The position numbers were made by a program, and so were the translations under genes. From Candidatus Kaiserbacteria bacterium (GTDB lineage: Bacteria; Patescibacteriota; Minisyncoccia; Phycocordibacterales; JABAAK01), in NCBI GenBank assembly GCA_028820405.1, contig JAPPJI010000021.1:2770-66769 (forward strand): a stretch of 64,000 bases of DNA, written 5' to 3'. Numbering within the stretch: the stretch's first letter is position 1; each line of letters opens with the position of its first letter. The notes beneath the pieces are model-generated. The model made no database searches. It was not told the origin of the DNA and saw only the letters and a list, made by a program, of their open reading frames with translations. This document shows positions 1 to 64,000 of the stretch, one piece after another.

Positions 1-22
1 GACGGAACGATACCGGGAAATC

Positions 23-268
23 ATGGAACGATTCGACATACCGGCTGAGGAAGTGGAGGCGTGCCGGGAACAGGACAGCATCGCGGCACACATAGCCATT
101 GCGGCAAAAGATGTTGTCGAGCTCGACATTGAAGAGACACCGCACATTCAATTCATCTCACGATCCGGCGAACTCCTCTTTGACGGTGTCGGTGTTCTCT
201 CAGCAACCGAACTGGAGAGCTTCGTCGCACACATCATGCAAAGCAGGCGACAGGAAACGGAAGACTAA
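23..268 (+). CDS. hypothetical protein (81 aa), convergent with glyQS
   Basis: ORF track only. No recognisable motif. Acidic, non-repetitive composition. Confidence 0.3.
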   Translation: MERFDIPAEEVEACREQDSIAAHIAIAAKDVVELDIEETPHIQFISRSGELLFDGVGVLSATELESFVAHIMQSRRQETED

Positions 269-1611
269 TTGATCCTTTCGTTAACGTACGAGGCAAGGTC
301 TTCGATAGCGACACGGTCCTGTTTCATGGAGTCACGGTCCCGAACCGTTACCGTCTCATTTTCCTCGGTCTCGTGGTCAACCGTCACGGCAAACGGAGTA
401 CCGATCTCATCAGCACGACGATATCGCTTCCCGACCGCTCCCGTGTCGTCATAGTATGCGGAGACGTGCTTCGCAAGGTCTTCAACGATGCGGTGAGCAA
501 TACGCTGCTGCCCTTCCCGACGGAAGAGCGGTAACACGGCAACCTGCATCGGTGCGATCGACGGTTTGAACCTGAGTACCGTTCGTTCGGTCCCGTCGTC
601 AAGTGTTTCAACGGCATACGCGTCAGCAAGGAGGGCAAGGAACAGCCGACCCACGCCGATAGAGGTTTCAACAACTGCCGGCACGATATGTTCATTCCGG
701 TCCTGATCAAAGTACGTTAAACGTTCTTTTGCGTGCAATGCATGCTGCGTCAGATCATACGTTCCCCGGTCATGCACTCCTTCAAGCTCCTTCCATCCGA
801 AGGGATAGTGGTATTCAATGTCACTTGCTGCTGACGCGTAAAAAACAAGATTTTTGTGCTCAGTCACCCGCAGGTTCTCCTTCCGCAATCCCAGGGCAAC
901 CAGTGCCTCCTGCCGAGATGCAAGAAACGCAGCGAAGTGTTCACTACTCGTATCTTCGTGGCAGAAGTACTGCATTTCCATTTGTTCAAACTCCCGGGTA
1001 CGGAACAGGAACTGTCGGGGAGATATTTCATTGCGAAACGCTTTTCCGATCTGTGCAATACCAAACGGCAGTTTCATATGCATGCTGTCGAGCACCTGCT
1101 TGAAATTCACATAGATACCCTGGCAGGTCTCTCCCCGCAGGTATACTTCTCCCTCACCGATACCGGCTGAGACGAGGAGGTTTTGAAACGTCGGTGTCCC
1201 GAGATCATCGGGATCGCACACCTGTATTTTTTCCTTGTGTTGTTCAAAAATGGCACAGAACTCCTCCTGACTCATCCGCTCATCTGCCGCAACGCCCGCA
1301 TCCTCAAGCAAGTGGTCGGCCCGATACCGCTTCCCGGTCTTCTTGCAGACAACAACCGGATCGGTGAACCCGGTCGTATGCCCTGACGCCTCCCAGACGC
1401 TCGGGTGCATCACAATACCGGCATCAAGACCGACGATATCCTGTCGCTTTCGCACCATGGATGACCACCACTGCTGCTTAATGTTATTCGCCAACTCAAC
1501 GCCGAGCGGACCGTAGTCATAGATACCGGCACAGCCGTCGTAGATCTCTGAGGACGGAAACACAAACCCTCGCTTCTTTGCTAACTGAACAATCTCTTCC
1601 AGTGATGCCAT
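265..1611 (-). CDS. glyQS: glycine--tRNA ligase (class II, dimeric GlyQS type)
   Basis: 448 aa. N-terminal EIYDGCAGIYDYGPLG, the FRNEISPR motif 2 region and C-terminal anticodon-binding-like region are typical of archaeal/eukaryal-type GlyRS. Confidence 0.9.
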   Translation of the reverse strand: MASLEEIVQLAKKRGFVFPSSEIYDGCAGIYDYGPLGVELANNIKQQWWSSMVRKRQDIVGLDAGIVMHPSVWEASGHTTGFTDPVVVCKKTGKRYRADHLLEDAGVAADERMSQEEFCAIFEQHKEKIQVCDPDDLGTPTFQNLLVSAGIGEGEVYLRGETCQGIYVNFKQVLDSMHMKLPFGIAQIGKAFRNEISPRQFLFRTREFEQMEMQYFCHEDTSSEHFAAFLASRQEALVALGLRKENLRVTEHKNLVFYASAASDIEYHYPFGWKELEGVHDRGTYDLTQHALHAKERLTYFDQDRNEHIVPAVVETSIGVGRLFLALLADAYAVETLDDGTERTVLRFKPSIAPMQVAVLPLFRREGQQRIAHRIVEDLAKHVSAYYDDTGAVGKRYRRADEIGTPFAVTVDHETEENETVTVRDRDSMKQDRVAIEDLASYVNERIN

Positions 1612-1631
1612 AACTTCATCAGTATACCGCT

Positions 1632-2558
1632 TTACCGCACAGAAGGCGATAACAGCATGCTTCGATACAGCTGAAAGAGTGTCTGCATGTCAATAAATCG
1701 CTCTTCCTTCGTCGAGTTGAGCACGACAAAAGCAATACGTCGTCCCTGAATCTCGAGAACCATGAGAAGTGTTCCTCCCGCAATGTTTGTAAATCCGGTC
1801 TTCGACAGAAGTACCGGATGCGGCAGATTCCCGAGCAACTCATTCGTGTTCTCCGCACGATACTCCCTCCCGTCAAGTGTGTAGAACAGCCGCTCACTTC
1901 TTGCTGTTGCATTCGCGAGTTCGGGTTCATTCCGTATGAGAATTGACGCGATGGCGGCAAGGTCACGGGCGGAACTCTCAGATCCGGCAAGGGTTCCGTG
2001 TGCATCAAGACCGGTCACGTTGACGAAGTGAGTCTGTACGAGACCGTGCTCCCTTGCAAAGGTATTCATCAGGTCAACGAGCGGTGTGCCGACCTTCTCC
2101 TCAACTGTCCTTGCAACGGCACTAATTCCGCCGTTTGAGGATGTCATAAGGGCATAGCGGATGAGGTCAAGGGTTCGCCACCGATCTCCCGGTTTAATCG
2201 GGGTAATTTGCAGGACAGAGAGGTCCTCTTCAGTGACGGTGGTGGTGTCAAAATCGTTGATCTTTCTCACGGCGATGAGTGCCGCGGTGAGCTTAGTGAT
2301 GGAGGCGATTGACGTCGGTGTCATCGGGTTCTTTCCCGCAAGGATCCGGTTGGCATCAATATCGTAGATAACGGCTGATGTAGCAACCACTTCGTTGGTG
2401 ATCGACGTGTACTGCTCCGGTTGGTATTCATAGACGGAAAAATCATCGACGATGCGAACCCCTCTCGGTGCCGCGACGAGGACAACACTGGCGATGATAA
2501 AGAGTACTGACACCAAAAAAAACGGTCTCCCCCTTTCTTTTCTCTCCCCGGTCCCCAT
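1632..2558 (-). CDS. D-alanyl-D-alanine carboxypeptidase (serine peptidase S11, PBP5-like)
   Basis: N-terminal TM/signal. SITK (SxxK), SSN (SxN) and KTG motifs occur in the correct order. Confidence 0.8.
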   Translation of the reverse strand: MGTGERKERGRPFFLVSVLFIIASVVLVAAPRGVRIVDDFSVYEYQPEQYTSITNEVVATSAVIYDIDANRILAGKNPMTPTSIASITKLTAALIAVRKINDFDTTTVTEEDLSVLQITPIKPGDRWRTLDLIRYALMTSSNGGISAVARTVEEKVGTPLVDLMNTFAREHGLVQTHFVNVTGLDAHGTLAGSESSARDLAAIASILIRNEPELANATARSERLFYTLDGREYRAENTNELLGNLPHPVLLSKTGFTNIAGGTLLMVLEIQGRRIAFVVLNSTKEERFIDMQTLFQLYRSMLLSPSVR

Positions 2559-2560
2559 GA

Positions 2561-3100
2561 CTACCTCTCGTTACCACCCACCTCTTCCAGACCCTTCCTG
2601 AGCGATTCATGAATCTCTGCGTATTCCGGCAGATCTCCCTTCTTGCTCACACCAAGGTGTGACAGAAGGTCTGCAGTCACATCGAACGCCCGTGCCTTCC
2701 CCACCGACACCTCCTGGATGAGACCGCGAACCAGCAGTTGCCGGGTTGTGTACTGCGTGTTGACTCCACGGAGGAAATCAAGGTCAATCTTGGTAATCGG
2801 TCCTGCATATGCAATGAGTGAGAGTGTCTCTTGAGCTGCGTTTGAAAGCGGTGCGGTTTTCTCTTTCTGATGCACCTGTTGCATAAAGTGATCAAGACGC
2901 GGACTGCTGACGAGTGACAGTGAAGTGCCGTCATCAACGGGCACAACACCGCTTGCGAGCCGTTCCTTTGCGAGGGCGTCCGCAATTGAGTCAATTTCAT
3001 CAACCTTGCATCCGAGAAAAGAAGCCGCACTCTTTTTCGTCAGCGGCGATCCGTGGGTAAAGAGGAGGGCTTCGAGTTTTGCAACGTGGTCCTGGTTCAT
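2561..3100 (-). CDS. scpB: segregation and condensation protein B
   Basis: 179 aa. EALLF...GSPL N-terminal signature of ScpB winged-helix. Adjacent to scpA. Confidence 0.8.
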   Translation of the reverse strand: MNQDHVAKLEALLFTHGSPLTKKSAASFLGCKVDEIDSIADALAKERLASGVVPVDDGTSLSLVSSPRLDHFMQQVHQKEKTAPLSNAAQETLSLIAYAGPITKIDLDFLRGVNTQYTTRQLLVRGLIQEVSVGKARAFDVTADLLSHLGVSKKGDLPEYAEIHESLRKGLEEVGGNER

Positions 3101-3825
3101 ACCGTCTGCTTTGAAATCATAATATCATCAAACTGTCGATCCTGATGTGCCTGCAGGAGGTTCTTTTTGATCAATTCAAGTACGGCGAGGAATGAGACAA
3201 TACTCTCCGCCTTATCCTTCATTGCCATTGAACGAAACGATACCGACACCCGGTCTGACACTGCGGAGAGTACTTTGTCGATCACCTCTTCGATCATGAC
3301 ACGCTTCTCCACGTGTTTTTTCGGTATCTCCTGCAAAAACACCATGTGCCGTACGACTGCCCGTGCGTGGGCGTGGAGCCGCTTTGCACTGCAAGAGAGG
3401 TCCGGAGAAAATGAGACCTCCCGCTCACTCTTGTACACCTGAACGGTATACATCTGCCGTCGCCACGAATGCAATTTCGGCACGACGTGCTCTCGGATGT
3501 ACTCAAACAGTCTCACCCGATCCTCAAGCTGCCGTACATCAACTTCCTCTTCCTCAGTGTATTCGAGCATATCCAGCAGTGATTTCGACTTGATGAGGAT
3601 AAGGATTGAGGCAACGTGCATGAAATGTGCAATTTCCTCTGCCGTCACCGCATCCCCCTGCTTTGTGTGGCGGAGGTAGTCAGCGGTTACCTTTGCAAGT
3701 GACACGGTATTGATCTGCAGTTTCCGCTTGGTGATGAGCTGGTAGAGGAGGTCAATGGGTCCTTCAAACGATTCAACTGACACAACGTACTCTTTCGCAC
3801 TATTCATCATACAGCTTGACGTCAA
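3097..3825 (-). CDS. scpA: segregation and condensation protein A (kleisin)
   Basis: 242 aa. FEGPIDLLYQLI motif near the N-terminus. The scpA-scpB pair overlaps by 4 nt. Confidence 0.8.
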   Translation of the reverse strand: MTSSCMMNSAKEYVVSVESFEGPIDLLYQLITKRKLQINTVSLAKVTADYLRHTKQGDAVTAEEIAHFMHVASILILIKSKSLLDMLEYTEEEEVDVRQLEDRVRLFEYIREHVVPKLHSWRRQMYTVQVYKSEREVSFSPDLSCSAKRLHAHARAVVRHMVFLQEIPKKHVEKRVMIEEVIDKVLSAVSDRVSVSFRSMAMKDKAESIVSFLAVLELIKKNLLQAHQDRQFDDIMISKQTV

Positions 3826-5164
3826 TTCTGTTTCTATCCCGCGGGAACATAGATGCCTCTTTTGCGTTCTGCAGTCCGCAGAGTTTCGCCGTCAGCCGCT
3901 CAAGCCCCATTCCCATACCGCCGTGCGGCGGCATACCGTACCGAAACGCCTGGAGGTAGAAGGAGAACACGGTCTCAGGGTCGGCAATGCCGGTCTTTTT
4001 CGTGATCTTCTCAATAAGTGTGCTGTAGTCGTGGATACGCTGTCCGCCGGTGCTGATCTCAATCCCCCGGAACAGGAGATCAAATCCTTTGGTATATCCC
4101 GGATCATCTGCATCATCGTAGGTGTACATCGGTCGGGTTTCTGTCGGATAGTGGGTGATGAAAATGAAATCAGATCCCGTCTCTTTCTGTGCGTGCTCGC
4201 AGAGCACCCGCTCATGTTCCGGTGCAAGATCTTTCTCCCCTTCACACGATATGCCGTACTTCTCGGACAACAGGACCTGTGCCTCCGTCAGCTTCATGCT
4301 CGGAAACGGTGTCTCCGGAACGATCGGCAACGATGCCTCCAGCACTGTCAGATGGTTCTTGCACCGATCCGCAACCTGCCGCACGATGTGCCGGACACAT
4401 CCTTCAAGCATCGCCTGCACATCAGTGTGATCGGTAATGTACCCCATCTCAAAGTCCATGCTGGTGTACTCGTTGAGGTGACGGGACGTGCTGTGCTTCT
4501 CTGCACGAAAGACGTTTCCGACAGAAAACACCCGTTCAAACGCACCGACGAGAATCTGCTTGTATAGCTGCGGACTTGTCGCAAGTGATGCCCGCTTGTC
4601 AAAGTAATCAACACCGAATACCTCGGCACCGCCTTCTGCGTCACCTCCGACGATAGCCGGTGCCTGAAACTCCATGAACCCTTCCCCGGAGAGGTACTCA
4701 CGAAATGCCTGTGCAACCGACATCTGCACGCGAAAAACTGCCTGTTCACGACTTCTTCGCAGAGTCAGGGGACGATAGTCAAAGAGGGTATCGATATTGA
4801 TGTCCGCATCGCGATCAAACGGAAGGGTTTGTGCTGCTGCTGATTGAGAGAAGGAGGAGACGAGAATCTCAAGAGCACCGTTGTCCCCGTCAGACCGGTT
4901 TTTCTCAGAACGATCCTGCACCGCCCCGGTCACCATGAGAATACTCTCCGGCGTCAGCTTTTGGGCTTCAGCAAATTGCGGGTGATCCCCCTTCAGGACA
5001 CACTGCACTGATCCGGTCCTGTCGGCAAGGTCAATAAAAAGCACCTTGCCGTGGTCCCGGACAACGAGCACTTTCCCCCATACGGTCACTTCCGACCCAT
5101 TGTGCTCCCGCACCTGCCGCAACAGACATCGCTCCATATGGGCGCAGTATATCACACCGAACAC
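3800..5164 (-). CDS. aspS: aspartate--tRNA ligase, archaeal/non-discriminating type (class IIb). AsnRS cannot be fully excluded.
   Basis: 454 aa. N-terminal OB fold, FRAE...SRHLNEYT (motif 2), GGQRIH and GMPPHGGMGMGLERL (motif 3). The length fits archaeal-type AspRS. GatB is in the same window. The start may be the internal Met at 5137. Confidence 0.75.
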   Translation of the reverse strand: MFGVIYCAHMERCLLRQVREHNGSEVTVWGKVLVVRDHGKVLFIDLADRTGSVQCVLKGDHPQFAEAQKLTPESILMVTGAVQDRSEKNRSDGDNGALEILVSSFSQSAAAQTLPFDRDADINIDTLFDYRPLTLRRSREQAVFRVQMSVAQAFREYLSGEGFMEFQAPAIVGGDAEGGAEVFGVDYFDKRASLATSPQLYKQILVGAFERVFSVGNVFRAEKHSTSRHLNEYTSMDFEMGYITDHTDVQAMLEGCVRHIVRQVADRCKNHLTVLEASLPIVPETPFPSMKLTEAQVLLSEKYGISCEGEKDLAPEHERVLCEHAQKETGSDFIFITHYPTETRPMYTYDDADDPGYTKGFDLLFRGIEISTGGQRIHDYSTLIEKITKKTGIADPETVFSFYLQAFRYGMPPHGGMGMGLERLTAKLCGLQNAKEASMFPRDRNRIDVKLYDE

Positions 5165-5224
5165 TCACCGCTGTCAATGCCTGAGAACGTACCGAAAACA
5201 TCGCAACCCTGTATACTGCACAGA

Positions 5225-5821
5225 ATGGATAACCGTGTCACACTACTGGAAGATGAAATTGTCACCCGGGTACAAACGGCCCGATATATGCTCGAAAAAT
5301 TGGGAAAGCCGTGTGATTCACTGAAACTCATCAAGCTTATTGCCCTTGCTGATATCTACAAGCTACGGCTTGAGGGTGAAACGATAACGGGAGATGATTA
5401 TGTTGCCATGAAAAACGGACCCGCACCGTCCAACACTTCTAACATCATCAGGTTTAACAGTGACTATGTGGACGGCGATACACTGACGTATGCAGGAAAC
5501 TACATAGAAAAGCACAACACCACTATCTCAGCAAAAGAGGGTGACGTAGCATATGACTACCTGTCTGATTTCGATAAGAAGTGTATTGATTACGTGGTAG
5601 AGAAATATGGCAACTTATCTGCATCTGACCTCACAGACGGAAATGGCGGAGAAAACGTACATGCATTTGAGGCATGGAAGAAACATGATATTCGTGCCTT
5701 TGGTCCCGGACAGGTTGCACCGATACACATGGAAGACTTTTTTACAAATGACGGTCCGGTTCAGGTAGATGAGGCTGACATAGAACGGTCAAGAGAGAGA
5801 TACCTTCATGGCAACCTTTGA
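5225..5821 (+). CDS. Panacea-domain (DUF4065, SocA/GepA-like) putative antitoxin
   Basis: The LKLIKLIALADIYKLRLEGETITGDDYVAMKNGPAPS pattern matches the DUF4065 core (KLxKLLYxAD...G.PxxGxxxxAxxxGPV). The start was chosen at the internal ATG at 5225. The ORF track starts at 5051. Confidence 0.7.
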   Translation: MDNRVTLLEDEIVTRVQTARYMLEKLGKPCDSLKLIKLIALADIYKLRLEGETITGDDYVAMKNGPAPSNTSNIIRFNSDYVDGDTLTYAGNYIEKHNTTISAKEGDVAYDYLSDFDKKCIDYVVEKYGNLSASDLTDGNGGENVHAFEAWKKHDIRAFGPGQVAPIHMEDFFTNDGPVQVDEADIERSRERYLHGNL

Positions 5822-6221
5822 AAAACGAGACATCGCATACTATCTCAGCTCCAAAATAAAAAAGAACAAAGAAGGGAGAAAAGAGAGGCATTACCACATT
5901 TTGTGTGCTCAATTTACGGACCGCTCCGGGTATGTCTGGTTGCAGATTATCGGAACGAGCAAGGAGATAGAAAATAACAATGAAAATGTTATTGTCATTG
6001 AACCGTCTATGTGTAACGCATTCACCAAAAGAACACGGTTCAACTGTGACTATGTTTATGCAATCCAAGAAGAGGAGTTGCAAGGTGCGAGCATACGAGG
6101 TAGGGTGCCAGAAAATGTATTTGAAACCCTAAAACAGGCGATCGGGAGATCGAACAAAGTGAAGCCGATTTACAAAAAAAGGATGAACATAGTGTGCCAT
6201 GGGCACAGTACATCACGATAA
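5808..6221 (+). CDS. candidate toxin partner of the Panacea antitoxin (137 aa). Weak MazF/PemK-like pattern.
   Basis: It overlaps the upstream Panacea gene by 14 nt in a toxin-downstream arrangement. The pattern HILCAQFTDRSG...VIVIEPSM...CDYVYAIQEEEL loosely resembles the MazF/CcdB SH3-barrel layout. Inference only. Confidence 0.4.
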   Translation: MATFEKRDIAYYLSSKIKKNKEGRKERHYHILCAQFTDRSGYVWLQIIGTSKEIENNNENVIVIEPSMCNAFTKRTRFNCDYVYAIQEEELQGASIRGRVPENVFETLKQAIGRSNKVKPIYKKRMNIVCHGHSTSR

Positions 6222-6280
6222 GCATTCACTATCACCCATCGTTTATGCCAAGAGAAAGTACTCAATGCTTCATCCGGGTA

Positions 6281-7270
6281 CTACGACACCAGTCCGAGCA
6301 ATCGTTTTGCCTCATGCAATCGGTCAGAAAAAAGGGTATTCAGGGTATCACGATTCTTTTCCAGAATACGGTCAACATACTCCCCGTCGCCCTCTGTTTT
6401 CTGATATTGCTCACGTGCTTTTGCAAAGTACGCAAGATATGCATCTGCAAGCTGATCCTTCAATTCTTTATACGTCACACCCCCAGAGCGACATTGGTCT
6501 TCCCGTGCGAGGTACTCTTTTTCTGAGAGCATAAGTTTGAGGTACGTGCAAATAAGACAGGTGGCAGGATCTATCGGCTCACCGGCCGGTGTTGAGTCAG
6601 TTTTAATAGATTGTATCTGCTGCCGAATCACCTCCTCACTGCCAAAAATCGGAATAGTGTTTCGATATGACTTACTCATCTTTTCGCCGTCAATCCCCGG
6701 AACAGTCATTTGATCCTCTGCACGTTCTTCAGGTTCCGTAAAATAATCGGTGCCGGTCAGCCGATGAAATCTCCTCGCAAACTCTCGTGTAATCTCAATA
6801 TGCTGCACCTGGTCTTTGCCGACCGGAACAACAGCGGCGTCAGGAAGCAGAATATCTGCGGCCATAAGAGCTGGGTAGAGGAACGTGCCGACTGACGGTT
6901 CACTTCCCTTTTGCACTGCATCTTTGTATGCATGACCAATGGTTAAAAACGGCATCTTCACCATACAGGCGAATATCCATGCAAGCTCGGTAATCTGAGG
7001 AAAGTCAGATTGTCGATAGATCATGACACGATTAGGATCAATGCCCAGAGCCGTAAACGATCGGACAAACGTGGAAAACAGCTGTTCCTGCTCGTCTCTG
7101 CGATGTACCTCACGGTCACTGAGCCCGGTCAACGCATGAAGGTCTGCAACGAAAAGAAACACCTCTTCCCCACCTTCTTGCATAGCAACAATCTGTTGAA
7201 TTGCACCAAAATAGTTGCCGAGATGCAATTCGCCGGTCGGTTTCAGTCCTGTGAGAATCCGCTTTCCCAT
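6281..7270 (-). CDS. trpS: tryptophan--tRNA ligase
   Basis: HIGH-like TGELHLGNY and KMSKS motifs. The start is set at the internal ATG (MGKRILTG) at 7270. The ORF track extends 50 codons upstream. Confidence 0.9.
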   Translation of the reverse strand: MGKRILTGLKPTGELHLGNYFGAIQQIVAMQEGGEEVFLFVADLHALTGLSDREVHRRDEQEQLFSTFVRSFTALGIDPNRVMIYRQSDFPQITELAWIFACMVKMPFLTIGHAYKDAVQKGSEPSVGTFLYPALMAADILLPDAAVVPVGKDQVQHIEITREFARRFHRLTGTDYFTEPEERAEDQMTVPGIDGEKMSKSYRNTIPIFGSEEVIRQQIQSIKTDSTPAGEPIDPATCLICTYLKLMLSEKEYLAREDQCRSGGVTYKELKDQLADAYLAYFAKAREQYQKTEGDGEYVDRILEKNRDTLNTLFSDRLHEAKRLLGLVS

Positions 7271-7307
7271 AGCCAACGCATTATACAACACCACCACTAA
7301 AGACCTA

Positions 7308-7317
7308 CCCCCCCCCC
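7308..7317. repeat. homopolymeric C10 (G10 on the minus strand) tract, 38-47 nt upstream of the trpS start
   Basis: Seen directly in the sequence (taCCCCCCCCCCtca). Confidence 0.85.
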
Positions 7318-7431
7318 TCATGTGTGTAAAAGTTATCTCTTCAACGTAGCCACTCTGTATCAATAAAAATAACCCGATGCAACCTACTGTTGCATCGGGT
7401 TTTGCTAAGGAAGCGATCACCCCCCTCTCTC

Positions 7432-7779
7432 CTATTTCCGTGCCGGAGCTGTCTCATTCGCCGGCGAACTCCATCCCTGCTGCAAGGTGGCGAGCATGTC
7501 AACGAGATCATGCATATCACCGCTTCGAACCAGCATGATGGCCGAGAAATGGTGTGGTTCTGCAGCCGTGTTTCCCAGCCCTCTCATGTCGGCATCAATG
7601 ACCCGGCTCGATACCGGTCGGAGAACGGGAGGGTCAGGGTGTCGCCAATCGTCCCACTGGTCACGTGCAAACTCGCGCACGTCAAATCCGGTCGACTTGT
7701 TGACGACGATCACTGCTACAAAAACGACCACCACAACTGCCACGACGAGTGTGATACGCTCTAGCCACACTTCTAACAT
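7432..7779 (-). CDS. hypothetical small membrane protein
   Basis: 115 aa. One N-terminal hydrophobic helix (VVAVVVVVFVAVIVV). No known motif. Confidence 0.4.
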   Translation of the reverse strand: MLEVWLERITLVVAVVVVVFVAVIVVNKSTGFDVREFARDQWDDWRHPDPPVLRPVSSRVIDADMRGLGNTAAEPHHFSAIMLVRSGDMHDLVDMLATLQQGWSSPANETAPARK

Positions 7780-7864
7780 GGTACTACCTCCTTTGATGAG
7801 AGAAACGTCAGTTTTCTAAAACCGCCTCCGCATGCAGTATAGCAAGAACAAATACCTCCATCGC

Positions 7865-8275
7865 TTACCGCTTACTCCACTGCGGTGCCCGCCTCGCTTT
7901 TCGCAACCCAAACTTCTTCCGCTCCTTCTGCCTCGAATCTCGGGTCAGAAGACCGAGGTCCTTGAATAGTTTTCGTGCGCCTTCATCGCACGCAACCAAT
8001 GCACGGGCAAGCCCGTGGCTGACTGCCTGTGCTTGTGCTGAAATACCCCCTCCCTTTACCGTAATAGATGCATGGAGACCGGCGAACTCCTCTTTCTCAC
8101 CCCGCGGTCTCAGTGCTACCTGCGTCAGGTATCCTTTTGGAAAATATGCTTCGATATCCTTCCCGTTCACGGTTGTTTTTTTGAATATCTTGGAGACACG
8201 AACACGAGCAACCGCATGCTTTCTGCGGCCGACTGCCTCAATGTATCCTCCTCGTTCTACTTGATTCTCTGCCAT
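7865..8275 (-). CDS. rpsI: 30S ribosomal protein S9
   Basis: GRRKxAVARV start and C-terminal basic KR tail. Confidence 0.95.
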   Translation of the reverse strand: MAENQVERGGYIEAVGRRKHAVARVRVSKIFKKTTVNGKDIEAYFPKGYLTQVALRPRGEKEEFAGLHASITVKGGGISAQAQAVSHGLARALVACDEGARKLFKDLGLLTRDSRQKERKKFGLRKARRAPQWSKR

Positions 8276-8278
8276 AGG

Positions 8279-8638
8279 TTATTCGTTAATCTGCACCCGA
8301 CGCATCTTGCGGTCACGGAGCCGATTACTCGGTAGCATGCCATAGATTGCCCGGCGAAGCACCTCACCATACCCCCGCTTCTCTATGAGCTGAGCGAGTG
8401 ACTGCTCTTTCTTTCCGCCAAAGTACCCGGTGTATCGAACATACACCTTCTGCCGCTTCTTACGCTCATCAATTGCCATTTTTGACGCATTTTCAACGGT
8501 AACGAGCACATTCGGCACCTGATTCGGTGCGTAGGTCACGCTGTCCTTCCCGTTGAGTATGGTGGCAATCTTTGAGGCAGCCCGACCCAGTCGATCACCG
8601 GCAACATCTATGGTTATGTCTCGTCGTTTCTCTTCCAT
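8279..8638 (-). CDS. rplM: 50S ribosomal protein L13
   Basis: GRLASKIATILNGK motif. Adjacent upstream of rpsI, the canonical order. Confidence 0.95.
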   Translation of the reverse strand: MEEKRRDITIDVAGDRLGRAASKIATILNGKDSVTYAPNQVPNVLVTVENASKMAIDERKKRQKVYVRYTGYFGGKKEQSLAQLIEKRGYGEVLRRAIYGMLPSNRLRDRKMRRVQINE

Positions 8639-8640
8639 AC

Positions 8641-8994
8641 CTATACAAATTCAATCACCGCTGACGTTCGCCCGCTCCCCGGTCGTGGCTCAACCTTCGC
8701 GATCCTCGTGTAGCCGCCGGAGTGCTCTTTGTACTTCGGTCCGAGAACTTCAATCAGCTTCTTCACAACGGTGCGATCGTTGTTAAACCGGGCGAGGAGG
8801 AGCCGTCTCGTTGCCACGTCATCCTTTCTTGCCGTTGTTACCAACTTTTCAACAAACGGTCGGACAGACTTTGCCCGAGCAACGGTGGTGTGCACCTTTT
8901 CTTCCAGAATAACGGAGCGAGCGAGCGAGCGAAGCAACTGCTTACGCTGCTGTCCGACCCGCCCAAATTTTCTCTGCTTTCTGTGGTACGCCAT
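8641..8994 (-). CDS. rplQ: 50S ribosomal protein L17
   Basis: MAYHRKQRKFGR...GYTRI signature. The start is at the internal ATG at 8994. Downstream of rpoA, the canonical order. Confidence 0.95.
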   Translation of the reverse strand: MAYHRKQRKFGRVGQQRKQLLRSLARSVILEEKVHTTVARAKSVRPFVEKLVTTARKDDVATRRLLLARFNNDRTVVKKLIEVLGPKYKEHSGGYTRIAKVEPRPGSGRTSAVIEFV

Positions 8995-8998
8995 AGGT

Positions 8999-9940
8999 CT
9001 ATCCCGCATCCTTGAAGGAGATGCCCCGACTCTCAAGGCTGGTAACAATCTCCTCCATCGCCTTGTCACCGATACCCGGCAGGTCACGAATACCGACAAT
9101 ACCCCGCTTGAGGATATCCATAACGGTCCGTATTTCATTTTTCTCCAAGATGGAAACCACACCTGCACTGAGACCGAGATCGTCAATCGTAATGGTATCT
9201 GACCCGGACGCACCCTCTTCTGCCACCTTCTTTTCTTTGCCTTCCTCCTGAAATCCGGTCATTGCCTCAAACTGTGCAATCATCGTACGAACCACTTTGT
9301 CAAGTGCCTGCCTGGGGGTAACGGTTCCGTCTGTTTCAATACTCACAACGAGACGATTGAAGTCGGTTCGATCACCGACCCGCATGTTGTGTACTTCATA
9401 CGCTGACCGCCTGACGGGAGAAAACATGGCATCAACAAAGATAGAATCAACTGCATCTGAGCTGGCAAGATCTTCGCGGGGACGAAAACCAATCCCCTGC
9501 AACACGTCAGCTTCAATACTGAGCTCGGTCTTGCCGTCAGTGATCTCAGCAATGACCAAATCCTTGTTCACGATCTCAATCTGTGACGGTGTTTCAAAAT
9601 CGCCGGCGGTTACCGGACCGACACCGCTCTTCTTGAGGGTAATAGTCTGTGGGAACACCTCGGTATTCGCCCGCACCCGAATGTTTTTCATGTTAACGAC
9701 AACCGTGAGGGCATCCTCCTTGACTCCGTCGATAACGGAAAATTCATGCGGAACATTTTTAATCCGCACCGCAGTGACCGCCGTACCGGGAATAGATGAG
9801 AGGAGCATGCGACGGAGTGCATTTCCCAATGTGTTGCCATACCCCGGGTAGAGGTTTGATATTTCATAGGTTCCCCGGTCCCCCTCTTCACTAATCATTT
9901 CCGGCTTTGATGGAACGGCGATGTTAATGTATTCTGTCAT
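8999..9940 (-). CDS. rpoA: DNA-directed RNA polymerase subunit alpha
   Basis: 313 aa. N-terminal dimerisation domain, C-terminal alpha-CTD (GIGDKAMEEI HhH-like). alpha-operon context. Confidence 0.95.
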   Translation of the reverse strand: MTEYINIAVPSKPEMISEEGDRGTYEISNLYPGYGNTLGNALRRMLLSSIPGTAVTAVRIKNVPHEFSVIDGVKEDALTVVVNMKNIRVRANTEVFPQTITLKKSGVGPVTAGDFETPSQIEIVNKDLVIAEITDGKTELSIEADVLQGIGFRPREDLASSDAVDSIFVDAMFSPVRRSAYEVHNMRVGDRTDFNRLVVSIETDGTVTPRQALDKVVRTMIAQFEAMTGFQEEGKEKKVAEEGASGSDTITIDDLGLSAGVVSILEKNEIRTVMDILKRGIVGIRDLPGIGDKAMEEIVTSLESRGISFKDAG

Positions 9941-9961
9941 ACGCGTTGATTATGTATACGT

Positions 9962-10558
9962 TTATCGGGAATAATATTCAAAAATTGCCGGTAAGGAAAA
10001 AATGGTCTCACCGATAACCGGCTTGTCGGTAATGGATCCGGACTTTTTCTTCGCATCCCATGATGCCCACGCAACACGAGACGTAACTGCTTTGCCGGTG
10101 AGGATTGCCTGAAAGAGTGAGGTTCGCTCACTTCCTGCACGCACCTGGATAACATCAGCATCACGGACACGGTATGACGGAATGGTCATCTTCCGACCAT
10201 TCACCGTAATGTGACCGTGGGAAACCAATTGTCGGGCCATCCGACGGGTTAACGCGAGACCGAGCTGGTACACAATGTTATCAAGCCGCCGCTCAAGCAC
10301 CTGAACGAGTACATCCTCCGCTTCACCGCTCTTCACTGCTTCACGGGCATAGTTCTTGAGAACCTTCTCTGAAATACCGTAGAGGTATCGCACCTTCTGC
10401 TTCTCAACAAGCTGTCGACCGTACTCTGTCGGACGCCTCCCCCGACTCGGTCGTACGGACCGGTTCTGCTCACGATACACGAACTTCTGCGTTTGGCACT
10501 TCTCAAAGATTGGTGCCTGCAGTCGTCGACTGATTTTATACTTCTTAACTCTTTTCAT
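9962..10558 (-). CDS. rpsD: 30S ribosomal protein S4
   Basis: S4 domain ([30 protein letters not shown]). Confidence 0.95.
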
Positions 10559-10567
10559 AACTTCTTG

Positions 10568-11005
10568 CTACACGCGACGAGGCTTCCTTCGTCGCGGTCC
10601 GTTATGCGGTACCGGTGTCCGGTCACGTATTGAGTGAATGATAAAGCGACGATTCAGGAATGAACGAATAGCTGACTCCCGTCCGCCCCCAACCCCTTTC
10701 ACAATGATGTCAATGTCTTTAACTCCAATAGCCGCAACCTTCTCTGCAACTGCCTCAGCTACCTTTGCCGCAGCATACGGCGTTGCTTTTTTCGCACTGT
10801 TGAAACCAAGCATACTGCTCGTCACCCACGTAACAACACTGCCGTTTTTCTCCGTGAAGAGAACCTTAGTGTTGTTAAACGTTGATTCGACAAACACAAT
10901 TCCCGATCCCAACTTTTTCTTCGGTATCTTTGAGAGTACGCGGGCACGCTTTCCTGCATCACCCCGCCCTCGCTCCACCTTACTCGCTGTTCGCTTCTTT
11001 CCCAT
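10568..11005 (-). CDS. rpsK: 30S ribosomal protein S11
   Basis: The GIVFVESTFNNT and ITDKTPVPHNGxRxxK pattern is conserved in S11. Confidence 0.95.
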   Translation of the reverse strand: MGKKRTASKVERGRGDAGKRARVLSKIPKKKLGSGIVFVESTFNNTKVLFTEKNGSVVTWVTSSMLGFNSAKKATPYAAAKVAEAVAEKVAAIGVKDIDIIVKGVGGGRESAIRSFLNRRFIIHSIRDRTPVPHNGPRRRKPRRV

Positions 11006-11014
11006 GGTATGTCT

Positions 11015-11395
11015 TTACTTCTTCTGCAGCTTCACGCGTCCTGATCCCATTGTCTTTCGACCACCCTGCCGTTTTGTTCGCGCATTTGTTTTTGTTCGCT
11101 GACCGCGAACCGGAAGTCCGACGCTGTGTCGGTACCCTCGAATAACCTGCAGATCTTTGAGTCGTTTAATATCACCGGCAACAGATCGACGGAGATCTCC
11201 TTCCACAACATACGATTCCACTTTTTTTCGTACAAGCGTCTCCTGCTCTTCTGAAAGATCTTTTGCCATCGTCATCGGTTCAATTGATGCCTCCTTCAAA
11301 ATATCTTCCGCACGTGCACGTCCAATACCATACACTGCGGTCAGTGCAATATTGAGGTGTTTTTCCTCCGGTATGTTTATTCCAACGATACGCAT
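11015..11395 (-). CDS. rpsM: 30S ribosomal protein S13
   Basis: MRIVGINIP...ALTAVYGIG start and RGxRxxTNARTxxGxRK tail. Confidence 0.95.
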   Translation of the reverse strand: MRIVGINIPEEKHLNIALTAVYGIGRARAEDILKEASIEPMTMAKDLSEEQETLVRKKVESYVVEGDLRRSVAGDIKRLKDLQVIRGYRHSVGLPVRGQRTKTNARTKRQGGRKTMGSGRVKLQKK

Positions 11396-11402
11396 AGATA
11401 GG

Positions 11403-11522
11403 TTACTTCTGTCGTCGTTTTCGACGCGGGTTTCTTTTGTTTATGAGATACAAACGACCTTTCCGACGAACAAGTTTATCTCCCTGCTGTTCATTTGCTC
11501 GTATTGAAGTACGTACTTTCAT
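11403..11522 (-). CDS. rpmJ: 50S ribosomal protein L36 (39 aa), apparently Cys-less form
   Basis: [39 protein letters not shown] lies inside the 71-aa ORF. MKVRxSxK start and position between rpsM and infA. There are no zinc-ligand cysteines. Confidence 0.75.
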
Positions 11523-11550
11523 GGGTTTATTTGCTTTCACCCCTCTTTTT

Positions 11551-11793
11551 CTATAAACGCTTGACGATACGAGCCCGCTCTCCATGCTGGTCAACCACGA
11601 GCGTAACACGGTCACCAACCATGACTTTTATGCGGTTCATTCGCATGCGCCCTGAAAGGTATGAGAGGTAGACGATTTCTTCTTGGTCACCGTCTCCTTC
11701 CACTGCAACACGAAAGAGAGCACTTGGGAGAGCTTCTAAAACGCTCCCAACAACCTCATTTTCCTTGCTCGGTTGTGTTGTGTCCTTAGTCAC
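11551..11793 (-). CDS. infA: translation initiation factor IF-1
   Basis: S1-like OB fold ([20 protein letters not shown]...[18 protein letters not shown]). The likely GTG start is near 11793. The ORF track begins at an upstream TTG. Confidence 0.85.
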
Positions 11794-11868
11794 AGCGGAT
11801 AATTTATCGTACCATAGAAACTCCACGCCACGCAAGACACGTGGCGTGGATAACCTAACTCAATGATT

Positions 11869-14220
11869 CTACTGGCTTGTTCCCGCATCCCCACTCGGGT
11901 TGGTAGACATTTGCTCCTGAATCTGGTTTGTTATTTCTGCAATCTGTTGCTCGAGAGCCGCAAGATCAGCTTGCGTATCCTCTGCCGCAACAACAAATGG
12001 TGCAAGGAAGGTGGTGGTGTCAGTCTCACTGTCAATGTAGACAATTACCTCACCCGTCACCTCTTCCCCTCGTGCTTCCTGGAACCTTCGAACCGCAGCG
12101 TCGGTCGCATCACCAAAGATATTCGTTTCATTTCCTGGAGATCCGGGACCTTCACTCGCAACGAGGAAGTCACCGCCCTGACTGTTGAGGAATCGCTGCA
12201 GGTCTCGCACCGGCTCCATAACAACACCTTTTCGCAAGGTAACCGGGTCACCAGTCGGTGTTGCTAAGACGACTACATCTTGATCTGGGGTGCTGTCCTC
12301 CTCTTCAACTGCTGCTGTATCGTCTTGCACCGGCTCTTCAACGATAAGTTGCGGTGCTGTCGGCTTCGTTGGGTCAACAACCGGCTCACTGCTGCCTGCG
12401 TCTTCTTGATCAACGGGCTGGCTGACAACATCACTGTCCTCGCTATCAGAAACTACCAATTCCGGAGCTGTTGGTTTCACGTCTTCGCTATTCTGGTCAA
12501 CACTTGACTCATCAGGAGTTTCTGAATCTCCGTCAGCCACAGGAATAACAATGGAACTTGCCTGGTCATCAGACGGAAGTTCCGGTGCCTGAATCCGCAG
12601 TACGTCTTCTACCTCACTTTCAATGGTGAAGTCCTTAATCGCAACAGGGTCTCCGCTGTTGATACTAAACGTACAGTCTTCGTAAACTCCGTCATCAAGT
12701 TTTGCCGTTCGTACCTCATGTTTCTCTGATACTGACAACTGGTCTCCGTCTCTCTTGACGACAAACTGACCGCTGCTCAGGAGGCGGTCATTGAAGTGCT
12801 TACACATGCCCGCACCGCCGATGGTAATCGTCGCGATACTCTCTGTCTCATCCCCTGAGAACCAGTGATCAACATCAATAGTAAATGACACCCGTCGCTT
12901 TCGTTCTTCGACAGAAACTTGCTCTATCGGATTACTCAGCAAAACTCCTTCCGGACTGTCAACCGTGAATGTCGGAATATCATGCACTTCTGAAACAGCA
13001 CCTGTGTCATCACGAAGAGCAATACTGCAGTCATAGGAACCGTTGTTCAGCGACAACGCAATGGTAACCGGTCCTGCCGCCACAACCTGGTCTTCAATGG
13101 CACAGCCATCACCGCTCATGGTAAGTATGCCGGGTACGCTTGCGGTAACGGTGTATGAAGGATACTGGTAGGTCACCCCTTCTCCAGACTCCTTGGTGAG
13201 AGATCCTTCGGTGAGCAGCGGCTGTGGTGCAGCTGTCACCACGCCGTCGACAACAGGACCTGTTTCCTCAGCAGCACCCTCCCCTGCCACAGCAGTACTT
13301 ACTGGATCTTCTTGTACAGCAATCGGTGCATCGCTTGCAACAGGAGTGCTGTCATCCTGAACGTCTGTTTCCTCTTCAACGGGACTCGCCTGTCCTTCCG
13401 GTACCACTACCGAATCTTCAACCGGTGCCGTTGGCGTGTCCTCCACAACAGGAACACTCTCATCCTGAGTATCCTCTGCTACCCCTTCAACATCTGGTGT
13501 CACCACTGGTTCAGATGCTACCCCCTCTTCAACAGGCACGACCGGAGTATCGCTCGTAACGGGAGCATCTTCACCTTGTGTGTCTGTTTCTTCTACGACA
13601 GCAGGGATTTCTGTGTCTACGACTGGTGCTGGTGGTGTGTCACTCACATCAGAAGCAGTGTCATCTTCAACTGGCGCGACAGGATCTGGCGTCTCTTCCG
13701 GTGCTGCTACCGGCTCCCCATCTACTGGTGCAGTCACGGGTACCTGCTCTTGTGCTTGCGGATCAGAGATCTGAGCAGCGTGTGTAACCTGCGTAAGTGA
13801 TCCTGATCCAAGCGAGTTTCCGCTCGTGTCAACAATGTCAGTACCGTCACCCGGTGCAGTGTAGGAAATGGTTGTTGCAACACCTTCAGGGAGCGGCTGC
13901 GAGAGCAGCAGTGTCACCGTCTGAGCATGAACAATAACGTGGTTCACCGCAAGACCTTCCTGGTCAGTAGCAAATCCGCCATCCCCGTCAATGTTTCTTG
14001 GGATGAGGGCTTCACTAACGGTAAGCGTAATGATCGATCCGCTCGGATCAACAGCACTGTCGGTAACGGTTAGTCCCACTACTTCCGTCTCCGTTGGGGC
14101 AGGTTGTCCTGCTACGTCCTGTTGCTGTGCACCAACGGTTGCGGGGAAAAGAAATAATAGGGCGATAAGTGCTGGGACAATACCAACACGTGCATATAAC
14201 TGCTTCATATAATTGAACAT
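11869..14220 (-). CDS. secreted, highly acidic Thr/Val/Pro/Glu/Asp-rich low-complexity protein with a C-terminal peptidoglycan-binding (PG_binding_1-like) domain
   Basis: Signal peptide (LIALLFLFPATVGAQQ). About 400 aa of acidic PV/ET/DT low complexity. The C-terminal LRKGVVMEPVRDLQRFLNSQG...GPGSPGNETNIFGDATDAAVRRFQ matches the PG-binding repeat (LxxGxxGxxVxxLQxxL...DGxFGxxTxxAVxxFQ). Confidence 0.7.
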   Translation of the reverse strand: MFNYMKQLYARVGIVPALIALLFLFPATVGAQQQDVAGQPAPTETEVVGLTVTDSAVDPSGSIITLTVSEALIPRNIDGDGGFATDQEGLAVNHVIVHAQTVTLLLSQPLPEGVATTISYTAPGDGTDIVDTSGNSLGSGSLTQVTHAAQISDPQAQEQVPVTAPVDGEPVAAPEETPDPVAPVEDDTASDVSDTPPAPVVDTEIPAVVEETDTQGEDAPVTSDTPVVPVEEGVASEPVVTPDVEGVAEDTQDESVPVVEDTPTAPVEDSVVVPEGQASPVEEETDVQDDSTPVASDAPIAVQEDPVSTAVAGEGAAEETGPVVDGVVTAAPQPLLTEGSLTKESGEGVTYQYPSYTVTASVPGILTMSGDGCAIEDQVVAAGPVTIALSLNNGSYDCSIALRDDTGAVSEVHDIPTFTVDSPEGVLLSNPIEQVSVEERKRRVSFTIDVDHWFSGDETESIATITIGGAGMCKHFNDRLLSSGQFVVKRDGDQLSVSEKHEVRTAKLDDGVYEDCTFSINSGDPVAIKDFTIESEVEDVLRIQAPELPSDDQASSIVIPVADGDSETPDESSVDQNSEDVKPTAPELVVSDSEDSDVVSQPVDQEDAGSSEPVVDPTKPTAPQLIVEEPVQDDTAAVEEEDSTPDQDVVVLATPTGDPVTLRKGVVMEPVRDLQRFLNSQGGDFLVASEGPGSPGNETNIFGDATDAAVRRFQEARGEEVTGEVIVYIDSETDTTTFLAPFVVAAEDTQADLAALEQQIAEITNQIQEQMSTNPSGDAGTSQ

Positions 14221-14227
14221 CGTACAA

Positions 14228-14316
14228 AAATAATAAATAAACGGGCGACACTTTCACACTTACAATGGTATCACACCGCTGTCATTGGTATGAGACTATG
14301 TGGAAATGTCGCCCGT
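14228..14316 (-). terminator. long hairpin followed by a U-rich tract immediately after the trmD stop. Putative intrinsic terminator or regulatory structure.
   Basis: ACGGGCGACA (14241-14250) pairs with TGTCGCCCGT (14307-14316). The pairing extends partially (cttcaca/tgtggaa). The loop is about 40 nt. On the minus strand it is followed by UUUAUUUAUUAUUUUUG. Confidence 0.35.
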
Positions 14317-14949
14317 CTATACTGTTTCTTCCCGATACGTATCTATGTCTTTATGATTGCCGGAGATAAGAACGTCAGGAACGGCATACTCTTTTCCCTC
14401 GTGCACGATGACTTGCGGACGGGTGTATACCGACCCGCCCGCAACCCGCGTTTCTTCACGAGATGATTCATTCCCGAGAACACCGGGAATATGCCGGGAA
14501 ACTGCGTCAATAACGAGCAGTGCGGGGATCTCACCGCCGGTTAGCGTAAAAGAGCCGACGGAAATACGCTCTGCCTCGGCAATGAGGGCTACTCGTTCAT
14601 CAATACCTTCATAGTGACCGCAGAGCAGCACGAGGTGGTCATAAGCTGCATAGGTTTGTGCCCGCTCCTGATTGAACAGATCGCCCCGCGGTGTGAAGAA
14701 TAGTACTGTTTCACGACCAGACCCTTGCACTGCCTTTTCAAGACAGCGCAAAAACGGTTCAGCCCTGAGCACCATACCGGGACCGCCACCATACGGACGA
14801 TCGTCAACCCGTTTTGCCGACTCAGCTTCATCAATCGGATTGAAGTAGTGAACATCAAGCAACCCTTGCTCGGTTGCACGTCCAAGAATAGATGTTTGAA
14901 GGTAGGTCTGACAGATATCCGGGAACAGTGATATGATGCTCACCCGCAT
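14317..14949 (-). CDS. trmD: tRNA (guanine37-N1)-methyltransferase
   Basis: SPOUT knot motifs. YGGGPGMV and the ISGNHKDI-like C-terminus. Confidence 0.9.
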   Translation of the reverse strand: MRVSIISLFPDICQTYLQTSILGRATEQGLLDVHYFNPIDEAESAKRVDDRPYGGGPGMVLRAEPFLRCLEKAVQGSGRETVLFFTPRGDLFNQERAQTYAAYDHLVLLCGHYEGIDERVALIAEAERISVGSFTLTGGEIPALLVIDAVSRHIPGVLGNESSREETRVAGGSVYTRPQVIVHEGKEYAVPDVLISGNHKDIDTYREETV

Positions 14950-14955
14950 AGTCCC

Positions 14956-15228
14956 CTACATTCCTGTTTCTGACTTGTCTGGCTCCTGAATAATAACGCT
15001 GATTTTTGCTTGATTTTGCCCGCCGTATGCGTGCATAACGGTACGAATAGCCGTTGCCATTCGTCCCTGGGATCCGACAACCTTACCCATGTCACCCGGG
15101 TCAACACTCAATGTGAGCTTTACCCCCTGCTTATCAACCTCCTGTTCAACATGTACCTTGTCGGGGTTGTCAACGATTTTTTGAATAATAGTGGTAAGAA
15201 ATTGTGATTCCTCTTTCTCTTGTGTCAT
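14956..15228 (-). CDS. KH-domain RNA-binding protein (YlqC/UPF0109-like)
   Basis: VGKVVGSQGRMATAIRTV KH GxxG-like loop. Location between rpsP and trmD. Confidence 0.7.
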   Translation of the reverse strand: MTQEKEESQFLTTIIQKIVDNPDKVHVEQEVDKQGVKLTLSVDPGDMGKVVGSQGRMATAIRTVMHAYGGQNQAKISVIIQEPDKSETGM

Positions 15229-15254
15229 AGTTTGTGTAGTTCAGCAATAATATT

Positions 15255-15704
15255 TCATCCTTCCTGGGAAGGAGTGGTGGAATCATCAGTTGCAGATTCC
15301 TCTTGTGGCTTGTCGTCTGTGCCCTCTTCAGCGGTCTCAGCCGGTGCTTCTGTCGGCTGCTCACCTTCTGATGCTTCTTGAGACTCGGGAGCTTCTGTCG
15401 TTGCTTCACGTTCCTCCTCATTCTTGACAATCGGCTGCTTCTTAGGAAGTACATTCTGTTTTGTTCCCTCGATAATACCGTTTTGAATCAGAATGTTGTG
15501 GAGCGTATCTGACGGCTTTGCACCGTTTGCGATCCAGTGTTGCACCCGGTCTCCGTTGACTGACGTTTTCTTCCGAACGGTGTCATGAAAGCCGAGTATC
15601 TCAACAGGAACCCCCTTCTTCGCTGCAACAGCTGACTCAACAACAACAACCCGATACGAAGGATCGTTTCTTCTCCCGATACGCTGCAAACGAATTTTCA
15701 ACAT
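15255..15704 (-). CDS. rpsP: 30S ribosomal protein S16 with a ~60-aa acidic E/T/P-rich C-terminal extension
   Basis: MLKIRLQRIGRRNDPSYRVVV S16 signature. The start is at the internal ATG at 15704. Confidence 0.9.
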   Translation of the reverse strand: MLKIRLQRIGRRNDPSYRVVVVESAVAAKKGVPVEILGFHDTVRKKTSVNGDRVQHWIANGAKPSDTLHNILIQNGIIEGTKQNVLPKKQPIVKNEEEREATTEAPESQEASEGEQPTEAPAETAEEGTDDKPQEESATDDSTTPSQEG

Positions 15705-15751
15705 GCTTGTGGTTACGTATGTACCACTGTGCCACGATATCAGGCTGTCTG

Positions 15752-17104
15752 TCAATAGCACTCAAGTTTTTTGAGTCCCTGGTGTGCACGAAGCTTTTCC
15801 AGTGCCCGTGCTTCAATTTGACGAACCCGCTCACGCGTAACTCCCATCTTGTTACCGATTTGCTCAAGGGTATACCGAATACCATCGTCTTGCATGCCGT
15901 GTCGCATCTCAATGACCTCTCGCTCACGGGAAGAAAGGTCTTCGAGAATGTCTTGTATCTGCTCCCGCAAGATGTCGTGAGAGACAATTGTCTCCTGCGT
16001 GTCCTGATCAACATCCTCAATGGTATCAGATATCTTTGTGTTACTCTCCTCATCATCGGAACCGCCGAGAGGCTTCTCAAGCTGCACGACCTCCTGCGTA
16101 ATACGACGAATAGTGTAGATTTTTTCAACCTCAACACCCAACTCATCAGCCACCTCCTGCACCGTCGGCACACGACCGAGGTCCTGTTCCAGTTGCACCA
16201 TCGTTTTCTTATATCGCTGTGCGGTTTCAGACATGTGCACCGGGATTCGAATCGTTCTTGACTTATCCGCCAGTCCCCGCACAATTGACTGTTTGATCCA
16301 CCACGTTGCGTAGGTGGAGAACTTGAATCCCCGCTGCGGCTCAAACTTGTCCACCGCTTTATACAGCCCTTCAACTCCCTCTTGCACGAGGTCAAGCAGG
16401 TTGAGATCACGACTTCGTCCCGCATAGTTCTTGGCAATAGAGACAACGAGACGGAGGTTTGCGGTCGCAAGCCGATGTCGTGCTTCAAGACCTTCTTCGA
16501 CAACGGTTCGCTGTGCTTTCGACAGTGCAGTGGTTTTCTTTTTCTTTTCAAGCAGTTTTTGACGTGCCATGATCTTCTCCCCGAGTTCCTGCTCTTCTGC
16601 AGCACTCAACAGGGCGTACTTTCCGATGTCCCGCAGGTACATTTGAATGGAATCGTACGAAGAGAGGTCTGTTTCCGGGAACCGACTGTCGGTTTTTAGT
16701 TTCTCTTCATGCAAAATGCCGTCACGATGCACGAGATCAATGCAGTTGTTATTGAGTATTTTCTCAATGCAGTCCCACACTTCCTTCTCATTGTCACATT
16801 CACTCGGATTAACGTGTTCAAGGATGATGTCTGACGGAACATAGCCACTCCCCTGACACTGTTTAACAAGATCTTTGATTTTTTTGCGAAACTTGGTCGG
16901 AATCACTGCATACAACTCCTTCTCTCTCTGTGCCGCAAGAATCGCTTCATCAATGTTGTCGTCCTTTTCCGCCGTTTTCTTTTTTGCAACACGCACCGCT
17001 TTCTTTACCTTCTTTTTCATTGTTTTCTTTACCGCCTTCTTCGCCCGTGTCGTCTTCTTTTTTACAGACGTTTTTTTCCGTGCAGTTTTCTTCTTGGCTG
17101 GCAT
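15752..17104 (-). CDS. rpoD: RNA polymerase sigma factor RpoD (sigma-70) with a lysine-rich N-terminal tail
   Basis: Region 2 ([35 protein letters not shown]). Regions 3 and 4 ([21 protein letters not shown]). The N-terminal ~48 aa are K/A/T-rich ([17 protein letters not shown]...). Confidence 0.9.
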
Positions 17105-17223
17105 ATGAGAGGTTTGTGCTCCCTACACAAAGTAGTGCAGAATATTGTAGCATGGTTTGAAAAACACGCAACTCGTCCTGGGGACAGGGGCAGATATACC
17201 CTGCTACTGCCTGCTCTCTTCCG

Positions 17224-18897
17224 TTACACCGCGGGTGCTCGGCTTTTTTTCACCTCCTGTCGCTTTCGAGCTTCTTGAAACAACGTACTGATTGATTTGC
17301 GCAGATCTTCTTGCACCCGAGCAGCCCGATCCTGCTTACTCAGATCAGGCATACCTTCCTCATACTTCACCACTGCCTCACTGCGAGAAACAGACGGCAA
17401 GCCCCACACAGCACATATCGTCCGCAGTGCATCCTTCTGATCTTTCTCAACTGATCCTGTCGTGCCGAGAAATGCTTGGGCACTGGCAACGATGCGCAGG
17501 TGTTTGTCGATCTTGCCGAGTTGATGTTTCGATGCAGCAGGAGTCTGGCAGACCGGAGCCGGCGTGTTCTGTATGTCAGATCGCAGTTGTTCAACCATTT
17601 CAGCCACCGCGGTGTCGGATACCCCGCAAAATGATGCCGCTTCTTTCTGCAGGTGGTCACGGGTCACGGGATTTTGCACCTTTGCAATGAGGGGAGCAAA
17701 CTGCGTCAGCACACCGCGAACCCGGTCAGCGGTATCACCGCTTGCAACCTGTGTATCAATACAATCGGTGACAAATGAAGCGACTGATTTAGCACCCCGA
17801 AACCGTGTCCGAAACTCCTCGGGATCGGCAGCAATCATATCCGCCGGATCTTTCCCGTCCGGCAGCACGACCACCTTGATATTGGTTGCATCAACACCGA
17901 TCGTAATTGCCATTTCAATCACCCGAAGTGTCGCCCGCTTCCCTGCACCGTCACCGTCGAGGGCAAGAATGAGACGGCCGCCCGAGAGTCGCTGCATTGT
18001 TTCGAGATGTTCGGTGGTAACGGCGGTTCCGGATGTTGCAACGGTCATCGGATACCCGGCCTGGTGCATGAGGATAGCATCAACCGGTCCTTCGGTGAGG
18101 ACAACGACACTTTGGCGACGAATTTCCTGTTTTGCACGATGCAATCCGTACAGAAACGTTGATTTGTTGAACAGCGGCGGCTGCATGGTCTCCGGCGAGT
18201 TGATGTACTTCGCCGTTTCTTTTTCACCGTATGCCCGCCCGGAAAATCCGATGATACGATTATTATCATGGAACGGAAACAGAACCCGTCCCCGGAAAAA
18301 GTCAAAGTGACGACCTCTCCTTTGTACGCAAAGACCTGCTTTGACATACTGTTCAAGTTCCTTTTTCGTCCGATTCTCAGTCACAGTCCGCCACGAATCC
18401 GGTGCAAACCCGATGCCCCACGCAGTAATTGACGCTTCACTGATACCGCGCCCGGTGAGGTACGATCGAACGTCATCGGTGAGCAGTTCCTGATAGAGTG
18501 AGGCGGTTGACGCAAGGATGTCATACAGACTATCCGTGTCATTCCGGCGTCTCGTCGGATGATTACCAAGTTCAATGCCTGCCTGCTGCGCAAGGATAGC
18601 GAGAGCTCCCTTGAAATCAACCCCTTCAACTTCCTGCACAAAGGAAAAGATATCTCCCCCTTTTTGTGATGAGAAGCAGTAGTACACGCCGTCTTCCGGA
18701 TCAACGTAAAAAGAGGGGGTTTTTTCGTTCGTAAAAGGAGAGAGCCCCTTCATTCGTTTACCAGAGGGAACGAGATTGGTGTATGGAGAAATGACGTCAA
18801 CGATATCAATGACCTCCTTTATTTGTCGCACCTCGTCACCTCGAGCGGCGTGAGGGCGTTGTGAGGCACACATCAATTGCATCGTATCCCAAAGCAA
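17224..18897 (-). CDS. dnaG: DNA primase
   Basis: N-terminal zinc-ribbon-like region and Toprim domain (LTEGPVDAILMHQAGY...LALDGDGAG). dnaG-rpoD operon order. Confidence 0.85.
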   Translation of the reverse strand: MLWDTMQLMCASQRPHAARGDEVRQIKEVIDIVDVISPYTNLVPSGKRMKGLSPFTNEKTPSFYVDPEDGVYYCFSSQKGGDIFSFVQEVEGVDFKGALAILAQQAGIELGNHPTRRRNDTDSLYDILASTASLYQELLTDDVRSYLTGRGISEASITAWGIGFAPDSWRTVTENRTKKELEQYVKAGLCVQRRGRHFDFFRGRVLFPFHDNNRIIGFSGRAYGEKETAKYINSPETMQPPLFNKSTFLYGLHRAKQEIRRQSVVVLTEGPVDAILMHQAGYPMTVATSGTAVTTEHLETMQRLSGGRLILALDGDGAGKRATLRVIEMAITIGVDATNIKVVVLPDGKDPADMIAADPEEFRTRFRGAKSVASFVTDCIDTQVASGDTADRVRGVLTQFAPLIAKVQNPVTRDHLQKEAASFCGVSDTAVAEMVEQLRSDIQNTPAPVCQTPAASKHQLGKIDKHLRIVASAQAFLGTTGSVEKDQKDALRTICAVWGLPSVSRSEAVVKYEEGMPDLSKQDRAARVQEDLRKSISTLFQEARKRQEVKKSRAPAV

Positions 18898-18962
18898 TCA
18901 AGAGATATATCCTGTCATATGTGCACTTTGTGGATAGTGTGGAAAACCTCAGACCTGCTCCC

Positions 18963-18974
18963 CTCACCCCCTAA
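18963..18974. repeat. left copy of a ~12-bp imperfect direct repeat (CTCACCCCCTAA) flanking the AT-rich island
   Basis: Seen in the sequence. The right copy CTCACCCCCCTA lies at 22641-22652. Each copy overlaps the stop codon of a minus-strand gene (KAP NTPase, rpoC). Confidence 0.3.
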
Positions 18975-20346
18975 CACTTGGTATGCTATCACCATGAAAT
19001 TCCTCAATGTATAAAAGCAATACATCCTTGAATGTTTTTAGAACCTCTCCTTCGTGTATTACATCACCTCCCTTTATGCTTAATTCTCCTTCACGAACGA
19101 CCAACCCTTCAATGTGCCTACCTTTAAGCAAACGTGGCAGAAATGGTGCCTTGTGGGACAGGTTTACTGCTGACACAATGAACTTACAGTGGTCTCTCAA
19201 ACCATCAAACATATCACTCTGACCATATTTATTATCAACTATGGGTTCACAATCGTTAGAAAGAGATTGCTTTATAGCGTCAACTAAAGCTTTCTTTGAT
19301 CCGACAGTCTTTATTAAAAAAGACACAGTTCTTTTCATGGGTCTTCCGTATTCCCTCTCTTCAATCATAGAGAACCCTGAACTATTTCTTTTTTGTGAAT
19401 ACTGTAGCGTCCCCAACCCATTGAGGACCTGTCGCAAGTTTATGATATTTTTTCTGAAGAAGTTTTTCAAAAGGAATAATGACAACCAGACACTTATATA
19501 TTGACCTGTTTTATCTGTCACTTGTTTATTTGGTTGTGGGCCAAAAACGGTACCCATATATTCAGCAATAATACCTTTCGGGTCATACTCAAAAACTTCC
19601 TTGCTGTAAAATTTATCAAGATACCCTTGTGAATCTGTGCCAGCACCATATTTGTGGTGAAAGATTGATCGTAGGTTATTATAGTCCGCTACAAAAATTA
19701 CGTGATCAAAACCAAGCCTTTTAGCAACTGTCTTCTCCTCATCCTCGCCAACAAATAAAGAAAATACATTAAATAGTCTGAAAATATGTTCGGGATCAAG
19801 TCGATCCATATCATCAATAACCAAAACTTTCTTCTTTTCTTTCCCCGCAACTTTGCACAACATTTTTCTGATTTTTTCTTCAGTAATCGTCCCAAAAGAT
19901 TCTTTTATCTCTTCAATCGCAGCAACTATGAAATTCGCAATTGGATTGACCCTCCCCAGCAAAGATGCGGTTTTCCACCCTATCTTTACCAACTTTTTCA
20001 TTTTTGATTTTTCCTTGTGCCCTGACAAGGGTCCTTTTTCTCCACCTTGTTCCATAATAGATATCATCAAGTCTTCCTTCATGGTTTCTATCAGTACCTC
20101 ACTTCCCACTATTTGATAAGCTGTGGGGCGAAGACGTACCCAAAAGTAATATTCCTCATACTGCTTAAAAAACCTCTCGATAAAAAACGTCTTCCCTATA
20201 CCAAATTTGCCAGAAAACAAGATTCTACTGTTTCTCAACATCTCCAAATGATGTTTAAAATGATCAAACAAGGGATCTATCGGTATTATCATACCGCTTC
20301 CAACCAACCCGTCTTGGGATTCTTTAGGATCTTTTGTTACATCCAT
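18964..20346 (-). CDS. KAP-family P-loop NTPase
   Basis: Walker A SGKFGIGKTFF. The Walker B context KVLVIDDMDRLDPEHIF matches the KAP signature (hhhhIDDLDRxxP). AT-rich codon usage unlike the flanking genes. Confidence 0.7.
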   Translation of the reverse strand: MDVTKDPKESQDGLVGSGMIIPIDPLFDHFKHHLEMLRNSRILFSGKFGIGKTFFIERFFKQYEEYYFWVRLRPTAYQIVGSEVLIETMKEDLMISIMEQGGEKGPLSGHKEKSKMKKLVKIGWKTASLLGRVNPIANFIVAAIEEIKESFGTITEEKIRKMLCKVAGKEKKKVLVIDDMDRLDPEHIFRLFNVFSLFVGEDEEKTVAKRLGFDHVIFVADYNNLRSIFHHKYGAGTDSQGYLDKFYSKEVFEYDPKGIIAEYMGTVFGPQPNKQVTDKTGQYISVWLSLFLLKNFFRKNIINLRQVLNGLGTLQYSQKRNSSGFSMIEEREYGRPMKRTVSFLIKTVGSKKALVDAIKQSLSNDCEPIVDNKYGQSDMFDGLRDHCKFIVSAVNLSHKAPFLPRLLKGRHIEGLVVREGELSIKGGDVIHEGEVLKTFKDVLLLYIEEFHGDSIPSVRG

Positions 20347-20461
20347 ACACTAATCACATGATAGTGTAATAACGATATGGAGCACAAGTCAAGACATTGA
20401 CCGACAGTTTCCGATCACTATTCATTTGTAGCCGTGCAAGGAGGTTATACTGAATATAAGC

Positions 20462-21541
20462 ATGGTCACCAAAAGCCTAAACAAGGGATTGCATACTGCA
20501 AAGAGAGAAAAGAAAGATGAGTTCTATACCCAACTTACTGATATTGAAAAAGAGCTGAAACATTACAAAGATCAGTTTCGTAATAAAGTTGTGTATTGTA
20601 ATTGCGATGACCCTTATGAAAGTAATTTTTTTAAATATTTTTCTCTCAGTTTCAACCACTTGGGGTTAAAAAAGCTTATCACCACGAGTTACAAACCATC
20701 ACCAATTACTGGCAAACAATTGCCTTTGGTTGAAATTGAAGGATTAAAGCCAGAAGGCAAAGAACCTTTCAAACTTGAGATCAATGAAGTTTTAGACAAT
20801 AACAAAGATGGTGCTGTTGACTTAACAGATGTTGAGTGGCTATTGAAGAATGATGCGAACACCGCCACACCACTTGATAGTGACGGTGATTTTCGCAGTG
20901 AAGAATGTGTAGAATTTCTCAAAGAAGCAGATGTTGTTGTAACGAACCCTCCTTTTTCACTTTTTCGCGAGTACCTTGCTCAGTTGATGGAGTATGATAA
21001 GAAGTTTTTAATCATTGGAAACATCAACGCCATCACGTACAAAGAGACATTTCCGTTAATCCAGAAAAACAAGGTATGGCTTGGAGTAAGCATCCATAGC
21101 GGAGATCGTGAATTCAGAGTTCCTGACCACTACCCTCTAGAGGCTGCCGGGTATCGTGTTGATGACGAAGGCAACAAATACATTCGCATAAAAGGTGTTC
21201 GATGGTTTACAAATCTTGACACAGAAAAGCGGCACGAAAGTCTTGTTTTGTACAAGAAGTACACCCCCGAGGAGTTTCCAAAATATGACAACTATGATGC
21301 CATAAATGTAAATAAAACCTCTGACATCCCGATGGATTATGCTGATGCAATGGGTGTGCCGATCACTTTTTTGGACAAACACAACCCCGATCAATTTGAG
21401 ATAGTAAATTCAAATAATGTAAGGTTAAGCGAAAAAGTTCCGACCAAAGACTCGGGACTTATCAAAGACAAAGAAAGTGCAATAAACGGCAAGCCGACCT
21501 ATGTTCGAGTTGTCATAAAAAACAAGGAGGTGACAAAATAA
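20462..21541 (+). CDS. N6-adenine DNA methyltransferase, M.EcoRI-like (EcoRI_methylase family)
   Basis: The SDEFYTQ N-terminal motif, VVYCNCDDP, FFKYFSLxFxxLGLKKLI, VVTNPPFSLFREYL (NPPF motif IV), DKKFLIIGNINAITYKE and YPKYDNYDAINVNKTxDIP are all as recalled for M.EcoRI. AT-rich. Confidence 0.8.
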   Translation: MVTKSLNKGLHTAKREKKDEFYTQLTDIEKELKHYKDQFRNKVVYCNCDDPYESNFFKYFSLSFNHLGLKKLITTSYKPSPITGKQLPLVEIEGLKPEGKEPFKLEINEVLDNNKDGAVDLTDVEWLLKNDANTATPLDSDGDFRSEECVEFLKEADVVVTNPPFSLFREYLAQLMEYDKKFLIIGNINAITYKETFPLIQKNKVWLGVSIHSGDREFRVPDHYPLEAAGYRVDDEGNKYIRIKGVRWFTNLDTEKRHESLVLYKKYTPEEFPKYDNYDAINVNKTSDIPMDYADAMGVPITFLDKHNPDQFEIVNSNNVRLSEKVPTKDSGLIKDKESAINGKPTYVRVVIKNKEVTK

Positions 21542-21542
21542 C

Positions 21543-22637
21543 ATGAAAATAGAACTCAAAAGAATTCCTGTTCGTGAGGCAGTTAATGGCTACAAAGATA
21601 ATGCCGAGGAGGGTGTTACGGCATACGGCGGCAAACTTGATGTTCGCCCAAAATACCAACGCGAGTTTGTTTATGACGACAGACAGCGTGATGCGGTAAT
21701 TGAAACAATCAAACAAGATTTTCCGCTTAATGTGATGTACTGGATGACAAAAGATGACGGAATTAATTACGAAATGATTGACGGTCAACAGCGAACTATC
21801 AGTATTGGTCAGTATGTGAGTGGTAATTTTGCACTTGCTAATCGTTTTTTCTATAACCTCACAAAAGAAGAGCAGAATCAGATCCTTGACTACGAGCTCA
21901 TGATTTACTTCTGCGAAGGAACAGACAAAGAACGTTTAGATTGGTTTAAGGTTATCAACATCGCCGGTGAAAAACTGACCGATCAAGAAATACGGAATGC
22001 GGTATATACCGGACCATGGCTTTCTGATGCAAAATTGAAATTCAGTAAAACGAGCTGTGCAGCGTACAAATTAGCAAACGACGGAGGAACACTTTTGAAC
22101 GGTGAATTAAACAGACAGCACTACCTAGAAACCGCCCTCTCTTGGATTAATCATGGAGAAATAGATGGTTACATGGCAAAGCATCAGCACGAACCAAACG
22201 CAAACAACCTATGGAGTTACTTTCAAGATGTGATCATGTGGGTTCGCAAGACATTCCCAAAATATCGAAAAGAAATGAGAGGTGTGAATTGGGGCGGGCT
22301 GCACAACGAATCTAAAGACAAAAAATTGGATGCTGAGAAACTAGAAACTGAGGTTGCTCAATTAATGCAAGATGAAGATGTAACAAGAAGGTCGGGCATT
22401 TACCCTTATGTCCTCACAAGAGATGAGAGACACCTCCAAATACGTGCGTTTACCGACAACATGAAACGAGAAGTATATGAGGAACAAGAGGGAATCTGCA
22501 AAAAATGTGAAGAACAATTCCCATTCGAAGAAATGGAGGCTGACCACATTAAGCCGTGGCACGAAGGCGGCAAAACGACCTCAGAAAATTGTCAGATGTT
22601 GTGCAAGGATTGCAATCGGAGAAAATCCGGAAAATAA
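21543..22637 (+). CDS. DUF262 (ParB/Srx-like, DGQQR motif) + C-terminal HNH nuclease fusion (COG1479/GmrSD-related)
   Basis: YQREFVY and IDGQQRTISIGQY DUF262 signatures. C-terminal CKKCEEQ...ADHIKPWHEGGKTTSENCQMLCKDCNRRK is a canonical zinc-finger HNH. The start codon lies 1 nt after the MTase stop. Confidence 0.8.
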   Translation: MKIELKRIPVREAVNGYKDNAEEGVTAYGGKLDVRPKYQREFVYDDRQRDAVIETIKQDFPLNVMYWMTKDDGINYEMIDGQQRTISIGQYVSGNFALANRFFYNLTKEEQNQILDYELMIYFCEGTDKERLDWFKVINIAGEKLTDQEIRNAVYTGPWLSDAKLKFSKTSCAAYKLANDGGTLLNGELNRQHYLETALSWINHGEIDGYMAKHQHEPNANNLWSYFQDVIMWVRKTFPKYRKEMRGVNWGGLHNESKDKKLDAEKLETEVAQLMQDEDVTRRSGIYPYVLTRDERHLQIRAFTDNMKREVYEEQEGICKKCEEQFPFEEMEADHIKPWHEGGKTTSENCQMLCKDCNRRKSGK

Positions 22638-22640
22638 CAA

Positions 22641-22652
22641 CTCACCCCCCTA
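22641..22652. repeat. right copy of the ~12-bp imperfect direct repeat (CTCACCCCCCTA) flanking the island
   Basis: See the left copy at 18963-18974. Confidence 0.3.
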
Positions 22653-25600
22653 CTCCGCCTCTTTCTCTGCTTCCGCTTCTTCAAGACGGCGTTGCACGTC
22701 TTCACTTATCTTCCGAACAATATCATGCTTCTTGCTCCCTTCAAAACCGCTGCCAACCGGCACCAGGCGACCGATGATCACGTTTTCTTTCACACCGTCA
22801 AGGGTATCCTTTGATCCGCTGATAGCAGCCCTGATGAGAACACTGGTTGTGTTCTGGAACGACGCTGAAGAGAGAAAATTACTCCGGGACACCGACACGT
22901 TGGTGATACCGGTCACAATATGCTCCGCCTCCATGACATGTTTCTTTGCCGTTTTCAGCTCTTCATTTGCTTCAATAAATTCACTCAAATCAATAACCTC
23001 ACCGGCAGTATAGATACCGTCACCGGAATCAGTGATCCGAAGCCGGCTGAACATTTGACGGATGATAATTTCAAAATGTATTGATGCGGTACCCACTCCC
23101 TGCAGTTCGTAGACCTTTGAAACCTCGCTCAAAATGTACTCCTGTGTCGCCTCCTTCCCGCAGTACTGCAGCATCTCCTCAAGGTCCGCTGATCCGTCAG
23201 TGAGAAACTGTCCTTTCGTTACTTCATCGCCGACTGCAACCGAAAGCGTTCGAATCGGAGAAACAGAATAACTCTTGTCCGCAGCTGCAACCCGTTTCGC
23301 ACCGACGTTGAGATAAATTGTTCGACTTCCGTCGCTGTGTTCTTCAATCTGCTCAATCGTCCCGTCAGCGTGAGCGATAACTGCCGGCACTTTCGGTGCC
23401 CGTCGTTCAAAGAGCTCGGTCACCCGCGGCAGTCCTGAGGTAATGTCACCGCCGGCCTGAGCGACACCGCCGGCGTGGAAGGTTCGAAGCGTTAGCTGCG
23501 TACCCGGCTCTCCGACCGACTGTGCGGCAATGGTTCCGACCGCTTCACCGAGATCAACAATCTCACCCGTTGTTCGGTCTTCGCCGTAGCACTTCGCACA
23601 CACGCCGCGTGCATGCAGGCAGGTAATCGGTGATCGCACCCGTATCTTGTCAACAGACTCATGCTTTTCAATAGTTCGTGCCAGGTCGCGATCGATAAAG
23701 TCCCCTTTCTTTGCAACCGCTTTCCCCTTGTCACCAACAACGTCTTCGGAGAGGAATCGTCCCCGAATACGGTCACTGAACGAGTCTCCCGCTCCCGATT
23801 CTGTTTCCCGGTAGAGGTTGAACCCTTTTGTCGTACCGCAGTCGTCTCCGTCAATCCGAATCTCCTGTGCAACGCTGAAGAGCTTTCGTGAGAGGAACCC
23901 CGCATCCGCCGTCTTAAGAGCGGTGTCAGCGGCACCCTTTCTCGCACCGAATGACGCATTGAAGTACTCAATAGACTTCATACCGTCTTTCAGTGACGAA
24001 ATAACCGGCTGCTCAATCGGCTCACCTGATGCCGAGTCAACGACACCGAACATCGCCGTCATGTCACCGAGGTCATCAAAGGAGCCACGGGCACCGGATT
24101 GGATCATTTTTCCGACCGGGGAATCTGTCAGCACCTCATCCCGTGCCCGCTGACTGAGATCGCCTTTCACGTCAAGCCACAGGTCAATGTTCTTTCGCTT
24201 TCTCTCCTGGAGAGAGATGGTCCCCTCGTTATACGCATCCATAACCTCCTGTGATTTCTTGAACCCTTCCTGGATGATCGAATCACGATTGCCCGGGCAA
24301 CGAAGGTCTTCCCATGAAAAGGTCACGCCGGATGCCATTGCATATTTGAAACCGAAGTCCTTGATGAGGTCAAGGTGGTCAACAAGCACCTGGCGACCGA
24401 GGGTATCAAAAATGTCTCTCGTAACCTGTTTGAGCATCTTCTTGTCAATAGCGTCGTTAATGTACGGATACTCCTTCGGCAGTGTCATATTGAACAGCAG
24501 GCGGCCTACCGTTGTCTCAAACATCGTTCCCCGATGCTCACCGTACTTCTCTTTGTCAGAAGCGAGCACTTTTATCTTCGATCGAATCCCGACAATGCCG
24601 TAGTCACTCGCGCTAATCGCTTCATTTATGTTTGCAAAATACTTCCCTTCCCCGTGACCGCCTTCTTCAATCTCTGTTGCCCAGTAACAGCCGAGAACGA
24701 TGTCCTGCTCCGCCGGCGTTATGTTAATCTCACCCGATGCCGGTGAGACAACATTCATAGAAGATGCAAGGATGTTCTTTGCCTCTGCCTGTGCCTCCTC
24801 AGAAAGCGGCAGGTGCACCACAACCGCATCACCGTCGAAGTCTGCGTTGTACGGCGTACACACGAGCGGGTGAAACTCAATGGCAAGTCCTTCGGTGAGG
24901 ATCGGCCGAAACGCCTGAATACTCTGCCGGTGCAGTGTCGGTGCCCGATTCAGGAGCATATACTTTCCGACAATAACTTTTTCTAATATCTCCCACACAA
25001 CGGGCTCACGTGAATCAATGAGCCGCTGTGCGCCCCGAATATTGAAGGCAAGGTCACGATCAAAAATCTCCCCGATAATGAACGGCTTGAATATTTCCAG
25101 TGCCATTGTCTTCGGCAGACCGAACTCATCGAGTTTCAGGTGCTGACCGACGACAATAACTGAACGGCCGACAAAGTCAACGCGTTTTCCGAGCAGGTTC
25201 AGTCGGAAGTACCCGGTCTTTCCGCCGAGGTACTCTGATATCGGCTTCAGCTGCCGTGACTGACCGCGACCGCCGGTTGACGGTGCACCGCGACCCGTGC
25301 TCTTCTCAAAGAGCGCGTCAACTGATTCCTGTAAAAGTCGTTTTTGCGTGTTGACAAAGATTGCCGGTGCCTTTGACTCACGAAACTCTTTCAGACGGTT
25401 GTTTCGAACAATGATGTGGCGATAGAGGTCATTGAGGTCGGAACTTGCGTAGCGACCGCCGTCAAGCTGCACAATCGGTCGTATACCCGGAGGAATAACC
25501 GGAAGCACGGTCACGAACATCCACTCCGGTCTGTTTCCCGACTGGATAAATGATCGGATAATGAGCAGCTGCCGCTGCAGCCGTTCCTGCTGCCCTTTGT

Positions 25601-26339
25601 TCGCTGTCTCAAGGTCACGGAGCACCTCCCGTTCTTTCTTCTCAAGATCAATGTCCTTCAGCAAGTTGTAGATAACCTCTCCGCCTTTCTCCGCTTTGAA
25701 AAGATCGGGAAATGACCGCTTCAGCTGATCATGCCGAACGCCGTCAATAATTATTCCGGGCTGCACCGAGTCAAGGTCATTGACACGGGTCTCGTACAGG
25801 ATATTCAGCATCTCACGCGTCTCCTCCTGACCGGCTTTTTGCAGTTTTTCATCAAACTCTTTCTTAATACTCTTGTGCAACTTTTTCCGATCACCCTCAT
25901 CAACGTCAAGCACGTAGTACGAAGAGTAGTAGACAACGTTTTGCACCTGCTGAGCGGGGAGACCGAGGAGCATTGCAACCCGTGACGGCACCTTACGGAG
26001 ATACCACGGGTGTGCAACCGGCGTCGCAAGCTCAATGTGTCCCATCCGCTCACGCCGCACCAGTGCCCGTGTCACCTCAACGCCACAGTTTGAGCACGTG
26101 ATGCCCTGGTATTGATTCCCCTTATACTTCCCACAGCTACACTGAAAGTCATGCTCGGGACCGAAGATTTTTTCGCAAAAGAGTCCGTCACGCTCTGACC
26201 GTTGGGTACGGTAATTGATGGTTTCTGACTTCGTCACTTCGCCAAATGACCACGACTGGATCTCATCAGGCGACGCGAGCCGCAAGTTGAGGTGATCAAA
26301 GTTTTGTGTCTTTCGTATTGTTTTTTTACTATCCTGCAT
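22650..26339 (-). CDS. rpoC: DNA-directed RNA polymerase subunit beta'
   Basis: 1229 aa. Zinc-binding CxxC N-terminus, NADFDGD catalytic loop, trigger-loop/bridge-helix regions. Confidence 0.97.
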   Translation of the reverse strand: MQDSKKTIRKTQNFDHLNLRLASPDEIQSWSFGEVTKSETINYRTQRSERDGLFCEKIFGPEHDFQCSCGKYKGNQYQGITCSNCGVEVTRALVRRERMGHIELATPVAHPWYLRKVPSRVAMLLGLPAQQVQNVVYYSSYYVLDVDEGDRKKLHKSIKKEFDEKLQKAGQEETREMLNILYETRVNDLDSVQPGIIIDGVRHDQLKRSFPDLFKAEKGGEVIYNLLKDIDLEKKEREVLRDLETANKGQQERLQRQLLIIRSFIQSGNRPEWMFVTVLPVIPPGIRPIVQLDGGRYASSDLNDLYRHIIVRNNRLKEFRESKAPAIFVNTQKRLLQESVDALFEKSTGRGAPSTGGRGQSRQLKPISEYLGGKTGYFRLNLLGKRVDFVGRSVIVVGQHLKLDEFGLPKTMALEIFKPFIIGEIFDRDLAFNIRGAQRLIDSREPVVWEILEKVIVGKYMLLNRAPTLHRQSIQAFRPILTEGLAIEFHPLVCTPYNADFDGDAVVVHLPLSEEAQAEAKNILASSMNVVSPASGEINITPAEQDIVLGCYWATEIEEGGHGEGKYFANINEAISASDYGIVGIRSKIKVLASDKEKYGEHRGTMFETTVGRLLFNMTLPKEYPYINDAIDKKMLKQVTRDIFDTLGRQVLVDHLDLIKDFGFKYAMASGVTFSWEDLRCPGNRDSIIQEGFKKSQEVMDAYNEGTISLQERKRKNIDLWLDVKGDLSQRARDEVLTDSPVGKMIQSGARGSFDDLGDMTAMFGVVDSASGEPIEQPVISSLKDGMKSIEYFNASFGARKGAADTALKTADAGFLSRKLFSVAQEIRIDGDDCGTTKGFNLYRETESGAGDSFSDRIRGRFLSEDVVGDKGKAVAKKGDFIDRDLARTIEKHESVDKIRVRSPITCLHARGVCAKCYGEDRTTGEIVDLGEAVGTIAAQSVGEPGTQLTLRTFHAGGVAQAGGDITSGLPRVTELFERRAPKVPAVIAHADGTIEQIEEHSDGSRTIYLNVGAKRVAAADKSYSVSPIRTLSVAVGDEVTKGQFLTDGSADLEEMLQYCGKEATQEYILSEVSKVYELQGVGTASIHFEIIIRQMFSRLRITDSGDGIYTAGEVIDLSEFIEANEELKTAKKHVMEAEHIVTGITNVSVSRSNFLSSASFQNTTSVLIRAAISGSKDTLDGVKENVIIGRLVPVGSGFEGSKKHDIVRKISEDVQRRLEEAEAEKEAE

Positions 26340-26342
26340 ACG

Positions 26343-29300
26343 CTATGTGTACTGTATTTTATCAACCGGACCCGGCTCCTTCTGATCATCCGCCGTGTCA
26401 AGCGTCACGTTCAAGCCGAGACCGCGAAGGTAGTAGAGGAGAACGTTGAATGCTGCCGGCGTCCCCGTCTGCACGATCGGCTTCTTTCTGATAATGGCGT
26501 TGTACGCTATGTTTCGCCCATGCATGTCGTCTGACTTGATAGTCAGCATCTCACGCAGCGTGTGTGCTGCACCGTGACCGAGCAGGGCCCACACTTCCAT
26601 CTCTCCGAGCCGGCCTCCGCCGAACCGAGACCGCCCGCCCGGCGGCTGTTGTGTGATGAGGGAGTACCGACCGGTTGATCGGGCGTGCACCTTGTCTTGC
26701 ACCATGTGCTCCAGCTTCAGTGTGTACACCCAACCGATCGAAACGTCACCGGCAAACCGATCTCCCGTCTTGCCGTCGTAGAGGTCAACTTGACCGCTCT
26801 CCGGATATCCCGCCTCAACGAGCTCGTTCCGAAGTTCATCCTCGGTGATAGAGGTCATCGGCGGTACAATCGCCTGGTATCCCTGTGCATGTGCGGCAAG
26901 ACCGAGGTGCATCTCAAGCACCTGTCCGATGTTCTTTCGGGACGGCACACCAAGTGATGACAGGATAATGTCAATCGGCTCACCGTCACTGGTAAACGGC
27001 ATGTCTTCAATCGGTGCAATACGGGAAATGACCCCCTTGTTTCCATACCGATTTGCCAGCTTGTCACCCACCTTCACACGACGCAAATCAGCGACAATAA
27101 TGTGCACCTGTTTCAGAACACCCATGTCAATCATGTGATCACTTTCGCGGTCACGAACCTGAACAGACACCACCTTCCCCTGCTCTCCCGGCGGAAGTGT
27201 CTTTGAGGTGTCCCGCATATCCTTCGCCTTGTCACCAAAGATGGAGAGGAGCAGGTGCTCTTCGGCTGACATCTGCATCTCACCGCGCGGGGTGAGCTTT
27301 CCGACAAGGATATCGCCGGGAACGACCTCCGATCCGACGCGAATCACGCCGTCAAGACCCAGGTTGCGGAGTTTGCGTTCGGGAACATTCGGAATATCAG
27401 CTGTCATCACGTCAGGACCGAGCTTGGTCTCCCGAACATCAACAACATGCTCCTTCACCTGTATGGAGGTAAGCACGTCATCGTGTACCAGCCGCTCAGA
27501 GACAATGATCGCATCGTTGAAAGTGCTGTCATACGGCAGAAAGGCGACCCGAAGGTTTTTCCCGACAGCAATACTCCCGTCAACCGTTGATGCTATGTCA
27601 GCAAGCACATCACCTTTCTTCACCTTGTCACCGAGAGAAACAGACGGTCGCTGGTGATTTGCAAAGGTGTACGCGGATCCTGCAAGTTTGAACACCTCAA
27701 GATCGTAGCGCTTGGTATCGTTCCTTGACTTCACTGCGATATGCTTCGCGTCAACAGAGACAACCTCACCGTCTTCCTCGGCAACCATGAGCCGACCGGA
27801 TGACCGTGCAAACGCTTCCTCGTAGCCGGTTGCAATCAACGGCTTCTCCGGCCGAAGACAAGGAATTGCCTGTTGTTGCATGCGGGTACCGGTTGCAGAA
27901 CGATACGGAATGGTGTTACTTGCAAACGGCACAAGTGCGGATGCGATGGAGAGGATCTGACCGGTCGCCGCGTCAACATAGTCAACTTCCTGCGGTGACA
28001 CCCGATCATACTGACCGTCATGCCGAACAAGGACCGTTTCCTGCGTGATGCTTCCCTTTCCGTCAGTCTCCACGTCAGCCCCTGCAATTTTGTACCGCTC
28101 ATCTTCTGCCGCGGTCATGAATGCAATCTCATCAGTCACCTTTCCTCCTTTCACCACGTTGTACGGACACTCAAGCAACCCATACTCATTAATACGGGCA
28201 TACAGAGCAAGGTGCAGTACGAGACCGATGTTTCCCCGTTCCGGCGTGTTGATCGGACAGATGCGCCCGTAATGGGTGCGGTGTACGTCACGGACTGAGA
28301 CATTTGCGTGCTCACGGGTCACACCACCGGCACCAAGTGCGGAAATTGTTCTGAGGTGCTCCAACTGGTCAAGGACGTTCTGCTGTTTGAGTGTCTGCGA
28401 GAGCTGATCAGTATTGAAAAATCCGTGAATAGTCGACTGAAAGGTCCTGAGGTTGATAACGTTTGTCGGCAGCTCAAGCAGTTTCGGATCCTGCGTCAAC
28501 ATCTTATCACGCACATTCTTACGTACCCGAATAAATCCGGTGCGTGCATGCTCGTAGACCAGCTCACCGACAGACCGAATGCGACGAAATCCGAGATGGT
28601 CAATATCATCCCCCTCAGCACCCGGCGTGTTGTTCAGCCGCACGATCTCTTTCACGATGACAACGATGTCCTCAAGGTTGAGCACAAGGTTATCCTTCGT
28701 CTCTTCGGTAATGGGCAGGCTAAACCGTTTATTAAAATTAATACGGCCAATCTCACTGATGTTGTACCACTCCGGTGAGAACCGTGACTGCACCATCTCC
28801 TTCGCCCGCTCAGGACTCACGACACTGCCTGACCGGAGCACCTTGTAAAAGGCGAGCCACACCTCATCCATCGTCGTTGCAGTGTCATCGGCAAAACTCT
28901 GCTCTATTGATTTGTGTGCCGCCGGATCGTCTGCAAAAAGTTTCAGCACATCAGCCTGCGTCTCCGGACCGAACGCACGGATAAAGGTGGTGATCGGCAG
29001 CCGTCGTGAACTCTGGTCAACACGGACTGAGACGAGACCGTTTACATCACTCTCAAACACGAGCCAGATACCCTTCCCTTTCTGCGGCACAACCTGTGCA
29101 CCGAAGGTGTCACGGGTTTTCCGCTTCGTCTCTTTGAAAAATCGGATTCCCTGAGAACGAATCAGCTGTGATACGATGGTTCGCTCAACACCGTTGATGA
29201 TGAACGATCGCTGCGGTGTCATCATAGGGATGTCTCCGAAGAGCACCTCCTCTTCGACAACCCGCTTTGTCACCGTATTATTGAGGTGCAGCACAACACG

Positions 29301-29558
29301 GAGGGGGGCGGTGTAACTGGTAAAGGATTCTTTTGCTTTCTGCGGCGAGAGACGGGGTTCCTCAAGGCGGTGGGAGACAAAGGAAATCTTGTACCGATTG
29401 TTTGAATCCTCAATCGGAAAAAACTCTTCAAACAGGCTCTTCAAACCTGCATCAAGAAACGTGCCGTACGACTCTTCCTGAAATGCAAGAATGTCGTTCA
29501 GCGGAAATGACGGCTCTTTGTATCGCGAAAATGTCTTTTTTGGTCTGGCGGTATCCAT
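26343..29558 (-). CDS. rpoB: DNA-directed RNA polymerase subunit beta
   Basis: 1071 aa. Conserved beta regions (GRHGNKGVISRI-like GNKGVISRIAP, fork and clamp segments). Immediately upstream of rpoC. Confidence 0.97.
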   Translation of the reverse strand: MDTARPKKTFSRYKEPSFPLNDILAFQEESYGTFLDAGLKSLFEEFFPIEDSNNRYKISFVSHRLEEPRLSPQKAKESFTSYTAPLRVVLHLNNTVTKRVVEEEVLFGDIPMMTPQRSFIINGVERTIVSQLIRSQGIRFFKETKRKTRDTFGAQVVPQKGKGIWLVFESDVNGLVSVRVDQSSRRLPITTFIRAFGPETQADVLKLFADDPAAHKSIEQSFADDTATTMDEVWLAFYKVLRSGSVVSPERAKEMVQSRFSPEWYNISEIGRINFNKRFSLPITEETKDNLVLNLEDIVVIVKEIVRLNNTPGAEGDDIDHLGFRRIRSVGELVYEHARTGFIRVRKNVRDKMLTQDPKLLELPTNVINLRTFQSTIHGFFNTDQLSQTLKQQNVLDQLEHLRTISALGAGGVTREHANVSVRDVHRTHYGRICPINTPERGNIGLVLHLALYARINEYGLLECPYNVVKGGKVTDEIAFMTAAEDERYKIAGADVETDGKGSITQETVLVRHDGQYDRVSPQEVDYVDAATGQILSIASALVPFASNTIPYRSATGTRMQQQAIPCLRPEKPLIATGYEEAFARSSGRLMVAEEDGEVVSVDAKHIAVKSRNDTKRYDLEVFKLAGSAYTFANHQRPSVSLGDKVKKGDVLADIASTVDGSIAVGKNLRVAFLPYDSTFNDAIIVSERLVHDDVLTSIQVKEHVVDVRETKLGPDVMTADIPNVPERKLRNLGLDGVIRVGSEVVPGDILVGKLTPRGEMQMSAEEHLLLSIFGDKAKDMRDTSKTLPPGEQGKVVSVQVRDRESDHMIDMGVLKQVHIIVADLRRVKVGDKLANRYGNKGVISRIAPIEDMPFTSDGEPIDIILSSLGVPSRKNIGQVLEMHLGLAAHAQGYQAIVPPMTSITEDELRNELVEAGYPESGQVDLYDGKTGDRFAGDVSIGWVYTLKLEHMVQDKVHARSTGRYSLITQQPPGGRSRFGGGRLGEMEVWALLGHGAAHTLREMLTIKSDDMHGRNIAYNAIIRKKPIVQTGTPAAFNVLLYYLRGLGLNVTLDTADDQKEPGPVDKIQYT

Positions 29559-29663
29559 TTGTGCTCCTCAACTAACGGAAACAGCACGCCAAAACCAGAC
29601 CAAACGATTGACAACCCCTCTCTTTGTGCTTGTCCCTCATCGTACCAACCCGCACGCAGTCCG

Positions 29664-30692
29664 TCAAGATGCTGTCGTGGATATCACGGCGGCATCAATC
29701 AGCAGGTATTCGAGCGGGAGGGTCTTGACCGGTGACCCGGGGATGGCAAGTGATGCCGCAATGAGGCTTTTGAGCAGCTGACACGATACCGCCCCCTGAT
29801 CGGCAACCTCCTGAATACACACCCGATCTTCATCGGTATACTCGTCCAGCACGTCAGTAATGCCGGACTGAACCAGGAGGGCGGCACGGATTTTTCGTAT
29901 ACAGAGCCTCGCAAACAGCGTCATGTCAACACTGTCCTTCGCCGCCGCAGCGACAGCGTGTATACCGCCTTGCACATCCTGCTTTGTCAGTGCCCGCACG
30001 TAGTCATTCACGAGACGATGTTTCGGTGCCCCGAGAATTGTTTCAACCGTATCGTGCGACACATTCTTTCCGTCAACTGTGAAGAGGATCTTTTGTATAA
30101 CGGTCACCATGTCACGAAATGACCCGTCCGCCATGAGGGCGATGAGGGCGGCAGACTGTTCTTCAAGGACGTACCCTTCTTTCCCGGCAAGTGCCAGTGC
30201 ACCCTCTTGCAAGAGAGCGAGAGACGGCTGTCGAAATGACAGCGGAATGCATCGGGAAACAATGGTGTCGGGCACTTTGTCAGATTCTGTCGTCACGAGA
30301 ATGAAGATGGCATACGCCGGCGGCTCCTCAAGTGTTTTGAGAAATGCATTAAACGCCGCCTTGGAGAGCATGTGCACTTCATCAAGAATGTACACCTTGT
30401 ACGAAGACTCAACCGGCTGCGTGTATACCGAAGCGGTCAGTTCACGAATGTGCTCAACGCTTGTGTGTGACGCCGCATCAATCTCAAACACGTCAATCGG
30501 TGCACAGTCAAGACGGGTTGCAAAGATACGTGCCGCACTGGTCTTTCCGATACCGCGCGGACCGGTCAGAAGGTAGGCATGAGCCGGCTCACCGTTCTCA
30601 ACCGCCTTCTCAAGCACGGAGACAACCTGCGGCTGTCCGGCAATATCATCAAATGTTGCCGGACGGTGTTTTTGGTAGAGGGATTGCTTCAT
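29664..30692 (-). CDS. dnaX: DNA polymerase III subunit gamma/tau (short, gamma-like)
   Basis: AAA+ clamp-loader motifs: Walker A GPRGIGKTSAARI, Walker B ILDEVHMLS and sensor-1 TTESDKVP. The start is at the internal ATG at 30692 (MKQSLYQKHRP). Confidence 0.85.
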   Translation of the reverse strand: MKQSLYQKHRPATFDDIAGQPQVVSVLEKAVENGEPAHAYLLTGPRGIGKTSAARIFATRLDCAPIDVFEIDAASHTSVEHIRELTASVYTQPVESSYKVYILDEVHMLSKAAFNAFLKTLEEPPAYAIFILVTTESDKVPDTIVSRCIPLSFRQPSLALLQEGALALAGKEGYVLEEQSAALIALMADGSFRDMVTVIQKILFTVDGKNVSHDTVETILGAPKHRLVNDYVRALTKQDVQGGIHAVAAAAKDSVDMTLFARLCIRKIRAALLVQSGITDVLDEYTDEDRVCIQEVADQGAVSCQLLKSLIAASLAIPGSPVKTLPLEYLLIDAAVISTTAS

Positions 30693-30720
30693 GGACACTG
30701 AGAGTCGTTGCAAGTATACC

Positions 30721-31683
30721 TCATGACCGTGAGGAGAGAAATGATCGGGCAATTCGGACAGCATGCCCGGCATGCTCCGTCTCCATCAGAGCAATCCTCA
30801 GATCTTTTGCACCGGGAAATCCCTGTGCATATGCTTTGTAGTGTTTTCGCATAATGGCGAAATGTTTCCGGGGCAGGAGCGAAGAGAACAGGTTCGTGTG
30901 CTCAATGAGTGCGTTAATCTTTTGCTCAACCGACACCGTGTCAACGGATGCATTAAAGAACCACGGGTTGCCGAACGCACCGCGACCGACCATGATGCCG
31001 TCGCACCCGGTTTCGTGCACTCGCCGCAACCCGTCTTGTAAAGAAACGACATCTCCGTTGCCAATAACCAACGTCTCGGGTGCCGTCGCATCCCGCAGTG
31101 CAACGATGCGCTGCATGAGGTCCCACCGCGCAGGTACCTTTGAGAGGTCATTCCTGGTCCGAAGGTGCACCGAGAGGGCTTCAATACCTGCAAGGAGGAG
31201 CGTGCGAATCCATGTGTCAATTTCTTCCTGCCGATACCCGAGCCGTGTCTTTACTGAAACCGGCAAACCGGTTTTTTTCGCGGCAGCAATCAGTGACACC
31301 GCCCGGTCAGGGTCCCGCATCAGTGCGGCACCGCACCCCTGTTTCTCAACACTTCGATCGGGACATCCCATATTGATATCGAGACCGTCAAATCCCATAT
31401 CCCGCACCAGCACACCCGCCTCGTACATATGATCAGGATTACTCGTGAAGAGCTGTGCGACAATCGGTCGCTGATTGTCCTCAAAGAGGAGGTCAACAGC
31501 AAGTGCTTCCCGACCGGGCGAGAGGAGACCGTCCGCTGAAACAAATTCCGTCCAGAGTACGTCCGGTTTTCCGTACGTCGCAAACATGGTCCGAAACGCG
31601 ACATCAGTCACATCAGCCATCGGAGCGAGTGAGAAAAATGGTTTCGGCACCGTTTTCCAAAATGATCTACTGCTGTTTTTCAT
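30721..31683 (-). CDS. dus: tRNA-dihydrouridine synthase
   Basis: LAPMADVTD FMN-binding start motif and the TIM-barrel pattern (DINMGCP, KTRLG). The start was chosen at 31683. The ORF track continues upstream. Confidence 0.8.
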   Translation of the reverse strand: MKNSSRSFWKTVPKPFFSLAPMADVTDVAFRTMFATYGKPDVLWTEFVSADGLLSPGREALAVDLLFEDNQRPIVAQLFTSNPDHMYEAGVLVRDMGFDGLDINMGCPDRSVEKQGCGAALMRDPDRAVSLIAAAKKTGLPVSVKTRLGYRQEEIDTWIRTLLLAGIEALSVHLRTRNDLSKVPARWDLMQRIVALRDATAPETLVIGNGDVVSLQDGLRRVHETGCDGIMVGRGAFGNPWFFNASVDTVSVEQKINALIEHTNLFSSLLPRKHFAIMRKHYKAYAQGFPGAKDLRIALMETEHAGHAVRIARSFLSSRS

Positions 31684-32491
31684 ACAGAATACTGAGCGGA
31701 TTGCGGACATCGACAGAGACAACCCCCTGTCGACGCGGATGAGAAAAAACTTCTCTAAAGACGACGTAGAGGGCGCGGGTCGTGTCATACAGCGATTCAC
31801 TCGCATCAATAACAACGCCGATACCGCCGGCAAGCCGGATGCGAACGACCCTGCTGTCACGCTTGAGTGCAACCTCATCGACAGCAACATCGATGCTATC
31901 AAGGAACTGCACCGTTCCGACCACCTTGCTGAAATCAGCCTTCTCATCACCGCTTTTGCCGAACAGAGTTTCCCCGACCCGTATGTCACCGTCAATTGTA
32001 ATCGCCGTTCCGGCCGGCAGCGTTGTTTGATCAAAAACAATTCCGTACGGATCAATCAGATAGCAGTCACCGCGAGAACAGACCGTCCCGAATGTCGTTC
32101 GTCCGGATGAGGTAATGACCCAGCGGTTGAAAAATTTGCGGGTAATGGTGACGGATCCGATGCCGGGAAACCGCTCTGCAACCATTGCTGCAACTTCATC
32201 TCGTTTGAAAAAATAGCGCGTTGACCCTTTCACCCCGTATGCGTACCCCTCCAGCAAATCCGTTACAAAAGAGAACACTTCAGAACGAAGATCCTGATCT
32301 GTCAGCGTGCGGTCATCAATATGCACTGAATTGACCGAGATAACCGGCAGATGCACCGTTCCCCAGAGCACTGCAACGGAGAGAAAAAACCAACCGGCAC
32401 CGCGAAGAGCAGTGACAACAAGCCGGCGGTTCTCGTGCCGCGAGAACCAGAGTCGTGTCTTTGTTGCCGCATTCTTTCTCCTCACACGCAC
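31667..32491 (-). CDS. cell-division protein FtsQ/DivIB-like (POTRA-containing), tentative
   Basis: A single N-terminal TM segment followed by a ~230-aa beta-rich region, the size and architecture of FtsQ. No strict motif was verified. Confidence 0.45.
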   Translation of the reverse strand: MRVRRKNAATKTRLWFSRHENRRLVVTALRGAGWFFLSVAVLWGTVHLPVISVNSVHIDDRTLTDQDLRSEVFSFVTDLLEGYAYGVKGSTRYFFKRDEVAAMVAERFPGIGSVTITRKFFNRWVITSSGRTTFGTVCSRGDCYLIDPYGIVFDQTTLPAGTAITIDGDIRVGETLFGKSGDEKADFSKVVGTVQFLDSIDVAVDEVALKRDSRVVRIRLAGGIGVVIDASESLYDTTRALYVVFREVFSHPRRQGVVSVDVRNPLSILYEKQQ

Positions 32492-33759
32492 TCCTGATTG
32501 CCGAGGTACGGACGCAGCACTTCAGGAACGGTAACAGACCCGTCACTTCGCTGGTTGTTCTCAATGATCGCAATGAGGGTCCGTCCCATTGCAAAGACGG
32601 TCGCATCATTCATATGCACAAACTCTTTTTTTCCCCCCTCCCGCTTCACCCGTATCCCCAACCGACGTGCCTGGTATGCACCCATGAGGTCAGCTGAGTG
32701 GGTTTCCCGATACGTGTTCTGTCCCGGCATCCATGTTTCAATATCAATCTGCCGAACATCCGGCTTCCCCATGTCCCCGGTACATACCATCACAACCTGA
32801 TACGGCAAATTCAGCTGTTGCATGAGGTGCTCTTGCAGTGCAACGAGAAAGTCCTGCTCAGCACGGGACCGTTCGCCGACGGTAAACGATTCAAATTCCA
32901 ACTTATCAAACTGATGCTGACGAAGGATACCCTTCGTATCTTTACCGTATGACCCTGCTTCACGACGAAACGCCGTTGAGTACCCGACGTACCGAATCGG
33001 CAGTGCATCCTCTTCAAATACCTCCCCCGCGTGCATTGCCCCGAGTGTGTGCTCTGCACTCCCGGCCAGAAAAAGATTGTCTTCTTGCAAATAGTACTTA
33101 TCCTCCTTCGGATCGAGGCGTGCCATGCCGAACAGCATCTCAGGAGTGATCATCACCGGAGGGAGCACCGGCACAAACGGTTTTGACGGAACGTTGATCT
33201 CATGCTGCTTTGCGACCTCCGTGAGCACGGTCTCGTTCGACACGGTGTCAAACACCCACTGCACGAGTGCGACCTGCAGGCGAACGATACCGCCTTTGAG
33301 ATAGGTGAAGCGGGAGCCGGCAACGTTTGCGGCACGCTCACTGTCGATAAAGTCACGTTCCGCACCGATGTCCCAATGTGCCTTCACCTTAAAATCAAAC
33401 GTCGGTTTCTCGCCCCATTGCCGGATAACAACATTGTCATCTTCACTCGCACCCACCGGAACATCCGGTGACGGAATATTCGGAACCTTCGCGAGCAGAT
33501 CCGTGAGTTCCTTCGTCACCTCACGAACTGCTTCTTCCGCTTCCGCCGCTTTCTTTTTCAAATCAGATCCCGTTGCATCGTCACGTGACGCAGCCGCCTC
33601 TTTCCGCTCCCGATTTATCTCACCGAGATCTTTGATGAGCCCGACCCGCTTTACATGTAACGCCTGCAACGCGTCAATATCAACCGGATCCCCCTTTTTG
33701 TTCTGCACTGCGGCAATGACCAGGTCACGATTTTCCAAAATAAACCCGATGTCAAGCAT
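32482..33759 (-). CDS. serS: serine--tRNA ligase
   Basis: N-terminal coiled-coil arm. Class II motifs (FRREAGSYGKDTKGILRQHQFDKLE, GLGIRVKREGG...). The start is at ATG 33759 (MLDIGF). Confidence 0.9.
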   Translation of the reverse strand: MLDIGFILENRDLVIAAVQNKKGDPVDIDALQALHVKRVGLIKDLGEINRERKEAAASRDDATGSDLKKKAAEAEEAVREVTKELTDLLAKVPNIPSPDVPVGASEDDNVVIRQWGEKPTFDFKVKAHWDIGAERDFIDSERAANVAGSRFTYLKGGIVRLQVALVQWVFDTVSNETVLTEVAKQHEINVPSKPFVPVLPPVMITPEMLFGMARLDPKEDKYYLQEDNLFLAGSAEHTLGAMHAGEVFEEDALPIRYVGYSTAFRREAGSYGKDTKGILRQHQFDKLEFESFTVGERSRAEQDFLVALQEHLMQQLNLPYQVVMVCTGDMGKPDVRQIDIETWMPGQNTYRETHSADLMGAYQARRLGIRVKREGGKKEFVHMNDATVFAMGRTLIAIIENNQRSDGSVTVPEVLRPYLGNQECV

Positions 33760-33918
33760 ATCCCCACTATACCACGACAACCCCCCTGTTTTTATGAAAA
33801 AACGGCACCGTGATACCGTTGCACAGCACTTGCAAGACCGCTGAGCACAATCGTTACACAAACAAGGATGAGAATGACACCTATCGTTTTGCCCATTGCT
33901 CTGCAGTATACCGCGGCA

Positions 33919-34587
33919 CTACAACTCCTTTGTCAAACCGAGCATCGCAGCGACGTCTTCTCCGGAACGGACAACCTGTGCACCCCGGGCAATGAGACTG
34001 TTCGTCCCCGCACCGGTTGCGGAAAAGATATCATGCGGCACCGCCCCGAGCTCCCGGTTGTATTCAACTGCAAGGTGAGCCGTTATCTGCGTGCCTGCAC
34101 GCTCTGCACATTCAACGGCAACAACTGCACTTGAGATGCCGACGATAATACGGTTTCTTGCAGGGAATGCCGACTTCGTCGCCGGCGTGTCCGGTGAAAG
34201 TTCTGAGAGGAGCGTGCCTCCTGCCGCAAGCATTCGCTCTGTGAGTGCACGGTTCCGTTTCGGATACAGAACGGTATCAGCAAGACCGGATCCGGGAATT
34301 GCAATGGTCGGAATATCTGCTTGCAGGGCCGCCTCGTGCGCAACCGTATCAAGACCGATGGCGAGACCGGAGACGATCGTCACCCGGTACGGCGTGAGAC
34401 CGGAGACAATGTGTTCACAAACCCGCTTTCCGTACGGAGAGTGCACCCTTGCACCGACAACGGCAATCAGATGGCGGGACCAGTCCGGCTCTCTGCCCCG
34501 GAGGTACAGCTGCTGTGGCGGATGCGGAATCTCTCGCAGCGGCAGCGGATACGCATGCCTCGGTATCGTCTGAATCGGATGTTCCAT
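33919..34587 (-). CDS. dprA: DNA-processing protein A (Smf), short form
   Basis: Rossmann-like DprA core (IAVVGARVHSPYGKRV...IVSGLAIGLDTVAHEAAL...TIAIPGSGL...PARNRIIVGIS). The start is set at 34587, immediately 3' of tRNA-Pro, to avoid overlapping it. Confidence 0.75.
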   Translation of the reverse strand: MEHPIQTIPRHAYPLPLREIPHPPQQLYLRGREPDWSRHLIAVVGARVHSPYGKRVCEHIVSGLTPYRVTIVSGLAIGLDTVAHEAALQADIPTIAIPGSGLADTVLYPKRNRALTERMLAAGGTLLSELSPDTPATKSAFPARNRIIVGISSAVVAVECAERAGTQITAHLAVEYNRELGAVPHDIFSATGAGTNSLIARGAQVVRSGEDVAAMLGLTKEL

Positions 34588-34588
34588 G

Positions 34589-34660
34589 TCGGACTGCCGG
34601 GAATCGAACCCGGACCACACGCACCCCATGCGTGCACACTACCACTATGCTACAGTCCGA
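34589..34660 (-). tRNA. tRNA-Pro (anticodon GGG), no encoded CCA
   Basis: Manual fold. Acceptor CGGACTG/CAGTCCG, anticodon stem CACGC/GCGTG, loop AUGGGGU and T-arm CCGGG-TTCGATT-CCCGG. 72 nt. Confidence 0.75.
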
Positions 34661-34718
34661 TACATGGTCAGTATACCGATACGAACAGGACAACACATGG
34701 TATCTTGAGGATATAGGT

Positions 34719-36359
34719 ATGGTTCCAAAAAGAAAAGGTCATGAAATGCGGGGGCTCGGCAAGCAAGAACAGAAACTGCTCAAAGAACACGAGGATCGAA
34801 TATCCCTCAAACAGGGGCCTGAGAACTTACGCTTGCAGTGGGAGTGCGAAGTTAACGGTGAACGGTTAGCACTGAAGAGAGGGTGGCACTACAAGGTACT
34901 CGGCGGAAATCTCGTTGAGCGACAGAGTAAAAAAGATTCGTGGAAGCTGGTGCTTCCGTCTGACACTGACACCCGCTTCATCAAAACGTTTACCAAAGAA
35001 ATCGAATCATCTGCTCATCCTGACAAAGACGAGGTCCACAATGCCTGGAGCGAGACGGATCATGTCATAGAAGAAGCATTGGAAGGCATGTCGGAAGATG
35101 ATACTGAACAGAGAGAGAATCTGTCATTTCAGCGAGAGGTGATACTCAAACACGCTAATGCACTGTTGGGAATCGGTGACACGAAAACACCGATTCAAAT
35201 CGAAAACAAAAGTCGTGAAGAAGATCCTGATCTGCTGCAGCACGTTGACAACCATCACTACGAATACGCATTCAACCGGTGGCGCCTGGTGCACGATGAA
35301 AAGGAATCGGAGGGAAAGGTCACGGAAGAAGCGTATATCAAAGCGGCACAGGAAGATATTGATTGGGTGCTCGAAAATCTGGTGATACAGTCAGACATCA
35401 ATGGCGTGTCACTTGATGAAGAAGCACGGCTTGACACAAGAGACACAAGAACAGGGCAAACCGCAGCCCTCAGACAGACGAACCAGGAAATGGATGACGG
35501 GGAATTTCAAGAACGCAGGAAAAAGTACGACGAAGGAAAAACAGAGAAAGACCGGGTCAATAAGCAGTATGCTGAGATGTCTGAGATATACTTTCCCCTC
35601 CTCTTTCAGAAGGCAAAGGCATGGCTTCCCAACTGCCCCTTCTCCCTTGTGCGGTCAACCCCTTTGGATGATGTCGATAATAAAACTGACTTTCTTGTTA
35701 TTGATCAGAAACACGGTGATGTTGTTGCCCGTATTGACGCAAATGTCCGTGATCAGGAGACGGGCGGCGCAACCGTTGCACTTGCAGAACTCGTTGTCAG
35801 CGGACCAAAACAGGAAGCACTGGACATCATCAATCAAACCGGCAACGCAAATTTTTCTAACAAGGGAAAAGATACTTTCCATCTCGTCGGCGGACTTGCA
35901 CGGGACGGAGACGATGAGGACGGTGTATTTTCCTTTGCTTCATACGAAAATCTGAGCGTCCCTGCTATCGGTCTTTCAATTGATCAAAAAAGATTGTTGG
36001 GAAACATTGTCAACATGAGAAAATCGGGGGAGAATCTCGACATTCAAGAGAAAGGAGCTTTCTTGGAAATTGTCAATCAACTTAAAAGTGAGTCGAATCG
36101 GGTACTGCGAAGAAAAAAGAGGTATCAGGATGAATCGGGGGGGGTCGGGTCAGTCAAAGAACGATCGAGGGCGATCGAGAATGATGCCGCTTTCGTAGAT
36201 CGGCTGGAGCGTTTCGGAACATTCATGAGGCTGGCAGTGAATACCGCCTCCAAAAAAATAGACGAAGAAAAAGAAGCGAAAGCACTCGGGCATCACGAGC
36301 GATCGTTCCAACGGTATAGGACACCGGAAGAGCGGCAGCGGGAAGGACAACGGCGTTAA
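34719..36359 (+). CDS. hypothetical protein (~547 aa), highly charged, no recognisable domain
   Basis: A long ORF with consistent coding periodicity. The start is set at the first ATG after the tRNA (MVPKRK). E/K/D-rich and predicted alpha-helical. Confidence 0.5.
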   Translation: MVPKRKGHEMRGLGKQEQKLLKEHEDRISLKQGPENLRLQWECEVNGERLALKRGWHYKVLGGNLVERQSKKDSWKLVLPSDTDTRFIKTFTKEIESSAHPDKDEVHNAWSETDHVIEEALEGMSEDDTEQRENLSFQREVILKHANALLGIGDTKTPIQIENKSREEDPDLLQHVDNHHYEYAFNRWRLVHDEKESEGKVTEEAYIKAAQEDIDWVLENLVIQSDINGVSLDEEARLDTRDTRTGQTAALRQTNQEMDDGEFQERRKKYDEGKTEKDRVNKQYAEMSEIYFPLLFQKAKAWLPNCPFSLVRSTPLDDVDNKTDFLVIDQKHGDVVARIDANVRDQETGGATVALAELVVSGPKQEALDIINQTGNANFSNKGKDTFHLVGGLARDGDDEDGVFSFASYENLSVPAIGLSIDQKRLLGNIVNMRKSGENLDIQEKGAFLEIVNQLKSESNRVLRRKKRYQDESGGVGSVKERSRAIENDAAFVDRLERFGTFMRLAVNTASKKIDEEKEAKALGHHERSFQRYRTPEERQREGQRR

Positions 36360-36718
36360 CGATGCCGCTTCACCAAATCACGAAGGTACGGAGAAATATT
36401 TTTCACTGACGACCGACGCAGCCGACCCCGCCCTGTTTTGAGAGCTTGGTATTGACGCTTTGCCTTCTCTGCCGGAGCGGTCAGCGGATCGATGAGGTCT
36501 TTTTCAACGGTCTCCTCTCCCCGGCGAAACACCGTCGATGCACGTCTCCCCGCCTGACTCACTCGTTTCACCATTGCTATTGCAACGCGATCAAGGTAGC
36601 CGCGCATGCCTGACATAAGCCGCTTTCCGGATCGAGCTTCAACGGCAACGATACTCACATACAGGAGGCTGACCAGTGCCGTGGTGAGAAAAGAATATGC
36701 AACAGTCTCAGGACTCAT
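36356..36718 (-). CDS. hypothetical small membrane protein (120 aa)
   Basis: N-terminal TM helix (FLTTALVSLLYVSIVAV) and a basic C-terminus. Confidence 0.35.
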   Translation of the reverse strand: MSPETVAYSFLTTALVSLLYVSIVAVEARSGKRLMSGMRGYLDRVAIAMVKRVSQAGRRASTVFRRGEETVEKDLIDPLTAPAEKAKRQYQALKTGRGRLRRSSVKNISPYLRDLVKRHR

Positions 36719-36748
36719 GTACGCAGTATACCCTCCTGAGCAATAGGG

Positions 36749-37330
36749 CTACACACTCCAGACATCAAACCGACCGACCTCAATTCGTTCGCCAAACTTT
36801 TGTACCATCTCATCGACAACATTTTTCACCGACCTGCTGTCGTCAAGAATGAATGACTGCTCAAGCAGTACTGCTTCCTGTAGTTTTGTATCAATCTTTC
36901 CTTCAATGATCTTCTCCTGCACTTCTTTCGGCTTATCCGCATCAACATCAGACTGAAGCTCCTCCCGCATCGTTGCAAGTACCTCTTCAGGCACCCGTTC
37001 TCTCGATACATACTGCGGCTGAAATGCCGTGCAGTGCATTGCGAGATCCTGGGCAAGCTTGATAAATGTTTCATTGCGGGCGACAAAATCCGTTTCGCAC
37101 AGGAGCTCAAGCATCGCACCAACCTGATTTGTCGTGTGGATGTAGGATTGCACGACACCTGACCCGAGGTCCCTATCTGCCTTTTTCTCAGCGGCAAGTG
37201 CACCACGCTCACGAAGTAAGTCCTGTGCCTTGTCCATGTCACCGCCGGCCTCTTCCAATGCCTCTTTACACTTGGTGATTGAGTGACCGGTCACGTCACG
37301 AAGTTTTTTGATGAGTGCAATGTCTGTCAT
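36749..37330 (-). CDS. tsf: elongation factor Ts (short form)
   Basis: N-terminal UBA-like LIKKLRDVTGHSITKCKEALEEAGGDMDKA and the core dimerisation domain. Confidence 0.9.
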   Translation of the reverse strand: MTDIALIKKLRDVTGHSITKCKEALEEAGGDMDKAQDLLRERGALAAEKKADRDLGSGVVQSYIHTTNQVGAMLELLCETDFVARNETFIKLAQDLAMHCTAFQPQYVSRERVPEEVLATMREELQSDVDADKPKEVQEKIIEGKIDTKLQEAVLLEQSFILDDSRSVKNVVDEMVQKFGERIEVGRFDVWSV

Positions 37331-37331
37331 A

Positions 37332-38030
37332 CTACCCCTCCTTTCCTTTGGTATACGCTTCCTTCACCAGCCCAAGAAGATATGCAACTGCCTCACGTGA
37401 ATAAATATTCATCGGCACCGGGTACTGAGCAGCCCGAAGATCTGCATTCGCATTTGAAAAACCAATGACCGGAATCTTTGATCGTATCGCCTCACTCACC
37501 GCGATTTTCTCACGCTTGGTGTCAAAGACAATAAGTGCTGCGGGTCGCTCGGTCATTGAAGCAATACCGGAAAACTTTCCCTGCAGCTTTCCAAGTTCCC
37601 GTGTCATGAGCACCTTCTCTTTCTTGGTGTAGTGGGTCCATCGACCCTCTTCCCGCTCCTTGACAAGTTTTTCCATCCTCTCAACCCGACTACGAACATT
37701 TTTGAAATTTGAAATGGTACCGCCAACCCATCGATTTACCATATACGGCTGCGAAAGCTCTTCCGCAGTTTTCTGCACCATGTCGGCGGTCTCCCGCCGG
37801 GTTGAAACAAAAAAGAGTGATCCTTCCTTCTTTGCAACCGCTTCAATAAAGGTGAGTGCCTTGGTGAGCATCTCAACTGTTTTTTCTAAATCAAAACAGA
37901 GACCGCCGCTCGCTTTCTGCCGGACAATAGCCTGCATAGACGGATGACGATACCGCTTTGTCAGGGCATACTGCCCGCCAACTTTTTCCATTTCCTGCAC
38001 TATATCCCGTGCTGACTGCATGCCCTCCAT
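37332..38030 (-). CDS. rpsB: 30S ribosomal protein S2
   Basis: S2 fold motifs (LFFVSTRRE, ERPAALIVFDTKREKIAVSEA, IPVIGFSNANAD). tsf lies immediately downstream. Confidence 0.9.
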   Translation of the reverse strand: MEGMQSARDIVQEMEKVGGQYALTKRYRHPSMQAIVRQKASGGLCFDLEKTVEMLTKALTFIEAVAKKEGSLFFVSTRRETADMVQKTAEELSQPYMVNRWVGGTISNFKNVRSRVERMEKLVKEREEGRWTHYTKKEKVLMTRELGKLQGKFSGIASMTERPAALIVFDTKREKIAVSEAIRSKIPVIGFSNANADLRAAQYPVPMNIYSREAVAYLLGLVKEAYTKGKEG

Positions 38031-38034
38031 ACTA

Positions 38035-39030
38035 TCACATCGCTGTCTCATCAGGCAACGTACGCTGTTCCTCCTCATATGCTTCCTGCAACGCCTTGAC
38101 AATACCGGCAATATCACCGCCCAGAATCTTTTCAATACCCGACCAGCTCTTTTGTATGCGATGATCCGTTACCCGATCTTGTAAGACATTGTACGTTCGT
38201 ATCTTCTCAGATCGATCAGCCCGACCGATCTGGGATCGGCGGAGTGAGTCATACGCCTGATCTTCCTGCTCCTGCCGCAATTGCTCCACCTTCGACTCAA
38301 GAATTTCCATTGCCCGTTCCCGATTCTTGACCTGTGTTCGCTCCTCAGTGCAACGCACCTCAATACCGGTCGGCACGTGCACGAGGTGTACTGCGGACTC
38401 AACTTTATTCACGTTCTGACCGCCCGCACCGCCGGAGCGGGAAAATTTCATCGTTATGTCACTCGAATCGATGGTACTAACCCGCTTTTTTCGAATCGGC
38501 AATACAGCGACAGAAGCGGTCGAGGTATGAATACGACCGGATTTTTCTGTTGCCGGCACCCGCTGCACCCGATGCACCCCGGTCTCAAAGCGAAAAGTGT
38601 CGTACGCACCGGATCCGCGAATCCGTACAACGATTTCCTTGTATCCGTCGATGTCATTCCGTGCAATAGAGACCGGAGCGAAAGAGCAGTCAATGGTTCC
38701 CGCGTACTTCTCATACATGTCAGCGAGGTCCCGTGCAAAAATGGACGCCTCATCACCGCCGGCACCGGCACGAATCTCCAGCACAATCTCGTTTGCCCCC
38801 TTTCCTTCAGGTGAACCTTCATCGGTAATGGTTTGCATCTGCTGTAAAAGAGCCGCCATACTCTTTTCAAGATCCTCCTTCTCCTTTGCAACGAGATCGT
38901 CCATCCCGTCACCGGAGAGGTCCTGCAGTGAATCACGTTCGCGACAGAGTCGGTCATACTCCTTTGCAAGGTACGCAGTACGCGGATCTGTACGATACGG
39001 TTCTATATCCATACGTGTAGCAGGCAGCAA
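38035..39030 (-). CDS. prfA: peptide chain release factor 1
   Basis: GGQ motif ([16 protein letters not shown]) and PAT tripeptide ([14 protein letters not shown]), which indicates RF1 rather than RF2. Confidence 0.9.
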
Positions 39031-39036
39031 CGCCAG

Positions 39037-39309
39037 TTACTGCCCATCCCCGCCCTTCTTTGCGGATGCACGCTTGCTTGCCCGTGTGCGAAACTTTTCA
39101 ACCCTGCCGGCAGTGTCAACGATGTTCTCCTCACCGGTGTAGAACGGATGGCTTGCCGAACTGATCTCAACGGGGATAACGTAGTACTCGACACCATCAA
39201 CCGTCTCCTTCTGTTCAGAGACCGCGGTTGACTCGCCAAAGAAATCCGCACCCACACCAGTGTCGCGAAAGATGACCGGATGCATTGGTGGATGAATATC
39301 CTTTTTCAT
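39037..39309 (-). CDS. rpmE: 50S ribosomal protein L31
   Basis: MKKDIHPxxHPV start (ATG at 39309) and the SASHPFYTG motif. Confidence 0.9.
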   Translation of the reverse strand: MKKDIHPPMHPVIFRDTGVGADFFGESTAVSEQKETVDGVEYYVIPVEISSASHPFYTGEENIVDTAGRVEKFRTRASKRASAKKGGDGQ

Positions 39310-39354
39310 AGTATTGGTAGTATATAGAGTGAGCACGATTAGGACAAGAAACGA

Positions 39355-41076
39355 CTATCGACGCAGAAATGCGATGTCTTTTTCAAAGTCCCTCGCCTTG
39401 GCCAGCACGCCGTCACAGTACAGCCGTGCAACCCGGGACTGCCAGTTTGATCCTGCGTAGTATCGCCGCGATGCGGTGCACTCATTTTTCAGGGCACCGA
39501 GTTCGGTAAGGTAGATGCCGGAGACAAAGAATGCATCACGCGGGTTCCACGGATTTGACGGCCGGTTGCCGCCGGTGTGCCTGCGGACAATATCTTTGTC
39601 TCTGCGATACTCCCATGAGCCGTCATAGAAATTGATCTGATTGACTGCTGACCGGGTTGACGGCCCGACCTGACCGGTTCCGCGTGTCAGGTTGTACGGT
39701 CGCAAGATGCGTGACGCATAGCGTTCTTGAAACCTCGTGACTGCCTGTGCCACCGCGCTGCCGTACGTGCCCGTCTCATTTCCCGGACTCCCCGGACCGA
39801 TCGAAGCAACGGTGAACCCTTGCCTGTTGAGAAATCGCTGCAGCCGCTTCACATCAGACCCGGAGCTCCCTATCTGCAGCGTGGTGTTCCCGCGGATAAC
39901 CCTGCTGGTACTGGTCATGGAACACGTTCCCGTTTCCCGATTCACCATACCGCCGTAGCAGACCCACGTTGACGGGATGAACTGTGCGGGACCCATCGCA
40001 CCGCCCCAACCAAACCCGGGTCGTGCTGAGACGCGAAGTTCGTTCGGATCGTCATACCCGAGCAGTTTCACAATCTTCGGGAACAGCGGCTGGTCTCGTG
40101 TCGGGTGCATGTCTTTTTGATAGGTGCCGGTTCCGACATTCTTTCCGAGATCTGATTCGTGCTTAATGACGCCGAGGAGAAATGCCGGGCGGATACCTGT
40201 CGCCGCATGCACCTCATTTGCATACGTCAGTGCCTGCTCAAACGAGATGGCACCCCCGCCGAAGAGGTCAAAGAGCCGGTTTCGTATCTTCGCGGCCCGT
40301 TCCCGATATTCCTCAAGATACTCTTTGGTATCGTTCTCTTCTGCAATCTGTCCTTTGAGTACCTGGTCTTTCTCTTCACGCTTCTCCTGCACCCGTTGTG
40401 CCGAGACTTCCTGGTGCTGGCGGATACGGCCCTGCTCATCTTTCTTCTCACGCAACTCTTCAATGCTTGCGGCAATGCGATGACGGAGACCGTTGATATC
40501 ATTAACGGATTCTTCGGTCACCTTTCGCAGTGACCGATACTCATTTTCTTCAAAAAAATACGAAGAGAGGGTTGTGTTTGAAAGCAGCAGGCTCACAAAG
40601 CCCCGCTGTTCGGTTTCATTAAGATTGCGAAAGAGGGTTGTGAGGAACAGTTTCCGGTCCTCCACCTTCTCGCCAAGCCCTTCCACCGCCGTCTCTTTAT
40701 CAATAATCTCTTCACCGAGATCCCCAATGATATCGTCAATTGTCTGTATGTTTGAGAGGACCCGGTTAATCTCTTTGTCAATTACCGCAATCTCCTGCTC
40801 GGTATTCAAACGATCAGCCTGCTGCTGATTCAATTTTTCTTCACCAACTTTAACGCGATGTTCCATGTATTCCTGACATTTCTCCATCTCCCGCTTCAGC
40901 TCCCCCGGCCGCGTGGTTTCATCAGCAAGGATCTCCGCACACTTCGCTTCCATAGAGGTGTCAGCCTCAATATACGGAACGGTGTGCACTGCCAACGCAA
41001 CAAACAAAACAGTTACGTATAGCATAATGACGGTACGTATTCTTATTTCTCTTTGATACACACGCATCTCCCCCAC
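39355..41076 (-). CDS. membrane-anchored coiled-coil protein with MltB-like lytic transglycosylase domain and C-terminal peptidoglycan-binding domain
   Basis: N-terminal TM. ~250 aa of heptad-like charged coil. Catalytic-region motifs HESDLG (ES) and GAMGPAQFIPSTW (as in GAMGQxQFMPxT of MltB family). C-terminal GSDVKRLQRFLNRQG...GPGSPGNETGTYGSAVAQAVTRFQ is PG-binding. Confidence 0.65.
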   Translation of the reverse strand: MGEMRVYQREIRIRTVIMLYVTVLFVALAVHTVPYIEADTSMEAKCAEILADETTRPGELKREMEKCQEYMEHRVKVGEEKLNQQQADRLNTEQEIAVIDKEINRVLSNIQTIDDIIGDLGEEIIDKETAVEGLGEKVEDRKLFLTTLFRNLNETEQRGFVSLLLSNTTLSSYFFEENEYRSLRKVTEESVNDINGLRHRIAASIEELREKKDEQGRIRQHQEVSAQRVQEKREEKDQVLKGQIAEENDTKEYLEEYRERAAKIRNRLFDLFGGGAISFEQALTYANEVHAATGIRPAFLLGVIKHESDLGKNVGTGTYQKDMHPTRDQPLFPKIVKLLGYDDPNELRVSARPGFGWGGAMGPAQFIPSTWVCYGGMVNRETGTCSMTSTSRVIRGNTTLQIGSSGSDVKRLQRFLNRQGFTVASIGPGSPGNETGTYGSAVAQAVTRFQERYASRILRPYNLTRGTGQVGPSTRSAVNQINFYDGSWEYRRDKDIVRRHTGGNRPSNPWNPRDAFFVSGIYLTELGALKNECTASRRYYAGSNWQSRVARLYCDGVLAKARDFEKDIAFLRR

Positions 41077-41088
41077 TCCACGCCTGAA

Positions 41089-41751
41089 CTACTCCTGTTC
41101 TCCGGCGTCCTCTTCTGCCACCTCTTCATCTTCCGGCTTCTTCCCTCCTTTTCCGGTTACTTCGATATTCTCAAGGTAATTTTCATCCTCTTGCACCGGC
41201 TCTTCTTCCTCCTGAGACTGCTCAACAATTGATATAACGGTGTCCTCAGGATTCGATACCAGTGTAACATTGTCTGGTAACGGTATGTTAGAGACCGAAA
41301 GATGGGACCCGATATCCTCAAGACCGCTCACGTCAGCGGTTACAAAACCGGGGATGTTCTGCGGCAACGCCCGCACAATCAATTTATCCAAAGCAACAAC
41401 CATCTGCCCTTCGTGCACCTTCACCCCCGGCGCTTCGCCTTCAACACGAATCGGCACTTCGTGCTCAACCTCACGTGATGCATCAACAAAGAGAAAGTCA
41501 GCATGTATCGGATCCCCGGTCACCGGATGAAAATCAATGTCCTGCAACAGCACCTGCTTCCCTTGCAAATCACCGTCTGCCTCAACAACCACAACATCGG
41601 ATGTGAGAAGGTCTGTCAACTGCTTCACCGGCACGGTATATGCGGTACTTTTTTGCTCAGCACCGTAGCAGACAACCGGCACCGACCCCGCTTTGCGGAG
41701 TCCCGCCACCTGCTTGCCAAATATCGTCCGGGACGTAAATGGGAGTTTCAT
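41089..41751 (-). CDS. rplY: 50S ribosomal protein L25 / general stress protein Ctc form, with acidic C-terminal tail
   Basis: L25 N-domain (RTIFGKQVAGLRKAGSVPVVCYG) plus the Ctc C-domain. The start is at ATG 41751. Confidence 0.85.
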   Translation of the reverse strand: MKLPFTSRTIFGKQVAGLRKAGSVPVVCYGAEQKSTAYTVPVKQLTDLLTSDVVVVEADGDLQGKQVLLQDIDFHPVTGDPIHADFLFVDASREVEHEVPIRVEGEAPGVKVHEGQMVVALDKLIVRALPQNIPGFVTADVSGLEDIGSHLSVSNIPLPDNVTLVSNPEDTVISIVEQSQEEEEPVQEDENYLENIEVTGKGGKKPEDEEVAEEDAGEQE

Positions 41752-41803
41752 GTACTGGGTATGGTATCGCAAGAAGCGATCTCTTGCAACTGAGGAACGC
41801 CGT

Positions 41804-42772
41804 CTATGACAATAGCACTGGGTTTTTTGCCTCGCTGCCGTGGAGCACGGCGATAACATCCTCAGCTACCATCGTCGCCATATTATTTCTCGTCGCAATA
41901 CTTGCCGATGCAGTATGTGGTGTGAGCACAACATTTTCCAACGATCGAAGGTCTCTGCCGATATGCGGCTCTCGTTCAAACACGTCAAGACCGGCACCGA
42001 ATATGCGATCTTCCTTGAGCACGTCGGTGAGTGCCTGCTCATCAATGACCGGACCGCGGGAAGTGTTGATAACAATTGCATCGTGTCGCAGGAGAGCAAG
42101 TCGACGATCATTGAGAAAGTGGTGCGTCTCTTTTGTCAACGGAAGGTGCACAGACACCACATCGGCCTGTCGCAGGAGATCCTCCGGGCTCTCACACAAT
42201 TTGCCGCCGGTACTCTTTTCAAACAGATCGTTTCGCTTGGTGTCGTAGTAGACAACCTGCATGCCGATCCCTGTCGCCATTTCTCCGACACGAGACCCGA
42301 TTCTCCCTGCACCGATAACGCCGAGTGTTTTCCCCTTCAGGTCAACACCGAGAAGCAGTTCCGGCTCCCAGCCACGAAACCTGTTCTTCCTGACATACCG
42401 ATCAGCCTCCGGCGTTCTTGTTGCAACCGCAAACATGAGTGCAATGGTGTGCTCTGCAACGGTATCAGTGAGGACACCCGGCGTGTTTGTCACCACGATA
42501 CCCCGTTCATTCGCCGCAGCAACGTCAATATTGTTGTACCCTACCGCATAGTTTGCGATGATCTTGATCCCCGACCCCATCGCATCAATCACCTCACGGT
42601 CAATGTCATCAGTGAGGAGGGTGATGACACCGTCATATGCATCTTTTTTCAGAGCACGAAGCAGGTGTCTCTTCCCCGGCGGCCGTTCACCGAGAACCGT
42701 TAACGACACATCATGTGCTTTGAGCAGATCAAAACACACTGACGGTATGCGTTGGGTGACAAGGACCTTCAT
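41804..42772 (-). CDS. D-isomer-specific 2-hydroxyacid dehydrogenase (glycerate/hydroxypyruvate reductase-like)
   Basis: NAD-binding GxGxxG (GVIGAGRIGSRVG), catalytic RG...E...H pattern and TPHTAS near the C-terminus. Confidence 0.8.
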   Translation of the reverse strand: MKVLVTQRIPSVCFDLLKAHDVSLTVLGERPPGKRHLLRALKKDAYDGVITLLTDDIDREVIDAMGSGIKIIANYAVGYNNIDVAAANERGIVVTNTPGVLTDTVAEHTIALMFAVATRTPEADRYVRKNRFRGWEPELLLGVDLKGKTLGVIGAGRIGSRVGEMATGIGMQVVYYDTKRNDLFEKSTGGKLCESPEDLLRQADVVSVHLPLTKETHHFLNDRRLALLRHDAIVINTSRGPVIDEQALTDVLKEDRIFGAGLDVFEREPHIGRDLRSLENVVLTPHTASASIATRNNMATMVAEDVIAVLHGSEAKNPVLLS

Positions 42773-43808
42773 GTTGCAGGTAGTGTATCACGGCTATGTG
42801 GCATACTTGGGAGTAGTGAACAGTCTGACCTTTCTTGCACTTGGCGACATTACCGCTGACAGCTTCATCACTTTGCAAGACGCGTCAGTGCACTGTGCGG
42901 TTGAAACGGAAGCGTGCACGATATCAATGCGATGGGGTGACAAGATACCGTACAAAGATGTCGTAACGATTCCCGCCGTCGGCAACAGTCCGAACGCCGC
43001 TGTCTGTGCCGCACGGCTCGGCATACCGACCGGGTTGATTTCGTTTGTCGGGAACGATCGGGGTGGTGATGAATGTGTCGCATCTCTTGAAAAAGAAGGT
43101 ATTGACACCTCACTCATCAACCGGGAATCGGGCAAGACAACGAATCATCACTATGTTCTCTCCTTTGATGCCGAGCGAACTATCCTTGTTCGGCATGAAT
43201 CATTCACCTACACCCTCCCGACAATACCGGAAACGGTCACCTGGCTCTACGTCTCTTCCGTCGGGTCAGCAGCAGAAGACCTGCATGACGACATTGCTGA
43301 GTGGGCTCAGCAACACCCGAATGTGAAGATCGTCTTTCAGCCGGGGACATTTCAGATGTCACTCGGCTACGATCGTCTCCGGAAACTGTACGAAGCAGCT
43401 CACCTCTTCGTTTGTAACAAGCAGGAGGCACAGCGTATTCTTGCATCGAATGAGAACAGTGTTCGGGAACTCCTTATTGCACTGCAAAAGAGAGGACCGG
43501 CCGTTGTCTCCATCACCGACGGTCCGGCAGGCGCCTATGCATATGACGGCAATGCCATGCACAAGATTCCTCAATATCCGGACAGCAGCCCGCCGAAAGA
43601 GCGAACCGGTGCAGGAGATGCATACACTGCGACACTCGCAGCATTTCTTGCAAAAGGGCTTCCTTTGACTGAGGCACTCCTTCGCGCACCCATCAATGCA
43701 ATGTCCGTTGTTCAACATGTCGGAGCACAAAAAGGGCTTCTCACTGAGGGAGACGTGGAACGATACCTCGCCAAGGCACCGGATAGCTACACGGTCTCAT
43801 CGCTTTGA
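42771..43808 (+). CDS. PfkB-family carbohydrate/ribokinase-like kinase
   Basis: N-terminal GD/GG motif region (LALGDITADSFI), the anion hole and the C-terminal GAGDAYTATLAAF (DTxGAGD) motif. The start is uncertain: ATG 42771 (2-nt divergent overlap with the dehydrogenase start) or GTG ~42816. Confidence 0.7.
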   Translation: MLQVVYHGYVAYLGVVNSLTFLALGDITADSFITLQDASVHCAVETEACTISMRWGDKIPYKDVVTIPAVGNSPNAAVCAARLGIPTGLISFVGNDRGGDECVASLEKEGIDTSLINRESGKTTNHHYVLSFDAERTILVRHESFTYTLPTIPETVTWLYVSSVGSAAEDLHDDIAEWAQQHPNVKIVFQPGTFQMSLGYDRLRKLYEAAHLFVCNKQEAQRILASNENSVRELLIALQKRGPAVVSITDGPAGAYAYDGNAMHKIPQYPDSSPPKERTGAGDAYTATLAAFLAKGLPLTEALLRAPINAMSVVQHVGAQKGLLTEGDVERYLAKAPDSYTVSSL

Positions 43809-44438
43809 TTGATCAAGGCGTTGAACGATTTTTTGCATGAGGTACGTCAACCCCCGCTGTATGTGTTTGCCGAACAGTACGATAGCAACAAACAAGGCAA
43901 CTGCATAGAGAATGGTGTTGGATATCTCCAAACCGGCTTCACGGGTCAGGATGTCTCGACCGACAAAGTAGCCGGGAACGAAGAGAAAGAGGGTCCATAT
44001 GACGGTAACGACGGTATCACGGATGAAAAACGACCACGTGGACATGTTACTGCGGAGTGCAAGGAGAAACACTAACCCTTTTGTCATAGGTGCTATCTTC
44101 ATGGCAACAATGAGAAAATATATGTGGTGCTGAAACTGCCGTTCGTAGGTTTTTAAAACAGCGTCAAGTTTTTTGAAAAATGGTCGGCTTGTAACACGAT
44201 TTGACAGTACACCCGTTCGCTTCAATGCTTGGGTAACGGCGTAGACGGCAGTCTCAAACGTTATGATACTGATAACACCGACGAGAAACGGATAAATGGT
44301 TGTCTTGCCCGATCCGTAGAGAACACCGAACGCATGCAGCGTCACCTCTCCGATCGTCAGCGGGGTGGTAACTGCAATGAGGTACTGATACTGTGCAATC
44401 GTTGCGGTAACCTGTTCAATGAGGTTGACGGAGAGCAT
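43797..44438 (-). CDS. DedA/TVP38-like (VTT-domain) membrane protein, tentative
   Basis: Multi-TM protein whose re-entrant hydrophobic segments resemble the DedA family. The start is set at the internal ATG at 44438 to avoid overlap with tkt. Confidence 0.45.
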   Translation of the reverse strand: MLSVNLIEQVTATIAQYQYLIAVTTPLTIGEVTLHAFGVLYGSGKTTIYPFLVGVISIITFETAVYAVTQALKRTGVLSNRVTSRPFFKKLDAVLKTYERQFQHHIYFLIVAMKIAPMTKGLVFLLALRSNMSTWSFFIRDTVVTVIWTLFLFVPGYFVGRDILTREAGLEISNTILYAVALFVAIVLFGKHIQRGLTYLMQKIVQRLDQSKR

Positions 44439-44439
44439 A

Positions 44440-45453
44440 TCATCGTGCACCCCGACCGCCTGCCGCAACCCGAACAATTTCAGCAAGATGCTCTTTTGAG
44501 AGACCGTAGTGGTCGATAAGTTCTTCGGGTGTTCCTGACTGACCGAACCGGTCATCAACACCGACACGGTGCACCGGCATCGGGCAGCTCTCAGAGATCA
44601 TCTCGGCAACGGCAGATCCGAGACCGCCAATACGCTGATGTTCTTCGATCGTAACCGTGCAGCCTGATGCTTCTGCATAGGTGCACACCGTGGGGTCAAG
44701 CGGTTTGACGGTCGGCACATTTACAACAATGACACCGATGTCACCTGCAAGTTCTTCGGCAACGGTAAGGGCTGTCCGAACAGCAGCCCCGCAGGCAAAG
44801 ATGGTAACGCTCGGATTGCTCGATCGGTATAAACACTGCGCTTTTCCGATCTCAAACGGCGAAACATCTGTTGTCATCAGCGGCGTTTCCTCCCGCTGCA
44901 ATCGAATGTAGACCGGTCCGTCATGATCAGCTGCAGCAATCGTTGCTTTCCGTGCTTCCTCCGCATCACACGGAACAATCACCGTCATACGGGGAATGAC
45001 CCGGGTAATGGCAATGTCCTCAAGTGCCTGGTGGGTGCCGCCGTCCGGTCCGACGGAGACACCTGCGTGCGACCCCACAATTTTTACATTCACATCGTTG
45101 TAGCAGATTGTGGTTCGAATCTGCTCCCAGTTTCTTCCCGGAGAAAACATGGCGTACGAGGTAAAGAAAGGGATTTTTCCCATTGCCGCCATACCGGAGG
45201 CAACTGATGCCATCGACTGTTCGGCAATCCCCATCTCCACAAACCGACCGGGAAACCGATCACGGAACAGGTGTGTCTGTGTCGACTCAGTCAAATCCGC
45301 ACAGAGTGCAACCACACGTCGATCCTTTTCCCCGGCTTCAAGCAGACCCTGACCGTACCCTTTCCTGATCGGGACCTTCTCTTCGTCCGATGTTCCTAGT
45401 TTAGGGTGAAAATGTATTCCTTGTTCCAACATACTACTCACACTCTGACACAA
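44440..45453 (-). CDS. transketolase, C-terminal section (pyrimidine-binding + C-terminal domains)
   Basis: Split transketolase. GIAEQSMASVASGMA and the C-terminal domain. Confidence 0.9.
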   Translation of the reverse strand: MCQSVSSMLEQGIHFHPKLGTSDEEKVPIRKGYGQGLLEAGEKDRRVVALCADLTESTQTHLFRDRFPGRFVEMGIAEQSMASVASGMAAMGKIPFFTSYAMFSPGRNWEQIRTTICYNDVNVKIVGSHAGVSVGPDGGTHQALEDIAITRVIPRMTVIVPCDAEEARKATIAAADHDGPVYIRLQREETPLMTTDVSPFEIGKAQCLYRSSNPSVTIFACGAAVRTALTVAEELAGDIGVIVVNVPTVKPLDPTVCTYAEASGCTVTIEEHQRIGGLGSAVAEMISESCPMPVHRVGVDDRFGQSGTPEELIDHYGLSKEHLAEIVRVAAGGRGAR

Positions 45454-46324
45454 TAGTGCCTTTCAGGTTGCGCAACTGTTTGAGTGCACAGATGCCCTGC
45501 TTGTCTTTTGTAACGATGTCTTCCGGACCTTTTCCGGGAGGTGTCCCGTGCCATCGATAGTCCCGTTCAAACTGCGGCACCCCTTTTCCGGGCACGGTGT
45601 GTGCAATGATAACGGTCGGTCGGTGTGCTGACTGTGCTTCACCAAAGGCGCTGTGGATCTCCTGTACGTTATGACCGTCCGTGTTTATCACATGCCAATT
45701 AAATGATTCAAACTTTTCCTGCAGTGGCTCAAGCGGCATAATGTCCCGCGTGAACCCGTCAATCTGGATACCGTTCCGATCAATAACCGCGATGAGATTG
45801 TACGGCTGGTCGCGACCTGCAAGCATCACCGATTCCCACACCTGACCGCAGTTAAGTTCGCCGTCGCTCATGAAGCAGTAGAAAAAAACCGGTGATTGCG
45901 GTCGATCGATACGATCGGCCAGTGCCATACCGACCGCCTGCGAGAGCCCGGATCCGAGCGGTCCGGAACTGGTCTCAATACCGGGGAGAAACTCACGGTG
46001 CGGATGTCCCTGCAGGCGAGATCCGAACTGACGGAGGGTTTTGAGCTCCTTGGTCGGGAAAAATCCTGCATGCGCCATAGTCGCGTACAGTACCGGACAG
46101 ATATGACCGTTTGAGAGAATGACCCGATCACGATCATCGGCAAGCGGATTCTTCGGATCATACCGAAGGACAGAAAAATAGAGTGTCGCGAATACATCCG
46201 CCATGCCGAGCGGTCCCGCGGTGTGACCTGAACCGGCTTCAATGAGTGATTCAATGAGCGAAATGCGAATTTTATTTGCTTTTCGTTCAATAATTGCAAC
46301 CTCCCTATCTTTCAAATGTTCCAT
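45434..46324 (-). CDS. transketolase, N-terminal section (TPP-binding)
   Basis: GSGHTAGPLGMADVFATLYF and GDGELNCGQVWE TPP motifs. Overlaps the C-terminal section by 20 nt. Confidence 0.9.
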   Translation of the reverse strand: MEHLKDREVAIIERKANKIRISLIESLIEAGSGHTAGPLGMADVFATLYFSVLRYDPKNPLADDRDRVILSNGHICPVLYATMAHAGFFPTKELKTLRQFGSRLQGHPHREFLPGIETSSGPLGSGLSQAVGMALADRIDRPQSPVFFYCFMSDGELNCGQVWESVMLAGRDQPYNLIAVIDRNGIQIDGFTRDIMPLEPLQEKFESFNWHVINTDGHNVQEIHSAFGEAQSAHRPTVIIAHTVPGKGVPQFERDYRWHGTPPGKGPEDIVTKDKQGICALKQLRNLKGTIVSECE

Positions 46325-46352
46325 TTTTTTAGTGTAGCACGGCTCTGCGGTA

Positions 46353-47204
46353 ATGATTGTACAAAAAGATCAAAATGGTGCACCTTCTCACGGTATACTG
46401 GTACTGTTTGTACCTATGTTTTTACGTGCTCAACGATTTGCAATTTCTGCCACCTACTCACGTATCTTCCATATTGTGTCGGTCGTCTTTGACGTAACGA
46501 GCATTACCTATTTTATCTGGTCGTTTTTCTTCCTTGACGCACCGCTCGTTCACTTTGAGATTACGCTCGGTGTCTATTTTGCTGTTGAGTACCTGCTCAT
46601 GTTTCTCGCGAGCGAAAACGGCTGGCGGTACGTCAAGCATCCGTTGGCGGTATCAAATGCCCTCATCATTATCGGCTACCTCGCCGTGCCGTTCTCCAAC
46701 TTCGGATTCCTCCGTATCCTCCGGGCATTTCGTATCATTCACCTCTACCAACTCATCCCCGACTTCCGCCTCCTCACCAACCGGATTATTCTCTGGGAAA
46801 AATTTCTCGCCATTATCGTACACGTCTTTGTTCTCGTCTTCATCATCACCGAAGCGGTCTTTGTTCTCCAGGCACCGATCAACCCGGAGATCAACATGCG
46901 CTTTGACGCCTTCTACTACACCGTGAACGCGATAACAAAGGTGGGTGACGGTGATACCATTGCGCTCGTCGGCGTTCAGGGGAAAATCATCACCCTTATC
47001 ATTGCACTGATCAGCCTCTCTATCTTTGTGCAGCTGCTTGACATGGCACGATCCGTGCAAACGATTCAGCTGCGAAAGCGGCGAAGACTCCCGAAAGAAA
47101 TTTACTCCGAACACCTCTGCACGTACTGTGATATAAAAAATCGGGAAAAAATGGCAACGGCACCGAAACGAAAGAAACGGAAAAAGGGTCGTCGCGGTGT
47201 ATGA
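46353..47204 (+). CDS. cation channel with S4-like segment and NaK-like GDG selectivity filter
   Basis: 6-TM layout. S4-like LRILRAFRIIHL. Pore FYYTVNAITKVGDGD aligns with the K-channel FWWxxVTxTTVGYGD, but GYG is replaced by GDG (as in the non-selective NaK, TVGDG). Confidence 0.6.
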   Translation: MIVQKDQNGAPSHGILVLFVPMFLRAQRFAISATYSRIFHIVSVVFDVTSITYFIWSFFFLDAPLVHFEITLGVYFAVEYLLMFLASENGWRYVKHPLAVSNALIIIGYLAVPFSNFGFLRILRAFRIIHLYQLIPDFRLLTNRIILWEKFLAIIVHVFVLVFIITEAVFVLQAPINPEINMRFDAFYYTVNAITKVGDGDTIALVGVQGKIITLIIALISLSIFVQLLDMARSVQTIQLRKRRRLPKEIYSEHLCTYCDIKNREKMATAPKRKKRKKGRRGV

Positions 47205-47712
47205 TGCATCTATGACGCTCTCTGTCATCTCCGCACTTATCATCGTCTCCGCCATCCTCTATTTCGCCCTCCCCATTGACACGATCAGAGAGCGGGCAAG
47301 CCGAGAAATTAGCGGTGCAGAAAAAGACGGCTGGACATCTTTTTCCAGCCTCTCTGAGAGCGTGCAACAGGCCTTTGACGATGACCCGGACAGCTCCGTT
47401 ATGCAAGACATGTTTTCGCTTCCCGTCAGCGGAACCGTTGTCTCAGATATCACCAGCGAAGCATTGGCGGACGACAAAACCGTGCTTCGATGGCAAGAAC
47501 CGGAAAGCGAAGAAACGGTACGACAATATCGTATCTTTCTCTATGAAAAAAGTAATTGCAACGGATCACCCCTTTCAACATCTGAGACAGAAACGAACTC
47601 AATAACCCTGCCGATCCCACAGAGCGTACGGTCACTGAGTGTCCAGGCACGCTACGAAGATGCGGTAAGTATCCCTACCTGCTCGCCGAGACAGACATCG
47701 CCGATTCAATAG
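47197..47712 (+). CDS. hypothetical membrane-anchored protein
   Basis: N-terminal TM (LSVISALIIVSAILYFALP) followed by a Ser/Thr/Glu-rich region. It overlaps the rpe 3' end on the opposite strand. Confidence 0.3.
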   Translation: MYDASMTLSVISALIIVSAILYFALPIDTIRERASREISGAEKDGWTSFSSLSESVQQAFDDDPDSSVMQDMFSLPVSGTVVSDITSEALADDKTVLRWQEPESEETVRQYRIFLYEKSNCNGSPLSTSETETNSITLPIPQSVRSLSVQARYEDAVSIPTCSPRQTSPIQ

Positions 47713-48355
47713 CGTCGGTATTGCCGGACACATCCCCCCGGAAAAGTGCTGACCCGACAGCCAGACAGGAAGCTCCTGCTTCAATCAGTTCCGGAATCGT
47801 CTTTGGCGAAACACCGCCATCTACGGCAACAGGAACTCCCGGGCAGAGATCCTGAACAGCCTGCATGAGGTTGAGAACACGACGATCATACGGCTCCCCC
47901 TGTCTGCCGATGTCTTTGATTCCCATACACTGTATACCGTCAAGGTGATCTGAAACGGTTTCCAGAGTGCTGATGTCATCGTCAATAACAACACCGACAT
48001 ATGCTTCTGATCCCGCATCCCGCACCTGCTGTAGGCATCGCTTGATATGCCGTGTTGATGAGAGGTGTACAGAGACTCGACGGGCACCGGAGAGGAGCCA
48101 TTGATCCAGCACCTCTTCCGGACGGTCAATCATGAGGTCAAGGTCATGAGAGAGGGTGATGTTGTGCAGTCGCTGCACTGCCGCATCAACTGTCTCGCCG
48201 GATGCATACGGCCACGTCTGCCCCGGTGCATGAACCCCGTCAACGATGTCAATGTGCACTCGGGAAAACAGGTCATCAACCCGATAAACACTTTGGGCAA
48301 TGTCATCAAATGACTCAGCAAGAATTGCGGGAATAATCTCCGGCTTCATACGCAT
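47675..48355 (-). CDS. rpe: ribulose-phosphate 3-epimerase
   Basis: PAILAESF start. HIDIVDG, VDGGV and the TIM-barrel pattern. Confidence 0.85.
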   Translation of the reverse strand: MRMKPEIIPAILAESFDDIAQSVYRVDDLFSRVHIDIVDGVHAPGQTWPYASGETVDAAVQRLHNITLSHDLDLMIDRPEEVLDQWLLSGARRVSVHLSSTRHIKRCLQQVRDAGSEAYVGVVIDDDISTLETVSDHLDGIQCMGIKDIGRQGEPYDRRVLNLMQAVQDLCPGVPVAVDGGVSPKTIPELIEAGASCLAVGSALFRGDVSGNTDAIESAMSVSASR

Positions 48356-48357
48356 CT

Positions 48358-48804
48358 TTACCCCTCATCAATCTGTTGCACCCGACGTTCGTGCCGATCT
48401 TCATATGAAAAAGGTGTCGTGAGAAACAGGCGTATCGCTTCTTCTGCCTCACTGTTTGAAACCAGCCGTGCACCGATTGAGAGAACATTCGCATCATTGT
48501 GCTGCCGACCAAGCAGAACGATCTCGGTGTTGTGTGCAGGATAGACGATGGCACGAACCCCTTTATACCGATTCGCCACAATAGCCTCACCCTGACCGGA
48601 CCCGCCAAAGAGAATGCCGAAAGCGTTTGGTGTTTTTGTCAGACGGTCGGCGGCGTCTTTCATGTACCGGGGATAATGATCTGTCGGGTAGAATTGCGTT
48701 GCACCGACATCCTCTATTCGTTTATACCCCTCATCTTCAAGGAACGATTTAATATGTTCCTTCATTTCAAACCCTGCATGGTCGGCTGAAAGAATAATTG
48801 TCAT
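48358..48804 (-). CDS. rpiB: ribose-5-phosphate isomerase B (RpiB/LacAB family)
   Basis: IILSADHAGF...GILFGGSGQGEAIVANR signature. Confidence 0.85.
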   Translation of the reverse strand: MTIILSADHAGFEMKEHIKSFLEDEGYKRIEDVGATQFYPTDHYPRYMKDAADRLTKTPNAFGILFGGSGQGEAIVANRYKGVRAIVYPAHNTEIVLLGRQHNDANVLSIGARLVSNSEAEEAIRLFLTTPFSYEDRHERRVQQIDEG

Positions 48805-48811
48805 GTCATCT

Positions 48812-49810
48812 TTAAACATACTTTGTGTGATATATCAGCGACTGTGCATACCCGTACTCGTTATCGTACCAGAGAAATACCTTCACCAACGTACCGTTCA
48901 CCACACGGGTCAGCGAAAGATCGGCAATCGCAACAAAGGGTCTGCCGATAACGTCTGATGAAACAATCTGCTCAGTTGTTGTTGTAAAGAGAGCATTTTC
49001 GCCGGATTGCAGTGCATCATTAACCTCCTTGATAGTTGTCGGCCTCTTTGCAATGAAGGTGAGATCAACGAGGGACCCTGACACCGTCGGAACACGAAGT
49101 GACATTCCGTCAAATCGATGTTTCAGATCAGGGAGTGCTTCCGTTGTTGCAACAGCCGCACCTGTCGTTGACGGAATAATATTTTGAGCCGCTGCACGAC
49201 CAAGCCGGTAGTTACTCTTCTTTTCAGAAGGACCGTCAACGACATTCTGTGTTGCGGTGTAGCTGTGAACGGTGGTGAGGATTGCACTTGCAACACCGAT
49301 GTCCTCGTCAAGAATGCTCAATGGCAAACCGACTGCGTTAGTGGTACATGACGCATTTGACGTAATGAGGCATTTTTTTGCATGCTTCTCGTTGATACCG
49401 ACAAGCACCACCCCGGCAGTGACATTCTCAGGCGGCGGATCTTTAACCGGTGCGGTGACAATAACGTGCTTCGCTCCGGCAATAATATGGGTATATGCTT
49501 TTTCGTACGATGCGAAGACACCGGTCGCCTCAATGACAACGTCAACTCCCATCGTTCGCCACGGCAACTCGGACGGATTCTTCATCGAAAACCAAGAAAT
49601 CTCTTTTTTTCCGATACGAAGTGCACCGTCCGATGCGGTCACCGATGCATCTATCGGTCCATACACGGTGTCGTGGGTGAGAAGGTATGCGCCCATTTCA
49701 CTGTCCGAAAGGTCATTGATAGCGACGATATTAATATCTTTGCACCCCTGTGCAAGACGAACATATGCTCGACCAATCCTCCCGAACCCGTTAATGGCCA
49801 CCTTCTTCAT
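48812..49810 (-). CDS. gap: glyceraldehyde-3-phosphate dehydrogenase
   Basis: INGFGRIGR NAD-binding start and ASCTTN catalytic Cys motif. Confidence 0.9.
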   Translation of the reverse strand: MKKVAINGFGRIGRAYVRLAQGCKDINIVAINDLSDSEMGAYLLTHDTVYGPIDASVTASDGALRIGKKEISWFSMKNPSELPWRTMGVDVVIEATGVFASYEKAYTHIIAGAKHVIVTAPVKDPPPENVTAGVVLVGINEKHAKKCLITSNASCTTNAVGLPLSILDEDIGVASAILTTVHSYTATQNVVDGPSEKKSNYRLGRAAAQNIIPSTTGAAVATTEALPDLKHRFDGMSLRVPTVSGSLVDLTFIAKRPTTIKEVNDALQSGENALFTTTTEQIVSSDVIGRPFVAIADLSLTRVVNGTLVKVFLWYDNEYGYAQSLIYHTKYV

Positions 49811-49839
49811 GCCTGTTGGTAGTATACCAGCAAAACATG

Positions 49840-50229
49840 TTACAACTCCTGAAAAAATTCTATGATTACCTCCGCCATCCTGTTACACGCCTCGTATGAC
49901 AAATTATTTTCCTTGATGCACTGCACCGTTATCGACCTTTTCAAATCACCATGAAACTGCTCAATGCACCAGGAAGCATCAAACACCTCCTCCCCGTGTT
50001 TTGCCACTTCCTTTTGACAGAAATCATCAATGAACCGTTTAATGTTTTCAAACATCCGCTTCGTATCAGCATCCTGATCAATGCCGTCCCGAAATACTTC
50101 TTTCGTCGGTTCAGCCGAATCGTGATCAGTATCCTGCGAGACAAATGAACTGATACCTCCAACGGCAACTGCACCGGTGACAAGCAGTATGATACTTTTT
50201 GTCTTTCTGCTTCTTGGCACCTCCGTCAT
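49840..50229 (-). CDS. hypothetical secreted/membrane-anchored protein (129 aa)
   Basis: N-terminal hydrophobic segment (IILLVTGAVAVGG). No known motif. Confidence 0.35.
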   Translation of the reverse strand: MTEVPRSRKTKSIILLVTGAVAVGGISSFVSQDTDHDSAEPTKEVFRDGIDQDADTKRMFENIKRFIDDFCQKEVAKHGEEVFDASWCIEQFHGDLKRSITVQCIKENNLSYEACNRMAEVIIEFFQEL

Positions 50230-50238
50230 ACTACTTCA

Positions 50239-51654
50239 TCATCCGTCACTGAGTTTCTGATGCATGATCTCTTGCACCCGAACCGGATTTGCAGATCCTT
50301 TCGTCTCCTTCATAACCTGACCGACCAAAAACTGCAACACCTGTTCCTTGCCGGATCGATACTCGTCAACAACAGCAGGGTTTTGTTCCAGAACGGCGAG
50401 CACAGCTGTGGTGAGTGCATCGTCATCTGAAGTTTGAAAGAGACCCTCCTGCTCGGCAACAGCTTTCGGAGAACCGCCTTGCTTTGCGATAACGGCAATG
50501 GTATCTTTCGCACCCCGTGACGACAGCTCGCCGGCACGAATCATCTGCACCAACTCAGCCATCACCTCACCCGTTATTCGTTCGTATACGGCATCACCAA
50601 CTGTTTCTTCGTACTGCAACACATCAGAGGTGAGATAGTTTGCTATGGTTTTCGCGTCATCGCCGTCAACACGCTGCAGAGCTTCATCAAATATTTCCCC
50701 GAGCTTTTGATTTTTCACCAACAGCGCAGCATGTTTTTCCTGAATGCCGACAGTGTCAGCGTATCGATGCATTCTCTGCACCGGCAGCTCCGGTATTGTC
50801 TTGAGCAGCTCATCACGCTGCCAACCTGAAACATCCCCAAGCACAAGCGACGGTATGTCAGGATCCGGCATATACCGGTACTCCTCTGATGTTTCCTTAA
50901 GCCGCTGTGACACAGTCTTACCCGTATTCTCGTTCCACCCTCTCGTCTCTTGCACCACAGATTCCCCTTTCTCAAGCAGCGACGTCTGCCGCTCTATTTC
51001 ATATGCAATAGACCCCGCAACCGCCTTGAATGAATTCAGGTTCTTCACCTCAACTTTGGTACCGAGATCATCGGTATTGCTTACCGATATGTTCGCCTCA
51101 ACCCGCATCTCTCCCCATTCCATTCTTGCACTTGCCGCACCGAGATACTGCAAGGTCATCTGTAACATCGTGGCAAACGCCGCTGCTTTTTCTGGTGAAT
51201 GTATAACCGGCTCAGTCACCAGCTCCATAAGCGGCACCCCCGACCGATTGAAATCAATCGCAGAACCCTGCGTGCAAACATCATGCGAACTTTTTGCCGT
51301 GTCTTCTTCAAGGTGAATTCGCTGAATGCCGACATCAAGAAGCATGGCATGTTTGACTAACGGGTGTTCGTACTGACTGATCTGATACCCTTTCGGAATG
51401 TCGGGATAGAAGTAGTGTTTTCGATCGAACTTGGTGTCCGATGCAAGGTCTCCCCCCAATGCGGCACCGATCCTGAGCACATGCTCAATAGCTTTCTTAT
51501 TGATATACGGCAGTGCACCGGGATAGCCGATGCAGACCGGACAGACATGCATGTTCGTCTCCGCACTGCTCGGATCATTCTTGCAGCCGCAAAAAAGCTT
51601 GCTCTCCGTCAAAAGCTCAACGTGCACCTCAAGTCCGATCGTCGGTTTATACAT
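50239..51654 (-). CDS. gatB: Asp-tRNA(Asn)/Glu-tRNA(Gln) amidotransferase subunit B
   Basis: YKPTIGLEVHVELLTESKLFCGC start and the C-terminal GatB/YqeY domain. Confidence 0.9.
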   Translation of the reverse strand: MYKPTIGLEVHVELLTESKLFCGCKNDPSSAETNMHVCPVCIGYPGALPYINKKAIEHVLRIGAALGGDLASDTKFDRKHYFYPDIPKGYQISQYEHPLVKHAMLLDVGIQRIHLEEDTAKSSHDVCTQGSAIDFNRSGVPLMELVTEPVIHSPEKAAAFATMLQMTLQYLGAASARMEWGEMRVEANISVSNTDDLGTKVEVKNLNSFKAVAGSIAYEIERQTSLLEKGESVVQETRGWNENTGKTVSQRLKETSEEYRYMPDPDIPSLVLGDVSGWQRDELLKTIPELPVQRMHRYADTVGIQEKHAALLVKNQKLGEIFDEALQRVDGDDAKTIANYLTSDVLQYEETVGDAVYERITGEVMAELVQMIRAGELSSRGAKDTIAVIAKQGGSPKAVAEQEGLFQTSDDDALTTAVLAVLEQNPAVVDEYRSGKEQVLQFLVGQVMKETKGSANPVRVQEIMHQKLSDG

Positions 51655-51679
51655 GCTCACCAGTATAGCAGAGCACACT

Positions 51680-52645
51680 CTACCGCCGCTTTGAGCCGGA
51701 AACTCTTCGAATGATTTCTTTTCCCACCTTCATGACTGAATCGTCATCAAGCACTGTCAGGGTTAACGTGCCCGGCGGCAGTGCACGCAATTTTTCCTGC
51801 ACCGCAGACTCGCTCACGGTATCAGTCTTTGAGAGCACAACCATCTCTTCCTTTTTTCCAAGATCGCGGCGATATGCACTGAGCTCACCCCGAACGGTCT
51901 GGTACGCACCCGCAACATCTTCTTCCGCTGACACAAGATGGACGAGTACCTTCGTGCGTGAGATATGTTTCAAAAATGAATGACCCAGCCCTTTCCCTTC
52001 AGAGGCATGCTCAATGATACCGGGGATGTCGGCAAGCGTGTAACCGTTGTAGACACCGAGGTTCGGGTCCAGCGTGGTAAACGGGTACGCACCGACACCT
52101 GCACGTGCATTGGTGAGGGCGTTGAGGAACGATGACTTCCCTGCATTTGGCAAACCGATGATGCCTGCTTCCGCAATCATGTTCAGTTCGATGAAAAACG
52201 TATACGATTGGGGCTCCTGTCCGCTCGTTGCCGTCATCGGCGTTGTGTTCCGAGAACTCTTAAAATGTGCATTGCCGAGACCGCCGGCTCCGCCGGATGC
52301 CACCAGCACCTTTTCTCCTTCCTCAAGGAGTTCAAACGTCTCGCGAGTCACCGTATTTGTAACAATGGATCCGATCGGCACGGATACAACGAGATCAGAA
52401 CCATTTTTCCCGGACTGCAGATTGCCGCTGCCGTCCGTACCGTTCTCTGCCTGCATTACCTTTCTTTCTGCATATCGACCCAGGGCAAAAATATCACGAA
52501 CCGTCTGAACATAGACGTCGCCGCCACGACCGCCATTCCCGCCGTCCGGTCCTCCTTTGGGAACGTACTTTCTTCTCAGCCAGTGGACACTCCCGTCGCC
52601 GCCACGACCGCCCGACAGTGTCAATGTTCTCTCGTCAACCAACAT
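51680..52645 (-). CDS. obg: GTPase Obg
   Basis: Gly-rich Obg fold (KGGPDGGNGGRGGDVY). G-domain motifs (GLPNAGKSSFLNALT, DIPG). Confidence 0.9.
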   Translation of the reverse strand: MLVDERTLTLSGGRGGDGSVHWLRRKYVPKGGPDGGNGGRGGDVYVQTVRDIFALGRYAERKVMQAENGTDGSGNLQSGKNGSDLVVSVPIGSIVTNTVTRETFELLEEGEKVLVASGGAGGLGNAHFKSSRNTTPMTATSGQEPQSYTFFIELNMIAEAGIIGLPNAGKSSFLNALTNARAGVGAYPFTTLDPNLGVYNGYTLADIPGIIEHASEGKGLGHSFLKHISRTKVLVHLVSAEEDVAGAYQTVRGELSAYRRDLGKKEEMVVLSKTDTVSESAVQEKLRALPPGTLTLTVLDDDSVMKVGKEIIRRVSGSKRR

Positions 52646-52649
52646 ACCG

Positions 52650-53024
52650 TTATCGCATTACTTTTCGTAATATCCCAAGCATGCCACCGAGAAGAACTCC
52701 GTGCAACCACGAGGTAACTATGAATGGATCAAAGAAATGTGCAATGGTGTAGACAATACCGACAGAGAGAGCGATGGAGGTGAGACCGAAGGTGATGAGA
52801 CGAAGCGGTGTGAGGAGTACCTTGAGAACAGGATGAATGGCAATATCAATGATAACAACAATAATGGTGAGGAAAAGAAATGAGGCAACATAGTCGTATC
52901 CGTCTCCGGTCAATGAAATACCGCTGAGGTAGTGCAAACCTGCATACAGAACCGCACCGGTTAAAAGGAGGCGGAACAGAATTCTTTGCACGAGACCACC
53001 AAGCATAGGTGCAGTATATCGCAC
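52650..53024 (-). CDS. 4-TM membrane protein resembling the PF04020 'phage holin 4_2' family
   Basis: 124 aa. The pattern VIIDIAIHPVLKVLLTPLRLITFGLTSIALSVGIVYTIAHFF resembles the PF04020 consensus. Its start abuts the stop of the RelE-like ORF. Confidence 0.45.
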   Translation of the reverse strand: MRYTAPMLGGLVQRILFRLLLTGAVLYAGLHYLSGISLTGDGYDYVASFLFLTIIVVIIDIAIHPVLKVLLTPLRLITFGLTSIALSVGIVYTIAHFFDPFIVTSWLHGVLLGGMLGILRKVMR

Positions 53025-53468
53025 CTATCGCCTCACCTTGTTTGTTTCAAGGTGATTTTCAGTGATGGCAACGACATAGAACACCCTCTTACTCTCAATA
53101 CTAAAATGAAAAATCCGTGACTTTCCTTGCAGTTTGATCTCTTTCAAGTCAACATCATCAGGAAGTCCGCTGAAGAGCTTTTTATACTCACCATCCCGCC
53201 TCACCGGCTTATACTGCAATGAGTATTTTTGATAATCAGCCGGCGATCGAATTTCTGTCCCAACCTTTTTGAGAACCTCAAGAGTTTTTTTTGCCTTGTT
53301 CCCTTTCAAAACGGAGAGGTTGCCCACCTTATCGTTATACGTCGCAAATGAAATAACATACGGCATTGCCTCCGGTGCTTCCGTTTCCTGAGAGACCTCG
53401 TTAACTTTTTGAGGAATCTTTATACGTCCACCAGCCGTTTTCGTTACCGGTCTCGGAATACTTGACAT
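53025..53468 (-). CDS. candidate toxin with RelE/ParE-like pattern, partner of the upstream Panacea antitoxin
   Basis: The C-terminal LQGKSRIFHFSIESKRVFYVVAITENH resembles the RelE/ParE core (G..YRIRVGDYRIIY...V.IL.IGHR). The real start may be the internal ATG near 53366, giving 114 aa. Confidence 0.4.
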   Translation of the reverse strand: MSSIPRPVTKTAGGRIKIPQKVNEVSQETEAPEAMPYVISFATYNDKVGNLSVLKGNKAKKTLEVLKKVGTEIRSPADYQKYSLQYKPVRRDGEYKKLFSGLPDDVDLKEIKLQGKSRIFHFSIESKRVFYVVAITENHLETNKVRR

Positions 53469-53474
53469 TGACCG

Positions 53475-53972
53475 TTATTTTACTGCCAACCCTTCCATCT
53501 TTGCGGTATAGAAAGCTTTCATGTCTCTGCGAGGTATCTCCCTGTCCGAGATCTCATGCTCATTAAGACCGTTTCTTGCATCCTGCCACGGCTTCTCTGA
53601 GTGGGTAAGGAATTCCAGGTACGCAGCATCAAACGAACCGTACACATCCCACACCTCGTCGATAACGTGCTTGCCTTTGGGAGGAATGCTGATACTTTTT
53701 TCATCAACTACTTCATCTATCGGATCAAACCCATACCGCTTATACCGCAAATACAAACTTCGCACCGCCGGACCATGAACCCACGCCTCGATAGGATCAT
53801 TGAAAAGTTTTTTCCCGTTCAATACGAGAGACCACGCCTGAGAATAGTACACGAGCTTTTGCAGCTTCTTGTTCGTTAATGGTTTCTTCTCTGCTCCCGC
53901 ACGATAGATAAGGTATCGTCCAACATCAAGAGCGGTGACTGTTTTTCTTTGCGTACCCATACTTAGATACAC
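53475..53972 (-). CDS. Panacea-domain (DUF4065, SocA-like) putative antitoxin
   Basis: KLQKLVYYSQAWSLVLNGKKLFNDPIEAWVHGPAVRSLYLRYKRYG matches the DUF4065 core. Confidence 0.7.
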   Translation of the reverse strand: MYLSMGTQRKTVTALDVGRYLIYRAGAEKKPLTNKKLQKLVYYSQAWSLVLNGKKLFNDPIEAWVHGPAVRSLYLRYKRYGFDPIDEVVDEKSISIPPKGKHVIDEVWDVYGSFDAAYLEFLTHSEKPWQDARNGLNEHEISDREIPRRDMKAFYTAKMEGLAVK

Positions 53973-54014
53973 TCTGCCTGATTCGTAAGGAAAAAGAAAG
54001 GATCGATGCAGAAC

Positions 54015-56288
54015 TTACTCCTCCGCCACTTTCGCAACACTTTGCAATGACTCCTTCACCTTCTCTTTCACGTGATCCCAGAATCCCTGGAACAGACGGG
54101 CACCTTCCCGCTTGTACTCCATCAACGGTTCACGCTGTCCGTACGATCGCAAGTTTGCACTGCTCCGTGCGTAGTCCATCAATTCCAAGTGTTCCATCCA
54201 TGCAACGTCAATACTGCGAAGCACCGCACGACGAAGCGTCTCTGTCGGCACTGCTTCTCCGTTTTCTCCGACAAGATCGTCACGAGAAAAAAAGTCAGCG
54301 AGCACACCTTGGTCATCAGTGAGAAGCATTGATCGGCGTTTTTTGTATACCTCAGACCGATGTTTATCGAGCACCGTATCATACTCAAGACTGAACCGAC
54401 GCGAATCAAAGTGGTGCCCTTCAATACGTTTCTGTGCACTTTCAATCGACTTTGATATCATCTTATTCTGTATCGCCTGGTCTTCCGGAAGACCCATCTT
54501 CTGTGCAACAGAACGAATCCTGTCAGATCCGAAGATGCGTGCCAGGTCATCCTCAAGAGAAATGAAGAACTGTGTCTCACCCTCATCACCCTGCCGTCCG
54601 CAGCGACCGCGAAGCTGATCATCAATACGACGTGACTCATGCCGTTCGGTACCGAGCACAAAGAGTCCGCCCAACTTTTTGATATCTTCAGGACGATCAG
54701 CACCGTCCGCACCGCCAAGCTTAATGTCCACACCACGACCGGCGAGGTTCGTTGCAATCGTCACCATCCCGCGACGGCCCGCCTGTGCGATAACCTCTCC
54801 TTCCTGTTCATGATTTTTTGCATTCAGCACTTCATGCGGCACTTTCTTCTTTTTGAGCCGCTTTGAGATCTCTTCACTGTGATCAATAGATGTTGTCCCG
54901 ACCAGCACCGGCTGCCCTTTTTCGTGGAGCTCCTGTATTTTTTTCACCGCCGCACGGAGTTTCGCCGGTCTCGTCGAATAAATAACATCGGAGTGATCAA
55001 CCCGCTGCACCGGTTTGTTTGTCGGAATTGAGAGCACCGGCACTTTGTACACTTTGTAGAACTCTTCTTCTGAAGAGAGGGCGGTTCCGGTCATCCCTGC
55101 GAGCTTATCGTACATGCGAAAGTAGTTTTGAAAGGTTATTGACGCATAGGTTCGTGTCTCCTGCTGCACCTTGACCCCCTCTTTCGCCTCAATAGCCTGG
55201 TGCAACCCTTCACTCCATTGCCGTCCCGGCTGCAGCCGTCCCGTGAACTCGTCGACGATAACGATGGATCCGTCCCGAACAACGTACTGTCGATCTTTGG
55301 TAAAGAGAGATTTTGCCTTGAGGGCATTCTGAAGGTAGTGAACCGCACGCTGCGATCCTTCAACGTATACGTTCTCTACCTTGAGAATACGCTCAAACTT
55401 TTGTATACCGTCCGGTGTCAATGATACCGCACGCTGTTTCTCATCAATGGTATAGTCTTTTTCTTCCTCAAGTGTGTCCGCAAATGTCGCAAACTGTGTG
55501 TAGTGGGAAGCGGGTATCTCAACCGGACTTGATATGATAAGCGGGCTTCGTGCTTCGTCAATGAGAATGGAGTCCACTTCGTCAACAATTGCAAAGTGAA
55601 ACCCCCGATGACGAATGTTATCTTTCTCGTACTCAATGTTGTCTCTGAGGTAGTCAAAGACAAACTCGTTGTTCGTACCGTACACAATGTCTGATGCATA
55701 CACATCCTTTCGGGGTACGTCCCGCAAAAACTCATGCACCACTTTATACGCTCCTTCTTCATCACGCTCTTTGTCGTGGTCACGGTGGTCCGGGTCATAT
55801 CGATACGACTGGTTCTGACTGTTCACGACACCGACGGTCATGCCGAGAAAGGAAAATACCTGCCCCATCCATACCGCATCACGACGGGCAAGGTAGTCAT
55901 TAACGGTCACGATGTGCACAGAATTGCCGGACAGTGCATTGAGGTACGCAGGAAGCACTGCAACGAGTGTTTTTCCCTCACCGGTCCGCATTTCTGCAAT
56001 TGATCCGTTGTGAATTGCCATGCCGCCAATGACTTGCACATTAAACGGATCCATGCCCGTTGTTCGCCGAGCGGCCTCACAGACAACTGCAAATGCCTCT
56101 TCGAGAATACTATCAAGCGTTGCACCGCCTTTTACTGCCACACGAAAATCATCAGTTTTCTTCCGTAGTGCGTCATCCGACTCTTTAGCGAGTTCTTTCC
56201 GGCGAGATTCAATAGCTGCAACGGATGCTTTCACCCGACGCACGTACCGTTTTGATTCCGTTCCGAGGATGAAATCAAGGAGAGCCAT
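54015..56288 (-). CDS. secA: preprotein translocase ATPase SecA
   Basis: DEAD-like motor (MRTGEGKTLVAVL, DEVDSILIDEARSPLIIS), preprotein cross-linking domain and C-terminal helical scaffold. The start is set at MALLDF (~56288). Confidence 0.95.
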   Translation of the reverse strand: MALLDFILGTESKRYVRRVKASVAAIESRRKELAKESDDALRKKTDDFRVAVKGGATLDSILEEAFAVVCEAARRTTGMDPFNVQVIGGMAIHNGSIAEMRTGEGKTLVAVLPAYLNALSGNSVHIVTVNDYLARRDAVWMGQVFSFLGMTVGVVNSQNQSYRYDPDHRDHDKERDEEGAYKVVHEFLRDVPRKDVYASDIVYGTNNEFVFDYLRDNIEYEKDNIRHRGFHFAIVDEVDSILIDEARSPLIISSPVEIPASHYTQFATFADTLEEEKDYTIDEKQRAVSLTPDGIQKFERILKVENVYVEGSQRAVHYLQNALKAKSLFTKDRQYVVRDGSIVIVDEFTGRLQPGRQWSEGLHQAIEAKEGVKVQQETRTYASITFQNYFRMYDKLAGMTGTALSSEEEFYKVYKVPVLSIPTNKPVQRVDHSDVIYSTRPAKLRAAVKKIQELHEKGQPVLVGTTSIDHSEEISKRLKKKKVPHEVLNAKNHEQEGEVIAQAGRRGMVTIATNLAGRGVDIKLGGADGADRPEDIKKLGGLFVLGTERHESRRIDDQLRGRCGRQGDEGETQFFISLEDDLARIFGSDRIRSVAQKMGLPEDQAIQNKMISKSIESAQKRIEGHHFDSRRFSLEYDTVLDKHRSEVYKKRRSMLLTDDQGVLADFFSRDDLVGENGEAVPTETLRRAVLRSIDVAWMEHLELMDYARSSANLRSYGQREPLMEYKREGARLFQGFWDHVKEKVKESLQSVAKVAEE

Positions 56289-56409
56289 ATACGAGATATA
56301 TAGTATATGCGGTACACGCTCCTGTACACCCCTGCAAGACAAAAACACCCGCACATGGGTGTTTTTGCCAACCGTCGCATGCGACGATTTGTAAAAGAAC
56401 GTCCTACAC

Positions 56410-56619
56410 TTATCCTCGAGAACGACGTTTGGTTGTCCTCCTCTTCTTTGCCGGGGCCTTCTTGGCTGAGCGCTTTGTGCTCCTCCTCTTCATGCTTCTC
56501 TTTTTTGTCGAAGACTTTTTAGCGGTCTTTCTTCGTGTCGTTCGCTTCTTCATCGAACGCTTTTTCATTGAGCGTTTCTTTGTCGCTGTCTTCTTCATTG
56601 ATCGCCTTCTTTTCATCAT
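56410..56619 (-). CDS. ultra-basic K/R-rich low-complexity small protein (69 aa), histone H1/Hc1-like. Possibly a nucleoid-associated protein.
   Basis: Sequence MMKRRRSMKKTATKKRSMKKRSMKKR... with KKRSMKKR repeats and no hydrophobic core. It lies in the same orientation between secA and the LTD protein gene. It could be spurious. Confidence 0.3.
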   Translation of the reverse strand: MMKRRRSMKKTATKKRSMKKRSMKKRTTRRKTAKKSSTKKRSMKRRSTKRSAKKAPAKKRRTTKRRSRG

Positions 56620-56740
56620 TGTGCTTTGTTTATATTTTTAATGGACCTAGCTAGGCAGGTCTACTGTCATTATCGTAACTTTGTGCACTGTTTTATAAAA
56701 CAACGTAACAATATGTGGAAAACTTTTTTATCTGCTGCAT

Positions 56741-57445
56741 TTATGTTTCTTCTTTTTTATCTGCAAGAAAAAGTGGTGATGCAAGTAACGCACTCACACC
56801 GAGAAGAACAGAAAACCACAACAGCAGTGTTGTGTGTGCGTTTCGTTTTGTTTCTTTTTGCTGTACCGGCACGGTTTTTTCTTTCTCTGTTGTAAATAAC
56901 GCTGCGGCAACTGCATCTTTTTTCTCTTCCTCACTCGGCAACGGTGACAGTGACGGCTGTTTTGAGATAAAGGTATCTTCTCTTGTCACATGCAACGCAT
57001 TGCCGTCACCTCGTGCACCGTCACTATTGGCATATGAAACCGTGTGCACCGGCACCCTTTCTCGAATAATTGATATCGTTGCACCGTTATTGAGCAGTGA
57101 GAAATTCCCCGAATCAATCAGCATTCCTTGATATGCATAGTTCTGCAGAAACTGCTCAGGGCGGGAGACAATCACCGCAGTGCTACCCGGTCGGAGCACT
57201 GCTGAACCGACACTTTCGCGGAGCCGGTGATCTTTTTTGTCAGAACGTGATGAAAAACGGAAGTCGGTCAGAGAGATTGCGGATGAACCGACATTTTGCA
57301 CCACAACATACTCCCGACCGTCATCACCTCCCGGAGCGTTGTACATAATCTCAGTAATGCGAACCGATGCAAACACTGCGGTCGGAATAAGTGCAAAAAA
57401 CAAGGCGACAAACAACGCGGCTCTGCTCCCTCCCCTGGCTATCAT
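56741..57445 (-). CDS. lamin-tail-domain (LTD) protein with N-terminal signal/TM and C-terminal TM anchor
   Basis: ITEIMYNAPGGDDGREYVVVQNVGSSAISLTDFRF matches the LTD consensus (I.EI.YNP.G.D..EFIEL.N....DLSGW). C-terminal LLLWFSVLLGVSALLASPLFL is a TM segment. Confidence 0.6.
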   Translation of the reverse strand: MIARGGSRAALFVALFFALIPTAVFASVRITEIMYNAPGGDDGREYVVVQNVGSSAISLTDFRFSSRSDKKDHRLRESVGSAVLRPGSTAVIVSRPEQFLQNYAYQGMLIDSGNFSLLNNGATISIIRERVPVHTVSYANSDGARGDGNALHVTREDTFISKQPSLSPLPSEEEKKDAVAAALFTTEKEKTVPVQQKETKRNAHTTLLLWFSVLLGVSALLASPLFLADKKEET

Positions 57446-57446
57446 G

Positions 57447-57523
57447 TGGTGCGAATGGTAGGATTTGAACCTACGACCTCTCCATTATCAGTGGAGTGCT
57501 CTAACCAACTGAGCTACATTCGC
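57447..57523 (-). tRNA. tRNA-Ile (anticodon GAT), CCA encoded
   Basis: Manual fold. GCGAATG acceptor, D-arm GCTCAGTTGGTTAGAGC, anticodon loop CUGAUAA, T-arm GTAGG-TTCAAAT-CCTAC. 77 nt. Confidence 0.85.
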
Positions 57524-57582
57524 CTGCCTAAGACACGTACATAATATCACTCTTTTGAAAAAAGGGACAAGACTGTTTTGTG

Positions 57583-57655
57583 AGCCACCTGTCGGACTTG
57601 AACCGACGACCTGTGCGTTACGAATGCACTGCTCTACCAACTGAGCTAAGGTGGC
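57583..57655 (-). tRNA. tRNA-Thr (anticodon CGT), no encoded CCA
   Basis: Manual fold. GCCACCT acceptor, D-arm GCTCAGTTGGTAGAGC, anticodon loop UUCGUAA, T-arm GTCGG-TTCAAGT-CCGAC. 73 nt. Confidence 0.8.
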
Positions 57656-57679
57656 ATTGTCCTTTTCCCATCATATCAT

Positions 57680-59359
57680 TTATACACTTTCTTTCGAACG
57701 GTCCTCCTCTTGCAGGTCACCAAGTGACACCCAGCCGTCCTCGTAGCGGATCGGCGGCGCTTCTTTTTCCTCTTCCTTCTTCGGCACCTGCAGCGGCTTC
57801 GGCATACCGCTCATCTTTGCCTCCTGAATACTGTTTCGCAATTCAGATGCGTCCTCCTTCCTGTCATCAGACCGCTGCTGCTTCTGATCAGGTTTCTGCT
57901 TATCAGCACGATCATCTCTTCGTTCCCTGCCGCCCAGTGCATCTCGAACCGCTTTTGTAACTCCTCTTTGCGGTGCCTTCCCTTTCTGCCCCGGCTTCTT
58001 GAACGCTCCTCTACCACCCGGTTTTTCTTTCTTCTCTTTCCAATCCTGCTCAATATTCTTTCGCACCTGGTCTTCAATCTCTTCCCGATCAACACCGTAC
58101 TGCTGCATTGACTGTTTGATAACCTGGTCAGCGATAGAAACGGGTGGTGGTGCCGGCTTCATGTATGTCCGGGCAGAAAATGGCGTTGATCCTGCACCGC
58201 CAATATTGAGTGTGAGGAACATGTGGAACCGCGGGAGTGCGACGAGATCTTCCTCCGTTACCGCCGGTGCAAATTGTTTTGCAATGACCTCGGCATCAAC
58301 GGGACCGACGCGGAACGAAATAAAGGTGCCGACGTTACCGAACACTGCATCACGAATCGCATTCCCGTCACCTGAATCACCGCTGTATATTTGACCGATG
58401 TACTGGTGTGCAAGGATGAGGTTGAGTTTGTATTTTCTCGCCTCAGACAAAATGCTGCTGAATGTCGAGTTTGCAAATGACTGAAACTCGTCGACGTAAA
58501 AGTTGCAGGCAGGCGTCGCATCAAGTTGTTGTGGTGAGAGGTCACTTCGCGAGAGTGCGGAGAGGTAGATCTTGGTGGTAAAAAGGATACCGAGCATGCG
58601 TGCATTGTTGTCTCCGATCCGCCCCTTTGAAAGATTCACTAAAAGCACTTTCCCCTCATCCATCACCTGCCGAAAGTTAAACGCTGATTTCTTTTGACCG
58701 ATAATGTTTCGCATCAGCGGGTTTGAGGTAAACTGTCCGAGTTTGTTTTGAATGGCCGGCGTTGCATCCTGTACGTACCGTTCAGAATAGTTCGCATACT
58801 CATCAACCCAGTACCGACGAACCTGCGGATCTTTCACATTCTCAACAACTTTTGTTCGAAAATCTTTACTCGAGTACATACGACCGACGTCAAGCAGTGT
58901 CGTACCCGGATACTCAAGCAGTGCGAGGAGCGTATTTTGTAAAATGTAGGCCATGCGATCAGACCACGACGTCTCTCCCCAGATTTTTTCAAACGATGCC
59001 ATGAGACTGCTGACAACATGGTGCCGATGATCATACCCGACGTCTTCCATAATATTGAGACCAATCGGCCGATCCTGCAGGTGAGGGGCAAAATAAATGA
59101 CCCGATCCAAACTGTTCGGCGTGACATACTCCAAAAGACTGTCGACAGACTGACCGTGCGGGTCCATAAAGATGAGTCCTTCGCCGTTCTCCATGTCCTG
59201 CATGGCAAGCATCTCAAGAAACGTTGACTTTCCCGTTCCCGTCTGACCGATAACGTAGATGTGTCGGGAGCGATCCTCTTCCCGAATACCGAATCGAATC
59301 ACCTCACCACGTTTCTCCGTTTCTCCGATAAATACTTTTCTGTCAGGATCGTAGGTCAT
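57680..59359 (-). CDS. FtsK/HerA-superfamily P-loop ATPase of the TraD/TraG/VirD4 coupling-protein type, with charged low-complexity C-terminal tail
   Basis: Walker A VIGQTGTGKSTFLE and Walker B-like NFYVDEFQSF. There are no N-terminal TM segments. The last ~130 aa are K/E/R/D/Q-rich. Confidence 0.5.
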   Translation of the reverse strand: MTYDPDRKVFIGETEKRGEVIRFGIREEDRSRHIYVIGQTGTGKSTFLEMLAMQDMENGEGLIFMDPHGQSVDSLLEYVTPNSLDRVIYFAPHLQDRPIGLNIMEDVGYDHRHHVVSSLMASFEKIWGETSWSDRMAYILQNTLLALLEYPGTTLLDVGRMYSSKDFRTKVVENVKDPQVRRYWVDEYANYSERYVQDATPAIQNKLGQFTSNPLMRNIIGQKKSAFNFRQVMDEGKVLLVNLSKGRIGDNNARMLGILFTTKIYLSALSRSDLSPQQLDATPACNFYVDEFQSFANSTFSSILSEARKYKLNLILAHQYIGQIYSGDSGDGNAIRDAVFGNVGTFISFRVGPVDAEVIAKQFAPAVTEEDLVALPRFHMFLTLNIGGAGSTPFSARTYMKPAPPPVSIADQVIKQSMQQYGVDREEIEDQVRKNIEQDWKEKKEKPGGRGAFKKPGQKGKAPQRGVTKAVRDALGGRERRDDRADKQKPDQKQQRSDDRKEDASELRNSIQEAKMSGMPKPLQVPKKEEEKEAPPIRYEDGWVSLGDLQEEDRSKESV

Positions 59360-59360
59360 A

Positions 59361-59690
59361 TTACTTCTTCACCACCCCACCTCGTAGTGCACGGAAGAGA
59401 ACGGAAAAGAGTACGACGATACCGATACCGAACGCCAGCCACATCTTCCATACGGTAAATACGGAAACAAACGGAAACAGAACGAGAACAACACCAATGA
59501 CGGTGAGGAAACGATCAGACATACAGGTATAGTATACCCTGCATCCGCTGCAACGAGAAAAAGGGGCTGAGACAGCCCCTTTTCCCGACCATCGTTGTAC
59601 GAGTGCAAAAAATATGCACAGAATATTCGCACAAACAAATGGCACCCCAAGTATACTATTCCCCGACAGGGAGTTCAACAAGATATGCAC
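59361..59690 (-). CDS. small membrane protein, translationally coupled to the downstream ATPase
   Basis: The hydrophobic ORF may start at the internal ATG ~59522 (53 aa, 2 TM: VIGVVLVLFPFVSVF / LAFGIGIVVLFSVLF). Its stop lies 1 nt before the ATPase start. Confidence 0.35.
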   Translation of the reverse strand: MHILLNSLSGNSILGVPFVCANILCIFFALVQRWSGKGAVSAPFSRCSGCRVYYTCMSDRFLTVIGVVLVLFPFVSVFTVWKMWLAFGIGIVVLFSVLFRALRGGVVKK

Positions 59691-59692
59691 AT

Positions 59693-60391
59693 CTACCCTG
59701 AGCGACGCGAGAGTTGCGAGACGATAACCACCACCTCGCCACGGACCTCATCGGGGTGATTCTGGTAGTGGGCAAAGACCTCTTTTGCGGTGCCGGCAAT
59801 GCTCTGCTCATACACCTTTGTCATCTCCCGAACAACAATCACCTCCCGATCCTCCGGTATGTGTACTGTGAGAGACTCCAGTGCCCGCACCAGGCGGTGC
59901 GGTGCTTCATAGAAAACAACGGTACGATCTTCGTTTGCAATTGATTGAAACGCTTTCTCCCTCCCCTTCTTCCTCGGAAGGAAGCCGAGAAACACAAAAG
60001 AAGATGCCGGTGCACCGGATACGGAGAGTGCCGCGGTGACTGCTGACGGACCCGGTATTGAGACAATAGCGGCATCAGGGATAGTATCCCGAACATACCG
60101 AACAAGCTTCACGCCGGGATCGGCAATCGTCGGTGTTCCTGCATCAGAGATGAGTGCAATGTCACGACCACCTTGCATGAGTCGCACTGCTTTTGCCGTC
60201 TTGCCAAACCCGCTATACGAATGGTATGCCGTGCACGGCGTGTGAATGTCGTAGTGTGCAAGCAGTTTTTTTGAGACACGAGTATCCTCGCAAAATATAG
60301 TATCAACCGATCGAAGCACATCTCTTGCTCGATCTGACACATCCCCCAAATTTCCAATCGGGAGACCGATGACATACAGTATTCCGGTCAT
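59693..60391 (-). CDS. rsmI: 16S rRNA (cytidine1402-2'-O)-methyltransferase
   Basis: Tetrapyrrole-methylase fold (LYVIGLPIGNLGDVSDRA, IALISDAGTPTIADPG). The start is at MTGILYVIG. Confidence 0.85.
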   Translation of the reverse strand: MTGILYVIGLPIGNLGDVSDRARDVLRSVDTIFCEDTRVSKKLLAHYDIHTPCTAYHSYSGFGKTAKAVRLMQGGRDIALISDAGTPTIADPGVKLVRYVRDTIPDAAIVSIPGPSAVTAALSVSGAPASSFVFLGFLPRKKGREKAFQSIANEDRTVVFYEAPHRLVRALESLTVHIPEDREVIVVREMTKVYEQSIAGTAKEVFAHYQNHPDEVRGEVVVIVSQLSRRSG

Positions 60392-60508
60392 TAGCGGCAG
60401 TATAGCAAAGATGCACTGATCTGTTGTCGACAAAAAGTGATATTAAAAAAGAAAGAAATCTCTTATTATTATAAACATCAACACAGCAAAAGCGAAGAAA
60501 AAATATCT

Positions 60509-62665
60509 CTACCCGTCCCACCGACCTTCTTTTACCAATTTTTTCAACTGCCGAACACCTGCTTCTCCCGACTCAGTTATACCAGATCGCTGCAACTCAC
60601 TCGGCACCGTTTTCTGCTCCATAAGGGTTATTACATACCGATGTAAATCCATCGTCGCTTCATCACCAAAGAGATCACCCGTTTTCCTAATATCCCGATC
60701 AAATACCCGACGGAACCGCCTTGAAAGATACCGCTCCGTGTCTGCAAGACTGGAAAATGAATAGATATCATCCCCCCGATCCTTCAACGCCTCAAAGAGG
60801 TCGGATGCTTCTTTTCGCGAAGAAAATGCAATGTTTGAGACGTAGTCTACCACACCCTGCACCTCACCTGCTGCAATAACTTTGTGAGCGGTTTCTACGT
60901 GATCGATTCCTTCAAATGATGACAGATTCCGCATCACAGCCCACCCTTCTTTTTCTTGTATGAGCCGTTCAGCCAATGCGACATGATCAACACCTTCAAG
61001 TAGTGAGAGGTGTTCGGCAATCTCAGCGGTCCTGCCGACCCTCAGTGCCCTATCTATAATTGCGTCACTGTCAAGATGCGTAAACGCACTGCGATGCTCC
61101 TCAAGATACCAAAGACCGCAAAACTCAACGAACGAAAGAATAACCTCTTGAGGATCCATGCCATCGAGATCGAGCATGTATTCAACAACCGCCTTGGCTT
61201 GACCGTCTTTCATGAGCTCAGCAGCATACTGCATGCGATCAATTTGAAATCCTTTGATGTGCTTTGCAACATGATCACCCAGATCATGCTGCAAGAGACG
61301 CCATGCAATATTTTTATGGTCGGCAGCAATAAATCGCTGTATGTTTTCGGCAACACGATTGCCGTACCCTGCGGTAATCAATGTGTTAGCCGTGTCCGCA
61401 TTGAGGTCATCAAATCTCTCCATATGCTCGGCGATCACGCGCTCCCGATCATCTCGTGCTAACCCGCGTGCAACGTCATTACTTAAACCAGAGAAGTGTG
61501 TTATGTACTCAGCGAGAGATCTTCCCTGACCTTTCTCAAGAAGCATGAGAGCAACGTCCGTATGATCCACCCCCTTAAAACTCGGAAAGAATTCAGCAAC
61601 AGACTGTGCATCCATTCCGCCTTTGTCCATAAGTGCACGGACAACGGTATCGTGAGAAACAGCATCAAATTTTGAAATATGCGGAACAATACGCCACCCG
61701 GATCCTTTTTGTATGAGGATGTCCACCACTTTCTGCTGATCAACCGCAAGACGCTTCAGGTATTGAGGGATGACGGCACTATCGACCTTGTACACCAGTT
61801 TCAAAAATATGTTTTCCGGGTCAACATCAAACTGATCAGCGTACGTGACAACACTCTCACTTCCGTACGACCCCTGCTGCAAAAGATCATCTATAACTGA
61901 TTCGTGATCAACACCGTGCATTTTTGAAAGATGTTTTGCAACGGATTCACCCTGCTGATTTTGTATGAGGCTTCGAACAAGCACTCTTTGATCAATGGTG
62001 AAGTTTTGTACAAACAATGCAACAACATCTCCCTTCCCTCGTGCAATAAACTCTTGTGCGAGACGATCATGGTCAAGGTTGTTAAAGTTTGGAAGATGTT
62101 TTGCAAGTGATTCAAGTGAACCGGCAGCCAGTAATCGATCCGCAACCGCTTTGTGATCAATATTGGACATTTCCGGAAGATGTTTTGCAACCGCCTCACC
62201 TTCCCCAACGTTAATCAGTTGATAGACAACAAACCTATCAAGACCTTCAAAATCAAATGCGGCTATGTTTTCGGCAACGAGAGATCCTTCGCCGGAGTCA
62301 ATAATCTCATATGCAATCCACGAATGGTTAAGATGAAAATTAGTAAGATGTTCAATCACGACGCTTCCTTCGCCGGACTGAATAAACAGAGATGCTGTCT
62401 CAACATGGTCAATGTCCGGAAATTGGCTAAGATGCCGGGCGATAAGCGGTGCTTTCCCTTGTTCTATTGCAAAGCGAATTGCCCCGGAAATATCTTGCTC
62501 ACGTTGCAAGGATTCAAGCATCTCCTCGTCGGTTCCCTGCTCAAGCACTGATGCAAGATCGTTCTTTGGCGCCTCTTGCTCTTTTCTTTTCCCCCGCCCC
62601 AAGGTAAACATCATTCGCTTCTTCATGTAATCAGTATGGCACGAAAACAGCACGGACACTTGCAT
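60509..62665 (-). CDS. 718-aa tandem-repeat (alpha-solenoid-like) protein of unknown function
   Basis: About 18 copies of a ~34-aa unit with consensus xxHLxxFxGxDHxxVAxxLIxxGxGxxVxE (e.g. AKHLPEMSNIDHKAVADRLLAAGSLESL, AKHLSKMHGVDHESVIDDLLQQGSYGSE). The repetition is also visible at the DNA level (atgttttgcaac...). Confidence 0.6.
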   Translation of the reverse strand: MQVSVLFSCHTDYMKKRMMFTLGRGKRKEQEAPKNDLASVLEQGTDEEMLESLQREQDISGAIRFAIEQGKAPLIARHLSQFPDIDHVETASLFIQSGEGSVVIEHLTNFHLNHSWIAYEIIDSGEGSLVAENIAAFDFEGLDRFVVYQLINVGEGEAVAKHLPEMSNIDHKAVADRLLAAGSLESLAKHLPNFNNLDHDRLAQEFIARGKGDVVALFVQNFTIDQRVLVRSLIQNQQGESVAKHLSKMHGVDHESVIDDLLQQGSYGSESVVTYADQFDVDPENIFLKLVYKVDSAVIPQYLKRLAVDQQKVVDILIQKGSGWRIVPHISKFDAVSHDTVVRALMDKGGMDAQSVAEFFPSFKGVDHTDVALMLLEKGQGRSLAEYITHFSGLSNDVARGLARDDRERVIAEHMERFDDLNADTANTLITAGYGNRVAENIQRFIAADHKNIAWRLLQHDLGDHVAKHIKGFQIDRMQYAAELMKDGQAKAVVEYMLDLDGMDPQEVILSFVEFCGLWYLEEHRSAFTHLDSDAIIDRALRVGRTAEIAEHLSLLEGVDHVALAERLIQEKEGWAVMRNLSSFEGIDHVETAHKVIAAGEVQGVVDYVSNIAFSSRKEASDLFEALKDRGDDIYSFSSLADTERYLSRRFRRVFDRDIRKTGDLFGDEATMDLHRYVITLMEQKTVPSELQRSGITESGEAGVRQLKKLVKEGRWDG

Positions 62666-62677
62666 GCAAAAAGAAAA

Positions 62678-62696
62678 CCTGGGACAGTGTCCCAGG
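62678..62696 (-). terminator. perfect hairpin (CCTGGGAC-agt-GTCCCAGG) followed by a T-run on the minus strand. Intrinsic terminator-like.
   Basis: Seen in the sequence. Minus-strand context ...CCUGGGACACUGUCCCAGGUUUUCUUUUUGCAUGCA, only ~13 nt upstream of the annotated start of the repeat protein. Confidence 0.45.
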
Positions 62697-62816
62697 TCTT
62701 TCTATGTAATCAGAGGAGAAATACTTGTACAAATTCTTCTTCATCAAACAGGTATTGCATACGCCTCACCGTGTCGGCAAAGACCTTAATTATCACAACA
62801 ACATGCATGAAAAAAT

Positions 62817-62840
62817 GCCTGGGACAAACGTGCCCCAGGC
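62817..62840 (-). terminator. hairpin (GCCTGGGGCACgtttGTCCCAGGC on the minus strand) followed by a T-run. Likely terminator of the upstream membrane-protein gene.
   Basis: Seen in the sequence. Minus-strand ...GCCUGGGGCACGUUUGUCCCAGGCAUUUUUUCAUGCAUG. It shares the CCTGGGAC core and the flanking GCATGCA with the hairpin at 62678. Confidence 0.45.
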
Positions 62841-62846
62841 ATAGAA

Positions 62847-63608
62847 CTAAAATAGCGTCTCTTTTATTCGCAGTGCACCGTGGTACAAAACCTGTCCGAT
62901 GCTATGTGCCTGCTGACGAAACGACCGCATCGAAAGACTGCAGACCCGCTCCTTAACGGATGCTGCCTGTCCGCGCAATGAAATATCACGCCAGTTATCA
63001 GGCTGTCTGATGTCGGTCACTGCCTCTCTGAGATCACCGAACATTTCCCGGGACTCACCGGCAATGGTACGACTTCCCTCTCGAACCCCTTGACGGACAA
63101 ACCGCCAGGCACAACTGGCATTGTGTTGTGTCCATTTCTTTGTTCGTTGCCACACCACCTTCAGCATTGCTACCGTTACCGGATCTTCTGCACCAAGCAC
63201 ATAGAGTAACGCCAGCATGGCAACAACAAAAATGGGGAAACAAAGAAATGTCGCGATGAATTCCGTGGCACGGATGCCAAGACCAATCATCAAAAACAGT
63301 TCGTACACGCCGAAAGCAGCCAGTATTGCGGCACCAAGCGGCACGGCAAAAAGTGCCGAAAGGTATATCCCAAAGGCAATCCCGATCAGCCACCACTCTG
63401 TTTTGGGTCGTAGTGGTGACAACCACCACACAAGACCTATGAGACCTGGTACCAGGAGACTTATTCCGAGCGGAAAGGCTCCGACTCCTTGTTCAAACAG
63501 AGTAGAGACAGAGACTGCATGTACTGCAAAGAGCAGAGCAAGTAATGTTCCGAAAAACGTCACAACCGCGACCAATCCTTGGGCCGTTTCTTGTCCAAGA
63601 GCCCTCAT
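62847..63608 (-). CDS. hypothetical polytopic membrane protein (253 aa)
   Basis: About 6 predicted TM helices in the N-terminal 170 aa and a charged C-terminal tail. No known motif. Confidence 0.4.
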   Translation of the reverse strand: MRALGQETAQGLVAVVTFFGTLLALLFAVHAVSVSTLFEQGVGAFPLGISLLVPGLIGLVWWLSPLRPKTEWWLIGIAFGIYLSALFAVPLGAAILAAFGVYELFLMIGLGIRATEFIATFLCFPIFVVAMLALLYVLGAEDPVTVAMLKVVWQRTKKWTQHNASCAWRFVRQGVREGSRTIAGESREMFGDLREAVTDIRQPDNWRDISLRGQAASVKERVCSLSMRSFRQQAHSIGQVLYHGALRIKETLF

Positions 63609-63782
63609 GTGACCCTCCTTTCTAGTGCGAGACAGAGATGTATGACACCAAATAGACTATACAATATATAGATATTTTTGTAAATATCGTGCTTTTTCGT
63701 CCTTTTGGACTCATCAGATACGGCACACACCGCATGAAAGCTGGTTTTTGAGGAAAAACCTGTCTAAAACCTGGGGAGAAAT

Positions 63783-63929
63783 CTACGAAACCGACCAGAA
63801 AAACGCTGCCGATTCCGCCAAAAAGAGGGCTTCGTTGAGGGCTTCTACAGCACTCGACAGGAGTGCGGTAACGCTGAATCCAACCGCACAACCAACCAGA
63901 AACACTCCAACAACTTTCAAATAGCTCAT
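63783..63929 (-). CDS. possible 48-aa small TM protein (below the ORF-track length cutoff)
   Basis: ATG...TAG ORF read manually: MSYLKVVGVFLVGCAVGFSVTALLSSAVEALNEALFLAESAAFFWSVS. It competes with the less protein-like 89-aa ORF at 63622-63891. Confidence 0.2.
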   Translation of the reverse strand: MSYLKVVGVFLVGCAVGFSVTALLSSAVEALNEALFLAESAAFFWSVS

Positions 63930-64000
63930 CGTCTGCTCCTTTGTAAGGTGAATTGATTCCTACCCCAGATTATACAATATATGAGTTTTTTGTCAAATAC

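What the first reader, a model, noticed from the sequence alone, without database searches (positions are those of the whole stretch)
52650..53972. Second Panacea cassette: Panacea antitoxin - RelE/ParE-like ORF - holin-like (PF04020-type) membrane protein, in-line upstream of obg
Three short genes sit between secA and obg on the same strand. The first has the DUF4065 core (KLQKLVYYSQAWSLVLNGKKLFNDPIEAWVHGP). The second is a 114-147-aa protein whose C-terminus looks RelE/ParE-like. The third is a 4-TM PF04020-like (putative holin family) protein whose start abuts the second gene's stop. Either the RelE-like protein or the membrane protein, or both, could be the toxic partner, giving a tripartite Panacea module. 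Two independent Panacea systems in 64 kb is notable for a small genome.
Basis: partly seen in the sequence, partly recalled or inferred. Interest (0 to 1): 0.65.

Follow-up and report, generated by a model that had tools for sequence, protein, structure and literature searches.

The report
Two-gene Panacea / RelE-like toxin insert
A two-gene toxin-antitoxin-type insert (a Panacea-domain antitoxin plus a RelE-shaped probable toxin) sits between secA and obg in a small Kaiserbacteria genome; it is a divergent member of an already catalogued family, and the 'holin-like' third gene is only a resident neighbour.

Summary
All three minus-strand ORFs are real. They are a Panacea/DUF4065 protein (PF13274, E 5e-19), a 147-aa protein with no family hit, and a PF04020 membrane protein (E 7e-9).

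The tripartite reading fails.
- In the closest relative the order is secA-PF04020-obg, with no Panacea pair.
- In 45 of 46 non-redundant homologous loci the 147-aa gene directly follows a Panacea gene. None of the 46 has PF04020 downstream.

The module is bipartite, about 1 kb, and inserted upstream of a resident PF04020-obg pair. The two partners co-diverge (Mantel r 0.60), and a natural Panacea-toxin fusion exists.

The toxin family holds at least 317 clusters at 50% identity, mostly Patescibacteria. Profile-profile comparison (92.7%, E 4e-7) links it to the largest published PanA-associated toxin cluster, T1 of Kurata et al. 2022, which those authors class as 'mRNase', and to NCBIfam 'MAG6450 family'.

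Verdict: a new, divergent member of a known kind. Toxicity and mechanism are inferred, not shown.

The parts
53973..54014 (-). Spacer between the secA stop codon and panA. It holds no recognisable promoter or operator.
   Evidence: There is no sigma70-like site on the minus strand. The upstream motif TTTACTTTAGTTTACA and the -10 box seen in most relatives are absent here. GC is 0.43.
53475..53972 (-). panA, a standalone Panacea (DUF4065) antitoxin-type protein. It is about 161 aa from the ATG at 53960, with no extra N-terminal domain.
   Evidence: PF13274 E 5.2e-19, residues 37-130. phrog_1281 E 1.5e-45. 42% identity to the DUF4065 protein of Salmonella phage Emek. The N-terminal alignment with 40 orthologues supports the ATG start.
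53364..53468 (-). N-terminal extension of the toxin-like protein (residues 1-35). It is low-confidence, probably disordered, and carries short conserved motifs.
   Evidence: pLDDT is 64-68 for residues 1-30. Conservation across 136 sequences: M1 96%, I4-P5 70-81%, I18-P19 65-76%, E33 77%. Canonical RelE, YoeB and HigB toxins of 84-103 aa lack this region.
53025..53363 (-). RelE/ParE-fold core of the toxin-like protein (residues 36-147 plus the stop codon).
52650..53024 (-). PF04020 4-TM membrane protein. It is a resident neighbour and NOT part of the module. Its probable true start is the ATG at 53006.
   Evidence: PF04020 E 7.2e-9. Its only non-self homologue, P0189 (60% identity), lies between secA and obg in a 728-kb contig that lacks the pair. 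A conserved GATATACTG lies just upstream of the ATG in both genomes.

Best explanation
The feature is a bipartite PanA-PanT (Panacea antitoxin / toxin) module of about 1 kb. It was acquired horizontally and inserted between secA and a pre-existing PF04020-obg gene pair.

Shown:
- The two genes are an almost obligate, co-diverging pair across Patescibacteria and a few other phyla.
- They are sometimes fused into one polypeptide.
- The second protein has a RelE-superfamily fold.
- It is distantly homologous to the published PanT cluster T1 and to the NCBIfam 'MAG6450 family'.

Inferred:
- The 147-aa protein is a growth-arresting toxin. Most likely it is a ribosome-dependent mRNA endonuclease that uses the near-invariant E110, R118 and H139 (with Y95 and Y44).
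- The standalone Panacea protein neutralises it by direct binding. The contact may be through the toxin's conserved, disordered 35-residue N-terminal extension, as Ernits et al. 2023 predicted for another standalone-Panacea pair.
- In this genome the pair has lost the promoter region seen in relatives. It is probably transcribed by read-through from secA and continues into PF04020-obg.
For: Pair conservation:
- 45 of 46 non-redundant loci have a Panacea ORF ending -38 to +10 nt from the toxin start. The commonest arrangement is a 4-nt overlap. The single exception is cut by a contig end.
- Four of four distant family members sampled also follow a PF13274 gene.
- The flanking genes differ in every context.
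- Co-divergence: Mantel r 0.60, with 0 of 2000 permutations reaching it.
- The natural fusion P0085 appears in two independent assemblies.

Insertion:
- L010 has LTD-secA-PF04020-obg-gatB-GAPDH, with SecA 80%, Obg 75% and GAPDH 83% identity, and contains neither panA nor the toxin.
- The pair's GC is 0.45 against 0.50 for the window.

Fold.

Weak sequence link: Pfam Gp49, a HigB-like family, is the top recurring sub-threshold hit, in 5 members with best E 0.0066.

Homology to T1: hhalign of A2 against A3 gives 92.7%, E 4.2e-7, over 101 columns. A3 includes Emek gp16, which Kurata's Dataset S1 lists as T1.

Literature:
- T1 is classed 'mRNase', and the C. cadaveris T1 member is toxic in E. coli (PMC8832971).
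- Standalone Panacea neutralises directly and is predicted to contact the toxin's unstructured N-terminus (PMC10440598).
Against: - No toxicity or neutralisation has been shown for this family.
- Among T1 relatives tested by Kurata et al., none was validated as a TA pair. C. cadaveris was toxic but not rescued by its PanA. E. coli MOD1 and phage Emek were not toxic in E. coli.
- There is no significant sequence match to any RelE/ParE Pfam or PDB entry. Alignments to E. coli RelE and YoeB are not significant (E 0.07-0.9), so the catalytic-residue mapping is only suggestive.
- The window protein has G where 96% of the family has C49.
- No promoter or operator was found upstream in the window.
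Confidence: 0.7

Rival explanations
1. Tripartite module. The PF04020 'holin-like' membrane protein is a second toxin or effector controlled by PanA, or an accessory third component.
For: The genes are tightly packed on one strand. The toxin's stop codon abuts a possible GTG start preceded by GGTGAGG. Membrane-disrupting PanT toxins exist (PMC8832971). The pair probably lacks its own promoter here, so co-transcription is likely.
Against: - The closest relative has secA-PF04020-obg with no pair.
- None of the 46 homologous pairs has a PF04020 homologue. The downstream genes examined by Pfam are unrelated: hydrolase, APH, methylase, phosphatase, peptidase, DUF7670 and Transgly_assoc.
- Homology and the NCBI gene call place the PF04020 start 18 nt downstream of the toxin stop.
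- Kurata et al. found that accessory third genes are sporadic and unlikely to act in toxicity.
Confidence: 0.04
2. The pair is real, but the 147-aa protein is not a classical self-poisoning toxin. It could be a phage-defence effector that a Panacea 'sensor' holds inactive until infection. It could also be a catalytically diverged RelE-fold protein with a regulatory or non-toxic role.
For: - Two of three T1 relatives tested were non-toxic in E. coli, and the toxic one was not neutralised.
- Relatives sit in defence or mobile contexts: AbiEii, Fic, resolvase, methylase, RmuC, and next to tRNA genes.
- PanA homologues are common in prophages.
- The near-invariant residue set (Y44, C49, Y95, E110, R118, H139) does not match any one RelE subfamily.
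Against: - No member of the close family was found in viral contigs or phage genomes.
- The 4-nt overlapping two-gene architecture, the co-divergence and the occasional frameshifted toxin copies are what classical TA pairs show.
- A defence role and a TA mechanism are not mutually exclusive.
Confidence: 0.2
3. The toxin acts like ParE, poisoning DNA gyrase, rather than like RelE, YoeB or HigB, which cleave mRNA.
Against: - The near-invariant Glu, Arg and His lie on beta2, on beta3 and just after beta4, where RelE-type nucleases carry catalytic residues. Which residues are catalytic in RelE and YoeB is my own knowledge.
- Kurata et al. class the related T1 cluster as mRNase.
Confidence: 0.08

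Closest known systems
PanAT systems with toxin cluster T1 (Kurata et al. 2022, PNAS, PMC8832971). Examples are Salmonella phage Emek gp15/gp16, the M. agalactiae 5632 pair and the C. cadaveris pair.
   Same: - The PanA is a standalone Panacea protein ('noNTD') encoded first, followed after a small gap or overlap by a toxin-like protein of about 135-160 aa.
- That protein has an unstructured N-terminus, an 'FSF...C' first strand and a C-terminal beta-sheet ending in a conserved His.
- Profile-profile homology is 92.7%, E 4e-7.
- The window's PanA is 42% identical to Emek's PanA.
   Different: - The relationship is only distant. Phage T1 proteins score 5-13 bits against the window family's HMM.
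- The conserved residue sets differ. T1-like proteins keep W66, G78, E80, R105, D127, Y133 and H135. This family keeps Y44, C49, Y95, E110, R118 and H139.
- The window family is almost confined to Patescibacteria MAGs. No Parcubacteria or Kaiserbacteria entries appear in the held text of Dataset S1, which was cut when stored.
NCBIfam NF046006 'MAG6450 family protein' (Mollicutes; uncharacterised)
   Same: - 22 of 136 family members and the T1-like proteins match it over the full 103-position model, with E down to 1e-6 to 1e-7.
- MAG6450 lies next to MAG6440, annotated 'putative prophage protein ps3'. That label is attached to Panacea genes in two phage records.
   Different: - All matches fall below the curated 40-bit cut-off.
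- The window protein itself gives no match.
- That MAG6440 is a Panacea protein, and that it is orthologous to the 5632 pair, is inferred and was not tested.
Classical type II RelBE, YefM-YoeB, HigBA and DinJ-YafQ modules
   Different: - The antitoxin is a globular Panacea domain, not a RelB, Phd/YefM or HTH protein.
- The toxin is about 60 residues longer. It has a 35-residue N-terminal extension and an extra beta-alpha insertion at residues 86-99.
- It has no significant sequence similarity to these toxins.
MqsR-PanA (B. fungorum) and other PanA-associated RelE-like clusters (T14, T28) in Kurata's Dataset S1
   Same: Panacea-containing antitoxins are paired with RelE-superfamily nucleases.
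   Different: In those systems the PanA carries HTH or ZBD N-terminal domains that do the neutralising. Here the PanA is Panacea only. The T14 rows for Saccharibacteria list HTH-PanA.

Membership tests
Panacea / PanA antitoxin (PF13274, DUF4065) | Panacea domain scoring above the Pfam gathering threshold | tested here: met
   69.7 bits against a cut-off of 25.7, E 5.2e-19, residues 37-130.
Panacea / PanA antitoxin (PF13274, DUF4065) | [quoted passage not shown] | tested here: met
   The gap is 6 nt in the window. 45 of 46 non-redundant loci from many candidate phyla keep the pair.
Panacea / PanA antitoxin (PF13274, DUF4065) | Binds and neutralises the partner's toxicity | not testable with these tools
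   This needs co-expression and pull-down experiments. The only indirect support is the co-divergence and the natural fusion.
RelE/ParE toxin superfamily | The compact alpha/beta fold: beta1, two helices, then a three-stranded antiparallel sheet | tested here: met
   [not shown]
RelE/ParE toxin superfamily | A sequence-profile match to a clan member at the curated threshold | tested here: not met
   No Pfam or NCBIfam hit for the window protein. Only sub-threshold Gp49 hits in 5 of 136 relatives. PDB profile searches were negative.
RelE/ParE toxin superfamily | Catalytic residues of the mRNase subfamilies in equivalent positions | tested here: inconclusive
   E110, R118 and H139 are near-invariant. 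R118 aligns with RelE R61 and YoeB R65, and H139 with YoeB H83, but only in non-significant alignments. No structural superposition was available.
RelE/ParE toxin superfamily | Ribosome-dependent mRNA cleavage, or gyrase poisoning | not testable with these tools
   This requires a biochemical assay.
PanT cluster T1 / NCBIfam MAG6450 family | Homology to T1 members | tested here: met
   hhalign of A2 against A3 (which includes Emek gp16, a T1 member) gives 92.7%, E 4.2e-7, over 101 columns.
PanT cluster T1 / NCBIfam MAG6450 family | NF046006 score above the curated cut-off of 40 bits | tested here: not met
   The window protein has no hit at E up to 1. Relatives and T1-like proteins reach 14-31 bits.
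Tripartite TA module with PF04020 as a component | The third gene is conserved with the pair in other genomes | tested here: not met
   0 of 46 loci. PF04020 is present without the pair at the syntenic site in L010.
Phage holin (PF04020 'Phage_holin_4_2') | Pfam domain above the threshold | tested here: met
   36.6 bits against a cut-off of 28.8.
Phage holin (PF04020 'Phage_holin_4_2') | A lysis-cassette or prophage context | tested here: not met
   It lies between secA and obg in two genomes, with no phage genes nearby. It has no PHROG hit.

The most novel reading that the evidence does not exclude
The Patescibacteria branch may be a distinct enzymatic subtype of RelE-fold effector. It has its own near-invariant residue set (Y44, C49, Y95, E110, R118, H139) and a conserved disordered N-terminal 'handle' that a domain-only Panacea protein reads. 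In this Kaiserbacteria genome the pair has lost its own promoter and become embedded in the secA-PF04020-obg transcription unit. Toxin and antitoxin supply would then be tied to expression of essential growth genes, which would be a lineage-specific regulatory co-option.
Probability: 0.1. Interest if true: 0.5.

Novelty: new member of a known kind. Interest (0 to 1): 0.28.

Why it matters
- It corrects a tempting over-reading. Tight gene packing in a streamlined CPR genome does not make an operon a functional module.
- It assigns a fold and a family link to an unannotated protein family of at least 317 clusters at 50% identity, found almost always behind a Panacea gene in Patescibacteria.
- It connects that family to the largest, still unvalidated, PanA-associated toxin cluster (T1, the MAG6450 family).
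- It gives concrete targets for testing how a standalone Panacea domain neutralises a RelE-fold toxin: E110, R118, H139, and the 35-residue N-terminal extension.
- It opens no new category.

Tried and rejected
- Direct family assignment of the 147-aa protein gave nothing. I tried Pfam, NCBIfam, PHROGs, PADLOC, and PDB by phmmer and hmmsearch.
- The search for related loci with the PF04020 protein found nothing in genome contigs. With A2 it failed for lack of conserved stretches.
- Viral contigs and phage genomes hold no close relative of the toxin.
- hhalign of A2 against single E. coli RelE and YoeB sequences was not significant.
- I found no flanking direct or inverted repeats, no target-site duplication, and no minus-strand promoter or terminator at the insert.
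- The partner of the window's other Panacea gene (137 aa) is unrelated to A2 and A3 and has no PDB or Pfam hit.
- The apparent extension of window/L010 DNA homology into the last toxin codons (AAGGTGAGGCGATAGGT) is too weak to interpret.

Full report
**The observation**

On the minus strand the window encodes, in order:
- secA, 54015-56354
- a 165-aa ORF, 53475-53972
- a 147-aa ORF, 53025-53468
- a 124-aa ORF, 52650-53024
- obg, 51680-52645

Pfam confirms SecA and Obg. It assigns the first short ORF to SocA_Panacea (PF13274, E 5.2e-19) and the third to PF04020 (E 7.2e-9). Both scores exceed the gathering thresholds.

The middle ORF has no hit in Pfam, NCBIfam, PADLOC, PHROGs or PDB sequences. 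P0001, identical to the window's 147-aa protein, comes from a Candidatus Kaiserbacteria MAG.

A second Panacea gene sits at 5051-5821(+), PF13274 E 9e-17. It is only about 31% identical to the first over 62 residues. It overlaps an unrelated 137-aa ORF.

**The middle protein**

A first search found 38 homologues, all about 147 aa and all from Patescibacteria. They align from residue 1, so the long ORF is the real gene.

A profile search of 1.84 billion representatives found 317 clusters at E up to 1e-3, and 173 at E up to 1e-10. Nearly all are 135-175 aa.

A model built on a 136-sequence alignment (A2) was confident: pLDDT 88.7, pTM 0.75, and above 93 from residue 31 onward.

Foldseek agrees. 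Its best hit is 1wmi_A (E 1e-3, probability 1.00, TM 0.70), followed by RelE, YoeB and HigB2.

At sequence level the only recurring hint is sub-threshold Pfam Gp49, a HigB-like family, in 5 of 136 members.

Across the deep family the near-invariant residues are Y44, C49, Y95, E110, R118, F120 and H139. The window protein has G at position 49. E110 lies on beta2, R118 on beta3, and H139 just after beta4. In non-significant alignments R118 matches RelE R61 and YoeB R65, and H139 matches YoeB H83 (the RelE and YoeB sequences were verified). This suggests a nuclease active site but does not prove one.

Residues 1-35 are a low-confidence extension with short conserved motifs. Canonical RelE toxins lack this region.

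**Is the module two genes or three?**

I examined homologous loci from genome, metagenome and assembly collections.
- Of 46 non-redundant loci, 45 have a Panacea ORF ending -38 to +10 nt from the toxin start. The commonest arrangement is a 4-nt overlap. The one exception is truncated by a contig end.
- Four distant members, with profile E between 1e-12 and 1e-23, also follow a PF13274 gene.
- PanA and toxin identities co-vary: Mantel r 0.60, with 0 of 2000 permutations reaching it.
- One cluster, P0085, is a single 306-aa Panacea-toxin fusion seen in two independent assemblies.
- No locus contains a homologue of the window's PF04020 protein. The downstream same-strand genes I scanned are unrelated enzymes or other small membrane proteins.

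The result for the PF04020 protein is decisive. Its only non-self homologue, P0189 (60% identity), lies in a 728-kb contig with the order LTD-secA-PF04020-obg-gatB-GAPDH. Identities to the window proteins are SecA 80%, Obg 75%, GatB 71% and GAPDH 83%. That locus contains neither panA nor the toxin.

PF04020 is therefore a resident gene. The Panacea pair is an insert of about 1 kb just upstream of it. The pair's lower GC (0.45 against 0.50 for the window) fits acquisition from elsewhere.

Homology between the two genomes resumes at GATATACTG, just before the ATG at 53006. NCBI also uses that ATG as the PF04020 start. The 'abutting start' is thus probably an artefact of the longest-ORF rule.

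**Regulation**

In relatives, 32 of 40 upstream regions carry a TAnnnT box ending 3-12 nt before the panA ATG. The background rate is 35%. The box often follows TTTACA at 17 nt, which implies an own promoter and a nearly leaderless mRNA.

Twelve of the 40 also carry TTTACTTTAGTTTACA at -69 to -89.

The window has neither element, and no sigma70-like site on the minus strand. Read-through from secA is the likely source of transcription here. This is inferred.

**Comparison with known systems**

Kurata et al. 2022 (PMC8832971) defined Panacea antitoxins. They listed MqsR-like, ParE, PemK and other partners, and several untested RelE-like or HigB-like clusters.

Their largest cluster, T1, has 217 rows in the held text, with PanA lacking an N-terminal domain and antitoxin-first gene order. 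It includes M. agalactiae 5632, C. cadaveris, E. coli MOD1 and Salmonella phage Emek. Their SI table labels the two tested T1 members listed there, C. cadaveris and E. coli MOD1, 'mRNase'. The test results were:
- C. cadaveris: toxic, but not neutralised by its PanA
- E. coli MOD1: not toxic
- phage Emek gp16: not toxic

NCBIfam 'MAG6450 family' (NF046006) matches 22 of 136 members of the window's family below threshold. It also matches T1-like proteins below threshold. MAG6450 lies next to a gene annotated 'prophage ps3 protein'. That label is attached to Panacea genes in two phage records.

I built a T1-like alignment (A3) from the Pseudomonas phage CF60a partner, Emek gp16 and 41 homologues. 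Profile-profile comparison with A2 gives 92.7% probability, E 4.2e-7, over 101 columns. The window's toxin family is therefore a divergent branch of an already catalogued, though functionally unvalidated, PanT superfamily.

Ernits et al. 2023 (PMC10440598) showed that standalone Panacea neutralises its toxin directly. They predicted contact with the unstructured N-terminus of one toxin. That motivates, but does not prove, the idea that the N-terminal extension here is a binding handle.

**Verdict**

The best explanation is a horizontally inserted bipartite PanAT module whose toxin is probably a RelE-type mRNA endonuclease. My confidence is high that the pair is a real module, moderate that the partner is toxic, and lower for the exact mechanism.

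Having two Panacea loci is not unusual. Kurata et al. found 217 taxa with two.

Novelty: a new member of a known kind. Interest is modest.

Noticed in passing
window 5051-6221 (+): This is the 'first' Panacea cassette. It has a Panacea gene (PF13274 E 9e-17) overlapping a 137-aa ORF by 14 nt, and sits between an aspS/asnS-like gene and trpS in a lower-GC stretch (0.42-0.47). The 137-aa partner has no Pfam or PDB hit and is unrelated to the RelE-fold family (A2, A3).
   Followed up: partly
window 18964-22637: A low-GC islet (0.375-0.41, against 0.50 for the window) encodes a KAP-family P-loop NTPase, an EcoRI-type adenine methyltransferase (E 2e-151) and a GmrSD_N + HNH endonuclease. It looks like a horizontally acquired restriction or defence island.
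   Followed up: partly
L001, L005, L011, L021, L029, L032, L036, L044, L047, L054, L056, L067: 69-89 nt upstream of panA: A conserved 16-nt motif, TTTACTTTAGTTTACA (tandem ACTTT-like pentamers), occurs upstream of panA in 12 of 40 relatives. A TTTACA-N17-TACTAT promoter follows, ending 6-10 nt before the ATG, which implies a near-leaderless mRNA. The window has neither. The motif could be an operator, but its function is unknown.
   Followed up: partly
L008 3387-3459 and L019 2371-2444: tRNA-Asn and tRNA-Thr genes end 60-67 nt upstream of panA in two relatives. This suggests the pair often lands in tRNA-adjacent integration hot spots.
   Followed up: no
L026 3001-3443, L048 2054-2497, L072 1696-2138: The toxin gene is split into two overlapping or adjacent ORFs by a frameshift or stop in three loci, two of them Ignavibacteria-type, while panA is intact. 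These could be toxin pseudogenes or assembly errors.
   Followed up: no
L076 3001-3921 and L077 2102-3022 (protein P0085): A natural single-polypeptide fusion of Panacea (residues 34-128) with the RelE-fold domain (residues 199-306), present in two independent assemblies. It would make a ready-made single-chain model of the complex.
   Followed up: partly
window 53322-53324 (codon 49 of the 147-aa ORF): The window protein has Gly where 96% of the family has Cys49. P0038 is the only other Gly among the 28 close homologues in A1. Whether this affects activity is unknown.
   Followed up: no
window 53033-53055: A 7-8-bp inverted repeat (CACCTTG ... CAAGGTG) lies within the last codons of the toxin gene. 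The scan scored it as terminator-like only on the plus strand. On the coding strand it has no T-tract.
   Followed up: no
window 53007-53015 and L010 8058-8066: GATATACTG, which contains a TATACT -10-like hexamer, is conserved 6 nt upstream of the PF04020 ATG in both Kaiserbacteria genomes. PF04020-obg may have its own promoter and a leaderless transcript.
   Followed up: no
[not shown]
   Followed up: no
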